Positions 1 to 64,000 of a stretch of DNA of 64,000 bases are shown piece after piece. The DNA lies in the NCBI RefSeq assembly GCF_044647545.1, contig NZ_CP172818.1. One strand, written 5' to 3'. The notes beneath the pieces are model-generated. The model was not told the origin of the DNA and searched no databases. It saw nothing but the letters and a program-made list of their open reading frames with translations. Each line of letters begins with the position of its first letter. Positions within the stretch are counted from its first letter, which is position 1. The stretch comes from Escherichia coli (GTDB lineage: Bacteria > Pseudomonadota > Gammaproteobacteria > Enterobacterales > Enterobacteriaceae). The position numbers and the translations under genes are program-made.

Positions 1-706
1 TGGGATCAACGGTAATCCGCGCATCCGGGAAGCGTTTCTTCAATGCACGAACAGTGTCGATTTCTTGCTCGCCAGGTAACACTCCGCCCTTAAGTTTGAA
101 ATCTTTAAAGCCATAGCGATCCTGTGAAGCTTCCGCCAGACGCACAACGGCTTCGCTGTTCATCGCTTTCTGATGCCGCAATTGATACCACTCATGGTTG
201 CCCGGAGTATTTTCCAGATAAGGAAGATCGGTTTTGGTCCGATCACCGATATAAAACAGATAACCGAGGACGGTAATAGCATCGCGTTGCTTGCCTGGCC
301 CTAACAGTTCGCAGACCGGAACATTCAGCGCCTGACCTAGCAGGTCAAGCAAGGCGGCTTCCAGCGCCGCCACGGCATTAACGCGCAATTCAAAAGTCCA
401 GGCACCTTTGCCGAAGGTATCAAAATCGGCTGCCTGATTACCTTTATGCACCTGCTGAACCACTTTATTCAGTCGTGCGATCTCCTGGCCCAACACCATC
501 GGAATAGCCTCGACCAGTGTTTGATAAATCACCTCTCCGCCCGGCGCTTCACCAATGCCGGTATGCCCGGCGTTATCGGTGAGTACCACAATATTGCGGG
601 TGAAATATGCGTTATGTGCACCACCAATATTAAGCAACATGCTGTCATGTCCGGCGACCGGAATGACTTTCATATCAGTAATAACAGGACTGGATTGTGT
701 CGTCAT
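1..706 (-). CDS. gudX: Glucarate dehydratase-related protein GudX, N-terminal part (gene continues beyond the left edge of the window)
   Basis: Reverse-strand translation gives enolase-superfamily sequence (e.g. [53 protein letters not shown]) and the start [23 protein letters not shown] at 704-706; sits immediately downstream of gudP as in K-12. Confidence 0.85.
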
Positions 707-707
707 C

Positions 708-2060
708 TTATTGCCCCGCGACAGGTTTCAGCTCAATACGCTTGATATCGCCCACCAGCACCAGGTAGCTGAGTACCGCGATTAAGGCATGAACACCAAC
801 ATAAATCAGCGCCCCATTAAAGGAGCCAGTCGTGCCAACGATATAACCAATTGCGATTGGCGTGACGATGCCAGAAATGTTACCGAACATGTTGAACAGG
901 CCACCGGAAAGACCGCTGATCTCTTTTGGCGCGGTATCTGCCATTACTGCCCAACCCAGCGCCCCGATGCCCTTACCGAAGAAGGCCAGCGCCATAAAGC
1001 CGATGATCATCCACTCAACGTTGACGTAGTTGCAGAACACCATCACCATCGACAGCAACATGCCCATTACGATCGGTGTTTTACGCGCAATGTTCAGCGA
1101 TCCCGTGCGGCGCATCAGCCAGTCGGAAATAATCCCACCCAGCACACCGCCGATAAAACCGCAAACCGCCGGAACGGAAGCCACAAAGCCCGCTTTCAGA
1201 ATCGACATCCCGCGTGCCTGCACCAGATAAACCGGGAACCAGGTAATAAAGAAGTAAGTCAGGGCGTTGATACAGTACTGACCGATATAAACGCCGATCA
1301 TCATCCGTGACCCGAGCAGCTGTTTGATCTGCCCCCACTTCACGCTGAACGGTACTTTAACTTTGGTGTTTTGCTGATCCATATTGATCAGCGCGCCACC
1401 CGCCGCGATGTACTCCAGCTCTTTCTGATTTACACCCGGATGTTGATTTGGCTCGTGGATGACTTTCAACCAGATAAAGCTGATGACAATGCCCAGACCG
1501 CCCATAAAGAAGAAGACGTGTGACCAGCCCACTTCATGCGTCAGCCAGCCCATAATCGGCGCGAAGATCACCGTTGCGAAGTATTGAGCGGAGTTAAAAA
1601 TCGACACCGCCGTTCCCCTTTCCTGCGCCGGAAACCAGGCCGCTACAATGCGACTGTTACCGGGGAAAGATGGCGCTTCAGCAAGCCCGACCAGGAAGCG
1701 CAGCGTAAACAGGGCAACGATAATGCCGAATCCACTAAAAATATCGACGAAGCCTTGCAGCAAGGTAAACATCGACCAGATAAAGATCGACCAGAAGTAG
1801 ACGCGTTTTGAACCAAAACGATCCAGCAACCAACCACCAGGGATCTGCCCGATAACATAAGCCCATGAGAAAGCAGAGAACACATAGCCCATTCCCACAG
1901 GATCAAGGCCGATATCTTTGGCCATTTCCGAACCGGCGATAGAGAGCGTAGCGCGGTCGCCGTAGTTGAAGGATGTGACGATAAACAACATCACCACTAT
2001 CCAGTAACGAGCATTCGTGCGTTTTTCCACACTGCTCGCAGCCTGACTTAAAGAACTCAT
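708..2060 (-). CDS. gudP: MFS glucarate/galactarate transporter
   Basis: 450-aa ORF with multi-span hydrophobic MFS-like sequence; length and sequence recognised as GudP; stop codon 1 nt from gudX start. Confidence 0.9.
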
Positions 2061-2494
2061 TGTTGCACTCCTGAAAATTCGCGTTAGCCACGCTCACTCT
2101 GGACTGCGACATCGCCAGGAAATCAGAGGTGACGTAGGGTGTTTTTTGCCGTTTTTATAGGTCGTTCGCCGAATGCGGCGCGTGTTTATATCTGGCAATA
2201 GCAGTATAAAAAGCGCGCCATAGCGGCTCACCGTGCAACAACACAACATTAATGCGTTCAATGAGGCCCGATTTTGGCATTAGCCCTGGACGGTGGAATC
2301 CACTTCACGGAAATGAAAACAAGAACAAGAAAGGAAGGGTTAAAACGAAGAAATAAAGAAGAGTATGAAATGGATCGCTTGACTCCAGGCAAACGCCAGT
2401 AAAAATCCGCACTATGAAGCAGTTTTTACTGGCATTTGCCTGAAAAGATTCGATTCAGCACTGCTAAAACGGCATTTACCGCTCGCTGAACATA

Positions 2495-2944
2495 TCAGGA
2501 CAACAGCGTGCCCCAATGTTCGACCCACGGATTTGATTCCGTTTCCGGTTCCGGGTTCTCACTGGCGTCAATCAACAGCATTTCTCCCACCCGCTGAGCG
2601 CTCTGTTCCTGCAACAAGGTATCGAACTGTTTGCCACCATTGCAGAAATTCACATAACTACTGTCGCCGAGCGCAATCACGCCATAACGCAGATTCGGCT
2701 GGAAGCCCAGGGTATCTTTAATTCCCTGAAAGAGCGGCACAATGCTATCAGGAAGGTCGCCCTGCCCGGTCGTGGACGTAACCACCAGAACATACTTATC
2801 CTGATAGGGCAGCCAGTCGCTTAATTCAGGATCTTCAAATACCGTTGCTTTGTGGCCCTGCGCGGTCAGAATTGCTTCCGCTTCTTCCGCCACTAACAGC
2901 GAATTTCCGTACATAGTGCCGACAAAAATACCAATTTCCGCCAT
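2495..2944 (-). CDS. yqcA: Flavodoxin-like protein YqcA
   Basis: 149-aa ORF, N-terminus [15 protein letters not shown] typical of flavodoxin fold; recognised as YqcA. Confidence 0.85.
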
Positions 2945-2961
2945 ACCGTTTTCTCCCTGGA

Positions 2962-3744
2962 TTAGGAACTTATCTCTCCATCCTGACCCGATGGCGCACT
3001 GAACTCAACCCTTTCATTTTCAGGAAGCAGACCCCGCCAGCCAAATTGTGATAACGCCTGCATCCAGGTGTCGTCCAGGCCCGCGTGAATAGTCAGCGGC
3101 TCGCCAGTAAAAGGATGCGTCAATGACAACTGACTGGCATGCAGCATTAACCGCTGAAGGCCAAAATGTTCAGCACCGCTGCGATTCTGGCGTAAATCAC
3201 CATGTTTGCTGTCGCCAATAATCGGGTGGCGCAAATGGGCAAGATGGCGACGGAGCTGGTGCTTACGTCCGGTTTTCGGCTCCAGTTCCACCAGGCCGTA
3301 GCGCGTGGTCGGGTAACGTCCGGTCGCTACCGGCATTTCTACGGTCGCCAGACCGCGATAATGCGTCACTGCTGGCTGCGGGCCTTTATCTTCGCGGGCA
3401 AATTTATCAGCGATTTTGTCCAGTTCTTCCACCAGTGGATAATCCAGCACCGCTTCTTCCATCAACCAGCCGCGCACAATCGCATGGTAACGTTTCTGGA
3501 TTTGGTGCTGTTCAAACTGTTGTGCCAGCAGCCGTCCGGCCTCGCTGGATAATCCCATCAACAACACACCAGAAGTGGGTCGGTCCAGACGATGAGCAGT
3601 AAACACATGCTGGCCTATCTGGTCACGCACGGTTTGCATGACCACTACTTTCTCGTCGCGATCCAGCCAGCTGCGGTGAACCAGCCAGCCGGAGGGTTTA
3701 TTTACCGCAACCAGCCATTCATCCTGATAGAGTATTTCCAGCAT
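2962..3744 (-). CDS. truC: tRNA pseudouridine(65) synthase
   Basis: 260-aa ORF with RluA-family motif [12 protein letters not shown]; recognised as TruC (YqcB). Confidence 0.9.
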
Positions 3745-4073
3745 TAGCTCGCATCATCCGCAAAAAGAGCATCCAGTTTTTCCAGCTCAGCCAGAATAAG
3801 CGCGCGTTGCGGGTGGTCCGTCGCCAGCGCCATTTCATAATAGGGTGCAACGGCAAAAGCGCCCGGTAACGGCTGGTTGTTATCTAACAAATCATGCATT
3901 CGCGGGATCAGCACCCACTGCAACCACTCCAGTGGTTCCATGGTGTCCATAAAGAACGGTTGGGTACTGTTAAATTGATGCGGCTGGGGTTTATCGTTGC
4001 GCCAGTGCTGATGTTCACGCAGTAACGCTTCAAGCGCCTGCAACTGGAGACGAACGCGGTCATGAGTGGTCAT
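3744..4073 (-). CDS. yqcC: DUF446 protein YqcC
   Basis: 109-aa ORF whose stop overlaps the truC start; recognised as YqcC. Confidence 0.8.
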   Translation of the reverse strand: MTTHDRVRLQLQALEALLREHQHWRNDKPQPHQFNSTQPFFMDTMEPLEWLQWVLIPRMHDLLDNNQPLPGAFAVAPYYEMALATDHPQRALILAELEKLDALFADDAS

Positions 4074-4116
4074 AAAGCAACCTCAATAAGAAAAACTGCC
4101 GCGAAGGATAGCAGGA

Positions 4117-4485
4117 ATAAAAAAAGGGAGCACTGTATTCACAGTGCTCCCGGTTCGTTTCGCAGCATTCCAGCTACTTTTGTTGCTCCCTGCTCATCCT
4201 TGACAACTTTTCCTCTGGCCTTGCGGCCAATCGTTCATCCTGAACTATTGCTTCCTGCTCACACCACCCCGATGTGATACTTCATCCTGAAGTGTCCCTG
4301 GCCTTCCTGACCCACCGAATCATCCTGACCGGTTCTCATTCTCCATCCTGGAGGTGTCCTTTAACGCGTCCTGCGTCATCCTCTTCGCTTCATCCAGAAG
4401 CCTTTCCCTGAAACACCATCCTGGTGTGTCCTTCAGAAGTGTCATCATCCTGATGTTCACTTCGTTGTCTGACTCCCTGTCGACG
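4117..4485 (-). ncRNA. csrB: CsrB sRNA (CsrA-sequestering RNA)
   Basis: About 369 nt whose reverse complement contains many CAGGAUG / AGGA motifs (seen as repeated 'catcctg' on the + strand) and ends in a GC-rich hairpin plus U-tail (rc of 4119-4151); located between yqcC and syd as in K-12. Confidence 0.9.
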
Positions 4486-4694
4486 AAGATAGAATCGTCT
4501 TTTTCGCGAAGTCTTACAAGGCGCTTACAGACAATGCCTTAAGGAAAATTTCATATGAAAGTTAAGAATTGACAAGCAATATATTGATTTTAAATGAAAA
4601 TAACGATTCTTATCTTTTTAAGTATTCGCTTATTTCCTGGCGATCTCCTACAGAGTCTGTAAGAGATCTCTCACAACAAGATGGGGTATTTGGA

Positions 4695-5240
4695 TTACAG
4701 AAGAGGCTTAAGTTGATTAAGGAATTCCGCAAGATTTGAGGCTAAATGCGTCCGTTTGCGTGTTCCCAGCGTCTCTTTGCACACTTCACCGGAGAGATTA
4801 CACACCGAGATGACCTCTAACTCTTCTTCCAGCGTCGCGATAAATAGCGTGGGCGGCAGTTTTAGCCTTTTCTGAGTCACCAGATGACCAATCAGATTTT
4901 CCTGCACCCGACGGAAGTCGTCTTCACTCCAGGTTTGCAGCAATGTCAGTTTGATATCGCCAAACTGCGCGTGCATATCCCCGGCAAACTGAGTCGTATA
5001 AAAGGTATGAATTGTGGGTTGTATCACAATATCAAAAGCACGTTCAACCGCGTTTACATTTTGTTCCCCGGTAAACGGCTGGGGTTGCCAGTATACGGCG
5101 TCTTCGGTGGTTGAAATAATGCACGGTGAAGGAACACCGTACAGTTCCTCACTCAACGGCCAGCTTTTATGCTCTTCATGCCACGCATCGCAGTAGCGTG
5201 CAGTAAAATCTTTCAGGGCTTGTGCGGTCAAATCGTCCAC
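4695..5240 (-). CDS. syd: SecY-interacting protein Syd
   Basis: 181-aa ORF recognised as Syd. Confidence 0.85.
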
Positions 5241-5307
5241 TAATTTCTCTCTTCACTTAAACCAGATACACTTGTCGTTTAGTTTATCTGGTTTATGACG
5301 GTGAAAC

Positions 5308-6156
5308 ATGTCTTCTTATGCAAACCATCAGGCACTTGCGGGCCTGACTCTTGGAAAATCAACCGATTACCGGGATACCTATGACGCCAGCCTACTGCAA
5401 GGCGTTCCGCGTAGTCTGAATCGCGATCCGCTGGGTCTGAAAGCGGATAACCTGCCTTTTCACGGTACGGATATCTGGACGCTGTATGAACTTTCCTGGC
5501 TGAATGCGAAAGGTTTGCCGCAGGTCGCCGTCGGTCACGTTGAACTTGATTACACCAGCGCAAATCTGATTGAGTCGAAGAGTTTTAAGCTCTATCTCAA
5601 CAGTTTTAACCAGACGCGTTTTAATAACTGGGATGAGGTGCGCCAGACGCTGGAGCGCGACTTAAGCACTTGCGCTCAGGGTAAGGTTAGCGTGGCGTTA
5701 TATCGTCTTGATGAACTGGAAGGCCAACCGATAGGTCATTTCAATGGCACTTGCATTGATGACCAGGATATCACTATCGATAACTATGAATTCACTACTG
5801 ACTATCTGGAGAATGCCACCAGTGGCGAAAAAGTAGTAGAAGAGACGCTCGTCAGCCACCTGCTGAAATCAAACTGCCTGATCACCCATCAACCAGATTG
5901 GGGATCGATCCAAATTCAGTATCGTGGACGCCAAATTGACAGAGAAAAACTGCTGCGTTACCTGGTCTCTTTCCGTCATCACAACGAGTTCCACGAACAG
6001 TGCGTGGAACGCATCTTTAATGACCTGTTACGCTTCTGCCAGCCAGAAAAATTGAGCGTTTACGCACGTTATACCCGTCGTGGCGGTCTGGACATTAACC
6101 CGTGGCGCAGTAATAACGATTTTGTCCCATCGACCACAAGACTGGTTCGTCAATAA
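5308..6156 (+). CDS. queF: NADPH-dependent 7-cyano-7-deazaguanine reductase (queuosine biosynthesis)
   Basis: 282-aa ORF recognised as QueF (YqcD). Confidence 0.9.
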
Positions 6157-6267
6157 ATTTTTTCTCAATTTTGCGTGCTGGATTCACGCAGAAGGTTGTG
6201 AAAGGTCATCAGGCAGGGCTATTGTAATCAAAGGGAATGACGATATTCGTCCCATAAGGAGTTTTTC

Positions 6268-7632
6268 TTGATTACACATATTAGCCCGCTTGGCTCCATG
6301 GATATGTTGTCGCAGCTGGAAGTGGATATGCTTAAACGCACCGCCAGCAGCGACCTCTATCAACTGTTTCGCAACTGTTCACTTGCCGTACTGAACTCCG
6401 GTAGTTTGACCGATAACAGCAAAGAATTGCTGTCTCGTTTTGAAAATTTCGATATTAACGTCCTGCGCCGTGAACGCGGCGTAAAGCTGGAACTGATTAA
6501 TCCCCCGGAAGAGGCTTTTGTCGATGGGCGAATTATTCGCGCTTTGCAGGCCAACTTGTTCGCGGTTCTGCGTGACATTCTCTTCGTTTACGGGCAAATC
6601 CATAACACCGTTCGTTTTCCCAATCTGAATCTCGACAACTCCGTCCACATCACTAACCTGGTCTTTTCCATCTTGCGTAACGCTCGCGCGCTGCATGTTG
6701 GTGAAGCGCCAAATATGGTGGTCTGCTGGGGCGGGCACTCAATTAACGAAAACGAGTATTTGTATGCCCGTCGCGTCGGGAATCAGCTGGGCCTGCGTGA
6801 GCTGAATATCTGCACCGGCTGTGGTCCGGGAGCGATGGAAGCGCCGATGAAAGGTGCTGCGGTCGGACACGCGCAGCAGCGTTACAAAGACAGTCGCTTT
6901 ATTGGTATGACAGAGCCGTCGATTATCGCCGCTGAACCGCCTAACCCGCTGGTCAACGAATTGATCATCATGCCAGATATCGAAAAACGTCTGGAAGCGT
7001 TTGTCCGTATCGCTCACGGTATCATTATCTTCCCTGGCGGTGTGGGTACAGCAGAAGAGTTGCTGTATTTGCTGGGAATTTTAATGAACCCGGCCAACAA
7101 AGATCAGGTTTTACCATTGATCCTCACCGGCCCGAAAGAGAGCGCCGACTACTTCCGCGTACTGGACGAGTTTGTCGTGCATACGCTGGGTGAAAACGCG
7201 CGCCGCCATTACCGCATCATCATTGATGACGCCGCTGAAGTCGCTCGTCAGATGAAAAAATCGATGCCGCTGGTGAAAGAAAATCGCCGCGACACAGGCG
7301 ATGCCTACAGCTTTAACTGGTCAATGCGCATTGCGCCAGATTTGCAAATGCCGTTTGAGCCGTCTCACGAGAATATGGCTAATCTGAAGCTTTACCCGGA
7401 TCAACCCGTTGAAGTGCTGGCTGCCGACCTGCGCCGTGCGTTCTCCGGTATTGTGGCGGGTAACGTAAAAGAAGTCGGTATTCGCGCCATTGAAGAGTTT
7501 GGTCCTTATAAAATCAACGGCGATAAAGAGATTATGCGTCGTATGGATGACCTGCTACAGGGTTTTGTTGCCCAGCATCGTATGAAGTTGCCAGGCTCAG
7601 CCTACATCCCTTGCTACGAAATCTGCACGTAA
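6268..7632 (+). CDS. ppnN: Nucleotide 5'-monophosphate nucleosidase, LOG family
   Basis: 454-aa ORF recognised as PpnN (YgdH); contains the LOG-family motif region [10 protein letters not shown]. Confidence 0.85.
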
Positions 7633-8187
7633 TCTCCCTCCCCCGGTGACGTTTGTTGCCGGGTTTTCTCGTTTTTGGTCACATACCCATCAATTTATTT
7701 CATTTGTTATATGAATGTTTCTTACCCCCCTCACGCGATAAATATCATTACAGTTAATATGTCATACAATTTATGTTGTAACGCAAACGTTTCCCTATTT
7801 TCATAAACCACATTTTATCGCTATGAAAAAGAAATTATCGCCATGATTAACTAAAAGTATTGATTTTTTCAGTTCAACCTACATATATTGCGCGCCCCGG
7901 AAGAAGTCAGATGTCGTTTAATGGGCAAATATTGCCCTTAAATTCTCTTTTACTTTTGATTTACAGAGTAAAGCGTTGGGATAATCTATCTTCCAAGTAG
8001 ATTATTGTATTTGGGATCAAGATCACTGATAGATACATAACTTGTGTGTATCTTTCCGCCCTCAAATTATTACGGCGGTAAATGATTAAGCCATCGCCGA
8101 TAGACAGATTTCATTTTTACGGTCAGGCACCTTCCCGGGCTGAACTGGCTAAAAGCTGAATTATTTGCATTCCTCCAGGAGAAATAG

Positions 8188-9477
8188 ATGGAAACGACTC
8201 AAACCAGCACGATTGCGTCGAAAGACTCTCGTAGTGCCTGGCGCAAGACAGACACCATGTGGATGCTGGGCCTTTACGGCACGGCAATCGGCGCGGGCGT
8301 GCTGTTCCTGCCAATCAACGCCGGTGTTGGCGGTATGATCCCGCTGATCATCATGGCTATCCTTGCGTTCCCGATGACATTTTTTGCTCACCGCGGCCTG
8401 ACTCGCTTCGTACTGTCTGGTAAAAACCCAGGCGAAGACATCACCGAGGTTGTAGAAGAACACTTTGGTATTGGCGCAGGTAAACTGATTACCCTGCTCT
8501 ACTTCTTCGCTATCTACCCGATCCTGCTGGTTTATAGCGTGGCAATCACCAATACAGTTGAAAGCTTCATGTCTCACCAGCTGGGTATGACACCACCGCC
8601 GCGTGCGATTCTGTCGCTGATCCTGATCGTGGGTATGATGACCATCGTTCGCTTCGGTGAGCAGATGATCGTTAAAGCGATGAGTATTCTGGTATTCCCG
8701 TTTGTTGGCGTACTGATGCTGCTGGCTCTGTACCTGATCCCGCAGTGGAACGGCGCAGCACTGGAAACGCTGTCTCTGGACACTGCATCTGCAACCGGAA
8801 ACGGTCTGTGGATGACCCTGTGGCTGGCAATTCCGGTAATGGTGTTCTCGTTCAACCACTCTCCGATCATCTCTTCTTTCGCCGTTGCGAAGCGTGAAGA
8901 GTACGGCGATATGGCAGAACAGAAATGCTCGAAGATCCTGGCATTCGCACACATCATGATGGTGCTGACCGTAATGTTCTTCGTATTCAGCTGCGTACTG
9001 AGCCTGACTCCGGCAGACCTGGCTGCGGCTAAAGAGCAGAACATCTCGATTCTGTCTTACCTGGCTAACCACTTTAACGCACCGGTTATCGCGTGGATGG
9101 CTCCGATTATCGCGATTATCGCTATCACCAAATCCTTCCTCGGCCACTACCTGGGCGCACGTGAAGGCTTCAACGGTATGGTGATTAAATCTCTGCGTGG
9201 TAAAGGTAAGTCTATCGAAATCAACAAGCTGAACCGTATCACTGCGCTGTTCATGCTGGTAACGACCTGGATTGTTGCCACCCTGAACCCGAGCATCCTG
9301 GGTATGATTGAAACCCTGGGCGGCCCAATCATCGCGATGATCCTGTTCCTGATGCCGATGTACGCAATTCAGAAAGTACCGGCAATGCGTAAGTACAGCG
9401 GTCACATCAGCAACGTATTCGTTGTCGTGATGGGTCTGATTGCAATCTCCGCAATCTTCTACTCTCTGTTCAGCTAA
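8188..9477 (+). CDS. sdaC: Serine:H+ symporter
   Basis: 429-aa polytopic membrane ORF recognised as SdaC; GGAG Shine-Dalgarno upstream of the ATG. Confidence 0.92.
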
Positions 9478-9534
9478 GTCCTTTCGCGCCGCTTTCGGGC
9501 GGCGCTTCCTCCGTTTTAACGCGATGTATTTCCT

Positions 9535-10902
9535 ATGATTAGCGTATTCGATATTTTCAAAATCGGCATTGGCCCTTCCAGTTCTCATACCGTTGGACCA
9601 ATGAAAGCGGGTAAACAATTTACCGACGATCTGATTGCCCGTAACCTGCTTAAAGACGTGACCCGCGTGGTGGTTGACGTGTACGGCTCGCTCTCTCTGA
9701 CCGGTAAAGGCCACCACACAGATATCGCCATAATTATGGGTCTGGCGGGTAACCTGCCGGATACCGTGGATATCGATTCCATCCCTGGTTTTATTCAGGA
9801 TGTGAATACTCATGGTCGCCTGATGCTGGCAAACGGTCAGCATGAAGTGGAGTTCCCGGTTGATCAGTGCATGAACTTCCATGCCGACAACCTTTCTCTG
9901 CATGAAAACGGTATGCGCATTACCGCACTGGCGGGCGATAAAGTCGTTTACAGCCAGACTTACTACTCTATTGGCGGTGGCTTTATCGTTGATGAAGAGC
10001 ATTTTGGTCAGCAGGATAGCGCACCGGTTGAAGTTCCTTATCCGTACAGTTCAGCAGCCGATCTGCAAAAACATTGTCAGGAAACCGGGCTGTCACTCTC
10101 TGGCCTGATGATGAAAAACGAGCTGGCACTGCACAGCAAAGAAGAGCTGGAACAGCACCTGGCGAACGTCTGGGAAGTCATGCGTGGCGGTATTGAGCGC
10201 GGTATTTCCACCGAAGGCGTGTTGCCTGGCAAACTGCGCGTTCCACGCCGTGCTGCGGCACTACGCCGGATGCTGGTCAGCCAGGATAAAACCACCACTG
10301 ACCCGATGGCGGTTGTTGACTGGATCAACATGTTTGCACTGGCAGTGAACGAAGAGAATGCTGCTGGCGGTCGTGTGGTGACTGCGCCGACTAACGGTGC
10401 GTGCGGGATTATTCCGGCCGTGCTGGCGTACTACGACAAGTTTATCCGCGAAGTGAACGCTAACTCACTGGCTCGTTACCTGCTGGTAGCCAGCGCCATT
10501 GGTTCTCTTTATAAGATGAACGCGTCGATTTCTGGTGCCGAAGTCGGCTGCCAGGGTGAAGTCGGCGTGGCGTGCTCAATGGCGGCAGCTGGTCTGGCAG
10601 AACTGTTAGGCGCAAGCCCGGCGCAGGTATGCATCGCGGCGGAAATCGCCATGGAGCACAACCTCGGTCTGACGTGTGACCCGGTTGCCGGACAGGTCCA
10701 GGTACCGTGCATCGAGCGTAACGCCATTGCGGCAGTAAAAGCGGTGAACGCCGCGCGTATGGCGCTGCGCCGTACCAGCGAGCCGCGCGTCTGCCTCGAT
10801 AAAGTTATCGAGACCATGTACGAAACAGGTAAAGATATGAACGCCAAGTACCGCGAAACCTCTCGCGGCGGCCTGGCAATGAAGATCGTTGCCTGCGATT
10901 AA
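9535..10902 (+). CDS. sdaB: L-serine dehydratase (deaminase) 2
   Basis: 455-aa ORF recognised as SdaB; immediately downstream of sdaC. Confidence 0.92.
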   Translation: MISVFDIFKIGIGPSSSHTVGPMKAGKQFTDDLIARNLLKDVTRVVVDVYGSLSLTGKGHHTDIAIIMGLAGNLPDTVDIDSIPGFIQDVNTHGRLMLANGQHEVEFPVDQCMNFHADNLSLHENGMRITALAGDKVVYSQTYYSIGGGFIVDEEHFGQQDSAPVEVPYPYSSAADLQKHCQETGLSLSGLMMKNELALHSKEELEQHLANVWEVMRGGIERGISTEGVLPGKLRVPRRAAALRRMLVSQDKTTTDPMAVVDWINMFALAVNEENAAGGRVVTAPTNGACGIIPAVLAYYDKFIREVNANSLARYLLVASAIGSLYKMNASISGAEVGCQGEVGVACSMAAAGLAELLGASPAQVCIAAEIAMEHNLGLTCDPVAGQVQVPCIERNAIAAVKAVNAARMALRRTSEPRVCLDKVIETMYETGKDMNAKYRETSRGGLAMKIVACD

Positions 10903-11769
<867 letters not shown>

Positions 11770-11771
11770 CG

Positions 11772-11858
11772 GCGTGCCGGATGCAAACGATTATCAACAC
11801 ATTGAATTTAATGCACTTATATGCCGGATAAGACACGGCTAGCGTCGCATCCGGCATT
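11772..11858. repeat. REP-like extragenic palindromes
   Basis: gccggatgc ... gcatccggc motifs typical of E. coli REP elements, in the convergent xni/fucO intergenic region. Confidence 0.55.
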
Positions 11859-11873
11859 ATCACATCAGCGCAT

Positions 11874-13022
11874 TTACCAGGCGGTATGGTAAAGCTCTAC
11901 AATATCCTCAAGCGTTGCTTCACGCGGGTTGCCACCGGTACAAACATCATCCAGTGCCGCCTGCGCCAGTGCCGGAATGTCTTCCTTGCGTACACCAACA
12001 TCACGTAAATGTGGCGGAATACCGACATCACGGTTGAGAGCAAACACCGCTTCAACAGCGGCATTACGCGCCTCTTCCAGGCTCATACCTTCCACTTTCA
12101 CGCCCATAACGCGCGCGATATCGCGGTACTTCTCACCGGTAAAGTCAGCGTTATAGCGCATGACATGCGGTAACAGGATGGCGTTCGCAACACCGTGTGG
12201 CGTGTTGTAAAACGCGCCCAGTGGATGCGCCATACCATGCACCAACCCTAACCCAACATTCGAGAAGCCCATACCCGCAACATACTGCCCGAGCGCCATT
12301 TCTTCTCCGGCATCCTTATCACCAGCAACCGATCCTCGCAGCGCCCCAGCAATGATTTCAATCGCTTTAATGTGCAGTGCATCGGTTAGCGCCCACGCGC
12401 CACGGGTAATATACCCCTCAATAGCATGAGTGAGCGCATCGACACCCGTCGCAGCTTTCAGCGCTGGAGGCATACCATCCATCATGTCAGCGTCAATAAA
12501 CGCCACCTGCGGGATATCATGCGGATCAACGCAAACAAACTTGCGCCGTTTTTCTTCGTCAGTGATCACGTAGTTAATGGTCACTTCTGCCGCAGTGCCT
12601 GCTGTGGTGGGGATTGCCAGAATCGGTACACTAGGTTTATTGGTCGGGGAAAGCCCTTCCAGGCTACGCACATCGGCAAACTCCGGGTTGTTGCTGATAA
12701 TGCCAATCGCTTTACAAGTATCCTGTGGAGAACCACCACCAATAGCGATCAGGTAATCCGCGCCGCTATTCTGGAATACATCGAGCCCTTCTTTGACGAC
12801 AGTAATTGTTGGGTTGGGCACGACGCCGTCGTAAATCGCCCATGCCAGTCCTGCCGCATCCATCTTATCGGTCACTTTCGCCACCACGCCGCATTGCACC
12901 AGCGTTTTATCGGTGACGATCAGCGCCTTCTGATAACCACGGCGTTTCACCTCATCGGTTAAAGCCCCAACAGCCCCCCGACCAAACCATGCCGTTTCGT
13001 TCAGAATCATTCTGTTAGCCAT
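11874..13022 (-). CDS. fucO: L-1,2-propanediol oxidoreductase (lactaldehyde reductase)
   Basis: Iron-containing alcohol dehydrogenase ORF (382/383 aa depending on which of two adjacent Met codons is used) recognised as FucO. Confidence 0.92.
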   Translation of the reverse strand: MANRMILNETAWFGRGAVGALTDEVKRRGYQKALIVTDKTLVQCGVVAKVTDKMDAAGLAWAIYDGVVPNPTITVVKEGLDVFQNSGADYLIAIGGGSPQDTCKAIGIISNNPEFADVRSLEGLSPTNKPSVPILAIPTTAGTAAEVTINYVITDEEKRRKFVCVDPHDIPQVAFIDADMMDGMPPALKAATGVDALTHAIEGYITRGAWALTDALHIKAIEIIAGALRGSVAGDKDAGEEMALGQYVAGMGFSNVGLGLVHGMAHPLGAFYNTPHGVANAILLPHVMRYNADFTGEKYRDIARVMGVKVEGMSLEEARNAAVEAVFALNRDVGIPPHLRDVGVRKEDIPALAQAALDDVCTGGNPREATLEDIVELYHTAW

Positions 13023-13049
13023 CATCCTTCTCCTTGTTGCTTTACGAAA

Positions 13050-13697
13050 TTACTCTTCAATCCGTAACCCGTAGGTTTTGAATTTCTCCAGCACTACGGC
13101 AATCTCTTCATCGCTCAGCACTGGCACCGGGTCCGTAATCGCCAGGGTCGTCAGGTAAAGTTGTGCCAGCACTTCAACTTCATGCGCCAGCCATAACGCT
13201 TTCTCCAGATTCGCCTCACAAGCGATAAGCCCATGATGTTGTAACAAAGTTGCCTTACGATTTTTGAGAGCCAGCGCAACATGTTCAGAAAGTTCGCGTG
13301 TTCCAAAGGTCGCATAAGGCGCGCAAGGAATAGAATTACCGCCAGCCGCCGCAATCATGTAGTGAATCGCGGGGATCGGTCGGTTAAGAATGGAAACTGC
13401 CGTACAATGAACGGCATGATTGTGAACAACCGCGTTGGCATCCGGTCTGCTTTGATAGGCCGCCATATGGAAACGCCACTCGCTTGAGGGGAGTTTTCCT
13501 TCCTCATGTTTGCCGTTGCCATCAATAAAGACAATATGCGACTCCGTCAGTTTTTCATATGGAATACCTGTAGGCGTAATCAGCATCCCATCCTGATAAC
13601 GTACACTGACGTTACCCGCTGTCCCCTGGTTCAGCCCCAGGCAAGTCATTTCCAGGCAAGTGTCAATAATCTGACGAGCAAGTTTATTTCGTTCCAT
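13050..13697 (-). CDS. fucA: L-fuculose-phosphate aldolase
   Basis: 215-aa class II aldolase ORF recognised as FucA. Confidence 0.92.
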   Translation of the reverse strand: MERNKLARQIIDTCLEMTCLGLNQGTAGNVSVRYQDGMLITPTGIPYEKLTESHIVFIDGNGKHEEGKLPSSEWRFHMAAYQSRPDANAVVHNHAVHCTAVSILNRPIPAIHYMIAAAGGNSIPCAPYATFGTRELSEHVALALKNRKATLLQHHGLIACEANLEKALWLAHEVEVLAQLYLTTLAITDPVPVLSDEEIAVVLEKFKTYGLRIEE

Positions 13698-14243
13698 TAG
13701 CTACCTCTCTCTGATTCAAAACAGGGCAATAATGTTGTTCCTTTCACACTATTGAATTAGCCGTTTAATTACTCACCATATTCTTCCTGATTAACCAGAA
13801 AGAAATTCACAAGCTTATATTTTGTGACCTGGTTCAACTAATCACAGTAAATAACTGCAATTTCTCTTTTTATAACCCCATTAAAAATGACCGCTCTTAA
13901 AAATATTTATCAAAACGGTCATTTTTCTACTCCTCCCTGCCAGGAATGCCCGTTTTCGGCACAAACAATTAATACGGTCATCTGGTTTGTGTTTTTTATG
14001 ATTTATTTTCTGAAACGGGCATGAAATTTCGATTATTAAAGTGATGGTAGTCACATAAAGTCACCTTCCGGCTAATAAGTGTGACCGCCGTCATATTACA
14101 GAGCGTTTTTTATTTGAAAATGAATCCATGAGTTCATTTCAGACAGGCAAATATTCACTGATATGAAGCCCGAACTCGCTGGTTTTGCACTTTTGAAAAC
14201 ATAACCGATTACGTGCTTAAGCTTCTGAACCTAAGAGGATGCT
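13698..14243. promoter_or_regulatory. Divergent fucAO / fucPIKUR control region
   Basis: 546-bp AT-rich intergenic region between divergently oriented fucA and fucP; contains a CRP-like palindrome aaGTGAtggtagTCACAta at about 14039-14056. Known from the literature to carry CRP and FucR sites; exact sites not mapped here. Confidence 0.6.
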
Positions 14244-15560
14244 ATGGGAAACACATCAATACAAACGCAGAGTTACCGTGCGGTAGATAAAGATGCAGGG
14301 CAAAGCAGAAGTTACATTATTCCATTTGCACTGCTGTGCTCACTGTTTTTTCTTTGGGCGGTAGCCAATAACCTTAACGACATTTTATTGCCTCAATTCC
14401 AGCAGGCTTTTACGCTGACAAATTTCCAGGCTGGCCTGATCCAATCGGCCTTTTACTTTGGTTATTTCATTATCCCAATCCCTGCCGGGATATTGATGAA
14501 AAAACTCAGTTATAAAGCAGGGATTATTACCGGATTGTTTTTATATGCCTTCGGCGCTGCATTATTCTGGCCCGCCGCAGAAATAATGAACTACACATTG
14601 TTTTTAGTTGGCCTATTTATTATTGCAGCCGGATTAGGTTGTCTGGAAACTGCCGCAAACCCTTTTGTTACGGTATTAGGGCCGGAAAGCAGTGGTCACT
14701 TCCGCTTAAATCTTGCGCAAACATTTAACTCATTTGGCGCAATTATCGCGGTTGTCTTTGGGCAAAGTCTTATTTTGTCTAACGTGCCACATCAATCGCA
14801 AGACGTTCTCGATAAAATGTCTCCAGAGCAATTGAGTGCGTATAAACACAGCCTGGTATTATCGGTACAGACACCTTATATGATCATCGTGGCTATCGTG
14901 TTACTGGTCGCCCTGCTGATCATGCTGACGAAATTCCCGGCATTGCAGAGTGATAATCACAGTGACGCCAAACAAGGATCGTTCTCCGCATCGCTTTCTC
15001 GCCTGGCGCGTATTCGCCACTGGCGCTGGGCAGTATTAGCGCAATTCTGCTACGTCGGCGCGCAAACGGCCTGCTGGAGCTATTTGATTCGCTACGCTGT
15101 AGAAGAAATTCCAGGTATGACCGCAGGCTTTGCCGCTAACTATTTAACCGGAACCATGGTGTGCTTCTTTATTGGTCGTTTCACCGGTACCTGGCTCATC
15201 AGTCGCTTCGCACCACACAAAGTCCTGGCAGCCTACGCATTAATCGCTATGGCACTGTGCCTGATCTCAGCCTTCGCTGGCGGTCATGTGGGCTTAATAG
15301 CCCTGACTTTATGCAGCGCCTTTATGTCGATTCAGTACCCAACAATCTTCTCGCTGGGCATTAAGAATCTCGGCCAGGACACCAAATACGGTTCGTCCTT
15401 CATCGTTATGACCATTATTGGCGGCGGTATTGTCACTCCGGTCATGGGTTTTGTCAGTGACGCTGCGGGCAACATCCCCACAGCTGAACTGATCCCCGCA
15501 CTCTGCTTCGCAGTCATCTTTATCTTTGCCCGTTTCCGTTCTCAAACGGCAACTAACTGA
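14244..15560 (+). CDS. fucP: L-fucose:H+ symporter
   Basis: 438-aa MFS ORF recognised as FucP. Confidence 0.92.
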   Translation: MGNTSIQTQSYRAVDKDAGQSRSYIIPFALLCSLFFLWAVANNLNDILLPQFQQAFTLTNFQAGLIQSAFYFGYFIIPIPAGILMKKLSYKAGIITGLFLYAFGAALFWPAAEIMNYTLFLVGLFIIAAGLGCLETAANPFVTVLGPESSGHFRLNLAQTFNSFGAIIAVVFGQSLILSNVPHQSQDVLDKMSPEQLSAYKHSLVLSVQTPYMIIVAIVLLVALLIMLTKFPALQSDNHSDAKQGSFSASLSRLARIRHWRWAVLAQFCYVGAQTACWSYLIRYAVEEIPGMTAGFAANYLTGTMVCFFIGRFTGTWLISRFAPHKVLAAYALIAMALCLISAFAGGHVGLIALTLCSAFMSIQYPTIFSLGIKNLGQDTKYGSSFIVMTIIGGGIVTPVMGFVSDAAGNIPTAELIPALCFAVIFIFARFRSQTATN

Positions 15561-15592
15561 ACATATTTTCCGAATAAAGTGAGGAATCTGTA

Positions 15593-17368
15593 ATGAAAAA
15601 AATCAGCTTACCGAAAATTGGTATCCGCCCGGTTATTGACGGTCGTCGCATGGGTGTTCGTGAGTCGCTTGAAGAACAAACAATGAATATGGCGAAAGCC
15701 ACGGCCGCACTGCTGACCGAGAAACTGCGCCATGCCTGTGGAGCTGCCGTCGAGTGTGTCATTTCCGATACCTGTATCGCGGGTATGGCTGAAGCCGCTG
15801 CTTGCGAAGAAAAATTCAGCAGTCAGAATGTAGGCCTCACCATTACGGTAACCCCTTGCTGGTGCTATGGCAGTGAAACCATCGACATGGATCCAACCCG
15901 CCCGAAAGCCATTTGGGGCTTTAACGGCACCGAACGTCCCGGCGCTGTTTACCTGGCAGCGGCTCTGGCAGCTCACAGCCAGAAAGGCATCCCGGCATTC
16001 TCCATTTACGGTCATGACGTTCAGGATGCCGATGACACATCGATTCCTGCTGATGTTGAAGAAAAACTGCTGCGCTTTGCCCGCGCCGGTTTGGCCGTCG
16101 CCAGCATGAAAGGTAAAAGCTATCTGTCGCTGGGCGGCGTTTCGATGGGTATCGCCGGTTCTATTGTTGATCACAACTTCTTTGAATCCTGGCTGGGAAT
16201 GAAAGTCCAGGCGGTGGATATGACCGAACTGCGTCGCCGTATCGATCAGAAGATTTACGACGAAGCCGAACTGGAAATGGCGCTGGCCTGGGCTGATAAA
16301 AACTTCCGCTATGGCGAAGATGAAAATAACAAACAGTATCAACGCAATGCCGAGCAAAGCCGCGCAGTTCTGCGCGAAAGTTTACTGATGGCAATGTGTA
16401 TCCGCGACATGATGCAAGGCAACAGCAAACTGGCCGATATTGGTCGCGTGGAAGAATCACTTGGCTACAACGCCATCGCTGCGGGCTTCCAGGGACAACG
16501 CCACTGGACCGATCAATATCCCAATGGTGACACCGCCGAAGCGCTCCTCAACAGTTCATTTGACTGGAATGGCGTGCGCGAACCCTTTGTCGTGGCGACC
16601 GAAAACGACAGTCTTAACGGCGTGGCAATGCTAATGGGTCACCAACTCACCGGCACCGCTCAGGTATTTGCCGATGTGCGTACCTACTGGTCACCAGAAG
16701 CAATTGAGCGTGTAACGGGGCATAAACTCGATGGACTGGCAGAACACGGCATCATCCATTTGATCAACTCCGGTTCTGCTGCGCTGGACGGTTCCTGTAA
16801 ACAACGCGACAGCGAAGGTAACCCGACGATGAAGCCACACTGGGAAATCTCTCAGCAAGAGGCTGACGCTTGCCTCGCCGCTACCGAATGGTGCCCGGCG
16901 ATCCACGAATACTTCCGTGGCGGCGGTTACTCTTCCCGCTTCCTTACCGAAGGCGGCGTCCCGTTCACCATGACTCGTGTCAACATCATCAAAGGCCTGG
17001 GACCGGTACTGCAAATCGCGGAAGGCTGGAGCGTGGAATTGCCGAAGGATGTGCATGACATCCTCAACAAACGCACCAACTCAACCTGGCCAACCACCTG
17101 GTTTGCACCGCGCCTCACCGGTAAAGGGCCGTTTACGGATGTGTACTCGGTAATGGCGAACTGGGGCGCTAACCACGGGGTTCTGACCATCGGCCACGTT
17201 GGCGCAGACTTTATCACTCTTGCCTCCATGCTGCGTATCCCGGTATGTATGCACAACGTTGAAGAGACCAAAGTGTATCGTCCTTCTGCCTGGGCCGCGC
17301 ACGGCATGGATATTGAAGGCCAGGATTACCGCGCTTGCCAGAACTACGGCCCGTTGTACAAGCGTTAA
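15593..17368 (+). CDS. fucI: L-fucose isomerase
   Basis: 591-aa ORF recognised as FucI. Confidence 0.92.
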
Positions 17369-17476
17369 TACATGACTCCCTGATGTGATGCCCGGTCGCT
17401 CCGGCTACCGGGCCTGAACAAGCAAGAGTGGTTAGCCGGATAAGCAATGTTATCCGGCTATATTGCAGGAGCGATT

Positions 17477-18895
17477 ATGAAACAAGAAGTTATCCTGGTA
17501 CTCGACTGTGGCGCGACCAATGTCAGGGCCATCGCGGTTAATCGGCAGGGAAAAATTGTTGCCCGCGCCTCAACGCCTAATGCCAGCGATATCGCGATGG
17601 AAAACAACACCTGGCACCAGTGGTCTTTAGACGCCATTTTGCAACGCTTTGCTGATTGCTGTCGGCAAATCAATAGTGAACTGACTGATTGCCACATCCG
17701 CGGTATCGCCGTCACCACCTTTGGTGTGGATGGCGCTCTGGTAGATAAGCAAGGCAATCTGCTCTATCCGATCATTAGCTGGAAATGTCCGCGAACAGCA
17801 GCGGTAATGGACAATATTGAACGGTTGATCTCCGCACAGCAGTTGCAGGCTATTTCTGGCGTCGGAGCCTTTAGTTTCAATACGTTATATAAGTTGGTGT
17901 GGTTGAAAGAAAATCATCCACAACTGCTGGAACGCGCGCACGCCTGGCTCTTTATTTCGTCGCTGATTAACCACCGTTTAACCGGCGAATTCACTACTGA
18001 TATTACGATGGCCGGAACCAGCCAGATGCTGGATATCCAGCAACGCGATTTCAGTCCGCAAATTTTACAAGCCACCGGTATTCCACGCCGACTCTTCCCT
18101 CGTCTGGTGGAAGCGGGTGAACAGATTGGTACGCTACAGAACAGCGCCGCAGCAATGCTCGGCTTATCCGTTGGCATACCGGTGATTTCCGCAGGTCACG
18201 ATACCCAGTTCGCTCTTTTTGGCGCTGGTGCCGAACAAAATGAACCCGTGCTCTCTTCCGGTACATGGGAAATTTTAATGGTCCGCAGCGCCCAGGTTGA
18301 TACTTCGCTGTTAAGTCAGTACGCCGGTTCCACCTGCGAACTGGATAGCCAGGCAGGGTTGTATAACCCAGGTATGCAATGGCTGGCATCCGGCGTGCTG
18401 GAATGGGTGAGAAAACTGTTCTGGACGGCTGAAACTCCCTGGCAAATGTTGATTGAAGAAGCTCGTCTGATCGCACCTGGCGCGGATGGTGTGAAAATGC
18501 AGTGTGATTTATTGTCGTGTCAGAACGCTGGCTGGCAAGGAGTGACGCTTAATACCACGCGGGGGCATTTCTATCGCGCGGCGCTGGAAGGGTTAACTGC
18601 GCAATTACAGCGCAATCTACAGATGCTGGAAAAAATCGGGCACTTTAAAGCCTCTGAATTATTGTTAGTCGGCGGAGGAAGTCGCAACACATTGTGGAAT
18701 CAGATTAAAGCCAATATGCTTGATATTCCGGTAAAAGTTCTCGACGACGCCGAAACGACCGTCGCAGGAGCTGCGCTGTTCGGTTGGTATGGCGTAGGGG
18801 AATTTAACAGCCCGGAAGAAGCCCGCGCGCAGATTCATTATCAGTACCGTTATTTCTACCCGCAAACTGAACCTGAATTTATAGAGGAAGTGTGA
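17477..18895 (+). CDS. fucK: L-fuculokinase
   Basis: FGGY-kinase ORF. ORF-track start is 17447 (482 aa), but the ATG at 17477 is preceded by AGGAG at the right spacing and the 17447 ATG lies inside a perfect hairpin, so the 472-aa form is preferred. Confidence 0.88.
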
Positions 18896-18896
18896 A

Positions 18897-19319
18897 ATGC
18901 TGAAAACAATTTCGCCGTTAATTTCTCCCGAACTATTGAAAGTGCTGGCAGAGATGGGGCATGGAGATGAAATTATTTTTTCCGATGCTCACTTTCCCGC
19001 CCATTCGATGGGACCGCAGGTGATCCGCGCTGATGGCCTGTTGGTGAGTGACTTGCTCCAGGCGATTATCCCGTTATTTGAACTGGACAGTTATGCACCG
19101 CCGCTGGTGATGATGGCGGCGGTAGAAGGTGACACTCTCGATCCTGAAGTAGAACGACGTTATCGTAATGCGCTTTCACTACAAGCCCCCTGTCCTGACA
19201 TCATCCGCATCAATCGTTTTGCGTTTTATGAACGGGCGCAAAAAGCCTTTGCGATCGTTATCACAGGCGAACGAGCGAAGTACGGGAATATTCTTTTAAA
19301 AAAAGGGGTAACACCGTAA
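18897..19319 (+). CDS. fucU: L-fucose mutarotase
   Basis: 140-aa ORF recognised as FucU (RbsD/FucU family). Confidence 0.9.
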
Positions 19320-19376
19320 TCTCATACCGGTACGCCCGCATGACGCGGGCGGTTATCGAATGATGGGGTGAAAAAT

Positions 19377-20108
19377 ATGAAAGCGGCACGCCAGCAAGCG
19401 ATAGTCGACCTGCTGCTGAACCATACCAGCCTGACCACGGAAGCTCTCTCTGAACAGCTAAAGGTCAGTAAAGAAACCATTCGTCGCGATCTCAATGAAT
19501 TACAGACGCAGGGTAAAATTCTGCGCAATCATGGACGCGCTAAATATATCCACCGTCAAAATCAAGACAGTGGCGATCCCTTTCACATCCGGTTGAAAAG
19601 CCATTATGCGCATAAAGCAGATATCGCGCGCGAGGCGCTCGCGTGGATTGAAGAAGGGATGGTAATAGCATTAGACGCCAGTTCAACCTGCTGGTATCTG
19701 GCACGCCAGTTGCCTGACATCAACATCCAGGTCTTCACCAATAGCCATCCGATTTGCCATGAACTCGGTAAACGTGAACGCATTCAACTGATCAGTTCCG
19801 GCGGCACACTTGAGCGCAAATATGGTTGTTACGTCAATCCCTCGCTGATTTCCCAGCTTAAATCGCTGGAAATCGATCTGTTTATTTTTTCTTGTGAAGG
19901 GATCGATAGCAGCGGCGCACTGTGGGACTCCAATGCCATCAACGCTGATTACAAATCAATGCTATTAAAACGCGCCGCACAATCGTTGTTATTGATTGAT
20001 AAAAGTAAATTTAATCGTTCAGGGGAAGCCCGCATCGGGCATCTGGATGAGGTCACGCACATTATTTCTGATGAGCGCCAGGTTGCAACTTCTTTGGTAA
20101 CAGCCTGA
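19377..20108 (+). CDS. fucR: DeoR-family activator of the fuc regulon
   Basis: 243-aa ORF (MKAARQQAIVDLL...) with N-terminal HTH, recognised as FucR; ORF track starts 3 codons earlier. Confidence 0.9.
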   Translation: MKAARQQAIVDLLLNHTSLTTEALSEQLKVSKETIRRDLNELQTQGKILRNHGRAKYIHRQNQDSGDPFHIRLKSHYAHKADIAREALAWIEEGMVIALDASSTCWYLARQLPDINIQVFTNSHPICHELGKRERIQLISSGGTLERKYGCYVNPSLISQLKSLEIDLFIFSCEGIDSSGALWDSNAINADYKSMLLKRAAQSLLLIDKSKFNRSGEARIGHLDEVTHIISDERQVATSLVTA

Positions 20109-20151
20109 CGGAAAGGGTAGCAGGCCGGAGACGACGCCCCGGCCTTGCCTG

Positions 20152-21252
20152 TTATCGCTCGTCGCGACGACCACCCACCGCAGCCCAGATACGGCGGACG
20201 TGCACCGTCACTTCTTCGCGATCGTGATACAACTGCCGCGCCTGGATCTGAGCATTTATGCCATGTTCATCAAGCTGTGCCTGAATATACGCCAGATTGT
20301 GTGACACTTCTTCGTAGCGTTTTTTCATCGGCAGTTTGAGGTTGAAAATGCTTTCACGGCACCAGCCATTAACCAGCCACTGCGCCATCAATGCCGCAAC
20401 TTTCGCCGGTTTTTCAACCATATCGCATACCATCCAGGAGATATTGCTGCGTGTCGGACGGAATTTGAAACCGTCTTCCCGCAGCCACGTCACCTGTCCG
20501 GTATCCATCAGACTTTGCGCCATCGGGCCGTTGTCGACGGAATAAACCCACATGTTGCGCTTCACCAGTTGGTAGGTCCAGCCGCCTGGGCAAGCGCCCA
20601 AATCCACCGCCCACATCCCGTTCGCCAGGCGTTCATCCCACTCATCCGCGGGAATAAACACATGAAATGCCTCTTCCAGTTTGAGCGTGGAACGACTCGG
20701 CGCATCTGCCGGAAATTTCAGGCGCGGAATGCCCATATAGAACGGCGAATTATTGTTGCTGTATGAGTAACCGGTATAGCAACAGCCTGGTGCAATAAAG
20801 AATACATGCACAACCGGACGCTTCGGCGTTTCATAGTTCGCCAGCACCCCCGCATCACGCAAGGCAGCGCGTAGCGGCACGGTGAATTTACGGCAGAATT
20901 TCAGCAACTCTTTGCTTTCGTTGGTATCGGCAACTTCAACACGCAGTTCACCGCCCTTCTCTACTACGCCCTGTAACATACCGACAATGGGGGTAATACG
21001 ATCTTCAGGCGGCAAATGCTGCAGGAGTTCCCCCACCACAAACCACTGGCGGGCAAAAATTAATGAACTGAACGGCAGCTCACGGATTAACTTATCGCCA
21101 TCATCAGGTTGATAACATTCATAAATGACATAACCCGCATTCTCTTTCACGCGGGCAAAACCGAAAATTTCCCGCTGACCGGCTTTATCGGTAATTTCTG
21201 CGGCGCACTCTTTTTCAAAGCCCGGACGGCACAGCAATACAACCTTATTCAT
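20152..21252 (-). CDS. rlmM: 23S rRNA 2'-O-ribose C2498 methyltransferase
   Basis: 366-aa ORF recognised as RlmM (YgdE). Confidence 0.88.
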
Positions 21253-21640
21253 GACTTACGCCCTTGCGCTTTAAACGGATAGCACCAACTAACATTAACG
21301 CCCAGCCCGCAAGGAAGCTCACGCCGCCAACCGGTGTGACAAACGCCCACAAACGCAGATGGGACAGCGCCAGGCAATAAAGGCTGCCGCTGAACAGCAC
21401 CGTGCCTAACGCGAGGAAAACGCTACTCCAGTAAAACCAGATACTGATGCGACGCTGCATTGCCACCGCCAGACCTAAGATCGCCAGCGTGTGGAACGCC
21501 TGGTATTCGAGACCGGTCTGGATCCAGCCCATCTCAACGGCCCCCATGGTTTTACTTAACACATGCGCGCCAAAAGCGCCCAGAGCCACAAAAATGAAGC
21601 CGCTAATGGCGGCGAAAATCAGCATAAAACGGCTGGTCAT
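21245..21640 (-). CDS. ygdD: DUF423 inner-membrane protein
   Basis: 131-aa hydrophobic ORF overlapping the rlmM start by 8 nt; recognised as YgdD. Confidence 0.8.
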
Positions 21641-21658
21641 GGTCGTACCCTACGTAAA

Positions 21659-22576
21659 TTATTGTTCATAACGAAAGCGGAATTTTTCTTGTTCAGCAGC
21701 GGCTTTCGCCAGGATCCATTGACGAAAGGCGGCTATTTTACCCAGTTCTGCCTGGCTGTCATGACAAACCAGATAAAAAGCGTTTTTACTGACCAGAACA
21801 TCATTAAACGGGCAAACAAGACGTCCGGCTTCAATTTCAGATTGCGCCATCACGTTATTTGCCAGCGCCACTCCCTGCCCGTGGATAGCCGCTTGCAGCA
21901 CCATGGCGCTATGGCTAAAAATTGGCCCTTGCTGAACGTTGATATGATTTAACCCCAACTGTCGGGTATATGTCTGCCAGTCACGGCGTGACGCATCATG
22001 TAATAACGTATGTTTAGCCAGATCTTCCGGGGTCTTCAAGGGTTTTTCGCCAGTCAGCAGTAGCGGCGAACACACCGGCAATAAATATTCGGCGTACAGT
22101 TTTTCCACCCGTAGCCCCGGCCAGTTGCCACGACCATAAAATATCGCCACATCAACATCATCCGCCAGCTTATCTTCCTGACGATCAACCGCCTGGATTC
22201 GAACGTCAATTCCCGGATAAGCTGAATTAAAGCTGGAAAGTCGCGGAACCAACCAATGAATGGCGAAACTGGGGAGTAAACTGACCGTCAACGCCCCCTT
22301 GGCGCTACGGGCCTGGAGTTTACGCGTCGCTTCGGTTAATTGCGAAAATATCTCTTTGATATCGAGGAAATAGCTTTGCCCTTCCTCGGTCAGCAGGAGT
22401 GAACGATTACGGCGGCGGAACAGTTTTAGCCCCAAAAAATCCTCAAGAGACTTGATTTGATGACTTACTGCGGCCTGGGTCACAAAAAGCTCTTCTGCTG
22501 CGCGAGTGAAACTTAAATGGCGTGCTGCGGCATCAAAAACTCGTAAGGCATTTAGCGGTGGTAATCGTTTAGACAT
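21659..22576 (-). CDS. gcvA: LysR-type regulator of the glycine cleavage system
   Basis: 305-aa ORF with N-terminal LysR HTH (PLNALRVFDAAARHLSFTRAAEEL) recognised as GcvA. Confidence 0.92.
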   Translation of the reverse strand: MSKRLPPLNALRVFDAAARHLSFTRAAEELFVTQAAVSHQIKSLEDFLGLKLFRRRNRSLLLTEEGQSYFLDIKEIFSQLTEATRKLQARSAKGALTVSLLPSFAIHWLVPRLSSFNSAYPGIDVRIQAVDRQEDKLADDVDVAIFYGRGNWPGLRVEKLYAEYLLPVCSPLLLTGEKPLKTPEDLAKHTLLHDASRRDWQTYTRQLGLNHINVQQGPIFSHSAMVLQAAIHGQGVALANNVMAQSEIEAGRLVCPFNDVLVSKNAFYLVCHDSQAELGKIAAFRQWILAKAAAEQEKFRFRYEQ

Positions 22577-22704
22577 GGCTTTTAAACTTTGATGTTAAAT
22601 GAATTTAACAATTAGATCACACTGTGTAACCTATTAGTTTTTTTAATCTGAGCCATTATAAATTGTCCGTTGAGCTTCTACCAGCAAATACCTATAGTGG
22701 CGGC

Positions 22705-22910
22705 ACTTCCTGAGCCGGAACGAAAAGTTTTATCGGAATGCGTGTTCTGGTGAACTTTTGGCTTACGGTTGTGATGTTGTGTTGTTGTGTTTGCAATTGG
22801 TCTGCGATTCAGACCATGGTAGCAAAGCTACCTTTTTTCACTTCCTGTACATTTACCCTGTCTGTCCATAGTGATTAATGTAGCACCGCCTAATTGCGGT
22901 GCTTTTTTTT
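22705..22910 (+). ncRNA. gcvB: GcvB sRNA
   Basis: Starts ACTTCCTGAGCCGGAACG, contains the G/U-rich region gttgtgatgttgtgttgttgtgtttgcaat and ends in hairpin caccgcctaattgcggtg plus T8; divergent from gcvA. Confidence 0.9.
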
Positions 22911-22926
22911 ACCTTGCGATCGCGAA

Positions 22927-23154
22927 TTACTGATCCAGTTCGACCATCTCTTTCACGTCAGTACGGTTGATCTGCTGTTTGTTGCCATTAGCGTCTTTAT
23001 ACGAAATCATACCGGTATCGTTATCAGTCTGTGGTTTGCCGTCAGAGACGATGGTACGTCCGTCATTGGTGTGCATCACATAGTTCGAACCGGAACAGGC
23101 GCTCAGGGCAAAAGTCAGCATACAGGCAGAAATAATTGCGGCAGTCTTTTTCAT
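22927..23154 (-). CDS. ygdI: DUF903 lipoprotein
   Basis: 75-aa ORF with lipoprotein signal peptide and lipobox (LSAC); recognised as YgdI. Confidence 0.8.
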
Positions 23155-23345
23155 CATCTTCTCCTTAAAGCGATTAATAAATCTTAATAGTATTGATTAA
23201 CAGGCTAAAATTAACGCCTAACACTATTCAGCATATGTTACTGACGCGGCTTCGCCAGGATATCCAGATAATTCTGATGGTTAGCACTCTCCTTGTATCA
23301 AAGTGAATTTTGCGTCACGATCGGTGCATCAAGCCGAGGAGTACC

Positions 23346-24551
23346 ATGAACGTTTTTAATCCCGCGCAGTTTCGCGCCCAGTTTCCCGCGCTACAGGATG
23401 CGGGCGTCTATCTCGACAGCGCCGCGACCGCGCTTAAACCTGAAGCCGTGGTTGAAGCCACCCGACAGTTTTATAGCCTGAGCGCCGGAAACGTCCATCG
23501 CAGCCAGTTTGCCGAAGCCCAACGCCTGACCGCGCGTTACGAAGCTGCGCGGGAAAAAGTGGCACAATTACTGAATGCACCGGATGACAAAAATATCGTC
23601 TGGACGCGCGGCACCACTGAATCCATCAACATGGTGGCACAATGCTATGCGCGTCCGCGTCTGCAACCGGGCGATGAGATTATTGTCAGCGTGGCAGAAC
23701 ACCACGCTAACCTCGTCCCCTGGCTGATGGTCGCCCAACAAACGGGAGCCCAAGTGGTGAAATTGCCGCTTAATGCGCAGCGATTGCCGGATGTCGATTT
23801 GTTGCCAGAACTGATCACACCTCGTAGTCGAATTCTTGCTCTGGGACAAATGTCGAACGTCACTGGCGGTTGCCCGGATCTGGCGCAAGCGATTACCTTT
23901 GCTCATTCAGCCGGGATGGTGGTGATGGTTGATGGTGCTCAGGGGGCGGTGCATTTCCCTGCGGATGTTCAGCAACTGGATATCGATTTCTATGCTTTCT
24001 CTGGTCACAAACTGTATGGCCCGACAGGCATCGGCGTGCTGTATGGCAAATCAGAACTGCTGGAAGCGATGTCACCCTGGCTGGGTGGCGGCAAAATGAT
24101 TCACGAAGTGAGTTTTGACGGCTTCACGACTCAATCTGCGCCGTGGAAACTGGAAGCCGGAACGCCAAATGTCGCTGGTGTTATAGGATTAAGCGCGGCG
24201 CTGGAATGGCTGGCAGATTACGATATCAACCAGGCCGAAAGCTGGAGCCGTAGCTTAGCAACGCTGGCGGAAGATGCGCTGGCAAAACGTCCTGGCTTCC
24301 GCTCATTTCGCTGCCAGGATTCCAGCCTGCTGGCCTTTGATTTTGCTGGAGTTCATCACAGCGATATGGTGACACTGCTGGCGGAGTACGGTATTGCCCT
24401 GCGCGCCGGGCAGCATTGCGCTCAGCCGCTACTGGCAGAATTAGGCGTAACCGGCACACTGCGCGCCTCTTTTGCGCCATATAATACAAAGAGTGATGTG
24501 GATGCGCTGGTGAATGCCGTTGACCGCGCGCTGGAATTATTGGTGGATTAA
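23346..24551 (+). CDS. csdA: Cysteine sulfinate desulfinase / cysteine desulfurase
   Basis: ORF-track ORF 23310-24551; 401-aa form starts [16 protein letters not shown]; class V aminotransferase with the [13 protein letters not shown]-lysine motif. Confidence 0.9.
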
Positions 24552-24994
24552 TGACGAACCCGCAATTCGCCGGACATCCGTTCGGCACAACCGTAACCGC
24601 AGAAACGTTACGCAATACCTTCGCACCGTTGACGCAATGGGAAGATAAATATCGCCAGTTGATCATGCTGGGGAAACAGCTTCCGGCTTTGCCAGACGAG
24701 TTAAAAGCGCAGGCTAAAGAGATTGCCGGATGCGAAAACCGCGTCTGGCTGGGATATACCGTGGCTGAAAACGGTAAAATGCACTTCTTTGGCGACAGCG
24801 AAGGGCGCATTGTGCGCGGCCTGCTGGCGGTGTTGTTGACTGCCGTTGAGGGCAAAACCGCCGCCGAATTGCAGGCACAGTCGCCGCTGGCATTGTTTGA
24901 TGAGCTGGGATTGCGTGCGCAACTTAGCGCCTCACGCAGCCAGGGGTTGAATGCGTTAAGCGAGGCGATTATCGCTGCGGCGAAGCAGGTTTAA
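24551..24994 (+). CDS. csdE: Sulfur acceptor protein CsdE (SufE-like)
   Basis: 147-aa ORF starting at the csdA stop; recognised as CsdE. Confidence 0.88.
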
Positions 24995-25044
24995 GCACAG
25001 AACCGGGTCGGAAAGGACGTTTGCGTCGCATCCGACCTGATTGT

Positions 25045-25851
25045 TTACCCCTGACGCGCCGCTTTCGCCATCATCTTCTTCAGCGCATGAGAAACCGCAA
25101 CAAAACCAAAGGTGGCGGTCACCATCGTCGCGGCACCAAATCCAGATGCACAATCCATCCGCTTTGGCCCTTCCGCCGTAGCTTTCATTGCACAGACCGT
25201 GCCATCTGACTGCGGGTACACCAATGCTTCGGTAGAGAACACGCAATCCACGCCGAGCTTACCTTTACTGTTTTTCACTATGCCAAAATCGCTTTTCAGG
25301 CGCTCACGCAACTTCGCCGCCAGCGGGTCCTGAATCGTTTTCGCCAGATCGGTAACCTGAATCTGCGTCGGGTCAATCTGCCCACCCGCGCCACCGGTTG
25401 TGACCAGTGGGATTTTATTGCGCCGACAATAAGCAATCAGCGCCGCTTTGGGCCGTACACTATCAATGGCATCAATCACGTACGAATAACCCACGCTCAT
25501 ATACTGCGCTACGTTATCCGGCGTCACGAAATCATCCACCACCGTTACACGGCACTCCGGGTTAATCTGGCGAATACGCTCCGCCATAACTTCCGCTTTT
25601 GCCAGCCCAACGTTATCGCGCAGGGCATGAATTTGCCGATTGGTATTGGTGACGCACACATCATCCATATCGATAAGCGTGATTGAGCCAATCCCCGTGC
25701 GCGCCAGCGCTTCCGCCGCCCAGGAACCGACACCACCGATACCAACCACACAAATATGCGCGTCAGCAAACAGTTGCAATGCTTTTTCACCATACAGACG
25801 CGCTGTGCCACCAAAACGCTGACGCCATGCATCACTAATTACCACAGACAT
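25045..25851 (-). CDS. tcdA: tRNA threonylcarbamoyladenosine dehydratase (E1-like)
   Basis: 268-aa ORF with ThiF/MoeB-type nucleotide-binding motif VVGIGGVGSWAAEALAR; recognised as TcdA (CsdL/YgdL). Confidence 0.88.
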   Translation of the reverse strand: MSVVISDAWRQRFGGTARLYGEKALQLFADAHICVVGIGGVGSWAAEALARTGIGSITLIDMDDVCVTNTNRQIHALRDNVGLAKAEVMAERIRQINPECRVTVVDDFVTPDNVAQYMSVGYSYVIDAIDSVRPKAALIAYCRRNKIPLVTTGGAGGQIDPTQIQVTDLAKTIQDPLAAKLRERLKSDFGIVKNSKGKLGVDCVFSTEALVYPQSDGTVCAMKATAEGPKRMDCASGFGAATMVTATFGFVAVSHALKKMMAKAARQG

Positions 25852-25926
25852 AGCACCTCAGAATTAAAAAGGGCGAGGTTTCCCTCACCCTGTCGTATCC
25901 GTCAAAACGGTATACAGAATAACACA

Positions 25927-27024
25927 TCAGCCGCTAAAGACGTTACCTGCGCCCGGGGCGGTTTTCAGCACCCAAACACGTCCATAGTGGTTGTACCAAC
26001 CTGCGCGGTGTCCGGCTTCCGGCCCGATACCTTGATAAATATCGAAGTGTTGGCCTTTGATTGCACCACCGACATCCAACGCCACCATCAGCCGTAGTTC
26101 GTACTGACCGTTAAATTTGCCGTTATTATCCAGCAGCGGCACTTCTGCCAGTAAGGTTGTACCAGGCGGGATAATGGAACGATCGGACGCAACTGAAGCG
26201 CGACCAACCAGCGGCACCGCACTTGCCCCTTTCACCGGAGCAAAAGATTGCGGTTTAAAGAAGACGAAAGACGGGTTCTGTTCCAGCAGCTCGCGAACCT
26301 CGGCTTCACTGTGTGTTTCACCCCAGTGACGAATCGCCTGCATCGACATATCTTCTTTTTTCACTTCGCCACGGTCGATCAGCACCTTACCAATGCTGCG
26401 ATAGGCATGACCGTTTTTCCCTGCATAGCTGAAAAAGTTAAGCGGACTGCCATCACCAAAGTCGATATACCCACTACCCTGCACATCCATAATGAAGTTA
26501 TCCATCAGAGAGTTGCTGTAAGCGAGGATGTATTTATCGCTCAATGCCCCCGCGTAGATCTCCGCACGAGACGGCAGACGACCACGTTTTGGCGGCATAC
26601 GGTAAATCGGATACTGAAACTCGCCCTGGCGGGTATGGCGCGCCTGAATTACTGGCGTGTAATAACCGGTAAACTGCACGTTACCATAGTTGTCGGCACC
26701 TTCCATCTGCCAGGCATCAATGCCGAACTGGCGCATATTGCGGGTATCACCGCCTGCGCGCAGCCACTCTTGCACCGCGTTATAAACATTACTCTGGTTG
26801 CCATACAGACGCGGTGACGAATTACGGATATGGTTAATTTGCTCGGCAAAATCACCGGCGTTAATCGGCGCGCCAACGGCATCTGGCTGGTTCACCAGAG
26901 AGAAAGGCTGGGTAAATTTCCCGTCTTTATATTGCTGTCCGCGATCGGTTGGTTTGGAAGAGCAGGCGGCAAGCATTGCCACAACCGTGCCCATAAGAAG
27001 GTACTTTACCCAACGTCCTTTCAT
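25927..27024 (-). CDS. mltA: Membrane-bound lytic murein transglycosylase A
   Basis: ORF-track ORF extends to 27306 through the tRNA genes; the real 365-aa product starts MKGRWVKYLLMGTVVAMLAACSS (lipoprotein signal) at 27024. Confidence 0.9.
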   Translation of the reverse strand: MKGRWVKYLLMGTVVAMLAACSSKPTDRGQQYKDGKFTQPFSLVNQPDAVGAPINAGDFAEQINHIRNSSPRLYGNQSNVYNAVQEWLRAGGDTRNMRQFGIDAWQMEGADNYGNVQFTGYYTPVIQARHTRQGEFQYPIYRMPPKRGRLPSRAEIYAGALSDKYILAYSNSLMDNFIMDVQGSGYIDFGDGSPLNFFSYAGKNGHAYRSIGKVLIDRGEVKKEDMSMQAIRHWGETHSEAEVRELLEQNPSFVFFKPQSFAPVKGASAVPLVGRASVASDRSIIPPGTTLLAEVPLLDNNGKFNGQYELRLMVALDVGGAIKGQHFDIYQGIGPEAGHRAGWYNHYGRVWVLKTAPGAGNVFSG

Positions 27025-27191
27025 TGTTCTCTTCTTCAGGTTAAAAAATAAGGCGCAACGAAGATAACAAACCGCCGCGTTTAATGAAATGAGCAGCCTC
27101 TCCCTGACGCAAATTTTGCACAAAAACCAGGCTTTAGTGATTTGTTTTTGCTCAAAATCATACCAAATCCGTGATCTGGGTAAAAAAAAGG

Positions 27192-27219
27192 TTGCATGAA
27201 AACGCGAGCGGAGTATAGT
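27192..27219 (+). promoter_or_regulatory. Putative sigma70 promoter of the metZWV tRNA operon
   Basis: TTGCAT - 16 bp - TATAGT about 14 bp upstream of the first tRNA, preceded by an A-tract (UP-element-like). Confidence 0.5.
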
Positions 27220-27232
27220 GCGCATCCACGGA

Positions 27233-27309
<77 letters not shown>

Positions 27310-27342
27310 ATTAAAATTTGATGAAGTAAAGCAGTACGGTGA

Positions 27343-27419
<77 letters not shown>

Positions 27420-27452
27420 ATCAAAATTTAATGAAGTAAAGTAGTACGGTGA

Positions 27453-27529
<77 letters not shown>

Positions 27530-30500
27530 ATTATCTGAATACCCAAGTTTTCACAATCGTTTTTTTTATTTAAATCTTTCCTGAATCACAAAGTTTTTTA
27601 TCTCCCTTCCTCGAATAATCAATTACACTAAATTATCCCTTTCTGTATACTCAATCCCCGATATCCTTGTAATGATATTTTCATTACATCTAAATTCCCA
27701 ACGTTCAACTAAACACATCCACCCCAAAACATTTCTTCTTCAATCACCTAATAAACCCCTCATCCACAACTCCCCCCATTGATGATCAACACATCCATCA
27801 TCACAAATATTTATACTAATAAATCTCCACTCAAAAAAACAAAAAACAATGATGAATCGACTCATAAAATATCTTCAATTATACAAATGAATCCACTTTT
27901 CACAACTAATCTTTTTTCAAAACTAAAACTCAACATCAAAACAATAACCTTCCCATTTTTCCAATATCGTACCAACACAATACGTTTACCTTTAACCCAC
28001 CATCACTCACCCATACCATTTTCATCCATGATACACCGATATTTTCATCCCGAAATAATCCAATGATAAATTCCCAACCATTTGAATTAATCCCAACCAT
28101 TATTACAATAATACTATTCCTCCACGAAATCAATATTTCTATCCCCTCCCGAATCTCGATATTATTTTCACACCAACACAATAACTTCCCCTATAACAAT
28201 CTTCCCAACCCAAATAATCTCTAATCATATTCTATTTAACAATCCCACATTATTCTTAATAATAAATTAAAATTATTCTCTCTACAACCCAAAACACTCT
28301 AAAACACTACCAAACATTTTTATACACACTCACTTCAAAAACCACCCCAAAAATACTTACTGTATTTATATTTTAAATTATGAATTTCTTTAACCATCAC
28401 CCCTGATGATAAACCGAAACACACATAAATTTTTTCAATTCAAATCAACCCACCCATCACCAACAACCAAACAACATCCACACATATCTAAACTAAATTA
28501 TCCCCTCACTTTACGATTTCAACAATAAATCACAACTTACCAACATATATACTAAAAAATCAAATAATTACCCATTTTTTTCAACACATTCCCAATTTCC
28601 CTCTCACACTTTTGAAATAAAATAACAACATCTCTTCCCACATCCAATCCTGTACCCTCCTACCTAACAAAAAACGAATCCTACTCAAAATCCGATTTTC
28701 CAATAAACCGACTTACCAACACCAATAAAAACAACTTTTCCCTACAAATTTATACTTTAATTAAAACGAATCAAAATATCAATAACTCTCTACTTAATTC
28801 TTACATAAAATTTTAATAATATATCTTATTCATTTTTATTCTCCCTGATTAATATTTTTAATTACACTCACAAACCGTAACCCCATATATAATTTTTCTC
28901 ACCCACCATTCAAGAATACCCTCCCCCTCCGTTCCATAACATCCCCCCATAACCATTTCCTTCATGAATTAACACTTAAAATTCATCAAAAGATAACCAA
29001 TACAAACAATCTACCAAAAAAACAACATCACTCCTACATCAATTCAATATTTTATTCAATACTAATTGAATTAACAATATTCTTTAATGATTTACATCCC
29101 AATCTAACAATAAACAATTATATTCATACTATGGATTTACAAAACTATACGATATCTTCTAACTTATGATTAAAATTACTCATTAAATCATAAGATCTTA
29201 TCAAATTAAATTCATATCATTATACTACTACTTTTTCTTTTTTTATTTTAACCGATGTAACTACTCATTAAAAACAAAATCACTATGATTTCATCTAACA
29301 TAACAAATTATCCTTAACCACATTTTATATTCTTCTTCCACCAACTTCCTCGTTATGAGATTACATAATAACACCATCTCTTTTATCTTAAACAAATCCC
29401 ATTATACTACCCCCCTCATTTTTTATAATCAAAACTTCAAATATTCCCTATTTTTTACATCAAAAACATTAAACATTAAAAACAAATATTATCACACGAT
29501 CAATAATCTATTCTTTTCAATAATACATCACATCTATATTATCCATTCATTTTATCTTTTATATTTTATAAACCATTTACTACCATTCAATATTCACATT
29601 CAAACAGTACCTAAAATCTTTCCAAGTTTTCTTAATCCCTACACACTTCTTATCAAATCCATATCTAAATAAAATGTAATACATCTTTTACACCAAATCT
29701 CCCCAAAATCCCATTTACAATATTTCCTTCAAACAGTATTAAAAACATCCATCACATATCCATTATTATCCATATCCACCAACATGACTTTATACCGATA
29801 ATATTTATATTTTATCAATTTAATATAATTCCCCACTCTTTTTATTCTCCTCAATCAACCCATATCGATTTTAAACTAAAGATACCAATTATCCAGATTT
29901 AATATTCTCTTTACCACAATCCTTAACATCTCTCTCTTCACTCTATTTATCAACGTATATCCCTATACTATCCTCATACTTCACTACAATACTCTTCACC
30001 ACTCATCAGTTAAATTTAAAATACAACAACACAAAGTAATAAATAAAAAATACCACTTCGACACACACCTATTCAACTTTCTTCCACCAAACCCAAACTA
30101 ATAAATTGAATCAACCCATAAATCCCATCTTCACCCCATAACAAACACGAATCCATTCATAAATCATAAACAAACACATACTACAAATAAAAAAAATCCA
30201 ACTCCTACCCCCAATAATGATTAACACCCCAAATAACAATCTTTATACTTTTCTTTTACATACATCGATACACCACCCACCACCAACATACTAATCATCA
30301 TTTCTTTCCATTTTCCCCCAAACCACAATACCATTCTCTACACCCATAAAATCATCCATAATACTCTCCCCCAATCACACCTAAACCGACGTAAACAAAA
30401 ATCACCAGATTTTAACCAAAAAACTCACTCCAACTCATAAAAAATAACCGAACAACCGAATATATCATCCAATGACATGAAAATTAAAAACCCAATAAAA

Positions 30501-31641
30501 GAATGATCAACCAAACCATCATCACAATCATTAATAACACAACCTATAAAAACTAATATCTAACTAAATTAACGTCTTTTTAACACCATAATAACCCACA
30601 ACAATTCCTCTAAACCTTATTTAACTGATCCCAAATATTTATCGACATTTACACACCAATAATCTCTTTTAAATAAAATTCTCCCAGACACCCATAAAAC
30701 AATAAAGAAAAACATATTTATCCTCTTTTTTTTAATAACCAAGAATTTACCAAACAAACATAATAACAAACAAACAAACCAAAACAATAAACAATATTTT
30801 TATTATGAAACCAAAATAATTAATCCATATCATCATCTAAACATCCACCTACATCACACATACAACAACAAGAAATAAACCTCATCTAAAAAAAATCCAC
30901 TTTCTTTTATTTCATATAAATTTATATATAAAATTAATACTACGAATAAAATATATTTTCTCTAAATACATATTTAAAACAACAATACTCAATTTATGAA
31001 TTAAAATTCTTTCTCAAAAATCATAATCACAATATTCTTTTTTTTATACATAAAACAAAAAAAATAATCATCATAACTTAAATTAAATAATCTCACTTAT
31101 AAAACCGATAACTTTATTTTTTAATAATAAAAAGCATAACAATGAATTCAATTATTTAAAACAAATAAAATTCATCAAATTAAACTAAATTATAATAACA
31201 CAATATTTACAATTTATCAAAAAAAATTATTATTTTACCAAAAAATAAAACAAAAAACAAAAATTTAATTTTTCAAATACACAAACAACAACAAAACAAC
31301 AAATACATAATAATATAACGGGTGTTTTTTTGTTTCTTGTCTCCCATAAAAGAGCCAGCCATCTCAGACGACATTCCATATTTTTTTTTAACCACCCACC
31401 CAGAAATATAACCTCTCCATTCACACTTACACAATTATTTCATACTTATATCAATACTCCCAAAAAAAACAACACTCAAATAATAATACTCAAACAATAA
31501 CATACAAAATAACAACAAACAAACGAATTTTTAATTAAAAACTTTATTTTCAACGACATTCAAAATCCACATCATCACAAAACATCTAATATTCATAAAT
31601 TTATCTATCAACGAAATATAAATTCATAATAAATAAAAACA
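27530..31641. other. About 4.1-kb non-native, apparently non-coding block with extreme G-depletion on the + strand (A/C/T-rich, AT-rich); origin and function unknown
   Basis: By eye, most 60-nt lines contain 0-3 G. No ORF longer than about 105 codons in any frame, and those present translate to low-complexity peptides. No obvious long direct or inverted repeats, no integrase, no duplication of the tRNA 3' end. Fills the whole gap between metV and the amiC stop, where K-12 has only tens of bp (from memory). Confidence 0.85.
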
Positions 31642-32895
31642 TTATCCCCTTCTCGCCAGCGTCGCCCCATCGGCAAAATACGCTTTAATTCCCGCAAGAA
31701 TAGACTCCGCAACTTCCTGCTGGAAAGTCGCCGTTTTCAGTTTACGCTCTTCCTCAACGTTACTGATAAACGCCGTTTCGACCAGAATGGAGGGAATATC
31801 TGGTGCCTTTAGTACGGCAAACCCAGCCTGTTCAACTTGATTTTTATGCAGCTTGTTGATTTTACCGAGCTTATTCAGCACCGCTTTACCAAACTTAAGG
31901 CTGTCGGCAATGGTCAGCGACTGCACCATATCGAACATAGTGTGGTCGACATAGCGGTCACCGCTTTTGCTTACGCCACCAATCAAGTCCGAGGCGTTCT
32001 GGGTTTGTGCCAGATATTTTGCCGCAGTACTGGTTGCACCTTTGGTTGAGAGCGCAAACACAGAGGAACCGCTCGGCTGACGACTGGTAAAGGCGTCGGC
32101 ATGGATAGAGACAAACAGGTCAGCACGCTGTTTCTGGGCTTTTGCTACGCGCACTTGCAACGGAATGAAGATGTCTTCATTGCGCGTCATGTACACCTTC
32201 ATATTGCCCTCTTTCTCGATCAGAGAGCGCAGACGGCGAGCTATTTGCAATACCACGTCTTTTTCGCGCGTTTTGTATTTCCCCACCGCACCGGAGTCTT
32301 CGCCACCGTGGCCAGGGTCAAGCATAATGACAATCGGACGATCCCGCCCAGCTTTACCCGGTTGTGGACCACTTTGTGCTGGCGGCACCTGCTTTTCGAG
32401 GTCGCCTTTGTTGTAATCCTCCAGCAGCGCCAGCAGCGGGTCCTGCATGTCCTGAGCATTGGCAGGATAGAGATCCATCACCAGACGCTCTTTAAACCCG
32501 GCGACCGGCGCAAGGGCAAACAGCTGCGGTTTTACGTTTTGCTTTAATTCAAAAACCATGCGTACGGTTTGCGGGTCAAATTGCCCGACGCGCGCCGACT
32601 TGATGAACGGGTCGTCTGCACGAATTTGTGCCGCCATCCCCTTGAGTACCGAGTTCAGGTTTACATCTTCGATATCCACCACCACGCGTTCCGGGTTACT
32701 CAACGCGAACTGCTTATATTTCAGCTGACGATTTGATTCTACCGTCACGCGGGTGTAGCTGGACGCAGGCCAGACGCGCACCGCCACGACCTGGCTGACC
32801 GCAGCCAGACTGACCTGACTTACGCTCAATAGCCACATGGCACCCGCGCCTTGCAGTAAACGACGACGGCTGATTGCAGTGTTGGATCCTGACAT
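31642..32895 (-). CDS. amiC: N-acetylmuramoyl-L-alanine amidase AmiC
   Basis: ORF-track ORF 31642-32985; the 417-aa product starts [23 protein letters not shown] (Tat twin-arginine signal) at 32895. Confidence 0.9.
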
Positions 32896-33126
32896 GCCTC
32901 TCCCGAGCAAAAGAAATCTAAGCTGTGTAACAAGTAAACGACTAATTTGACCGAAAACTTTAGCGAAAGACGCATAATCTGTCATCTATAAAACGGTAAA
33001 CATTCTTTTTATATTCACGGTATTACTGATAAAAAACTCGCTCCCGCATAAAATTTACACTTGCACCCTGCGAAAAAACAGAATAAAAATACAATAATTT
33101 CGAATAATCATGCAAAGAGGTGTGCC

Positions 33127-34458
33127 GTGGTAAAGGAACGTAAAACCGAGCTGGTCGAGGGATTCCGCCATTCGGTTCCCTATATCAATACCCACCGGGG
33201 AAAAACGTTTGTCATCATGCTCGGCGGTGAAGCCATTGAGCATGAGAATTTCTCCAGTATCGTTAATGATATCGGGTTGTTGCACAGCCTCGGCATCCGT
33301 CTGGTGGTGGTCTATGGCGCACGTCCGCAGATCGACGCAAATCTGGCTGCACATCACCACGAACCGCTGTATCACAAGAATATACGTGTGACCGACGCCC
33401 AAACGCTGGAACTGGTGAAGCAGGCTGCGGGAACATTGCAACTGGATATTACTGCTCGCCTGTCGATGAGTCTCAATAACACACCGCTGCAGGGCGCGCA
33501 TATCAACGTCGTCAGTGGTAATTTTATTATTGCCCAGCCGCTGGGCGTCGATGACGGCGTGGATTACTGTCATAGCGGGCGTATCCGGCGGATTGATGAA
33601 GACGCGATCCATCGTCAACTGGACAGCGGTGCAATAGTGCTAATGGGGCCGGTCGCTGTTTCGGTCACTGGCGAGAGCTTTAATCTGACCTCGGAAGAGA
33701 TTGCCACTCAACTGGCCATCAAACTGAAAGCTGAAAAAATGATTGGTTTTTGCTCTTCCCAGGGCGTCACTAATGACGACGGTGATATTGTCTCCGAACT
33801 TTTCCCTAACGAAGCGCAAGCACGGGTAGAAGCCCAGGAAGAGAAAGGCGATTACAACTCCGGTACGGTGCGCTTTTTGCGTGGCGCAGTGAAAGCCTGC
33901 CGCAGCGGCGTGCGTCGCTGTCATTTAATCAGTTATCAGGAAGATGGCGCGCTGTTGCAAGAGTTGTTCTCACGCGACGGTATCGGTACGCAGATTGTGA
34001 TGGAAAGCGCCGAGCAGATTCGTCGCGCAACAATCAACGATATTGGCGGTATTCTGGAGTTGATTCGCCCGCTGGAGCAACAAGGTATTCTGGTACGCCG
34101 TTCTCGCGAGCAGCTGGAGATGGAAATCGACAAATTCACCATTATTCAGCGCGATAACACGACTATTGCCTGCGCCGCGCTCTATCCGTTCCCGGAAGAG
34201 AAGATTGGGGAAATGGCCTGTGTGGCAGTTCACCCGGATTACCGCAGTTCATCACGGGGCGAGGTTCTGCTGGAACGCATTGCCGCTCAGGCGAAGCAGA
34301 GCGGCTTAAGCAAATTGTTTGTGCTGACCACGCGCAGTATTCACTGGTTCCAGGAACGTGGATTTACCCCAGTGGATATTGATTTACTGCCCGAGAGCAA
34401 AAAGCAGTTGTACAACTACCAGCGTAAATCCAAAGTGTTGATGGCGGATTTGGGGTAA
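33127..34458 (+). CDS. argA: N-acetylglutamate synthase
   Basis: ORF-track ORF 33061-34458; the 443-aa form uses GTG at 33127 ([25 protein letters not shown]); N-terminal amino-acid kinase domain and C-terminal GNAT domain. Confidence 0.9.
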
Positions 34459-34470
34459 GCGATGGAAATC

Positions 34471-34530
34471 GCCGGATGCGACATGCATAACATTCACAGG
34501 CATGATAAGACCCACATGCGTCGCATCCGG
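34471..34530. repeat. REP-like extragenic palindrome
   Basis: gccggatgcgac ... gtcgcatccggc inverted repeat in the convergent argA/recD intergenic region. Confidence 0.55.
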
Positions 34531-34539
34531 CAATTACGT

Positions 34540-36366
34540 TTATTCCCGCGAACTAAACAACGCCGCCAGACCACTGCGCCGCTCGGTGCGCGTGGCAATT
34601 GCCGCACTTAAAATGCGCTCATCGGCATACAGCGACAGACGGCGACGCGCGCGGGTCACTGCGGTGTAAACCAGCTCTCGCGTTACTACCGGCGTGCGTT
34701 GACTCGGTAAAATCAACGCCGCATGGTCGAACTCCGATCCCTGCGATTTATGTACCGTCATCGCCCACGTCGTTTCGTGCTCTGGCAGGCGACTCGGTTG
34801 CACAGACTTAATATTGCCGTCCGGCATCGCAAACCAGACGCGCGTCCCCTGCCCACGATCCAGCGCAATACCGATATCGCCATTAAACAACCCAAGCGCG
34901 CTGTCATTACGGGCAATCATCACCGGTCGGCCTTCGTACCAACGAGAGTGCGGATGACGATGAATTTTGCGCTTCTGTTGCATAAACTGCTCAATTCGCT
35001 CATTCAGTCCAGCCACGCCAAACGGCCCTTCCCGCAGGGCGCACAAAAGCTGGTACTCATTGAACGCCTGAATGATTAAATCCGGCTCGGCACGCGCTTG
35101 CAGCAGATCCAGATAACGTCCGTAACCCGCAAGAGCTTCCTCAAGCATCGCAATATAATCTTCGCCGCTCTGTAAAAGCCGTTTTTCGATATCAGAAAAA
35201 TCCTGCTGAAAAACGGTTTTCACTGCCGTTTTATCACCACGGTTGATCGCCGCAGCTAACTGACCAATGCCAGAATCGCTGCCGAAACGATAGCTTTTTT
35301 GCAACAGGCAGAGACTGTCGCGCAAAGATGCCGCTTCTGTGCCAGTTCCTGCCGGAACGTGAGTTCCCGTCAGGCGGCTTAGCTGCCCGGCACGCTCGGC
35401 GGTAAAGCCGGCATTGGCATAAGCACAAATATCGCCCAGCACAGCCCCAGCCTCAACCGAGGCCAGTTGATCACGATCGCCGAGAAAGATCACTCGCGCA
35501 TGATCGGGCAAGGCGTCTATCAGTCTCGACATCATCGGCAGATCGATCATTGACGCTTCATCTACCACCAGCACATCAAGATGCAGCGGGTTACCGGCAT
35601 GATGGCGTAAACGCTGGCTACCTGGCTGCGCGCCCAGCAATCGGTGCAAAGTACTGGCATCTTCCGGAATGCGTTTCTTTTGTTCATCGGTCAGCGGTAA
35701 CTGGCGCAAAGCCTTGCCGAGAGATTCGGTTAAGCGCGCGGCAGCTTTACCCGTTGGTGCAGCCAGACGGATACGGCAGCGTTCGCCGTCGGCCATTTGA
35801 ATTAACGCTGCCAGCAACTTCGCTACGGTGGTCGTTTTACCGGTGCCAGGGCCGCCGGAAATCACTGAGATCCGCCGCGTCAGCGCCACTGCCGCCGCAA
35901 CTTTTTGCCAGTTAATTTCATCGCTTACTGGAAAAAGTTTGTCCAGGGTTTGCGCCAGTAGTGCTTCATCAACCTCAATGGCATGATTCACTTCGTTGAA
36001 AAAGCGTGCCACTGTGCGCTCGTTACACCACATGCGATTCAAATAAAGACGATCGCCACAGAGGATCATCGGCGTTGGTTCATCTCCCCGGCTGACCGCT
36101 TGTGAAGCCAGCAAGCATTCTTCCCAATTTTGTAGCTCACCGATTTCACTGACACAGGTCGCCAACAGCGGATGCGATGCCTCGTTATTTTCCAGTCGTG
36201 AAAGCGGCAAACAAACGTGTCCCTCTCCGGCATCATGACTTAACAGTGCCGCCGCGAGGGTGACGGCAGGATGTTCATCTCCCGCCACGGTCAGGGCAAA
36301 CTGCACGTCCAGCGGGCGTAGCTGTTTGTGCTCCACAGCTTCCAGTAATTGCTTTTGCAATTTCAT
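34540..36366 (-). CDS. recD: Exodeoxyribonuclease V alpha subunit
   Basis: 608-aa ORF with Walker A motif [10 protein letters not shown]; the start codon overlaps the recB stop (TAATG). Confidence 0.92.
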
Positions 36367-39300
36367 TACGCCTCCTCCAGGGTCATACCGGCAAACATCT
36401 CATCCATCAGGTCAATCAACCCGGCGTTGGGTCGGGTCGCGTAGATCCCTTGTTGCGGATGTTCTTTATCAACGCCACGCAGGAACAGATAAATAACGCC
36501 GCCAAAGTGGCGCTCATAGTCGTAATCAGCAATGCGATGGCGCAGATAACGGTGCAGCGCCAGGGTATAAAGCTGATATTGCAGATCATAGCGGTGCGCC
36601 TGCATTGCCGCTGCCATAGCCTGTTGGGTGTAAGCCGAACTGTCTTCACCCAGCCAGTTGGATTTATAGTCGAGCAGGTAATAACGCCCTTCGTGGCGGA
36701 ACACCAGGTCGATAAAGCCTTTTAACATGCCACGTACCTGCATGAACTCCAGCGGCGGGCAGCCAGCGGATAGCGGGTCAAACTGGCGAATTAGTGCATC
36801 AAGCTGACTGGCGATAAGCGGTTCACTAATCGGCAGGTAAAACTCCATCTCCACCTGTTTATCGCGATCGGAAAGCTGATTCAGGCTAACACCCGTTTCA
36901 TTGAGAGGTGCCTGGAGGACAGCCGTGATCCACTCAGTCAACACCGGTTCCCACTGCGGTTCAAAGCCGCCGAGCTCCAGTTTTTCCTGTACCCAGTTCG
37001 GGTCAACCGGCTGGGTAAAATCGAGGTCTTCAAACAAACTGTGCAAGAATGTCCCCGGTGACGCACCGCGCGGGAACTGATGCGGTGTTAACGTCGGTTC
37101 TTCAACGACGCTGACCACGCCTGCGGCATCAACATCCAACCGTGGCATCAGATCCTGAGCGATACCGTGACCACGCTGCTGCAAACCGGAGTAGCTGGTG
37201 ACACGCCAGTTATCGCCGGGCAATCGTTGTAGCGTCCTCGCATTCAGTTCTGCAGTTAATGCATCATTAACCTGCCAGGGCTGGTTATCACCAGTTTGTG
37301 CCGTTTGCCAGGCAATATCATCATCGCATAACGCTTCAATACAGGTGCGAAGCCCTGCCGCATCTTGCGGTTCCCCTTTTTGCAGCAAACGCCCGAGCGC
37401 ACTTTGGTGGACGTCGGTATCACCTTTTTTATCGCCACGACGGCGCACCAGCGGTGCAACGCCGAGACTGCAATGCCAAACCGAACGCGTCAGCGCCACG
37501 TAAAGCAAACGCAGATCTTCCGCCAGACGTTCGGCCTCCGCGAGGTCGACGCTTTCTGGCGCAGCATTAAGATCCAGAACAGCCTCAAACGAGTGGCGAT
37601 CGTGATAAAACGCCTGATCCTGGACGCGGAAATTGGTGATAAACGGCAGCCAGACCAATGGATATTCCAGCCCTTTCGATTTGTGGATCGTGACAATCTG
37701 CACGAGATGTTTATCACTTTCGAGACGCATTTGTTGGCTGGAGGCATTACTGTCTGGCTCGAGGATATGTTGCGATAACCAGCGTACCAGCGCATGTTCA
37801 CTTTCCAGCTGCGTGCCGGCTTCTTGTAGCAATTCGCTGATATGCAAGATATCGGTAAGACGCCGCTCACCGCCTGCTGTTGCCAGCAAGTTTTCTGCAA
37901 TGTTACGCGCCGACATCAGCGCCCGCAGCATCGGCATAACGCCACGTTTGCGCCAGATTTGCCGATAACCATCGAACTCTTCGACTACCGCATCCCACGC
38001 ATGTTCGTCATTATTCAGCGTTTCAATATCCAGCGCATTCAGCCCCATCATTGACGTTGCCAGCGCACTGCGCAGGGTGTTCTCACGTTCGGGTGTCATC
38101 ACCGCCTGCAACAGCCAAAGCATCTCCTGTGCTTCCAGAGTTTCAAAAACACTGTCGCGGTTCGAAAGGTAAACGGAAGGGATTTCCAGCAGCGTTAAGG
38201 CATCGCGCACCTGAGCGGCCTCCTGGCGGCTGCGCACCAGCACACTGATGTCCGAAGCACGCACCGGACGCGCGTCGTCGCCGTTCATCAGCAACGCTTC
38301 GCCCCGCTGTCCGGCTTGTAGCCAGTCGCGGATTTGCGCAGCACATACCTGCGCCATGGTACTTTGATAGTCGCCAACGCCGCAGCTTTCGCCTTCCATC
38401 AGCCACATTTTCATCGCAGGCTGCGTTTCACCTTTAAACACAAAACGTAACGCCTGATTTTTCCCGGCTGATTTCACTGGAATAAAAGGAATTTCGCGAA
38501 ACATGAACGCGTCATCAGTCTGACTGAAAAGTTTGTTAACGCTGTTCACCATTCCCGGTGCGGAACGCCAGTTGGTGTCTAAGGTGTAGTGGGCGTGAAC
38601 TTCGCTACGCGCCTTCATATAAGTGAAGATATCCGCACCCCGGAATGCATAAATGGCCTGTTTCGGGTCGCCAATCAGCAACAATGCGGTTTCCGGCTGA
38701 TGGTGCCAGATACGGCGAAAAATTCGGTACTGCTGGGGGTCGGTATCCTGAAATTCATCGATCATTGCCACCGGGAATCGCGTACGGATCGCCGCTGCCA
38801 ATACCTCGCCGCTTTCACTACGCAGCGCGGAATCGAGCCGACTTAACATGTCATCAAAACCCAATTCGCCACGGCGGCGTTTTTCACGCGCTACTGTTTC
38901 GCGGATCTCAGCTAATGCGCGAGTGATCACCAGATCGCGGATCGACAATGGTTCTGCAAGCAGTTGATCGATCGCCTCAAACAGTGGATGTCGCGGGGTT
39001 TCCCCCCGGCTTTCGTGCGATCTTCTAAGAAACGCTGAGAGAATTTTTCCAGCGACTCTGGCAACTGATAGCTGTTGGTCTCTTCTTCTGCCCAGGCGCT
39101 GATCTTGTCGATCCATTTAGCCTGATTGCTACGGTTAAACTTGCGTCGATCAATACCAGAAGATTCGATCAGCGCATCCAGTTCACCCACCGCGTCGCGC
39201 CACTGCTGTTTTACCGTATCAATACGCGCCACAATTTGCGCGTGGCGGGAAGCCAGCGTTTCATCATCGGGCGGCGGCGCTTTGATAACCGGCGCTTCGC

Positions 39301-39907
39301 CTTGCAGATAACGATTAATATCGCGCAGTAACGCCTGCGGCCCTTTCCAGGTTTCAAAGACGACCTGGGCAATTTCACGCGGCAGCGGGTAGCAGTGGCG
39401 ACGCCAGAAATCGGCGCAGGCCTGGTAACGTAGCAGAGACTCATCTTCAATCAGCTGCTGCTCAAACAGCATGCCGGATTCAAAGGCATTCAGGTTGAGC
39501 ATGCGCTGGCAAAAACCGTGAATAGTAAAGACTGCCGCTTCATCCATCTGCCGTTCGGCTAACAACAACCACTGCGCGGCTTGCGCTTTATCGTCGATCT
39601 CTTCCAGCAGGCGTTTGTACAGTGGATTGTCGGTGGTTTCACGCAGACAGGCGATGCGCAACTCGTGGATATTGCTACGGATACGACCGCGCAATTCTGC
39701 CGTGGCAGCCTCGGTAAAGGTGACCACCAGCAGTTCTTCAACGGTCAGCGGGCGGGGAAAGGCGGCAGAACCGCCTAGTCCAAGTAACAGGCGCAAATAG
39801 AGCGCCGCAATCGTAAAGGTTTTGCCTGTGCCGGCAGAGGCTTCAATCAGGCGCTCGCCCTGTAAGGGCAAGCGCAAAGGATCTAGTGTCTCGGCGACAT
39901 CACTCAT
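36366..39907 (-). pseudogene. recB: Exodeoxyribonuclease V beta subunit RecB, disrupted by a -1 frameshift (or a homopolymer sequencing error)
   Basis: Two overlapping same-strand ORFs, 38927-39916 (329 aa, RecB N-terminus with Walker A ASAGTGKTFT) and 36366-39116 (916 aa, rest of RecB). The frames switch at a run of 6 C at 39000-39005 (+ strand); 7 would give ...RTKAGGETPRHPLFEAIDQLL... in one frame. Total span is 3542 bp against 3543 bp expected for 1180 aa plus stop. Confidence 0.85.
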
Positions 39908-42788
39908 TCTTTTCACTCATCAGGGGCATTGTTTGCTGCAACGCGCTGACGTTCTCCCACACTTTCCAGCCTTCAGGATGCACATATTCGGCTTTCCCGT
40001 TCTGGCTGCCGGAAATCTGCGACAGAATAGCCATACCTTGCGGCTCGACCACCGCCTGATGGAAGAAATCAGCAAGTTTTTGCGGCGTCAGCAGTTTTAT
40101 CTGGGCCACGATTTTATCACGCGAATCGAAGCGCATATTGCCGCGATCGAAATCTTTACTTAACTTCGATGCTTCTTCGCCGAGCGTTTGCGGTGCCTGC
40201 AGCATCTGGGTAATTACCGCCTGCTGGATTTGCGCAAACTCTTCTGGCTTCATCGCCCGCAGTTTCGCTTCTGCGGTCGGGAAAAACGCCTTGTAACGCT
40301 CCCACAAGAATGAAGGCTGTTTATCATTGCTTTGCAACAGGAAGCCCATGCCCCACTGACGCCCCACGCTCATTGGAAACGCAAACACGGCATAGCCCAA
40401 CTGTTCTTCGGTACGCAACTGATTGTAGAACCACGGCTGTACGATCTGCCCCAACAGAGAACTATACGCTGAACTGGTGTATTCATCGTAGCCAGTCGGT
40501 ACAAATACCGCTGCCAGTGCGGAGTCGGTGCTGTTACCGGCTTTTTCAAAGATGACGGATTGTTTTTTATCGACCACGACATCTTTGTTACGACACCACT
40601 CCGAACCATCAGCGCCCAACTGTTTTTGCACATCGCGTGCCAGCGTTGTTGCCTGGGCCTCGGTCATGTTGCCGATAACCATAAACTCTGGTCGAGCCCC
40701 TGATTTTAAGGCGTCGCGATAGGCCAGAACTTCTTTCAAAGTAATGGAGGGCAAAATTTTGCGCCGTTCATCTCGCGAGAAGTATGGTACTTGCGAGAGC
40801 ATCTGCGCGGGCATAATCGCCTGCTCGAACGCTTTGCCCTTTTCTGCAGAATCCATCATCTGGTTATACCAGGACTTCGCCTGCTCAAGCTGATCTTCCG
40901 TAGCGGTATAGCTAAAGTACCCCTCGAGCAATGCCTGGAACAGCTGCGGCAGGCGCTGGGTGTAACCATTGGCATTAACCATAAGGCCGTTGTTAGCATT
41001 GGTGGAAAAACTTATGCCACCAACCGACGCCTGGTTGCTTAACTGATCAAGCGCCAGCCCTGCGAGATAATCATTGAGCGCAAACATCACCTGATTGCGG
41101 GCGCTATCCATGGCTTTTGGATTACGCAAAATCAGGCTGACATCAGCTTTGGGTTCGCTGGAAAAATAACGGCTTGGCGCATACACCACACGCAGATTCG
41201 ACTCATCAACAATCAGCTCTGGATGGTCATATTTCTTCTCTGACTTAATCAGCGAGAAATCGTCAGGAATATAGGGGTTAAGCTCTGGCAAAGAGAGCGC
41301 AATGTCGGCGGCTTTTTTCTGCCAGTCAGCGAAAGTTTGTGCGCTAATTTTATCGACCTGATACGGCGCATCGACAAAGTAAGCCGTTTTGTTGTGCGGC
41401 TCTTTCGGGCTGATATACCAGATACGCGCATTCTGCGGCGTCATCATCGCCAGGCGTTCTTTTACTGCTTTAGCGTCGTACCGATCGGCAATATTGACTG
41501 CATCCAGCGTATGCTCAACAGGAACGCGAATCATGGTATCTGCCAGCCATTCGACGTAATCCATATCACGGGTGATTGACGGATAACGGAAGTCGATATC
41601 CAGCACATTCGCCAGTTCATCGAAGTATTGTTTATCAATCCCTTTTTCGCGTAACAGATTGAGGTAGCTAAAAATGGCCGCCACAACCTGATCGCGATTC
41701 GCCAGACCTTTATCGGTTAAAGACGCAGAGATCGCTAATACGCCGCTGTTGCCGTTGACGATAGGATCGGAATTGGCGCTAATACCCTCAACTAATCCCT
41801 GCTTTTGCAGCCAGTCAGAAAGTGTACCTGGGCTGCGATTACCAATCAGATAGGTAATCAATTCATCCGTTTTACTACGGAACTTCGCTGAATTGTTATC
41901 GATGCGAAACTCAACGCGCAGAACTTTACGCGGCAACGCCGGGACGTAATGAATGATAATGCCCTTTTGCGCGTCGGTGACTACCGGCACGGTGATTTCC
42001 GGTTTTTTGCTCTCTTTGTTCGGCACGCGACCAAAGGTGTCCGCCGCCATTTTCGCCAACTCCGGCAACGGTTTATTGCTGTAAATAACCGCCTTCATCA
42101 GATTGGCGGAATAGTACTTCTCGTGGAAATCTTTCAGCGCCTGCTGTACCGGATTACCTGGTTTGTCGCTTAAAGTTTCGAGGTTACCACCAGAAAACTT
42201 TGAACCGGGGTGTGCCGGGTTAATGGTTTCTGCGCTGACCTGTGCCATGCGCATCCCGTCACGCGTACGCGCCATGGTTAATTCGGCATTCACTGCATTA
42301 CGTTCACGTTCGGCGTATTTCTTGTCGAGCAAGGGTTCTGCAATAGCATCGGCCAGGCGGTCTACCGCACCGGGTAAGGCATCGTTCTCAACTTCCAGAT
42401 AGAAAGCCGTGCGATACGGTGCCGTGCTGGCATTGTGACTGCCACCGTGCATTTTGAGATATTCGGCCAGACTGTCAGCCTGCGGGTACTTTTTCGACCC
42501 CATCAGACTCATGTGTTCAAGGTAATGCGCCAGCCCCTGATACGCCTCGGGATCTTCCAGCGACCCAACGGGCACCACCAGCGCCGAGAGCGATTTAACC
42601 GCCTGCGGATCAGAAACCAGCAAGACCACCATACCGTTATCCAGACGTATAGCCTGATACTGGCGGTTATCTTTATCACTTTTACGGATGGTTTCCTGAA
42701 TCGGCTGCCATCCCGTTTCTGCCTGACTTAAGGGTGCCCAAAGGGCAACAAACAACAATAATGCTTTGAACCAGATGCTGCGGGGCAT
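39900..42788 (-). CDS. ptrA: Protease III (pitrilysin), periplasmic M16 zinc metalloprotease
   Basis: 962-aa ORF with signal peptide and inverted zinc-binding motif HYLEH; recognised as PtrA; 3' end overlaps the recB start by 8 nt. Confidence 0.92.
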   Translation of the reverse strand: MPRSIWFKALLLFVALWAPLSQAETGWQPIQETIRKSDKDNRQYQAIRLDNGMVVLLVSDPQAVKSLSALVVPVGSLEDPEAYQGLAHYLEHMSLMGSKKYPQADSLAEYLKMHGGSHNASTAPYRTAFYLEVENDALPGAVDRLADAIAEPLLDKKYAERERNAVNAELTMARTRDGMRMAQVSAETINPAHPGSKFSGGNLETLSDKPGNPVQQALKDFHEKYYSANLMKAVIYSNKPLPELAKMAADTFGRVPNKESKKPEITVPVVTDAQKGIIIHYVPALPRKVLRVEFRIDNNSAKFRSKTDELITYLIGNRSPGTLSDWLQKQGLVEGISANSDPIVNGNSGVLAISASLTDKGLANRDQVVAAIFSYLNLLREKGIDKQYFDELANVLDIDFRYPSITRDMDYVEWLADTMIRVPVEHTLDAVNIADRYDAKAVKERLAMMTPQNARIWYISPKEPHNKTAYFVDAPYQVDKISAQTFADWQKKAADIALSLPELNPYIPDDFSLIKSEKKYDHPELIVDESNLRVVYAPSRYFSSEPKADVSLILRNPKAMDSARNQVMFALNDYLAGLALDQLSNQASVGGISFSTNANNGLMVNANGYTQRLPQLFQALLEGYFSYTATEDQLEQAKSWYNQMMDSAEKGKAFEQAIMPAQMLSQVPYFSRDERRKILPSITLKEVLAYRDALKSGARPEFMVIGNMTEAQATTLARDVQKQLGADGSEWCRNKDVVVDKKQSVIFEKAGNSTDSALAAVFVPTGYDEYTSSAYSSLLGQIVQPWFYNQLRTEEQLGYAVFAFPMSVGRQWGMGFLLQSNDKQPSFLWERYKAFFPTAEAKLRAMKPEEFAQIQQAVITQMLQAPQTLGEEASKLSKDFDRGNMRFDSRDKIVAQIKLLTPQKLADFFHQAVVEPQGMAILSQISGSQNGKAEYVHPEGWKVWENVSALQQTMPLMSEKNE

Positions 42789-42963
42789 TCACGGACCTCA
42801 TAATCAACTTTATTTTCTGGCCAGATTCAACAGGTTAACGCAAATCATCTGCCAGAATTTAATCTTGTGCTGCACGAGTCAGCCTATGTCTATATATCCA
42901 TCAGTCCGTGACTGGTGCGCATCATAAAGCAAGCAGATATATTGCGCAATTTTTATACAGCAC

Positions 42964-45900
42964 TCATGACTGATTAAAGCGAAACAGCGGTAACAGGAAA
43001 CGTTGCGACTGTTCAACGATGGCCTCCATTGTCTCTGGTGTTAATTGCCGCCAGAGCCGTTGATACCAGATATCATCACCTTCGCCACGCACCATCATGT
43101 TGCCTTCGTAAGCCTGAAGGAATTTCGTTCGGGCTTTTTGCAACGTGGAATCGTCATCCAGCATGGCATCGTTTTGCGCGTCATAACAGGTTTTTAGCCA
43201 CGCGCCGCCACTTTCAGGTAACACCAGCAATGGCGCGGACATTCCTTCACGATACCCCTCAATCAGTTGTGAGAGGTAATGCAAAGCCTGTTCGGCTGCA
43301 AGCGGCGGAAAACGCCACTCGCCGTCTTTGCGTAGAAAAAGGCGACTTTCACCATTACCACCGCTGGCACAGTAGACAAGGTGTTCCAGCCAAAGTTGCA
43401 TTCCCTGCGCCACACTTAATAAAGAGGGACGCCAGCGCAACAGGCCATCCGGCTGCACCTGCGGCAACCAGCCAGTTATCTGCACACCGTTGCAGGCGAG
43501 ATCAATCTCCATACTCTGCCCTGGCTGGCGACAGGCAATGACTCTGTCGGCAAGTTGCTGCATCTCCTGACACTGCGTTTCCCAGAAAATTTCACCAAAG
43601 GCACCATACGGCAAATCACCTGCCGCCCGGAATCGGCGGAACAAGCGTTCGGCATCATCCTGCTCAACCAGTGCATTTAATAACTGCTGGTTGATTTGAT
43701 AACGACTAAGCCCTTCAAGAATAAAAGGTTCGGTGTCGGGAATTTCGCTGTCTTCGGTACGGAAGTTCACCTGCAAACGCATCTGGAAAAACGCCCGCAC
43801 CGGATGCGCCCAGAATCGTTGTAGCGTCTCCAGCGGCACAGTTTCCGGCAAGGTAAACGGCAGCGGCTGAACAAATTCAGAATGTGCTTTACCAGCCTGG
43901 CTGGCCGCAGGTAGCCACTCGCGCGCATAGCTTTGTCGTTCGCCTGGCTGGTAGTTTTGTGGATCAAACGGCATTCGGGTATGGAGGCAAGTAAGATGCG
44001 CTTTTACCCTTGCCTCGCTTTCATCACAGTTGAGCGCTTCATCTCCCGGTAGATAATGGCTTTGCCCGATGTAGTCGATCAGTTCCTGCACCAGTACCGA
44101 CGGGAAACGTTCACTGTTATCCTGAATGGAACGCCCGATATAGCTGATATAGAGTTTTTGCTGCGCGGAAATTAACGCTTCCAGGAACAGATAGCGGTCG
44201 TCATCGCGACGGCTACGGTCGCCACGCTTCGGTTTCTGGCTCATCAGGTCAAAGCCCAATGGCGCAAGCTGGCGTGGATAAACGCCATCGTTCATTCCCA
44301 GCAGGCAAACCACTTTGAATGGGATGGAACGCATTGGCATCAGAGTACAAATGTTAACCGGTCCGGCGAGAAAACGCTGGCTGATACGTTCCTGATCCAG
44401 GCGCTGTGCCAGTTCATCACGCAATAGTGACAGCGGCACCGCGTCGCCATACTGCGCACCTAAACCTTCGGCGATAATCGCCTGCCATTGTTGTTCGATC
44501 AGCGTCATCGCCGCTTCGGTTTCCGCATCCGGCAGGAAGAAGGCGTTGAGCATATCGCGACAAACCGGCAACCACTCTTCCAGCGGACGCTCCTGCGCCA
44601 GCCCGCGACGCCAGATGTTTAGCTGCATTAGCAGTGAAGCCAGATGCCCCACCAGTTCTGCAATTAAGCCGCTCGATTCATCATAAGGTAGAACCGATTG
44701 CCACTCGCCCTGCGCGCTCTCCATCGCGTAGCCCAGCAACATGCGCGTCAGGCCAAACCGCCAGGTGTGTTGACCGGTAGCGGGGAGTTCCAGCTCGCGA
44801 ACGTTGTCGTCATCTATCCCCCAACGAATTCCGGACTCGTTGACCCACTGGCGTAAATAACGCAGCCCTTCTTCGGTGATGTCAAACCGCGCCGCCAGCA
44901 CCGGCACATCCAGTAATGCCAGAACGTCCTCCGACACAAAGCGGCTGTCTGGCAACGATAACAGGCTGATAAACGCTTCAAGTACAGGATGCGACTGCCG
45001 CGCCCGACGGTCGGAAATGGCGTAAGGTAGGTAACGATCCGCAGGTGCGCTACCAAACACAGCCTGAATAAACGGACTGTAGCTGTCGATGTCGGCCACC
45101 ATCACAATGATGTCGCGCGGAGTAAGTGTCGGATCTTCTTCCAACATCGCCAGCAGGCGATCGTGTAAAACTTCAACTTCACGCTGTGGGCTATGGCAAA
45201 CGTGGAAGGTGATACTGCTATCCAGTGGATCAAGCGGGCGTTTGTTATCGCTACGGGAAAACTCTTCGATGTTCACACCCGCAACGGCGCGGTTTTCCAG
45301 TTCCAGAATGTCAGACTGAATGTTATGCAGCAGGTTATCTGGCGTCACATCGACAAAAGCGTCCAGCTCCTGGCTGCTCTCCAGATCAGAAAGGAGATAA
45401 ATGTAGTCGCGTCCAAGCTTGCCCCATGAGGCCAGCAGCGGGTTGCCGACATCCTGTTCACCATCGCTGTTAAAGAGCTGCCCGGCATTTTCGCTGTCGC
45501 GAAATAGCGGTAATTCGCGATCTTCAAAACTGTGTCGGCGCTGGCGAGTCAGCAGTTTCGCCAGATAAGCAGGATCTTTAATGTCGCCCCAGTAATAACG
45601 GCAGGGGTTGGTAAACAGGAGATGGATTTCAATATGTTTACCCAGCGCCTGTAGCGCCTGGAGATAAACAGGCGGTAACGCGGAAATACCGCATATAAAG
45701 ACGCGCGAAGGTAGCCCCGGCGGGCAGGTCGTCGCGGACTCCAGCGTTTCGATAAAGCGCTGATAGAGATTGGCGCGGTGCCAGCGCGGTTGCCCGAGTT
45801 GATGGGTATATTCCACCAACGCCTTCCACAACGGCGCTTGCCAGGCCTGTGCTTCTCCCAGCCCTTCAACCAAATGTCCTGTTTCCCACTGTGCCAGCCA

Positions 45901-46332
45901 GTCCGGACGATAGACCAGATACTGGTCAAACAGGTCCGCCGCTTTTGAAGAAAGCTGGAACAGTTTTCGCTTGTCGCTATCGTCAGTCAGATAATGCCGC
46001 AACAGGGTAAAGTCTTCGCGATCCAGCAATTGCGGCAACAGAGTCATCAGTTTCCAGCTCATGCTCTGTTTGTTAAAGGCGCTCTCTTTGGGGATCTCCG
46101 ATAACACCCGGACGAACATATCCCAGATAAAGCTCGCAGGCAGCGGAAAATCAATGTTTGCCGCAATACCAAACTTTTGCGACAGGGTCATTTGCAGCCA
46201 CTGCGCCATACCGGTACTTTGCACCAGAATCATCTCTGGTTCGAAAGGATCGTCCAGCCGTTCGCGTTCGACAATAAACTCCATCAACGCTTCCAGCACG
46301 TCCAGACGATTGGAATGGTAGACCCTTAACAT
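42964..46332 (-). CDS. recC: Exodeoxyribonuclease V gamma subunit
   Basis: 1122-aa ORF recognised as RecC. Confidence 0.92.
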   Translation of the reverse strand: MLRVYHSNRLDVLEALMEFIVERERLDDPFEPEMILVQSTGMAQWLQMTLSQKFGIAANIDFPLPASFIWDMFVRVLSEIPKESAFNKQSMSWKLMTLLPQLLDREDFTLLRHYLTDDSDKRKLFQLSSKAADLFDQYLVYRPDWLAQWETGHLVEGLGEAQAWQAPLWKALVEYTHQLGQPRWHRANLYQRFIETLESATTCPPGLPSRVFICGISALPPVYLQALQALGKHIEIHLLFTNPCRYYWGDIKDPAYLAKLLTRQRRHSFEDRELPLFRDSENAGQLFNSDGEQDVGNPLLASWGKLGRDYIYLLSDLESSQELDAFVDVTPDNLLHNIQSDILELENRAVAGVNIEEFSRSDNKRPLDPLDSSITFHVCHSPQREVEVLHDRLLAMLEEDPTLTPRDIIVMVADIDSYSPFIQAVFGSAPADRYLPYAISDRRARQSHPVLEAFISLLSLPDSRFVSEDVLALLDVPVLAARFDITEEGLRYLRQWVNESGIRWGIDDDNVRELELPATGQHTWRFGLTRMLLGYAMESAQGEWQSVLPYDESSGLIAELVGHLASLLMQLNIWRRGLAQERPLEEWLPVCRDMLNAFFLPDAETEAAMTLIEQQWQAIIAEGLGAQYGDAVPLSLLRDELAQRLDQERISQRFLAGPVNICTLMPMRSIPFKVVCLLGMNDGVYPRQLAPLGFDLMSQKPKRGDRSRRDDDRYLFLEALISAQQKLYISYIGRSIQDNSERFPSVLVQELIDYIGQSHYLPGDEALNCDESEARVKAHLTCLHTRMPFDPQNYQPGERQSYAREWLPAASQAGKAHSEFVQPLPFTLPETVPLETLQRFWAHPVRAFFQMRLQVNFRTEDSEIPDTEPFILEGLSRYQINQQLLNALVEQDDAERLFRRFRAAGDLPYGAFGEIFWETQCQEMQQLADRVIACRQPGQSMEIDLACNGVQITGWLPQVQPDGLLRWRPSLLSVAQGMQLWLEHLVYCASGGNGESRLFLRKDGEWRFPPLAAEQALHYLSQLIEGYREGMSAPLLVLPESGGAWLKTCYDAQNDAMLDDDSTLQKARTKFLQAYEGNMMVRGEGDDIWYQRLWRQLTPETMEAIVEQSQRFLLPLFRFNQS

Positions 46333-46344
46333 AGCGGCTCCTGA

Positions 46345-46668
46345 CTACTGACGATTCGGGCAATGCAGGCGGGTCATCTCGCCTTCTCTGCCCCCGGGTG
46401 AAACTAGCGTAACGCTGATGCTGACACATCCCGCCTGCGATGTCTGCATTCGGTTGACCTGCCAGTTGGCAGGTGGCGAAATCGCACGCAGTTGCGTTTG
46501 CTGCCAGCCATGCCGCCAGAGCTGTTGGTACTGGTTTCTGCTGGCAAGACTGTTCATTAATGTTCGCTGGAAACCCGATAACGCAGTGACAATCATCACC
46601 ATCAACACCATCGCCAACATTACCTCCGGCAGGCTAAAGCCTTGTTGATTCTTCAGGGAAGCTGACAT
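46345..46668 (-). CDS. ppdC: Prepilin peptidase-dependent protein C (minor pseudopilin-like)
   Basis: ORF-track ORF 46345-46755; the 107-aa form starts [27 protein letters not shown] (prepilin-type N-terminal motif). Confidence 0.8.
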
Positions 46669-47060
46669 AACGCCCTCTCTTTCAGCGGACAAAAATCGCT
46701 CCAGCCGCGTGGCGAAAAAACAATGTTTCCATCGATGACTTCGCCTGTTCGCCACAACGAAACGCCTTCATAACCGGCAATCAATAAAGCCTCATTATCT
46801 GCCAATAAACGCAGACAAACCCGGGCACCGGTGGCAGCGTACAGTAAGCACTGAACTGCTGGCTGCGTCTGCCAGGAGTGCATTTTTCCCCACTCCAGCG
46901 CCGACTGAACGATGGCATGGCGGCGCAATGACTGACTTTCCATGCTCACGCGAGAGGCAAAACTGCGATCCTGTTGGCTCATTCCTTGTAATAGCAAGCT
47001 ACCCAAAATCAGCAGCATCAGGACCAGAGCCAGTGACGAGACACCCTTTTCGCGGTTCAC
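46653..47060 (-). CDS. ygdB: DUF2509 protein YgdB
   Basis: 135-aa ORF with N-terminal hydrophobic segment; overlaps ppdC and ppdB ends. Confidence 0.8.
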
Positions 47061-47620
47061 AGGTTGGATCCTGTCACGCTATAGCTGGCATCCACCACGG
47101 TTTGCGGATCAGCCTTGCTGGCAGCGTGCATATTAACCGTCAACACCGGCGAGAAGCCGCTGACATCCTGACGTACGACCTGAAAAGTGTCGATAATGAT
47201 GGCATCCGGATTAGTGACTTTATCCCAGCCCTTACCTTCACAGGATGTCGCACCGCGTAGCGTTTCCAGCACATGCTCCTTCAGACGAAATCCAATCTGG
47301 TCGGACTCTTTTACCGGTTCGCGATCCCAGATACCGTTACTGTTCGCATCCCACTGCACAATGACACAGTCACCCTGTCCGACAATTTCCAGCCCTTCGC
47401 CGGTACAGCTGCCATGACAATAACCCGCCCTCTGGAGATGCTTCGCAACGGTAAATACCCGCAGCCAGATTTCATCTTCCAGCGCCAGCTTACGGGTGCT
47501 CGTTAAACTGTCACGCTGTAACGCAGGCAGAAAGCGTGCAGCCCCCAGCAACAATACGCTACTGATCGCCATAGCAATCAACACTTCCAGCAGAGAAAAA
47601 CCTTGCTCTTTTACAGGCAT
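47057..47620 (-). CDS. ppdB: Prepilin peptidase-dependent protein B
   Basis: ORF-track ORF 47057-47860; the 187-aa form starts [27 protein letters not shown] (prepilin-type N-terminus). Confidence 0.8.
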
Positions 47621-48081
47621 CCTTCTGTTTCTCCTTGCTGACAAAGCCGGAGTCTTCCCCACGGCGAAACCACCAGCCACCACTCGCCCGTTGAGTTTTT
47701 GAAGCGAATATGCCCGGCCCATGCGGTATTGCGCAGGCCAAAGAAAGCAAGCGAAGGTGTCAGATCGCTCATTTCGACTTCGGGCCAGCGTGGCACAAAG
47801 ACCAATGGTGAACTGCCATGACAGGTATTGGCCCCAGCAGCGGAACTCACAAGGCACCATAACGTCCCCTCCCTGATAACACTGATACTGTGGTCGCGGT
47901 TATGCCAGTTGGCATCTTCACGTAAATAGAGCAAATAGTCCCGCGCCTGGCTGGCGGTTTGCCAAAGCCGTTGCGACTGCTGCCAATATTGCCAGCCATA
48001 GAGCCCACTTGCGCTTAGCATGACCAGAATCAGCATCGCGACCAGCGTTTCAATCAGCGTATAACCACGTTGTGTTTTCAT
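47611..48081 (-). CDS. ppdA: Prepilin peptidase-dependent protein A
   Basis: 156-aa ORF starting [22 protein letters not shown] (prepilin-type N-terminus). Confidence 0.85.
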
Positions 48082-48265
48082 GCCGGCAGTATGGAGCGAG
48101 GAGAAAAAAAGACGAGGGCCAGTTTCTATTTCTTCGGCGCATCTTCCGGACTATTTACGCCGTTGCAGGACATTGCAAAATTGCGGGAAGGCGTCTCGAA
48201 GAATTTAACGGAGGGTAAAAAAAACCGACGCACACTGGCGTCGGCTCTGGCAGGATGTTTCGTAA

Positions 48266-49060
48266 TTAGATAGCCACCGGCGCTTTAATGCCCGGATGCG
48301 GATCGTAGCCTTCAATCTCAAAGTCTTCGAAACGGTAGTCGAAGATGGATTCGGGTTTACGTTTGATAATCAACTTCGGCAGCGGACGCGGTTCGCGGCT
48401 TAATTGCAGATGAGTTTGATCCATATGATTGCTGTACAGGTGCGTATCGCCACCGGTCCAGACAAAATCACCCACTTCCAGATCGCACTGCTGCGCCATC
48501 ATATGCACCAGTAACGCGTAGCTGGCAATGTTGAACGGCAGGCCGAGGAAGACGTCACAGGAGCGCTGATAAAGCTGGCAAGAGAGTTTGCCGTCTGCCA
48601 CATAGAACTGGAAGAATGCATGGCACGGTGCCAGCGCCATTTTATCCAGTTCGCCTACGTTCCACGCTGAAACAATAATGCGGCGCGAATCCGGGTCGTT
48701 TTTCAGCTGGTTCAGTACCGTAGTGATCTGGTCAATATGACGACCATCTGGCGTTGGCCAGGCGCGCCACTGTTTACCATACACTGGCCCGAGGTCGCCG
48801 TTTTCATCGGCCCATTCGTCCCAGATGGTGACATTGTTTTCGTGTAGATAAGCAATGTTAGTGTCGCCCTGCAGAAACCACAGCAGTTCATGGATGATGG
48901 AACGCAGGTGGCAACGTTTAGTTGTCACCAGCGGGAATCCATCCTGCAGGTTAAAACGCATCTGATGACCAAAAATGGAAAGCGTTCCGGTTCCGGTACG
49001 GTCGTTTTTCTGTGTGCCTTCGTCGAGCACTTTTTGCATCAGTTCTAAATACTGTTTCAT
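48266..49060 (-). CDS. thyA: Thymidylate synthase
   Basis: 264-aa ORF recognised as ThyA (active-site region [13 protein letters not shown]). Confidence 0.95.
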
Positions 49061-49066
49061 GGTTCC

Positions 49067-49942
49067 TCAGGAAACGTGTTGCTGTGGGCTGCGACGATAT
49101 GCCCAGACCATCATGATCACACCCGCGACAATCATCGGGATGGAAAGAATTTGCCCCATGCTAATGTACTGCACCCAGGCACCAGTAAACTGCGCGTCGG
49201 GCTGGCGGAAAAACTCAACAATGATGCGAAACGCGCCGTAACCAATCAGGAACAAACCTGAGACAGCTCCCATTGGGCGCGGTTTACGAATATACAGGTT
49301 GAGGATAATAAACAGCACCACACCTTCCAGCAGCAGCTCGTAAAGCTGTGATGGGTGGCGCGGCAGCACACCGTAAGTGTCGAAAATGGATTGCCACTGC
49401 GGGTTGGTTTGCAGCAGCAAAATATCTTCTGTACGGGAGCCAGGGAACAGCATGGCAAACGGGAAGTTCGGGTCAACGCGGCCCCACAATTCACCGTTAA
49501 TAAAGTTGCCCAGACGCCCGGCACCAAGACCAAACGGAATGAGTGGTGCGATAAAATCAGAAACCTGGAAGAAGGAACGTTTAGTACGACGGGCGAAGAT
49601 AATCATCACCACGATAACGCCAATCAGGCCGCCGTGGAAGGACATGCCGCCGTCCCAGACACGGAACAGATACAGCGGATCGGCCATAAACTGCGGGAAA
49701 TTGTAGAACAGAACATAACCAATACGTCCACCGAGGAAGACGCCGAGGAAGCCCGCATAGAGTAAGTTTTCAACTTCATTTTTGGTCCAGCCGCTGCCCG
49801 GACGATTCGCCCGACGTGTTGCCAGCCACATTGCAAAAATGAAACCCACCAGATACATCAGGCCGTACCAGTGAAGCGCCACGGGTCCTATTGAGAAAAT
49901 GACCGGATCAAACTCCGGAAAATGCAGATAGCTACTGGTCAT
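49067..49942 (-). CDS. lgt: Prolipoprotein diacylglyceryl transferase
   Basis: 291-aa polytopic membrane ORF recognised as Lgt; 6-nt gap to thyA. Confidence 0.92.
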
Positions 49943-50092
49943 CTGTCACCACAAGTTCTTGTTATTTCGCTGAAAGAGAACAGCGATTGAAATGCGCGCC
50001 GCAGGTTTCAGGCGCTCCAAAGGTGCGAATAATAGCACAAGGGGACCAGGCTGGTTGCCGGATACCGTTAAAAGATATGTATATGATCCGCG

Positions 50093-52339
50093 CTATAACC
50101 CTCCGCGAATCAGCCCGCCCATGCCGCGACGCTCCATAAAGGCTGCAACCTGATGGCGAACTTCGGTCGCCAGTTGCGCTTCCAGACTACGCTGCGCAAG
50201 ATTTTCTGCTTCAGCAAAATCAATGCGCCGCAGCAGGTATTTTACGCGCGCTACAGAACGTCCGTTCATAGACAGATGGCGATACCCAAGCCCAATGAGG
50301 ATTGCCACGCACATGGGATCGCCCGCCATTTCACCGCACAAACGGAGATCGATTCCATGTATTTCCGCTTCCCGGGCGATCATCGCCAGAGCTCGTAACA
50401 TTGCAGGATGAAGACTGTCATAAATGTTCGCCACCCGGGTATTGTTGCGATCAACGGCCAGGATGTATTGCGTCAGATCGTTGGTGCCAACAGAGATGAA
50501 ATCGACCCGCTTTGCCAGATGCGGCAGCATAAATACCATTGACGGCACTTCCAGCATGATGCCGATACGTGGTTTGGGAATTTCGTAACCGATCATCTCC
50601 TCGACTTCACGTCCGGCACGTTCAATCAGGCGGCGTGCTTCGTCAACTTCATCGAGGCTTGTGACCATCGGCAACAGAATATTCAGGTTGCCCGTAGCGG
50701 CATTAGCACGCAGCATCGCACGCACCTGGATCAAGAAGATCTCCGGCTGATCGAGCGTAATGCGAATCCCACGCCAACCCAGGCATGGATTCTCTTCGCT
50801 GATCGGCATGTAAGGCAGCTGCTTATCTGCTCCGACATCCAGCGTACGCAAGGTGACGGGTTTATCATTAAACATTTGCAGCATCCCCTGATACTGCGCC
50901 ACCTGTTCTTCTTCCGACGGAAAACCACTTTGCAGCATGAATGGGATTTCAGTGCGATAAAGTCCTATGCCATCAATACGGCTGCCCAGTTTTTCTTCAT
51001 GTTCCGGGCTTAAACCGGCATTGAGCATGACTTTAATGCGCTCGCCGCTTTTTAACTGGGCGGGTAAATTGACGTCATCTTCCGCCAGACGGCTAAGCTC
51101 AATCTCTTCACTAATTAGCCGCTGATATTCTTGCAGCAGTACCGGCTCCGGATCGACCAGCAATTCACCGCGATAACCATCGACGATCAGCGTCCGACGA
51201 TGCAGCACCGAAGGCTGAATATCCGCGCCCATCACGGTAGGGATCCCCAGCGCACGTACCATGATCGCAGCATGGGAGTTGGCAGCGCCATCGCGCACGA
51301 CAACACCGACTAAGCGATCCTGGGGCAGCTCAGCAAGCGTTGTCGCTGACAGTTCATCTGCCACCAGAATGAAACGTTCCGGCCAGGCGTTCGGCCCTTG
51401 ATTAGCGTCATCAAGATGAAACAGCAATCGCTGGCCCAGCGCACGTAAATCGCCAGCCCGCTCTTTGAGATAGTTATCGCTTAGCGCGGCAAACTGTTCG
51501 GCAAATTTTTCAATGACCGTTTTTACCGCCCACTCTGCCACCGAGCCTTTATCAACCTCGGCAAACAATTCGCGACGCAGCCGGGTATCCGAAAGCAGGT
51601 GTGAGTAAAGATCGAAAATAGCCGCCGTTTCTTTTTGTGCACCGGCAGCAAAGCGTTTGCTATAACGGCGAAACTCGTTTGCCGCTTCTTCCAGCGCCCC
51701 GGTCAGTCGTTCGCGTTCCAGAGCCGGATCCAGCGTTGATGCCTGATACACCTGTTCCATTAAAGGTAACGTGGCATCCTGCCAGCCTTCGGCAATCGCC
51801 ACACCAGGTGCTGCCGGTAATGCGCGGATTCGCGTCTGGCGATATTGCCCAAACAAGGCAGTCAACTGCGACTGAGAAAGAATAGCTGCCATCTGGGTGG
51901 CAAGCGTCACCAGGAAGGATTCTTCACTTTCGTCATACTGGCGCAACTCTCGTTGCTGTACCACCAGTACACCAAGCAACTGGCGACGTTGAATAATTGG
52001 TACGCCTAAAAATGCGCGGAAACGTTCTTCTTTTACGGAGGGGACGTATTTGAAGCTGGGGTGCTTTTGCGCATCTGCAAGGTTTATCGGTTCCGCCAGC
52101 CTGCCAACCAGGCCGACGATCCCTTCATCAAACGCGAGCGTTACAGTGCGACCGCGTGGTTTTTTCAGCCCCCGGGTCGCCATCAGGTAGTAACAACGTC
52201 GATCATGATCGGCAAGGTAAACCGAACAGACCTCGGTATCCATCGCAAGACAGATGTCGGTAACCAGAATATTTAACGCCTCATTCAGGCGTGGTGCGCT
52301 GGCTACCTTTTCGACTATTTCGCGCAGGCGAGTGAGCAT
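50093..52339 (-). CDS. ptsP: PEP-protein phosphotransferase Enzyme I-Ntr (GAF domain + EI)
   Basis: 748-aa ORF recognised as PtsP. Confidence 0.92.
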   Translation of the reverse strand: MLTRLREIVEKVASAPRLNEALNILVTDICLAMDTEVCSVYLADHDRRCYYLMATRGLKKPRGRTVTLAFDEGIVGLVGRLAEPINLADAQKHPSFKYVPSVKEERFRAFLGVPIIQRRQLLGVLVVQQRELRQYDESEESFLVTLATQMAAILSQSQLTALFGQYRQTRIRALPAAPGVAIAEGWQDATLPLMEQVYQASTLDPALERERLTGALEEAANEFRRYSKRFAAGAQKETAAIFDLYSHLLSDTRLRRELFAEVDKGSVAEWAVKTVIEKFAEQFAALSDNYLKERAGDLRALGQRLLFHLDDANQGPNAWPERFILVADELSATTLAELPQDRLVGVVVRDGAANSHAAIMVRALGIPTVMGADIQPSVLHRRTLIVDGYRGELLVDPEPVLLQEYQRLISEEIELSRLAEDDVNLPAQLKSGERIKVMLNAGLSPEHEEKLGSRIDGIGLYRTEIPFMLQSGFPSEEEQVAQYQGMLQMFNDKPVTLRTLDVGADKQLPYMPISEENPCLGWRGIRITLDQPEIFLIQVRAMLRANAATGNLNILLPMVTSLDEVDEARRLIERAGREVEEMIGYEIPKPRIGIMLEVPSMVFMLPHLAKRVDFISVGTNDLTQYILAVDRNNTRVANIYDSLHPAMLRALAMIAREAEIHGIDLRLCGEMAGDPMCVAILIGLGYRHLSMNGRSVARVKYLLRRIDFAEAENLAQRSLEAQLATEVRHQVAAFMERRGMGGLIRGGL

Positions 52340-52351
52340 AATTGGCGTGAC

Positions 52352-52882
52352 TTAACCTCTTTTACGTCGATAAGCAGATGCGTTTTGTGGTTTTGGCGTA
52401 TTTTCCTGCAGTGACATCACCACACTCGCGAACTCTTTCATTACCTTACGGTAGACATCACGTTTAAATGACACCACCTGTCTGACCGGATACCAGTAAC
52501 TTACCCATCGCCAGCCGTCAAACTCTGGTGTACTGCTGGTTTGCATATTGATTTCTGCATCGCCGCTCACCAGCTGCAAGAGAAACCATTTTTGTTTTTG
52601 GCCGATACAAACCGGCTTCGTGTCCCAACGCACCAAACGTTTCGGTAATTTGTAGCGCAACCAGTTACGCGTTGAAGCAAGGATTCGAACGTCTTTACGG
52701 CTTAATCCTACTTCTTCAAACAATTCACGGTACATCGCCTGCTCTGCGGATTCTCCGGGGTTGATTCCGCCTTGCGGAAATTGCCAGGAGTGCTGACCAA
52801 ATCGCCGGGCCCACATTACCTGCCCCTGGCGATTACAAATCACGATACCTACGTTTGGGCGGTAGCCATCGTCATCAATCAC
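52352..52882 (-). CDS. rppH: RNA pyrophosphohydrolase (Nudix)
   Basis: 176-aa ORF with Nudix box [22 protein letters not shown]; recognised as RppH (NudH). Confidence 0.92.
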
Positions 52883-53566
52883 CGGACTACCTCAAAATAA
52901 AGCTTTATATACGAATGATTGTTTCATACTCCAGGAAGACGGTAAACCACTCTCTGCAGGGCATTACACACTAATAACAATTGAATAACTCACAGTTATG
53001 TGCAGAGTTATAAACAGAGGAAGGGGTGGATAGCCGTTTTTATTCACCTTTTCTGTGGATAGAGTTGTGAAGAACTACGGAATTACTACGGGAAAACCCG
53101 GAGCATTCTGAATAAGCCCGATATAGACATTTTAAAATATTCATTATCAGTCAATGCATTACATGTAATTTTAGTAATAAAAAAGAGTAATTCGTGACCC
53201 AGGTCACACCTCTCATTTACGGGTTGGCGAAAGATCAACCAATGCCGTATTTATCCACAGAATGTGCCACTAAGTTAAGCACTGAACCACTAAAAACTGG
53301 AGTTTCGTCGCACGTCAAGGCTGTAAATGGAAACAGTAGTGGAGGTTTTTCACAGTTATCCCAGCTTTCTGTGGATAACATGGTGTAAGATCCTGTTTAT
53401 TTTCAGTGACCAGATTTGGAAAACCCATTGCAGTGTTGCGCAACTCGATTACCGGCAACCTAAAAAGCAATATAAATCAGAGGATTGAACAACGCCTGTG
53501 GAAAAAGTTACACTGCGAATATTCGGCACATAATTGCTGTTTGTTTTTTAACCAAGGTATCGTGAC

Positions 53567-54256
53567 ATGTCCCAACCTCGCCCACTGCTCTCTCCTCCCG
53601 AAACTGAAGAACAGTTGTTAGCGCAAGCACAGCAACTTTCTGGTTATACATTGGGAGAACTGGCGGCACTTGCCGGGCTGGTTACGCCAGAGAATTTAAA
53701 ACGCGATAAGGGCTGGATTGGCGTGTTACTGGAGATCTGGCTAGGTGCCAGCGCAGGGAGTAAACCTGAGCAAGATTTTGCTGCTCTGGGCGTGGAACTT
53801 AAAACTATCCCTGTGGATAGTCTTGGTCGTCCGCTGGAAACAACATTCGTTTGTGTTGCCCCGTTAACGGGTAATAGCGGGGTGACCTGGGAAACCAGCC
53901 ACGTGCGCCACAAGCTCAAACGCGTACTGTGGATACCGGTTGAAGGCGAGCGCAGCATCCCGCTGGCGCAGCGTCGCGTAGGATCACCGTTACTGTGGAG
54001 CCCGAATGAAGAGGAAGACCGACAGCTACGCGAAGACTGGGAAGAATTAATGGATATGATTGTTCTCGGTCAGGTTGAGCGGATTACCGCTCGTCACGGG
54101 GAATATTTACAGATACGACCGAAAGCAGCGAATGCGAAAGCGCTTACCGAAGCCATTGGTGCCCGGGGCGAACGGATTCTGACGCTGCCACGCGGCTTTT
54201 ATTTGAAGAAGAATTTCACCAGTGCACTACTGGCCCATCATTTTCTGATCCAGTAG
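53567..54256 (+). CDS. mutH: DNA mismatch repair endonuclease MutH
   Basis: 229-aa ORF recognised as MutH. Confidence 0.92.
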
Positions 54257-54324
54257 CCATCGCTTTGACCTGCCGCTTTCCGGGCATATAATTACCGCTT
54301 CATTTTTTTGGCAGGGCTTTTTAG

Positions 54325-55038
54325 ATGTTATTTGCATGGATAACCGATCCTAACGCCTGGCTTGCGCTCGGTACGCTGACGCTGCTGGAGATCGTTCTTG
54401 GGATCGACAATATTATTTTTCTTTCTCTGGTGGTGGCAAAGCTCCCCACAGCACAACGTGCTCATGCGCGGCGTCTGGGGTTGGCGGGAGCCATGGTTAT
54501 GCGTCTGGCGCTGCTGGCATCAATCGCCTGGGTTACGCGCCTGACAAATCCGCTTTTTACAATATTCAGCCAGGAAATTTCCGCCCGTGATTTGATTCTG
54601 CTTCTGGGTGGCTTGTTCCTTATCTGGAAAGCCAGCAAGGAAATCCACGAATCCATTGAAGGTGAAGAAGAAGGGCTGAAAACACGCGTTTCATCATTCC
54701 TCGGCGCTATCGTGCAGATTATGCTGCTGGATATTATCTTCAGCCTCGACTCGGTGATTACCGCTGTGGGTCTGTCAGATCACCTGTTTATTATGATGGC
54801 CGCCGTGGTGATTGCCGTAGGCGTGATGATGTTCGCCGCACGCTCGATTGGTGATTTTGTCGAACGCCATCCTTCGGTAAAAATGCTGGCGCTCTCTTTC
54901 CTGATTCTGGTGGGCTTTACCCTGATTCTTGAAAGTTTCGACATCCACGTACCGAAAGGTTACATCTACTTCGCGATGTTCTTCTCTATTGCGGTTGAAA
55001 GCCTCAACCTGATTCGCAACAAAAAGAATCCGCTCTGA
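54325..55038 (+). CDS. ygdQ: TerC-family inner-membrane protein
   Basis: 237-aa hydrophobic ORF recognised as YgdQ. Confidence 0.85.
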
Positions 55039-55175
55039 TACTCCGTACGCTCTCCTGCGGGAGGGCGTACTCACTCCTGTTACCCTCACAGTTTAAGATT
55101 TTCCTGCTTTCAAGATATATAACGTCGGTTTATAAAAAGACTATTATCATAGGTGGGCCAAATGAGGATAACCGG

Positions 55176-55394
55176 ATGAAAAAATGGGCAGTAATAATTT
55201 CTGCAGTCGGACTGGCGTTTGCTGTATCCGGGTGTTCCAGTGATTACGTCATGGCGACCAAAGATGGCCGTATGATTTTGACCGATGGAAAACCTGAAAT
55301 TGATGATGATACCGGGCTGGTGAGTTATCACGATCAGCAAGGTAACGCGATGCAAATTAACCGTGATGATGTTTCGCAAATTATTGAACGTTAA
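55176..55394 (+). CDS. ygdR: DUF903 lipoprotein
   Basis: 72-aa ORF with lipoprotein signal and lipobox (VSGC); clear paralogue of YgdI elsewhere in the window. Confidence 0.82.
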
Positions 55395-55501
55395 CAAATA
55401 AGGTCAGCATCCGGCTGGCCTTAAGATTTTTCTCTTTCCCTTTTCCCTTCCCTCTGCCATTTTTATATTCCTTATGTCGTGATTATAAAAAGGAAACGGC
55501 T

Positions 55502-56542
55502 ATGCAATATCACCGTATACCCCACAGTTCGCTGGAAGTCAGCACGCTGGGGCTTGGCACGATGACGTTTGGTGAACAGAACAGCGAAGCCGACGCCCAC
55601 GCACAACTCGACTATGCCGTCGCTCAGGGCATTAACCTTATCGACGTTGCCGAAATGTACCCAGTACCTCCGCGCCCCGAAACTCAAGGGCTAACCGAAA
55701 CCTACGTCGGCAACTGGCTGGCGAAACATGGCAGCCGCGAAAAGTTAATTATCGCCTCCAAAGTGAGCGGACCGTCGCGCAATAATGACAAAGGCATCCG
55801 CCCGGATCAGGCGCTGGATCGGAAGAATATCCGCGAAGCGCTGCATGACAGCCTCAAGCGTCTGCAGACTGATTACCTCGATCTCTATCAGGTGCACTGG
55901 CCGCAGCGCCCAACCAACTGCTTCGGCAAACTCGGTTATAGCTGGACGGATTCTGCGCCTGCGGTTTCGCTGCTGGATACGCTGGACGCACTGGCAGAGT
56001 ACCAACGCGCGGGAAAAATTCGTTATATCGGCGTGTCGAACGAAACTGCATTTGGCGTAATGCGCTACCTGCATCTGGCGGACAAACACGATCTGCCGCG
56101 TATTGTCACCATTCAGAACCCCTACAGCCTGTTAAACCGCAGTTTTGAAGTAGGTCTGGCAGAAGTCAGCCAGTATGAAGGGGTCGAACTGCTGGCCTAT
56201 TCGAGCCTGGGTTTCGGCACACTGACCGGGAAATATCTCAATGGTGCAAAACCCGCTGGCGCACGTAATACGCTCTTTAGTCGGTTCACCCGCTATAGCG
56301 GTGAGCAAACGCAAAAAGCCGTCGCGGCGTATGTTGATATCGCCAGACGTCATGGCCTGGACCCTGCTCAGATGGCGCTCGCATTTGTACGCCGTCAACC
56401 GTTTGTTGCCAGCACTCTGCTGGGCGCAACCACGATGGAGCAGCTGAAAACTAACGTCGAAAGTTTGCATCTGGAGTTAAGCGAAGACGTATTAGCTGAA
56501 ATTGAAGCGGTGCATCAGGTTTATACGTATCCTGCACCATAA
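55502..56542 (+). CDS. tas: NADP(H)-dependent aldo-keto reductase Tas
   Basis: 346-aa ORF recognised as Tas. Confidence 0.9.
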   Translation: MQYHRIPHSSLEVSTLGLGTMTFGEQNSEADAHAQLDYAVAQGINLIDVAEMYPVPPRPETQGLTETYVGNWLAKHGSREKLIIASKVSGPSRNNDKGIRPDQALDRKNIREALHDSLKRLQTDYLDLYQVHWPQRPTNCFGKLGYSWTDSAPAVSLLDTLDALAEYQRAGKIRYIGVSNETAFGVMRYLHLADKHDLPRIVTIQNPYSLLNRSFEVGLAEVSQYEGVELLAYSSLGFGTLTGKYLNGAKPAGARNTLFSRFTRYSGEQTQKAVAAYVDIARRHGLDPAQMALAFVRRQPFVASTLLGATTMEQLKTNVESLHLELSEDVLAEIEAVHQVYTYPAP

Positions 56543-56573
56543 GATTAACGCCGGTTAAAACCGGCGTTAAATA

Positions 56574-59940
<3,367 letters not shown>

Positions 59941-60006
59941 TCAGTAAAAGCGAATGGAGGGAGATTACACGAGATAAAGAACGCGAGCGACAGTAAATTA
60001 GGTGCG

Positions 60007-60094
60007 AAAAAAAACCTGCGCATCCGCGCAGGTTGGTGCAAGAGACAGGGTACGAAGAGCGTACCGAATAATCTCACCAATCAATACCTCTGGG
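60007..60094 (-). ncRNA. omrA: OmrA sRNA
   Basis: Reverse complement reads CCCAGAGGTATTGATTGGTGAGATTATTCGGTACGCTCTTCGTACCCTGTCTCTTGCACCAACCTGCGCGGATGCGCAGG + U8 (88 nt), recognised as OmrA. Confidence 0.9.
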
Positions 60095-60209
60095 ATCTTG
60101 ATTGTGGTCTGCACGACGACTCTTCGCCAGCGAGAAAACGCAAAGGAATGAAGGGAAATGCAACGAGGTGTGTAAATTGTCGGTTACTGTTACAGATTGA
60201 TGACCGGCA

Positions 60210-60291
60210 AAAAAAAACCTGCGCATCTGCGCAGGCTGGTGTAATTCATGTGCTCAACCCGAAGTTGACTTCACCTATCAATACCTCTGGG
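60210..60291 (-). ncRNA. omrB: OmrB sRNA
   Basis: Reverse complement reads CCCAGAGGTATTGATAGGTGAAGTCAACTTCGGGTTGAGCACATGAATTACACCAGCCTGCGCAGATGCGCAGG + U-tail; shares 5' and 3' ends with OmrA. Confidence 0.9.
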
Positions 60292-60504
60292 ATCACCACT
60301 TTAGCAACCTGAAGCCAAACGCCACCAGCAGTCAATCGCAACAGCGTTTCGCAAAGTGTAACCAAAGGTTTGCAATCTCTTTTTTTGTCTTACTTATTTG
60401 CGTTTGGCTCACATTCCCACGATGAAAGCATGCCCCCCCTTGAACCAACGGGCGTTTTCCGTAACACTGAAAGAATGTAAGCGTTTACCCACTAAGGTAT
60501 TTTC

Positions 60505-61536
60505 ATGGCGACCATAAAGGATGTAGCCCGACTGGCAGGCGTTTCAGTCGCCACCGTTTCACGCGTCATTAATAATTCACCCAAAGCCAGCGAAGCTTCC
60601 CGACTGGCTGTGCATAGTGCAATGGAGTCTCTTAGCTATCACCCGAACGCCAACGCCCGTGCGCTGGCGCAGCAGACCACTGAAACGATCGGTCTGGTCG
60701 TTGGTGATGTTTCCGATCCGTTTTTCGGTGCAATGGTGAAAGCGGTCGAACAGGTGGCTTATCACACTGGTAATTTTTTATTGATTGGCAACGGTTACCA
60801 CAACGAACAAAAAGAGCGTCAGGCCATTGAGCAACTGATCCGCCATCGCTGTGCTGCGCTGGTTGTCCATGCCAAAATGATCCCGGATGCTGATTTAGCC
60901 TCATTAATGAAACAAATGCCCGGTATGGTGCTGATCAACCGTATCCTGCCTGGCTTTGAAAACCGCTGTATTGCTCTGGACGATCGTTACGGTGCCTGGC
61001 TGGCAACGCGTCATTTAATTCAGCAAGGTCATACCCGCATTGGTTATCTGTGCTCTAACCACTCTATTTCTGACGCCGAAGATCGTCTGCAAGGGTATTA
61101 CGATGCCCTTGCTGAAAGTGGTATTCCGGCCAATGACCGGCTGGTGACATTTGGCGAACCAGACGAAAGCGGGGGCGAACAGGCAATGACCGAGCTTTTG
61201 GGACGAGGCAGAAATTTCACTGCGGTAGCCTGTTATAACGATTCAATGGCGGCGGGCGCGATGGGCGTGCTCAATGATAATGGTATTGATGTACCGGGTG
61301 AGATTTCGTTAATTGGCTTTGATGATGTGCTGGTGTCGCGCTATGTGCGTCCGCGTCTGACCACCGTGCGTTACCCAATCGTGACGATGGCGACCCAGGC
61401 TGCCGAACTGGCTTTGGCGCTGGCGGATAATCGCCCTCTCCCGGAAATCACTAATGTCTTTAGTCCGACGCTGGTACGTCGCCATTCAGTGTCAACTCCG
61501 TCGCTGGAGGCAAGTCATCATGCAACCAGCGACTAA
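60505..61536 (+). CDS. galR: Galactose repressor (LacI family)
   Basis: 343-aa ORF with N-terminal HTH MATIKDVARLAGVSVATVSRVIN; recognised as GalR. Confidence 0.92.
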   Translation: MATIKDVARLAGVSVATVSRVINNSPKASEASRLAVHSAMESLSYHPNANARALAQQTTETIGLVVGDVSDPFFGAMVKAVEQVAYHTGNFLLIGNGYHNEQKERQAIEQLIRHRCAALVVHAKMIPDADLASLMKQMPGMVLINRILPGFENRCIALDDRYGAWLATRHLIQQGHTRIGYLCSNHSISDAEDRLQGYYDALAESGIPANDRLVTFGEPDESGGEQAMTELLGRGRNFTAVACYNDSMAAGAMGVLNDNGIDVPGEISLIGFDDVLVSRYVRPRLTTVRYPIVTMATQAAELALALADNRPLPEITNVFSPTLVRRHSVSTPSLEASHHATSD

Positions 61537-61542
61537 CCGCAG

Positions 61543-62805
61543 TTAAAGCAATTCCAGCGCCAGTAATTCTTCAATGGTCTGGCGACGGCGAATCAACCGC
61601 GCCTGACCATTATCAAACAGAACTTCTGGTAACAGCGGACGACTGTTGTAGTTGGATGACATTGATGCGCCATATGCCCCCGTATCATGCAGTACCAGAT
61701 AATCACCCGCCTTCACTTCCGGCAAGGCGCGGGTTTCGACATTTCCCCCTTCCTGCTGGGTAAAGACATCGCCCGATTCACATAACGGCCCGGCGACGAC
61801 GGTTTCCACCGTTGGCGCGTGTTCCAGAGAACGACCATCAGCTGCCAGGGCACTGATATGGTGGTAACTACCGTACATTGCCGGGCGCATCAGATCGTTG
61901 AACCCGGCATCAACCAGCACAAAGTGGCGGCTACCCATTTGTTTGACGCTTCGCACTTGAGTAATTAATACGCCAGCCTGCGCTACCAGAAAGCGACCCG
62001 GTTCAATTTCCAGTTTCACAGGATGGCCCAAATGGCGGGCGATTTGCTCACGCGCGGCATTCCATAGACCATAATAATGTTCAGTATCAACCGCCTCTTC
62101 ACCCTGTTGATAAGGAATAGAAAGCCCACCGCCCGCAGAAATAGCCTGTAAATCCTGACCGAATTCGAGGACCTGACGCACCATAGCACCACATACCTGT
62201 TCCAGATGGGCATAATCGACGCCAGAACCAATGTGCATGTGAATGCCGACCAGCTGTAGATGATGACGTTGTATCACGTCCAGTGCGGCGGGCAGATCGG
62301 TGTACCAGATACCGTGCTTGCTGTTTTCGCCACCGGTATTGGTTTTTTGGCTATGCCCGTGACCAAACCCCGGATTAACACGCAGCCATACCCGATGCCC
62401 TGGCGAAACCTGACCCAGTTGGTCGAGCATATCAACAGAACCCGCATTCACCGGAATTTGCAATTCACTGACGCGTTCAAGCGTCGCCTGATCGATAACA
62501 TCTGCCGTAAAAACAATATCATCGGGGTGCGTTTGCGGATTGTAACCCGCCGCCAGTGCACGCTCTATTTCGCCTAACGAGACGGAATCCACTTTTACGC
62601 CCTGCTCACGCATTAAGCGCAAAATATGAATATTGGAACAGGCTTTCTGTGCAAAGCGCACCACATCAAACTGTTTCAGCGCTGCAATCTGCCGACGAAT
62701 AATTTGCGCATCGTAGACCCACACCGGGCAGCCAAATTCTGCGGGCAAACGCAGCAGATTTTCGGCGGTGAGATCGGTATCAGTGCTGAACAGTGAATGT
62801 GGCAT
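61543..62805 (-). CDS. lysA: Diaminopimelate decarboxylase
   Basis: 420-aa ORF recognised as LysA. Confidence 0.92.
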   Translation of the reverse strand: MPHSLFSTDTDLTAENLLRLPAEFGCPVWVYDAQIIRRQIAALKQFDVVRFAQKACSNIHILRLMREQGVKVDSVSLGEIERALAAGYNPQTHPDDIVFTADVIDQATLERVSELQIPVNAGSVDMLDQLGQVSPGHRVWLRVNPGFGHGHSQKTNTGGENSKHGIWYTDLPAALDVIQRHHLQLVGIHMHIGSGVDYAHLEQVCGAMVRQVLEFGQDLQAISAGGGLSIPYQQGEEAVDTEHYYGLWNAAREQIARHLGHPVKLEIEPGRFLVAQAGVLITQVRSVKQMGSRHFVLVDAGFNDLMRPAMYGSYHHISALAADGRSLEHAPTVETVVAGPLCESGDVFTQQEGGNVETRALPEVKAGDYLVLHDTGAYGASMSSNYNSRPLLPEVLFDNGQARLIRRRQTIEELLALELL

Positions 62806-62926
62806 AACAAACTCCAGATAAGTGCTTTTTTATGATTACGCCACATCATAAAAAGAATAAAAAATATCGATTTGTGTCGAGTCTATGCAAAAATGATATG
62901 GATTACCGGATTGCGAGAGAGCGCTA

Positions 62927-63862
62927 ATGGCCGCCGTTAACTTACGTCATATTGAAATTTTTCATGCGGTAATGACCGCCGGAAGTCTGACTGAGGCGGC
63001 ACACCTGCTACACACCTCACAGCCAACCGTCAGCCGCGAACTGGCGCGCTTTGAGAAGGTGATCGGGCTGAAATTGTTTGAGCGCATACGTGGACGATTA
63101 CATCCTACCGTGCAAGGACTGCGTCTGTTTGAAGAAGTGCAACGATCCTGGTACGGACTGGATCGCATTGTCAGTGCCGCAGAAAGTCTGCGCGAGTTTC
63201 GCCAGGGAGAACTGTCTATTGCCTGCCTGCCGGTCTTTTCGCAATCTTTTTTACCGCAGCTCCTGCAACCCTTTCTGGCACGTTATCCCGATGTCAGCTT
63301 AAACATCGTGCCCCAGGAATCACCGCTACTTGAAGAGTGGCTCTCGGCCCAGCGTCATGATTTAGGACTCACTGAGACACTCCATACGCCTGCGGGAACA
63401 GAACGTACCGAATTACTCTCTTTAGATGAAGTGTGTGTGTTACCTCCGGGCCATCCGCTGGCGGTAAAAAAGGTATTAACGCCGGATGATTTTCACGGTG
63501 AAAACTACATCAGCCTTTCCCGTACTGACAGCTATCGCCAGTTGCTGGATCAATTGTTTACTGAGAATCAGGTTAAACGACGCATGATCGTAGAAACCCA
63601 CAGCGCCGCGTCAGTCTGCGCAATGGTACGGGCGGGGGTAGGCGTTTCGGTAGTTAACCCACTCACCGCACTGGATTATGCGGCAAGCGGTTTAGTGGTG
63701 CGGCGGTTCAGCATTGCGGTTCCATTCACCGTCAGCCTGATCCGCCCCCTGCACCGCCCGTCATCAGCGCTGGTGCAGGCGTTTAGTGAGCATTTACAAG
63801 CGGGATTACCGAAACTGGTCACTTCTCTTGACGCTATTTTGTCGTCAGCTACGACAGCATAA
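62927..63862 (+). CDS. lysR: LysR transcriptional activator of lysA
   Basis: 311-aa ORF with LysR-type HTH, divergent from lysA. Confidence 0.92.
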
Positions 63863-64000
63863 AAGCGACAGCATCCTCGGCATGGATCGCCGCGGTATCA
63901 AACACAGGCAGAACACTGCGCTCTTCTGGCACCAGTAAACCAATTTCTGTGCAGCCAAAAATGACGCCCTGTGCGCCCTGTTCTGCAAGGCGAGCAATCA
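63849..64000 (-). CDS. ygeA: Asp/Glu racemase-family protein, C-terminal part (gene continues beyond the right edge of the window)
   Basis: Reverse-strand translation from the window edge gives ...[49 protein letters not shown]-stop, with a conserved GCTE active-site-like motif; stop at 63849-63851 overlaps the lysR 3' end. Confidence 0.7.

Follow-up and report, generated by a model that had tools for sequence, protein, structure and literature searches.

The closest described counterparts of the operon considered here are the FimU-PilV-PilW-PilX set of Pseudomonas aeruginosa and the PilH-I-J-K set of Neisseria. As in Escherichia coli, four pilin-like genes are found per operon, and one of the products (PilX and PilK, respectively) lacks Glu5, as does YgdB. 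Priming of pilus assembly and a location at the pilus tip are likewise ascribed to these sets and, putatively, to that of E. coli. Such a core or HIJK set has been defined as an operon of four pilin-like genes of which exactly one encodes a protein without Glu5 (PMC9934059, PMC7541494), and it is by the absence of Glu5 that the capping subunit of the tip complex, K/PilX, is recognized (PMC7541494, PMC9934059). A review equates ppdA, ppdC, ppdB and ygdB of E. coli with FimU, PilV, PilW and PilX as well as with GspH, GspI, GspJ and GspK (PMC7248040). Unlike the P. aeruginosa and Neisseria sets, the E. coli operon follows the gene order H-J-K-I, its expression depends on Sxy, and the remaining genes of the machine are scattered over other loci. 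A PilY1 or PilE partner is not known in E. coli (PMC7248040, Table 1). The GspH-I-J-K proteins of the type II secretion system (T2SS) of E. coli and Klebsiella (PDB 3CI0) share with the ppd set the fold, class III signal peptides and overlapping genes, and GspK (N-terminus MNNEQRG/VALLI, with the slash marking the cleavage site) lacks Glu5 as YgdB does. A more remote parallel is the PilA-PilB-PilC tip complex of the Gram-positive Streptococcus sanguinis, which consists of three minor pilins with grafted modules, at a sequence identity of 6%.

A second line of relationship leads to the competence genes of the Pasteurellaceae. Cameron and Redfield noted in 2006 that four prepilin-peptidase-dependent genes of similar size adjoin recC in both Enterobacteriaceae and Pasteurellaceae, and treated the ppd genes as orthologues of Haemophilus pulG-HI0941 (comNOPQ), which belong to the CRP-S competence regulon (PMC1635313). 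This orthology was taken from position, because BLAST shows no sequence similarity (PMC1635313). In Haemophilus influenzae, comNOPQ (HI0938-HI0941) are four small genes directly upstream of and co-oriented with recC, as in E. coli, and in both organisms they belong to the CRP-S/Sxy regulon, with the strongest induction at the first gene (PMC1635313, PMC12616744). A paper from 2025 describes the same synteny and an Sxy-regulated E. coli operon with ppdA as the most strongly induced gene, referring to Sinha 2009 and Jaskolska & Gerdes 2015 for the Sxy induction (PMC12616744). While comNOPQ are demonstrably needed for natural transformation of Haemophilus, E. coli is barely transformable (PMC3330819).

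In the window, i. e. the whole stretch of 64,000 nucleotides analysed here, the operon occupies positions 46345-48081 of the minus strand. The initial annotation had reported four co-oriented genes at precisely these coordinates, and its gene names, their order ppdA-ppdB-ygdB-ppdC and the place upstream of recC agree with the genome annotation. The first gene, ppdA (47611-48081, ATG start, 156 aa), encodes a minor pilin assigned as the H subunit (FimU/GspH type) and is followed by ppdB (47057-47620, ATG, 187 aa) for the presumed J equivalent (PilW/GspJ type), ygdB (46653-47060, GTG, 135 aa, DUF2509) for the presumed K or tip equivalent (PilX/GspK type) and ppdC (46345-46668, ATG, 107 aa) for a small minor pilin assigned as the I subunit (PilV/GspI type). 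The annotated and conserved downstream neighbour is recC (42964-46332), while thyA (48266-49060) lies on the far side of ppdA, both again on the minus strand. Overlaps of 4-16 nt had been claimed, and the measured values are 10 nt for ppdA/ppdB, 4 nt for ppdB/ygdB (GTGA, which combines the ygdB start with the ppdB stop) and 16 nt for ygdB/ppdC. It is plausible that these overlaps couple the translation of the four genes and thereby lead to matched subunit amounts. Longer open reading frames of 267 aa for ppdB and 136 aa for ppdC were dismissed as artefacts of taking the first in-frame start, as the conserved prepilin leaders appear only with the annotated starts.

PpdA, PpdB and PpdC all pass the cut-offs of Pfam N_methyl (PF07963) and TIGR02532 and match the NCBIfam equivalogs for the respective E. 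coli proteins at E values from 1e-65 to 1e-99. For PpdA, the values are 3e-7 (N_methyl), 1e-74 (PRK10506) and 1.4e-3 for a weak GspH match; for PpdB, they are 6.5e-9 (N_methyl), 1e-98 (PRK10557) and 1.7e-4 for a weak GspJ match. The N-termini read MKTQRG/YTLIE in PpdA and MPVKEQG/FSLLE in PpdB, and the predicted mature part of PpdC begins with FSLPE after a leader ending in Gly-1. Alignments of orthologues show Gly6 and Glu11 of PpdA (eight orthologues), Gly7 and Glu12 of PpdB as well as Glu15 of PpdC, which corresponds to Glu+5, to be invariant. Altogether, Gly-1 and Glu+5 of these three proteins are unchanged in orthologues down to 20-31% identity. Both the profile search and the alignment of cleavage motifs that had been suggested as checks thus support the earlier view that the proteins resemble minor pseudopilins, with N_methyl/TIGR02532 matches above the cut-offs and weak matches to GspH, GspJ and GspK. 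The accompanying count of three prepilin-type N-termini holds for the canonical motifs of PpdA, PpdB and PpdC; it falls short in that YgdB is prepilin-like too, albeit without Glu5. Sequence searches of PDB chains with PpdA, PpdB and PpdC gave essentially no match, the only one for PpdB being the Thermus pilin TTHA1219 at a marginal E value of 0.08. Apart from this match, solved structures exist neither for the four proteins themselves nor for sequence relatives of them. A structural model of PpdC displays the pilin fold, and its structural matches include Gsp minor pseudopilins.

The fourth protein, YgdB, starts with the prepilin-like sequence MNREKG/VSSLA, in which Glu5 is absent. Among 61 aligned family members, Gly6 is present in 60 and precedes a hydrophobic segment, four cysteine positions hardly vary, and none carries Glu at +5. 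YgdB does not match the N_methyl HMM, its sole Pfam match at E <= 0.1 is DUF2509, and PilX_N (PF14341) gave no match at this threshold. YgdB would function like PilX, yet it is not a member of the PilX_N family at the sequence level. Databases still label the protein DUF2509. An exhaustive HMMER search over 1.84 billion representatives retrieved 114 clusters, so the family is a narrow one. The AlphaFold2 model built on the alignment of 61 relatives is confident (pLDDT 95, pTM 0.80) and consists of a helix of 53 residues with five beta-strands after it, i. e. the pilin fold, and the best PDB matches of the model are minor pilins. GspI and GspK are among the structural matches to the YgdB and PpdC models. 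YgdB is clearly of the Glu5-less tip-pilin type.

With four pilin-like genes in a single operon, exactly one of them without Glu5, ppdA-ppdB-ygdB-ppdC represents, in E. coli, the HIJK core set of minor pilins known from type IVa pili. At the level of single subunits, weak profile matches pair PpdA with GspH, PpdB with GspJ and YgdB with GspK, at 12-22 bits compared with equivalog cut-offs of 44-130 bits. In pairwise BLASTP comparisons with the Gsp proteins of K-12, YgdB was nearest to GspK and PpdC marginally nearest to GspI, the similarity between ppd and Gsp proteins being confined to the N-terminal helix. The weak HMM matches to GspH, GspJ and GspK could also be taken to mean that the four proteins are spare T2SS minor pseudopilins, with a role in protein secretion and none in a type IV pilus. 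The Pfam name of the PpdC domain, "Type II secretion prepilin peptidase dependent protein C", would suit this idea, as would the reported functional interchangeability of minor pilins from type IVa pili and T2SS (PMC7248040). However, all scores stay far below the Gsp equivalog cut-offs, and no gsp genes occur within the window. The ppd genes lie outside the gsp operon, which contains its own machine and, in K-12, its own gspH, gspI, gspJ and gspK; this argues against the ppd genes as T2SS spares. Furthermore, YgdB has 135 aa, whereas GspK has 327 aa and a large inserted domain that YgdB consequently lacks, the gene order is H-J-K-I instead of H-I-J-K in gsp, and co-regulation with ppdD and the hof genes under Sxy has been reported. 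A role as T2SS spares is therefore hardly credible.

The remaining parts of a type IVa pilus machine reside elsewhere in the chromosome. No secretin, ATPase or platform genes are annotated in collinear genome segments covering the window, and the collinear annotated genome contains only housekeeping genes from gudP to ygeA. The initial annotation was hence right within the window in seeing no such gene nearby, but the partners are present at two other core loci. The separate ppdD-hofB-hofC locus was found in 5424 of 5426 complete E. coli genomes and hofMNOPQ, again a separate locus, in 5425 of them; the annotation of the hof genes refers to DNA utilization proteins. In K-12, the gsp operon ends with gspO, a gene annotated as a prepilin peptidase, and PppA is a second such enzyme of E. 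coli. In a preprint, a pilus assembly plasmid was constructed from hofBC, hofMNOPQ, ppdAB-ygdB-ppdC and gspO for the expression of PpdD pili (10.1101/856302).

A query of 2.8 kb around the operon matched 5425 of 5426 complete E. coli genomes, with at least 80% of the query aligned in 5424, and the operon region belongs to the E. coli core genome. The DNA itself is not from K-12, in terms of which it had previously been discussed: the genes from recC to lgt are 95.6-99.7% identical to those of MG1655, and positions 39800-64000 are identical to strain FDAARGOS_497, to which the window is ~97% identical in its left part. Synteny was examined on contigs that carry YgdB relatives. Five other enterobacterial loci (L009-L013, YgdB identity 43-65%) display the order lgt-thyA, four genes, recC and repeat the overlap pattern of 10 or 4, 4 and 16 nt. 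In L009-L012, recC is again preceded by the same junction of 12 nt, while the gap in L013 measures 31 nt. Because this geometry recurs, the operon layout represents a conserved architecture and not chance. In two distant loci (26-34% identity), genes for proteins of ~160 aa, 185 aa (PpdB), a DUF2509 protein and 90 aa lie directly upstream of recC-recB, and in one of these the genes upstream of the pilin set are unrelated. Every recovered locus that extends past the four genes continues with recC. As the set is found beside recC even in the distant loci, the linkage with recC is older and tighter than that with thyA.

Estimates of dN/dS from five E. coli strains amount to ~0.1 for ppdA, ~0.4 for ppdB, 0.1-0.3 for ygdB and ~0.2 for ppdC, in comparison with 0.03 for the 5' part of recC. 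Since these values are well below 1, the four genes are constrained and not decaying. At the protein level, YgdB and PpdB change ~10 times faster than RecC. Relaxed constraint was considered as a cause of this fast evolution and rejected, given dN/dS values of 0.1-0.5 and conserved motifs. The interior of ygdB is a divergence hotspot, with nucleotide identities to the window of 90-95% in 1897 genomes and of 80-90% in 10 genomes; for ppdA, 10 genomes fall below 95%. In strain 13E0725, the ygdB allele shows a dS of ~0.7 and a dN of ~0.07 between nearly identical ppdB and ppdC genes, a pattern that points to an imported segment.

These data bear on the possibility that the operon is strictly cryptic, a relic in decay that has lost its function and is retained only for sequences needed in recC expression. 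The faster evolution of YgdB and PpdB compared to their neighbours could be read in this way, as could the start of recC only 12 nt past ppdC, the missing Shine-Dalgarno sequence of ppdA and the absence of expression and piliation in ordinary culture (PMC3330819). Yet all four genes, and even the divergent ygdB of 13E0725, have dN/dS values well below 1, at least 80% of the region is aligned in 5424 of 5426 complete genomes, and none of the four genes carries a pseudogene flag in the five strains examined. In addition, cysteine pairs and the Gly-1/Glu+5 motifs are kept down to 26-30% identity, and deletion of the genes is reported to abolish pilus assembly in EHEC (PMC7248040, citing the primary work). 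A relic is accordingly very improbable, and the preferred reading as functional minor-pilin genes is pursued in the following.

Upstream of ppdA, the transcription unit of thyA ends with an intrinsic terminator at 48217-48245 on the minus strand (GCCGACGCCAGTGTGCGTCGG then T8, -16.6 kcal/mol, z = -2.9), whose hairpin and T-run are conserved across genera with compensating changes. As this terminator isolates the operon, the latter needs its own promoter. When the 184-nt spacer between thyA and ppdA was screened with the consensus sequences of CRP-S (TGCGA-N6-TCGCA) and CRP-N sites, the best score, 7/10, fell inside the thyA terminator and was rejected. Comparison of seven sequences instead revealed two footprint blocks on the minus strand. 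Block I (TTCTTCGAGACGCCTTCCCGCAATTTTGCAATGTCCTGCAACGG, 48160-48203) is a candidate CRP-S region, and block II (GTCCGGAAGATGCGCCGAAGAA, 48130-48151), in which the CG.A columns are invariant, is a second candidate position centred ~59.5 nt from the ATG. In other genera, the position of block II is occupied by a ppdD-like sequence, TCGTAACGCCCCGCAAAA, or by a TGCGT-N6-ACGCA palindrome, of which the E. coli version is degenerate. The two blocks hold the CRP-S-like half-sites TTCGA, TTGCA and CCGAA, and the candidates score at most 6 of 10 core positions. E. coli CRP-S sites pair one good with one poor half-site, such as TGCGA and TTCCG at sxy (PMC6728893), and such weak matches are therefore expected. 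When the sequences upstream of ppdA and ppdD are aligned locally, the top-scoring alignment pairs block I with the CRP-S-like site of ppdD, TTCTTCGTAACGCCTCGCAAAT, at a score reached by 19 of 2000 shuffles. TGCAAC and TAAA(T/A)A follow the site at identical spacing in both promoters. The overall promoter layout is similar between ppdA and ppdD.

A sigma-70 pattern scan found no minus-strand promoter, and an Rfam search over 45800-48700 gave no match. Three terminator-like matches were dismissed, as they occur at chance level and lie in T-rich codons of hydrophobic helices. A -10-like hexamer of putative function, CATACT (48088-48093, minus strand), is located 6 nt upstream of the ppdA ATG. The seven enterobacterial sequences have CA(T/C)ACT 6-7 nt before this ATG, the distant loci L006 and L008 have AATACT and TAAGCT at its place, and each of the nine loci examined, with protein identities as low as 26-30%, thus carries a -10-like hexamer. 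No Shine-Dalgarno sequence precedes the ppdA start, which together with the hexamer hints at a leaderless transcript. Conceivably, an Sxy/CRP promoter could start transcription at or beside the ATG, with the CRP-S site ~60 nt upstream, to give a leaderless or near-leaderless ppdA mRNA that reaches recC. This combination is, however, unlikely.

At the other end of the operon, the ppdC stop and the recC ATG are 12 nt apart. The junction (46333-46344, minus strand, TCAGGAGCCGCT) contains the Shine-Dalgarno sequence of recC, is too short for a terminator and showed no terminator-like site in the pattern scan. Read-through into recC is proposed because of this short distance and the lack of a terminator before recC, and recC is probably co-transcribed with the four genes. 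A transcript-stability study (PMC3936743) likewise handled ppdAB-ygdB-ppdC-recC as a single operon. The two distant loci have 73-75 nt ahead of recC, with TATAAT or TATACT in this gap, and recC hence has its own promoter there.

Regarding function, the initial description as poorly defined is out of date in view of the published minor-pilin assignment and the Sxy induction (PMC7248040, PMC12616744). Deletion of ppdA, ppdC, ppdB and ygdB leads to strong pilus-assembly defects in EHEC, as the review summarizes from Luna Rico 2019 (PMC7248040), and expression of Sxy in E. coli results in processed PpdD and measurable DNA uptake (PMC3330819). The operon very probably provides the chromosomal type IVa pilus or DNA-uptake machine of E. 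coli with its core minor pilins, one equivalent each of H, J, K and I, which act by the mechanism outlined below. This reading is based on the gene structure, pilin motifs, YgdB and PpdC folds, conservation, synteny, purifying selection and partner loci observed here, and on the piliation requirement, H/I/J/K assignment and Sxy induction taken from the literature.

The operon is silent in laboratory culture, and cAMP-CRP together with Sxy (TfoX) would turn it on at a CRP-S promoter that follows the thyA terminator and precedes ppdA. The four proteins would then be inserted into the inner membrane by their hydrophobic N-terminal helices, and their leaders are predicted to be cleaved after the conserved Gly. 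By analogy with GspHIJK and FimU-PilVWX, they may self-assemble into a staggered complex with YgdB uppermost, above which nothing could dock because YgdB has no Glu5. PpdC and PpdB would be positioned below YgdB, and PpdA may join the complex to PpdD, an order that is putative. The complex is expected to prime the polymerisation of PpdD and to remain at the pilus tip, while the induced transcription would continue into recC. The other parts of the machine would be supplied from elsewhere, namely the major pilin PpdD, the ATPase HofB, the platform protein HofC, the alignment proteins and secretin HofMNOPQ, and the peptidase GspO.

The same mechanism might serve another purpose, in that the four proteins could mainly support DNA uptake instead of long adhesive pili; they would then form a short pseudopilus for competence, at whose tip PpdA acts as the receptor that binds DNA. 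Membership in the Sxy/CRP-S regulon and the positional correspondence to Haemophilus comNOPQ, which are needed for DNA uptake and transformation (PMC1635313, PMC12616744), speak for this role, as do the linkage with recC kept in distant taxa and the annotation of the hof genes as DNA utilization proteins. ComN/PpdA has moreover been put forward as a DNA receptor from modelling (PMC12616744). For E. coli, however, DNA binding by PpdA is a model-based proposal, natural transformation is barely detectable (PMC3330819), and EHEC forms long PpdD (HCP) pili with reported roles in adhesion and twitching (PMC7248040). Moreover, the DNA-uptake and pilus roles are not mutually exclusive. A predominant function in DNA uptake thus deserves serious consideration, at somewhat less than an even chance.

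Taken together, the assignment of ppdA, ppdB, ygdB and ppdC to the core minor pilins adds little to existing knowledge, as the operon is already annotated across E. coli genomes, its minor-pilin and Sxy-regulon roles are published and the adjacency to recC has been noted since 2006. Everything essential on the operon is thus already annotated or published. Minor leads are the divergence hotspot in ygdB, the possibly leaderless ppdA mRNA, the promoter layout shared by ppdA and ppdD, and the DUF2509 label of YgdB. If the leaderless ppdA transcript and the read-through into recC were to prove true, the supply of RecBCD subunits would be tied to the priming of the DNA-uptake pilus.

No Shine-Dalgarno sequence precedes the ATG of ppdA, the first gene of the minor-pilin operon ppdA-ppdB-ygdB-ppdC (minus strand, 46345-48081), within window positions 48082-48093. 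Instead, a -10-like hexamer is conserved 6-7 nt 5' of this ATG in 9 of 9 loci, including the five enterobacterial loci with the same operon (L009-L013) and two distant ones (L006, L008); it reads CATACT or CACACT, and AATACT or TAAGCT in distant relatives. Judged from sequence, the missing Shine-Dalgarno motif together with the position of the hexamer suggests that the ppdA mRNA is leaderless or carries a very short leader.

Further upstream, the ppdA promoter (48130-48203) and the region preceding ppdD in K-12 (locus L003, 4051-4252) have a common layout, in which TTCTTCG(A/T)nACGCC comes first, TGCAAC lies at +33 and TAAA(T/A)A lies at +43. The score of the local alignment between the two upstream regions was matched by only 19 of 2000 shuffles. 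Of the two conserved blocks forming candidate CRP-S regions, the second (48130-48151) aligns with a ppdD-like candidate CRP-S site in other genera, its E. coli version being degenerate. Within block I (48160-48203), the window strain and K-12 MG1655 differ at two positions (CCCGCAATTTTGCAAT versus CCCGAAATTTTGCAAC, respectively, at 48174-48190), and the T-run of the thyA terminator differs by one T between the same strains.

At the other end of the operon, 73-75 nt separate recC from the final minor-pilin gene in the distant taxa (L006, 6800-6872; L008, 6725-6799), with TATAAT or TATACT inside this gap. Unlike in E. coli, recB directly follows recC in both loci without an intervening ptrA. In L008 (GCA_018494105.1), one gene of the bacteriorhodopsin family and one of the beta-carotene dioxygenase type (3184-4706) precede the minor-pilin/recC cluster in place of thyA.

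The window as a whole is a mosaic relative to E. coli strain FDAARGOS_497: 39800-64000 is identical, while the departures lie within 1-39800, with only 97.2% identity across 1457-30318, a stretch containing three tandem tRNA-Met genes (~27231-27533). The segment 30318-31544, which adjoins a PTS/PRD-domain gene cluster, has no match in that strain.

A few database entries of 228-237 aa (P0004, P0020, P0031, P0044) are fusions of YgdB and PpdC domains (DUF2509, N_methyl and T2SSppdC); these probably reflect frameshifts or gene calling over the 16-nt overlap in some assemblies.

Within the species, the ygdB interior (46669-47056; also loci L016-L018) is a hotspot of divergence. With the window as reference, nucleotide identity of this interior is 90-95% in 1897 of 5425 E. 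coli genomes and 80-90% in another 10, whereas ppdA falls below 95% in only 10 genomes. The dN/dS of ygdB is still 0.1-0.3. The allele of E. coli strain 13E0725 reaches a dS of ~0.7 between near-identical ppdB and ppdC, and therefore looks, at the sequence level, like an imported segment.

Follow-up and report, generated by a model that had tools for sequence, protein, structure and literature searches.

What is carried by the 684 bp of DNA that separate rppH from mutH in Escherichia coli? We examined this question in a stretch of 64,000 nucleotides (contig NZ_CP172818.1 of assembly GCF_044647545.1), referred to here as the window, in which the intergenic gap occupies positions 52883–53566 between rppH (52352–52882, minus strand) and mutH (53567–54256, plus strand). 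The gap has a G+C content of 39%, compared with a window average of 50%. An earlier note on this DNA had described a gap of about 680 bp with short open reading frames (ORFs) only, and the coordinates agree with that description. The two plus-strand ORFs that it named, both with GTG starts, are present as claimed: one of 64 amino acids at 53194–53388, and one of 71 amino acids at 53406–53621 that overlaps the start of mutH. Its list of ORFs covered the plus strand only. The note had also stated that K-12 annotates a small gene (ygdT) here, whose frame it could not confirm, and had proposed that the gap probably holds the mutH promoter and possibly a small protein or small RNA.

Of 5426 complete E. 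coli genomes, 5424 have the gap at an identity of at least 95%, and many E. coli chromosomes are 100% identical to it. In the RefSeq annotation of K-12 the gene order rppH-gap-mutH is the same, and a position in NC_000913.3 is obtained by adding 2,916,095 to the position in the window. Six bases of the gap are unlike K-12 (53179, 53427, 53483, 53496, 53552, and 53562).

Identity and map of the element in the gap

Repeated motifs in the gap, TGTGGATA and TTATCCACA, can be read directly as DnaA boxes. In a scan of the 64-kb window for TTWTNCACA, the gap had four perfect boxes, where a 684-bp segment has 0.10 on average, and ten boxes with at most one mismatch, where the average is 1.2 and the maximum among the segments that do not overlap the gap is 7. 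The enrichment over the rest of the window is 8- to 40-fold.

We have very little doubt that the gap carries DARS2, chromosomal DnaA-reactivating sequence 2 of E. coli. DARS2 has been placed upstream of mutH (PMC11317965; PMC5835720), and its location, the rppH (ygpD)-mutH intergenic region, is that of the gap. Borders of the element were assigned by exact string matches of some two dozen primers and oligonucleotides from DARS2 papers (PMC4245941 supplement; PMC8682772). Primers MutH-4 and MutH-2 (PMC4245941 supplement) define the 455-bp fragment of the literature, which spans 53017–53471, and the minimal element (deltaRight), also delimited by exactly matching published primers, spans 53017–53249. 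Three DnaA ChIP-seq peaks reported at DARS2 of K-12, at 2969124, 2969306, and 2969501 (PMC11317965), convert to 53029, 53211, and 53406 in the window, where the "double DnaA box" sequences given for the published peaks are also present. For IHF and Fis, both ChIP and footprints have been published for the K-12 element. DARS2 is a non-coding, well-studied site that is already known, and it takes up two thirds of the gap.

The core of the element begins with DnaA box I (TTATTCACC, 53040–53048, plus strand), found by consensus scan with one mismatch. It stands head-to-head with box II (CTATCCACA, 53054–53062, minus strand) across the 5-bp spacer TTTTC, and box III (TTCTTCACA, 53066–53074, minus strand), also from the consensus scan, follows box II. 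Boxes II and III constitute a "double DnaA box" from ChIP-seq (PMC11317965), and the published deltaCore deletion removes exactly 53040–53074, that is, boxes I–III. Box IV (TTATTCAGA, 53107–53115, minus strand), which lies between primers Ksh-30 and Ksh-31, is dispensable.

Two IHF sites come next, each with one mismatch to the IHF consensus (TAAnnnnTTGATW): IBS1 (TAAAATATTCATT, 53133–53145, plus strand) and IBS2 (TAATGCATTGACT, 53149–53161, minus strand). They are 3 bp apart, as in the published map, and sit roughly midway between the core and the Fis sites FBS2-3, with center distances of about 90 and 92 bp, respectively. Fis site FBS1 (GAGTAATTCGTGACC, 53185–53199), present in oligonucleotide FIS-1U, matches GnnYAnnnnnTRnnC perfectly and is dispensable. 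The essential 21-mer with FBS2-3 (53229–53250), located by primer pairs MutH-11/17 and MutH-24/25, contains a GATC and adjoins box V (TTATCCACA, 53251–53259, plus strand), a perfect DnaA box. A 52-nt FBS2-5 oligonucleotide (PMC8682772) matches 53221–53272 exactly and contains box V; together with the flanking low-affinity boxes V-a, V-b, and V-c, box V forms the FBS2-5 negative-feedback module (PMC8682772).

The right-hand portion holds box VI (53370–53378, minus strand), a perfect box with the same sequence as box V; it is precisely the 9-mer bracketed by primers Ksh-34 and Ksh-35. A further consensus box, TTTTTCACA, at 53346–53354 on the plus strand is outside the published boxes I–VI. Fis site FBS6 (53427–53441) is dispensable and is the only named site touched by a difference from K-12: the first G of its consensus, at 53427, is an A in the window. 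None of the six differences falls in the core, IBS1-2, FBS1-5, or boxes I–VI. Four lie outside the 455-bp fragment, and the remaining one, at 53179 (A here, G in K-12), is between IBS2 and FBS1.

Conservation across Enterobacteriaceae and the right half

A search with MutH provided 80 loci from species of Enterobacteriaceae, and the identities given below are those of the other species to the base in the window. The gene rppH is upstream of mutH in all 79 loci in which both genes were found, and the gap is 678–688 bp long in every species but one, Intestinirhabdus (808 bp). A word-indexed protein search gave close relatives only. Among MutH relatives at 53–59% identity, the contigs were very short or had no called rppH adjoining mutH, and no DnaA-box cluster was found in the 2.6 kb scanned on the contigs lacking rppH.

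Conservation is uneven along the element. Identity is 0.95 for core boxes I–III and 1.00 for the spacer between boxes I and II; box I has one mismatch to the consensus in 79 of the 80 species. Boxes V and VI are invariant (1.00, 80/80). The 21-mer with FBS2-3 has an identity of 0.73, with its AAAGATC conserved across species, and box IV has 0.70. IBS2 is at 0.58, with the IHF consensus positions TCAA...TTA kept across genera, followed by IBS1 (0.50), FBS1 (0.48), and FBS6 (0.43). Conservation of IBS1, FBS1, box IV, and FBS6 is poor beyond Escherichia, so that the published E. coli map is in part lineage-specific. The spacing is fixed. Box I and box V are 220 bp apart in 80/80 species with zero indels, and box I and box VI are 339 bp apart in 78/80, whereas outside, on the sides of rppH and mutH, lengths differ among species. 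Fixed spacing over spacers whose sequence is poorly conserved would be expected of a looped nucleoprotein machine, and it fits the published loss of activity when IBS or FBS are shifted by 5–10 bp. Both the identity of the element with the published one and the deep conservation of its sites and spacing are matters of observation.

The block at 53293–53422, in the right half of DARS2, has an identity of 0.89 over the 79 other species (the first 60 nt of mutH reach 0.59) and is better conserved than IBS1-2 or FBS2-3 (0.50–0.73). The strongest DnaA ChIP-seq peak of the locus also falls in it, near 53406 (2969501 in K-12), and its coverage of 213 equals the level of datA and is near that of oriC, 218 (PMC11317965). 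Within it, at 53352–53396, there is a second triplet that resembles a DARS core: TTATCCCAG (plus strand), CTTTC, box VI (minus strand), 2 bp, and CTTACACCA (minus strand). Read as one string, TTATCCCAG, CTTTC, TGTGGATAA, CA, TGGTGTAAG, it repeats the DARS core architecture. In alignments to the K-12 DARS1 core the box VI triplet scores 45.5 and the DARS2 core 32.5, and the similarity of the triplet to the DARS2 core exceeds that of 500/500 shuffles.

One question is whether this right half is a dispensable appendage or a separate, DARS1-like DnaA assembly module anchored on box VI, which in the chromosome would act as a DnaA sink, a loader, or a regulator of the core. The second reading complements the identification of DARS2. 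It would account for the high identity, for the constant 339 bp from box I, for the closeness of the triplet to DARS1, and for the ChIP-seq coverage, but on the multicopy DARS2 plasmid neither deletion of the right half nor substitution of box VI reduces over-initiation. The deltaCore plasmid keeps the right half, yet is inactive, so the box VI cluster is not a stand-alone DARS. Moreover, the box-I-like TTATCCCAG has three mismatches in 78/80 species, and a head-to-head DnaA dimer may therefore not form there. We hold the module as a tentative proposal that falls somewhat short of probable. Since the best-conserved block is dispensable in plasmid assays, the known mechanism leaves some of the constraint on the gap unexplained.

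An additional motif was observed in the same block. The sequence CTGTAAATGGAAACAG at 53321–53336, within the invariant stretch 53313–53342, has the form CTGT-N8-ACAG, the core of a LexA box. It reaches 12.0 bits, against 12.5 for the weakest known LexA box, in a rough position weight matrix, a borderline score that leaves the motif as a lead only. Our search for literature supporting a LexA box at this position found none.

CRP site, predicted promoters, and small reading frames

A CRP site (ttCGTGAcccaggTCACAcct, 53191–53211) overlaps FBS1 and lies in minimal DARS2 between the IHF and Fis sites. Its central part, cGTGAcccaggTCACA at 53193–53208, differs by one mismatch from the palindrome TGTGA-N6-TCACA. 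The half-sites GTGA and TCAC are invariant in 80/80 species while the 6-bp spacer varies, and the palindrome is found with at most one mismatch in 73/80; in most genera CGTGA or TGTGA is followed by a TGATCA-like spacer. A 2026 preprint on Footprint-seq reports exactly this sequence as a novel CRP site, with a Kd of 2.7 nM in vitro on K-12 DNA (PMC12871828). The entry is given there as 2969301, "rppH / mutH", and DARS2 is unmentioned (PMC12871828). No link was found in a literature search for DARS2 and CRP together.

Published oligonucleotides for the subFBS1 substitution change TCGTGACC to TCGATACG, which destroys the left CRP half-site, and the published subFBS1 mutant showed slightly increased initiation. 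All the growth assays in the DARS2 papers that we found were made in glucose-containing or supplemented M9 medium, in which cAMP is expected to be low. Given an invariant site within minimal DARS2 and the affinity measured in vitro, cAMP-CRP could tune the reactivation of DnaA. If so, cAMP-CRP would couple DnaA reactivation, and hence replication initiation, to carbon supply. That DARS2 integrates more than DnaA, IHF, and Fis, through the predicted tuning by CRP together with a DARS1-like DnaA assembly module in the right half that would be under stronger purifying selection than the essential IHF and Fis sites, is a speculative proposal that we consider rather unlikely as a whole.

Signals for transcription are predicted in the gap. 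The last 60 bp or so before mutH likely hold its promoter and ribosome-binding site. The expectation of a mutH promoter in the gap was borne out at the level of prediction by a sigma-70-like sequence, GTTACA-16-CATAAT (53507–53534, plus strand), suitably spaced upstream of the gene, at the position of which other genera have a TATAAA-type -10. A SELEX study with RNA polymerase holoenzyme reports binding of the enzyme in this spacer and agrees in placing both the rppH and mutH promoters there (Shimada 2014, PMC3946193). Its own predictions are TCGGCA-18-TTTAAT for mutH and TTGACG-18-TTTAGT (53289–53318, minus strand) for rppH-ptsP (PMC3946193). In the latter the -35 TTGACG is invariant and the -10 is not conserved across species, and we therefore treat this promoter as unproven. 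Other candidates picked by eye in the right half lose their -10 in other genera, and no promoter was assigned there.

The first 130 bp or so beside rppH comprise conserved sequence that is possibly the promoter or leader of rppH. A block conserved in the species alignment, CTAATAACAATTGAATAACTCACAGTTAT ... GAGTTATAAACAGAG, lies at 52971–53018, to the left of DARS2, and the consensus scan places in it a DnaA box with one mismatch, TTATAAACA, at 53008–53016.

Could the gap instead be an ordinary spacer between divergent promoters, the notable content of which is a small protein gene, either ygdT or one of the plus-strand ORFs? The earlier note was correct that K-12 carries an annotated ygdT here, and comparison with the K-12 annotation placed its frame on the minus strand: ygdT (b4610), 48 amino acids beginning MLSTESWDNC, at 53235–53381. 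RefSeq annotates it in K-12 and other strains, including one with an identical gap. Escherichia and roughly one in four of the sampled genera have the ORF intact, and an AGGA stands 9 nt 5' of its ATG. However, the start and open frame are kept in only 24–25 of 80 species, and elsewhere there are in-frame stops, or the ATG or stop is lost, in many species. The divergence at the three codon positions is flat (0.21/0.22/0.17), with no excess at the third, compared with 0.001/0.001/0.32 in rppH and 0.34/0.28/0.59 in mutH. The whole of ygdT is within DARS2. Box VI falls in its opening codons, the four ATG TTA TCC ACA, and its C-terminal VDK is encoded by box V; the conserved islands of the peptide, LSTE.WDN, FTALT, and SVDK, correspond to box VI, the invariant DNA block 53313–53332, and box V.

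The plus-strand frames fare no better as genes, the 64-residue one being open in 30/80 species and the 71-residue one in 2/80. ORFs of 50–70 codons at 39% G+C are the chance expectation. Neither ygdT nor the 64-residue ORF has a family in Pfam or NCBIfam, and the 71-residue ORF has only a sub-threshold conotoxin match in these collections. A search of the literature retrieved no reports of YgdT expression. In the occurrences examined, "YgdT" as the name of a protein is a misspelling of YdgT, the Hha paralogue, and most other occurrences are apparently YGDT polymerase motifs or unrelated.

With a frame broken in most genera, no third-position bias, and no family, the small protein was not borne out, and we regard an ordinary spacer with a small protein gene as highly improbable. 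Because the frame is not kept and codon-position bias is lacking, ygdT is probably not a real gene; judged from sequence comparison, the annotation is most likely an artefact, produced by non-coding DNA that is conserved. The short ORFs in general, ygdT included, would be by-products of such DNA.

The suggestion of a small RNA did not hold up either. That 53293–53422 encodes a small regulatory RNA or structured leader deserves hardly any credence: the block is indeed 0.89 identical across genera, above the start of the mutH coding sequence, and a terminator-like hairpin with a T-run follows at 53524–53550 on the plus strand, but an Rfam scan of 52300–54300 at E ≤ 1 gave no match in the gap, the block folds with unremarkable energy on either strand (z = -0.85 and -1.02), inspection of the alignment revealed no conserved -10 on either strand, and with so little variation the block leaves no room for covariation. 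Moreover, a perfect DnaA box lies inside it and the locus has its strongest DnaA ChIP-seq peak there, which suggests that the constraint acts on the DNA itself. The sole Rfam match in 52300–54300 was a nematode snoRNA, a chance hit inside mutH.

No observation speaks against DARS2 as the identity of the gap. Overall, the earlier reading stands for the mutH promoter and the ygdT annotation and fails for the small protein and the small RNA, and it missed the dominant feature, DARS2.

DARS2 mechanism and known relatives

The original DARS paper is reportedly that of Fujimitsu 2009. In the mechanism described in the literature for the same sequence, ADP-DnaA occupies core boxes I–III, of which boxes I and II are head-to-head, and a bend made by IHF at IBS1-2 lets Fis at FBS2-3, about 90 bp further, meet the DnaA dimer. 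ADP then leaves DnaA, which in its free form acquires ATP and becomes initiation-competent ATP-DnaA. As ATP-DnaA accumulates, oligomers extend from box V over FBS2-5, displacing Fis and turning the site off by negative feedback. In published experiments the K-12 DARS2 sequence promotes ADP release from ADP-DnaA and raises both ATP-DnaA and initiation frequency, and shifts of IBS or FBS by 5–10 bp impair its activity. By analogy with these K-12 experiments, the element in the window would be expected to have the same biochemical activity.

A long gap that looks empty is in this case a known non-coding element that binds proteins. DARS2 is the main chromosomal site regenerating active ATP-DnaA and helps to set the timing and synchrony of initiation in E. 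coli; its deletion leads to a higher initiation mass and lower fitness. For specialists in replication the present analysis offers two modest leads, the CRP site, deeply conserved and set in the IHF-Fis loop, and the right half, whose conservation exceeds that of the sites proven essential, both of which go undiscussed in the DARS2 literature that we found.

How does the element compare with known systems? DARS2 of K-12 (PMC4245941 Kasho 2014; PMC8682772 Miyoshi 2021; PMC11724364 NAR 2025) is at the same locus, and boxes I–VI, IBS1-2, FBS1-5, and their spacing are identical to those in the window; it differs by a G at 53179 and at 53427, where the window has A. The origin, oriC, likewise combines high- and low-affinity DnaA boxes with IHF and Fis sites. 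Its boxes form head-to-tail arrays, whereas those of the DARS2 core are head-to-head; no AT-rich 13-mer unwinding element as in oriC was seen in the gap, and there is no report of DARS2 firing as an origin. Like DARS2, datA is a non-coding locus where clustered DnaA boxes and an IHF site serve to control which nucleotide DnaA carries, and its DnaA ChIP-seq signal is comparable to that of DARS2, but it has the opposite effect, hydrolysis of DnaA-bound ATP, uses no Fis, and is at another locus. DARS1, in the bioD-uvrB spacer and absent from the window, has the same core layout as DARS2: boxes I and II face opposite ways across 5 bp, and box III comes after them (PMC11724364). It is 101 bp long and needs neither IHF nor Fis, whereas DARS2 requires both.

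A CRP-type palindrome in minimal DARS2

Minimal DARS2 (53017-53249), the shortest form of the DnaA-reactivating sequence in the 684-bp gap between rppH and mutH, contains a CRP-type palindrome, cGTGA-N6-TCACA, at 53191-53211, which overlaps the Fis site FBS1 (53185-53199). Both half-sites are invariant in all 80 Enterobacteriaceae species compared, and the spacer between them varies. The same sequence was reported as a novel CRP site with an in vitro Kd of 2.7 nM (PMC12871828, a 2026 preprint), and that entry makes no link to DARS2. We find that the published subFBS1 mutation also destroys the left half-site of the palindrome.

GATC sites, FBS6 and LexA-like sequences

The gap holds only two GATC (Dam) sites, both at highly conserved positions: one at 53233, inside the essential 21-mer that carries FBS2-3, and the other at 53389, inside the invariant GTGTAAGATC adjoining DnaA box VI. 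In other genera, the spacer of the CRP site also carries GATC in most cases. At 53427 the source strain has A vs G in K-12, this being the first consensus G of the Fis site FBS6, which is reported to be dispensable.

The sequence GGCTGTAAATGGAAACAGTA (53319-53338), which hardly varies between genera, has a LexA-box core, CTGT-N8-ACAG. Scored with a rough position weight matrix, it reached 12.0 bits, just under known SOS boxes; a literature search found no support for a LexA box at this position. The top LexA match of the window by the same rough matrix was TGCTGTATGAGTAACCGGTA (20757-20776), at 13.7 bits.

DnaA boxes outside DARS2 and published DnaA peaks

The stretch that separates rppH from DARS2 contains a conserved block, CTAATAACAATTGAATAACTCACAGTTAT ... 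GAGTTATAAACAGAG (52971-53018), which includes a DnaA box with one mismatch, TTATAAACA (53008-53016). This block may represent an rppH promoter or leader, or additional DnaA sites. Elsewhere in the window, at 27100-30650, several 684-bp windows have 5-7 DnaA boxes (at most one mismatch), a density second to that of the DARS2 gap, and two boxes are perfect (27114 and 28320). This density may be a mere effect of base composition.

We take NC_000913.2 and NC_000913.3 to be offset by about 2 kb, which would put the DARS2 peaks of the published DnaA ChIP-seq downstream of mutH in the older numbering. The coordinates in Table 1 of that study (PMC11317965) are declared as NC_000913.2, and its DARS2 peaks fall inside the rppH-mutH gap under NC_000913.3 numbering only.

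The right half of DARS2

Conservation of the 130-bp block at 53293-53422 exceeds that of the essential IHF and Fis sites, and the block was dispensable in plasmid assays. Within it, a second triplet resembling a DARS core (53352-53396) flanks and includes DnaA box VI (53370-53378, minus strand). Its likeness to the core of DARS1, the bioD-uvrB site, is closer than that of the recognised DARS2 core.

Follow-up and report, generated by a model that had tools for sequence, protein, structure and literature searches.

The omrA and omrB sRNA genes between aas and galR on an Escherichia coli chromosome segment

The aas-galR spacer and its two sRNA genes

The window considered here, that is, the whole 64-kb stretch of E. 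coli DNA that was analyzed, includes aas (57760-59919, minus strand) and galR (60505-61536, plus strand), both delimited by their ORFs and carrying RefSeq names. The 585-bp intergenic region left between these ORFs (59920..60504, with no strand assigned) contains two sRNA genes, both transcribed from the minus strand: omrA, 88 nt long, starts at 60094 and ends with its U-tail at 60007, and omrB, 82 nt long, starts at 60291 and extends to 60210. The order aas, galR, lysA is the same as in other E. coli genomes.

The first reading of this DNA, made from the sequence only, placed two minus-strand Omr sRNAs within 60007-60291 and named alignment to the Rfam OmrA-B family as the way to verify them. 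The search with RF00079, whose gathering score is 40 bits, returned two full-length matches at exactly those limits, each scoring more than twice the gathering score. The match at 60094..60007 reached 96.6 bits (E = 7e-19) and that at 60291..60210 reached 86.1 bits (E = 2.5e-16); both cover model positions 1-87 of 87, and a search of the whole window repeated the same two matches. Further support for the identity of the two genes was provided by E. coli MG1655, in which omrA (b4444) and omrB (b4445) are annotated as ncRNA between aas (b2836) and galR (b2837), on the aas strand. The copy on the aas side is identical to MG1655 omrA over 88/88 nt and the copy on the galR side to MG1655 omrB over 82/82 nt, in agreement with the earlier statement that this is the known Omr pair of the aas-galR region. 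The same comparison supplies an assignment that the sequence-only reading had left open: OmrA is the copy next to aas (60007-60094) and OmrB the one next to galR (60210-60291).

The interval almost certainly consists of the paralogous, independently transcribed genes of two Hfq-dependent base-pairing sRNAs, omrA (60094..60007) and omrB (60291..60210). The finding holds and is not new: the characterization of OmrA and OmrB goes back to 2001-2006, and their sequences here are the same as in the reference, so that the discovery value is small. The Omr locus anchors the window as a segment of the E. coli chromosome, and exact coordinates are now available for both sRNA genes, which lack a RefSeq annotation in strain FDAARGOS_497, the single non-K-12 genome checked, where no gene is listed in the aas-galR spacer.

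The likeness to the locus of E. coli K-12, where the two RNAs, OmrA (RygA, b4444) and OmrB (RygB, b4445), have the same sequences of 88 and 82 nt, extends to the gene order, the strand, the neighbors, the -10 elements, the upstream activator box of omrB and the terminators. Overall, 656 of 661 nt of the locus are identical to K-12, and the 585-bp spacer is 99.2% identical. Strain-level differences occur only outside the RNAs and comprise an extra T, the base at omrB -39 and three SNPs towards galR. The additional T, at 60209, gives the T-run of OmrB nine T here versus eight in K-12. In the omrB promoter a single base is changed, with T in place of C at -39 (60330 in the window). This T creates the motif TTGACT at -44..-39, which is too distant from the omrB -10 element and thus cannot act as a -35 element. 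The three SNPs are clustered at 60428-60435, upstream of galR and beyond the omrB activator region, and through one of them CCACCCC becomes seven consecutive C on the plus strand.

The locus is nearly universal in the species, and how it is distributed across Enterobacterales has been published. A 661-nt query covering aas-omrAB-galR was present in 5,423 of 5,426 complete E. coli genomes, many E. coli chromosomes matching it at 100% identity. Both omr copies occur together in about 99.6% of the complete genomes, as judged from the 5,405 of 5,426 with a query coverage of 80% or more. Of the 5,428 matches to this query, two fall in records classed as plasmids, which is odd for a chromosomal housekeeping locus; the replicons could have been misassigned, or a plasmid could carry a large insert of chromosomal DNA.

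A whole-window Rfam scan and a tRNA scan showed that the window contains other RNA genes besides the Omr pair. They are CsrB (4116-4475, minus strand; Rfam, 382.9 bits), GcvB (22705-22910, plus strand; Rfam, 199 bits) and three tandem tRNA-Met genes with the CAT anticodon and a 110 bp spacing (27233-27529, plus strand; tRNA scan). All of them are expected in this part of the E. coli chromosome.

Conserved ends and divergent middles

The two RNAs have in common their 5' and 3' ends. As had been claimed, they share an identical 5' seed: the 15-mer CCCAGAGGTATTGAT is exact in each copy, and within the 64 kb of the window it has no other occurrence than these two minus-strand ones, at 60080-60094 and 60277-60291, against an average of 0.05 matches in shuffles with up to two mismatches allowed. 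The shared block is longer than the sequence-only reading stated, because pairwise alignment found 20 of the first 21 nt identical. These 21 nt constitute the target-pairing region of OmrA (60074..60094, minus strand) and of OmrB (60271..60291, minus strand), and within them the conserved 5' end CCCAGAGGUAUUGAU is exact in both copies and unpaired in the RF00079 consensus structure.

At the 3' end, each gene possesses an intrinsic terminator, recognized by the terminator scan, by the fold and in the Rfam structure. In OmrA (60007..60034, minus strand), a GC-rich hairpin of 9 bp (60034..60013) precedes 8 T, and in OmrB (60209..60237, minus strand), a GC-rich hairpin of the same length (60237..60216) precedes 9 T. 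The arrangement CCUGCGC-loop-GCGCAGG plus U-tail, a trait of RF00079, is found in both copies, and the stems contain six G-C pairs. The hairpins had been described as nearly identical, and indeed they differ by a G/A exchange in the loop and by a single base at the stem's foot; over the last 35 nt, OmrA and OmrB agree at 32/35 positions. A hairpin plus U-tail is the Hfq-binding module, and this element is the 3' module common to OmrA and OmrB.

Two near-identical GC-rich hairpins with T-runs in an intergenic region might also simply belong to the flanking genes, as their terminators or as repeat elements, with the shared 5' blocks arising by chance. The likelihood of this explanation is vanishingly small, since transcription of both aas and galR leads out of the spacer, where neither gene requires a terminator, the 15-mer seed is seen twice versus the 0.05 occurrences expected, and the covariance model matched end to end, beyond the hairpin. 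Terminators of flanking genes are refuted by the full-length Rfam matches together with the identity to experimentally defined genes.

Between the conserved ends of the two sRNAs, the sequences have diverged, in keeping with the earlier remark that the centers differ. The middles, 32 nt in OmrA and 26 nt in OmrB, align no better than shuffles, with an alignment score of -10 versus a shuffled mean of -8.5, and 77% of the shuffles score as well. The middle of OmrA possesses a specific internal stem-loop (60049..60065, minus strand) with a 6-bp stem, GGTACG/CGTACC, which was located by stem search and fold and corresponds to the inner helix of the Rfam consensus. Both OmrA and OmrB fold better than shuffles (z = -2.7 and -2.9, respectively), and in the minimum-energy fold of OmrA nt 1-15 stay free, in line with the Rfam consensus. 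In the minimum-energy fold of OmrB, unlike the Rfam consensus, nt 7-9 and 12-15 of the targeting region are weakly paired with downstream bases.

The pattern of conservation also bears on the proposal that the interval encodes small proteins, instead of RNAs or besides them, a proposal suggested by the mechanical ORFs of 20-78 aa that overlap the region on both strands. However, six of the eight ORFs overlapping either sRNA gene begin with GTG or TTG, the ORFs run through the hairpins and T-runs, as any 585-bp spacer would give, and none of them is annotated in MG1655. Furthermore, conserved ends flanking a free middle of unequal length (32/26 nt) are the opposite of what coding constraint produces, and the proposal has a negligible probability. 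Coding potential of 60007-60291 was rejected, the spacer ORFs being mechanical.

The conserved ends of the sRNA pair were also recovered independently by a repeat search, as direct repeats of 24 nt at 197 bp spacing and of 38 nt at 203 bp spacing. The 100 nt upstream of the two starts retain a residual similarity, reached by 4 of 1,000 shuffles, as expected if the duplication took in the promoter.

Promoters and target pairing

Each gene has its own promoter, and at the sequence level the bases of the omrA and omrB promoters match those in publications. The -10 elements were placed by counting back from the mapped transcription starts. Counted from the start at 60094, the element of omrA is CACAAT (-12..-7; 60101..60106, minus strand), with C at both -12 and -13, and that of omrB, counted from 60291, is TAAAGT (-12..-7; 60298..60303, minus strand), with T at -12. 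The C at -12 is the sigma-S specificity determinant of the omrA promoter, while omrB, which has T at this position, is sigma-S independent and sigma-70 dependent (review PMC12692685). Further upstream of omrB lies an activator region, AACCTTTGGTTACACTTTGCGAAAC (60346..60370, minus strand; the outer limits are an estimate), which holds T-75 (60366) and A-68 (60359) of the published box B2. These two bases lie in CCTTTGGTTACACTTTGCGAAAC and are as published. Mutation of T-75/A-68 in the omrB promoter abolished activation by pRstAB and lowered activation by pOmpR from 81-fold to 3.3-fold (PMC13425233).

Both genes are activated by EnvZ-OmpR, and the sRNAs in turn repress ompR-envZ, which constitutes a negative feedback (PMC12692685). 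The promoter DNA is one base apart from that of K-12, at omrB -39, and the OmpR activation reported for K-12 would probably apply here as well. For the omrA promoter, a text search of Brosse et al. 2016 (PMC5175337) gave no position of an OmpR box. Neither omr promoter was picked up when 59850-60600 was scanned with a generic sigma-70 consensus, the only match being on the plus strand, inside galR; such a miss is expected of promoters that depend on an activator and have poor -35 elements.

Taken with the published work, these features suggest how the pair may operate. Each gene would be transcribed leftwards from its promoter and would end at its own intrinsic terminator. The omrA gene would be activated by EnvZ-OmpR and depend additionally on sigma-S via -12C, and omrB would use a sigma-70 promoter that is activated by EnvZ-OmpR and can be activated by RstA too. 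With divergent middles and different promoters, the two copies would answer different signals, and some targets would be private to each.

Arrangements of this kind reportedly have counterparts, as the "Sibling rivalry" review is said to describe sibling sRNA pairs with a common seed and separate promoters, for example Qrr1-4, PrrF1/2 and the RyhB paralogues. Like the Omr pair, these are sRNAs that act by base pairing and have been duplicated; the targeting region is conserved, the regulons overlap and the regulation has diverged. Their sequences and regulators are unrelated to those of the Omr pair, and the likeness is one of analogy, not of membership.

The targets of OmrA and OmrB have been studied in K-12, where both are Hfq-dependent base-pairing sRNAs whose control of targets needs Hfq and RNase E (PMC2588501). 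Given the identity of the RNAs to those of K-12, Hfq binding and Hfq-dependent control of targets would be expected here, and the expression and use of omrA and omrB in this strain are presumably as in K-12. Pairing of the conserved 5' end takes place close to where translation of targets such as ompT, cirA and ompR begins, and it was validated by compensatory mutations for the ompT helix and the ompR 5' UTR (PMC2588501). Among the published targets are ompT, cirA, fecA, fepA, csgD, flhDC, btuB, dgcM and ompR.

In the mechanism envisaged for the present pair, the nearly identical single-stranded 5' end CCCAGAGGUAUUGAU would pair near the ribosome-binding site or the early coding region of target mRNAs, and this pairing would lead to a block of translation and to RNase E decay of the target mRNA. 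Repression of ompR-envZ would then close the negative feedback loop on the synthesis of OmrA and OmrB themselves.

This pairing was examined by duplex prediction, with nt 1-24 of each sRNA set against positions -130..+60 of K-12 ompT, ompR and cirA. The published ompT helix was recovered with both OmrA and OmrB, whose nt 1-9 pair without a break over 9 bp with ompT +12..+20. In the ompR leader, the partner of these nine nucleotides, again in both sRNAs, is ACCUUUGGG, which lies at about -19 to -11 according to our own reading of the duplex. Compared with shuffled seeds, the gain in duplex energy is marginal, with fractions of 0.014-0.088 for ompT/ompR and 0.35-0.48 for cirA. For OmrA and cirA, the top-scoring duplex was at -93..-62 and not at the published site overlapping the ribosome-binding site. 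The pairing check is consistent with the mechanism and supports it weakly, and it is no independent proof.

Single-gene variants of the tandem pair

In about 16 of the 5,426 complete E. coli genomes only one Omr gene is left, the pair having collapsed by deletion between the conserved ends. A single Omr gene is found in E. coli EC21Z-137 (L007:313-700) and A29 (L008:261-642), and also at loci L009-L013.

Recombination between direct repeats is expected to yield two deletion products, and junction queries were built for both. A perfect junction of the omrB promoter to OmrA, which corresponds to a 197-bp deletion, was present in 9 complete E. coli genomes, and a perfect junction of OmrB to the region downstream of omrA, which corresponds to a 203-bp deletion and leaves OmrB alone, was present in 7. 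Two examples were aligned and revealed clean deletions of 197 and 203 bp whose ends fall inside the repeats, with one RF00079 match per locus. The single-copy loci thus have the same aas-galR spacer, omrB promoter and conserved 5' and 3' ends as the window, but the 197 or 203 bp separating the direct repeats are missing from them and they contain one gene, whereas the window has the full tandem pair.

The aas and galR alleles differ among the sampled carriers. Within flanking aas, three carriers of the chimera are 7-17 nt per 1,300 nt apart, and two OmrB-only carriers differ by 17 nt; on account of these differences, the sampled carriers do not represent one clone. The conserved omr ends, which are direct repeats as well, appear to be substrates for recurrent deletion. 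The same two outcomes, a chimera of the omrB promoter and OmrA or OmrB alone, were described in other Enterobacteriaceae (PMC13425233).

The existence of genomes with a single Omr gene, in E. coli and in two strains of Shigella boydii from which omrB is missing according to the literature, indicates that OmrB is dispensable in some lineages, and could be taken to mean that one copy is a decaying, nonfunctional duplicate, while the other alone acts as an sRNA. This hypothesis is challenged by several facts. Both copies in the window are base-identical to K-12 alleles shown to be separately expressed and active, promoter elements and terminators are intact in both, and both copies are kept in about 99.6% of the complete E. 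coli genomes (5,405/5,426). Decay of one copy is thus very unlikely, even if a little less so than the two explanations dismissed above.

On balance, we regard it as somewhat probable that within the species the tandem pair has repeatedly collapsed to the same two single-gene forms that occur in other enterobacterial genera. This reading concerns related genomes, as the pair in the window is intact, and the rare single-copy variants of E. coli add a minor population-genetic footnote to a pattern published for other species. If true, recurrent collapse would rewire which transcript is driven by the OmpR- and RstA-responsive omrB promoter.

Follow-up and report, generated by a model that had tools for sequence, protein, structure and literature searches.

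We have analysed the junction between lysR and ygeA in a window of 64,000 nucleotides of Escherichia coli DNA (RefSeq assembly GCF_044647545.1, contig NZ_CP172818.1), the window being the whole stretch examined. The two genes face each other tail to tail at the right end of the window, with lysR complete on the + strand and ygeA entering on the - strand with its 3' part (Table 1). The lysR product is the activator of the lysine biosynthesis gene lysA, and YgeA is a broad-spectrum amino-acid racemase. On the other side of lysR, galR and lysA form another convergent pair.

Table 1. Features of the lysR-ygeA junction and of the remainder of the window
Feature	Position in the window	Strand	Basis
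lysR CDS, 311-aa LysR-type regulator, stop included	62927-63862	+	ORF list, Pfam, RefSeq annotation of an identical strain
ygeA 3' part with the stop and the 50 codons before it (amino-acid racemase); continues past the window end	63849-64000	-	Open-frame translation; full ORF in locus L001; PDB; Pfam
14-bp tail-to-tail CDS overlap, + strand CTACGACAGCATAA	63849-63862	.	Same overlap annotated in FDAARGOS_497, MC1061, 98E11 and MG1655
lysR stop codon TAA	63860-63862	+	Sequence and ORF list
ygeA stop codon TAG (CTA on the + strand)	63849-63851	-	Sequence and translation
ygeA codons TTT-ATG (Phe227-Met228); the complement CATAAA is the source of the lysR TAA	63858-63863	-	Aligned junctions
Direct repeat of the 9-mer CGACAGCAT, period 14, slippage-prone	63852-63874 (copies 63852-63860 and 63866-63874)	.	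Sequence
Inverted repeat TGTCGT-cagct-ACGACA, 6-bp stem, spanning the ygeA stop	63840-63856	.	Sequence, folding
galR	60505-61536	+	ORF list; stop 61534-61536
lysA	61543-62805	-	ORF list; stop 61543-61545
CsrB	4116-4475	-	Rfam
GcvB	22705-22910	+	Rfam
Three tRNA genes (tRNA-Met in the FDAARGOS_497 annotation)	27233-27526	+	Rfam
OmrA/OmrB, two copies upstream of galR	60007-60094, 60210-60291	-	Rfam

The lysR reading frame closes with ACG ACA GCA TAA. On the - strand, translation of 63849-63998 was uninterrupted and was closed by the TAG at 63851-63849; the YgeA protein was absent from the translations of the other two frames of that strand. Both genes end at their first in-frame stop, and each stop codon lies inside the opposite coding sequence, which defines a tail-to-tail overlapping pair with zero intergenic DNA. 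The last four codons and the stop of lysR are opposed by the F-M-L-S-stop region of ygeA (its last four sense codons plus the stop), and the overlapped LysR codons extend from the end of codon 308 through codon 311. The two reading frames by themselves dictate the overlap, so chance is hardly the question. The first-pass annotation of this DNA had put the lysR stop at 63860-63862, the ygeA stop at 63849-63851 on the opposite strand and the convergent overlap at 14 bp. The sequence and the ORF list confirmed the first position and the translation of the open frame the second, while the overlap was exact to the base and was the same in RefSeq for a strain that is identical here and for MG1655. 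It had also named another ygeA frame or stop as the observation that would contradict the overlap, and a search for one by translation, full ORF, PDB and Pfam was negative.

Both ORFs are genuine coding genes, as supported by their Pfam domains, the YgeA structures, their conservation in syntenic Enterobacteriaceae and RefSeq. LysR has the N-terminal HTH_1 domain (PF00126, residues 6-64, E 1.5e-17) and the C-terminal LysR_substrate domain (PF03466, residues 92-293, E 9.8e-44) of a LysR-type regulator. With the latter ending at residue 293 of 311, the overlapped lysR codons lie outside recognised domains. The full ygeA ORF, read in locus L001, encodes 230 aa and belongs to the Asp/Glu racemase family (Asp_Glu_race, PF01177, residues 7-223, E 2.7e-42). 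YgeA residues 1-230 were near-identical to the PDB chains 5HQT, 5ELL and 5ELM, deposited as aspartate/glutamate racemase, and this included the C-terminal AFMLS.

The segment 62800-64000 was 100% identical to that of FDAARGOS_497, among others, where PGAP places lysR at 348344-349279 (+) and ygeA at 349266-349958 (-). In K-12 MG1655 the genes occupy 2979021-2979956 (+; lysR, b2839) and 2979943-2980635 (-; ygeA, b2840), which again corresponds to a 14-bp overlap, and PGAP annotates the same overlap in MC1061, 98E11, 08-00022 and 99RCEF. The overlap is thus already known: the standard E. coli annotation includes it, and lysR-ygeA has been catalogued for overlapping transcripts. That it could be an annotation artefact, one of the genes truly ending earlier and the coding sequences not overlapping, is next to inconceivable, given the unambiguous frames with their first in-frame stops, the match of YgeA 1-230 to solved structures up to the last residue and the PGAP overlap in all strains inspected. 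Nothing in E. coli spoke for such an artefact; the closest observation is the lysR stop of E. albertii and strain SCPM-O-B-8794, which comes 18 nt sooner.

The lysR/ygeA locus was found in 5423 of the 5426 complete E. coli genomes. A 71-bp junction segment (63815-63885) was 100% identical in 4330 of these 5423, K-12 included (in MG1655 the locus is the same, only the strain differing), and 95-99% identical in the remainder. The differences in the junction variants that we inspected fell outside the 14 bp, with the exception of strain SCU-106 (locus L086). The latter carries, at the CGACAGCAT direct repeat, one extra 14-bp unit in tandem (CGACAGCATAAAAG), presumably originating from slippage. 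As a result of this duplication the ygeA CDS becomes 711 nt long, the YgeA C-terminus is altered and the annotated overlap grows to 18 bp.

We have then compared the junction across species. A YgeA scan with one genome per species returned 80 loci, among which a convergent lysR adjoined ygeA in Enterobacteriaceae only. Both stops were located at each Enterobacteriaceae locus with a convergent lysR, and 25 syntenic junctions were aligned. The 14-bp overlap was present in E. coli, a Citrobacter, Kluyvera, two Pluralibacter, an Enterobacter MAG and Superficieibacter. Overlaps of 4 bp were seen at seven loci (Pseudescherichia and Phytobacter among them), of 6 bp in two Enterobacter, of 29 bp in Citrobacter youngae and C. 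werkmanii, and of 23, 27 and 38 bp at one locus each. Between genera it is either the lysR stop or the ygeA stop that has shifted; in the longer overlaps the usual ygeA stop is gone and YgeA has a C-terminal extension. The remaining junctions showed gaps of 2 bp (one MAG), 4 nt (E. albertii and Escherichia strain SCPM-O-B-8794), 62 and 110 bp (Pseudocitrobacter, with a REP-like palindromic insert), about 0.5 kb (one MAG, L013) and about 1.4 kb (L020, L022 and L023, comprising two Cedecea and Enterobacter sp. Ag1). At the two Pseudocitrobacter loci (L017 and L019), the REP-like palindrome (GCCGGATGGCGGC...TGTAGGCCCGGTAAGCGAAGCGCCACCGGGC) lies between the ygeA stop at 3193 and the lysR stop at about 3256 and 3304, respectively.

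In E. albertii and SCPM-O-B-8794, lysR has a TAG where E. coli has TCG (Ser306), at about 3180-3200 of L005 and 2784-2804 of L006. The lysR stop is thereby 18 nt earlier than in E. coli, and LysR ends in ...AIL, six residues shorter. Since Citrobacter and Kluyvera read through to the TAA used by E. coli, the 14-bp state looks ancestral for the group and the E. albertii stop derived, as far as the aligned junctions can tell.

The alignment also indicated why the overlap measures 14 bp. The C-terminal sequence of YgeA was Phe-Met-Leu in the aligned junctions (n = 25), with Phe-Ile-Leu in one. The + strand read AGCATAAA in the window and in 24 of the 25 aligned Enterobacteriaceae junctions, and AGTATAAA, with the TAA retained, in the other one. 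In the lysR frame AGCATAAA corresponds to GCA TAA. With ATG after it, each of the two Phe codons generates a stop in that frame, TTT ATG giving TAA and TTC ATG giving TGA. Because the Phe-Met codons (TTY ATG) necessarily form an antisense stop, lysR cannot enter ygeA deeper than 14 nt; with no earlier lysR stop in phase and with ygeA ending in FMLS-stop, lysR ends exactly 14 nt in.

The LysR residues beyond ...AIL differed in sequence and length between genera (SSATTA, DRPTTA, NPIKKA, QSQVKA and others). As the LysR tail is variable and the YgeA end is conserved, the overlapped sequence is constrained by YgeA, with the LysR tail free-riding and apparently dispensable. The lack of the last six LysR residues in E. 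albertii provides natural evidence for this dispensability. The junction is a clean worked example of a conserved C-terminal dipeptide that imposes an antisense stop and thereby sets a fixed limit on how long a convergent overlap can be. In practical terms, editing or deleting either 3' end, as in knock-outs or in C-terminal tagging of LysR or YgeA, alters the other gene.

Convergent overlaps of this kind are familiar in E. coli, where 663 overlapping adjacent pairs have been counted, 75 of them convergent (Huvet and Stumpf 2014, PMC4161906). The lysR-ygeA pair resembles these tail-to-tail pairs in its short convergent CDS overlap produced by stop-codon movement and shows no categorical difference from them; what it adds is that the conserved Phe-Met codons of the partner set the limit of the overlap. 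The matching annotated stretch contained seven CDS-CDS convergent junctions, namely six with spacers of 104, 43, 50, 81, 31 and 6 bp, plus the lysR/ygeA overlap.

We have also searched the junction for transcription termination signals. A consensus scan over 2.1 kb (L001 2900-5000) revealed no intrinsic terminator downstream of the lysR stop or of the ygeA stop. The sole strong terminator-like hairpin in the scan was located between araE and ygeA, just beyond the window end (L001 4838-4864, -), with a 12-bp stem, eight GC pairs and a T-run. On the - strand of MG1655, Adams et al. (PMC7815308) mapped a 3' end to 2980766, which falls just within the araE stop, 131 nt upstream of ygeA. This hairpin and the 3' end near the araE stop suggest that most ygeA transcription probably starts at its own promoter or results from read-through.

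The inverted repeat at 63840-63856 was considered as a functional element, either a terminator or, together with a longer fold of the ygeA-sense RNA, a stabiliser of the 3' end after Rho termination and exonuclease trimming. The ygeA-sense RNA did fold better than its shuffles (z -2.8 for 51 nt and -3.6 for 101 nt), and the repeat sits exactly at the ygeA stop. However, the lysR-sense fold was unremarkable (z -1.3 and -0.2 for the same lengths), the terminator scan did not call the hairpin, and a 6-bp stem arises easily by chance. On both strands the hairpin is preceded by T's and followed by A's, opposite to the arrangement needed in a terminator, and a U-tract after it is absent on either strand. 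In the alignment, E. albertii and Citrobacter have another sequence in place of the left arm, so that this arm is not conserved even in the former, and the corresponding 101-nt stretches from nine other species showed no conserved fold (z -1.17 to +2.32). A functional role of this hairpin is therefore very improbable, and the structure was set aside as incidental, its fold being conserved neither in the nine species nor in the alignment. A bidirectional intrinsic terminator, which likewise serves two convergent genes that need termination in a very small space, was also rejected: the scan was empty at and after both stops, and the lysR/ygeA junction differs from such terminators in having no GC-rich hairpin flanked by A-/U-tracts. 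Instead, termination appears to be Rho-dependent and to occur inside the opposite gene.

The first-pass annotation had further proposed that the two mRNAs overlap at their 3' ends, a claim supported by the CDS overlap, by the lack of an intrinsic terminator and by published RNA-seq and Rho data. Since each mRNA must hold its own stop codon, the transcripts are complementary over at least 14 nt. With ExcludonFinder, lysR-ygeA and also galR-lysA were listed among 165 convergent excludons of MG1655 (PMC12288877, Table 1), the criterion being transcripts that overlap in at least 50% of 58 MG1655 RNA-seq samples. In addition, Adams et al. 2021 (PMC7815308, supplementary file 2) reported a Rho-termination region that peaks at 2980090 on the + strand and that they class as antisense to ygeA. 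The read counts were 73 upstream and 17 downstream without BCM and 146 upstream and 129 downstream with BCM (Rho score 3.79, p 1.8e-6), for regions that are coarse (800-nt comparison windows) and that could in principle reflect other + strand transcription. In MG1655 coordinates the peak lies 134 nt past the lysR stop, at about 63996 of the window. Over the first 150 nt past its stop, the lysR-sense RNA is richer in C than in G (C/G 1.3-1.4), in keeping with Rho loading.

The supplements of Adams et al. contained no entry for RNA antisense to lysR or for a Rho region in the ygeA-sense RNA, and their Term-seq tables gave no discrete 3' ends for lysR or ygeA. The SMRT-Cappable-seq supplements had no lysR or ygeA entries. 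Altogether, the mRNA 3' overlap is almost certainly much longer than 14 nt, and probably exceeds 100 nt.

The neighbouring galR/lysA junction is similar in being convergent, in having a spacer of 6 bp, in being a listed excludon and in having a Rho region antisense to the downstream gene (MG1655 2978071, +, antisense to lysA; Adams et al., PMC7815308). It differs from lysR/ygeA in that the coding sequences do not overlap. The lysA-lysR segment is flanked on both sides by terminator-less convergent junctions.

We consider the lysR-ygeA junction to be, very probably, a genuine and ordinary tail-to-tail overlap of unrelated convergent genes, brought about by tight packing and drifting stops, with no dedicated device. 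The initial rating of the feature as a minor point of organisation was appropriate, the overlap being real, known and ordinary. With no room for a terminator and none predicted nearby, each RNA polymerase would continue into the opposite gene and would be halted there mainly by Rho, after translation has ended; the resulting mRNAs would be complementary at their 3' ends over at least 14 nt, probably over more than 100 nt. As both genes are weakly expressed, we judge the consequences to be small; at most we would expect a degree of transcriptional interference or of trimming by RNase III, of the kind suggested for convergent excludons generally.

The excludon concept has been reviewed (PMC7154746), and a stronger version of it would make lysR and ygeA a functional convergent excludon, their transcription being mutually repressive through polymerase collision and/or cleavage of the duplex by RNase III. 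The presence of the pair in the E. coli "excludome" of ExcludonFinder (PMC12288877), its abutment or overlap in about 20 Enterobacteriaceae genera, the lack of a terminator between lysR and ygeA, and the Rho-dependent antisense RNA across the 3' part of ygeA all point in this direction. Convergent neighbours, a very short (here negative) intergenic distance and the listing itself are what the pair shares with the convergent excludons (PMC12288877). The defining outcome of the latter, however, is mutually exclusive expression or RNase III processing, whereas lysR-ygeA was listed from RNA-seq coverage; in that paper the pair occurs once, in a table, and a functional test of it is not described. 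Furthermore, the overlap length is unconserved, the overlap being lost in E. albertii, Pseudocitrobacter and Cedecea, and no RNA structure is conserved in the nine other species. We thus regard a functional excludon as unlikely. Just as doubtful is the proposal that the lysR-ygeA abutment has been maintained since the antisense 3' ends couple both genes, tuned by interference, Rho and RNase III; if this were true, the expression of a lysine-pathway regulator and of an amino-acid racemase would be mutually tuned. The abutment across many genera could reflect selection for overlap rather than compaction.

Some observations concern the remainder of the window. Positions 39003-64000 were 100% identical to FDAARGOS_497, and the window is not collinear with that genome upstream of about 31.5 kb. 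A segment of about 4.1 kb (27531-31641), located between the three tRNA-Met genes and amiC, is almost G-free on the + strand, with a GC skew near -0.8, about 110 G in 4000 nt, a GC content of 0.18-0.33 and just three ORFs of at least 80 aa. Alignment with the PTS-sugar island that other strains carry (phosphoglycerate dehydrogenase, KpsF/GutQ isomerase, MalY/PatB, PTS EIIC and PRD protein) was obtained only with about 611 small deletions, most of which remove runs containing G. None of the 5426 complete E. coli genomes gave a good match to the segment, the best one covering 74% of the query at 76.6% identity. Rather than a natural locus, the segment appears to be a corrupted copy with G dropout, whether from an artefact of assembly or sequencing or from alteration of the sequence. 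Finally, recB (36366-39916) is split into two ORFs (36366-39116 and 38927-39916) by a C homopolymer at about 39002, which has six C's here and seven in FDAARGOS_497; the frameshift is either real or due to a sequencing error in the homopolymer.
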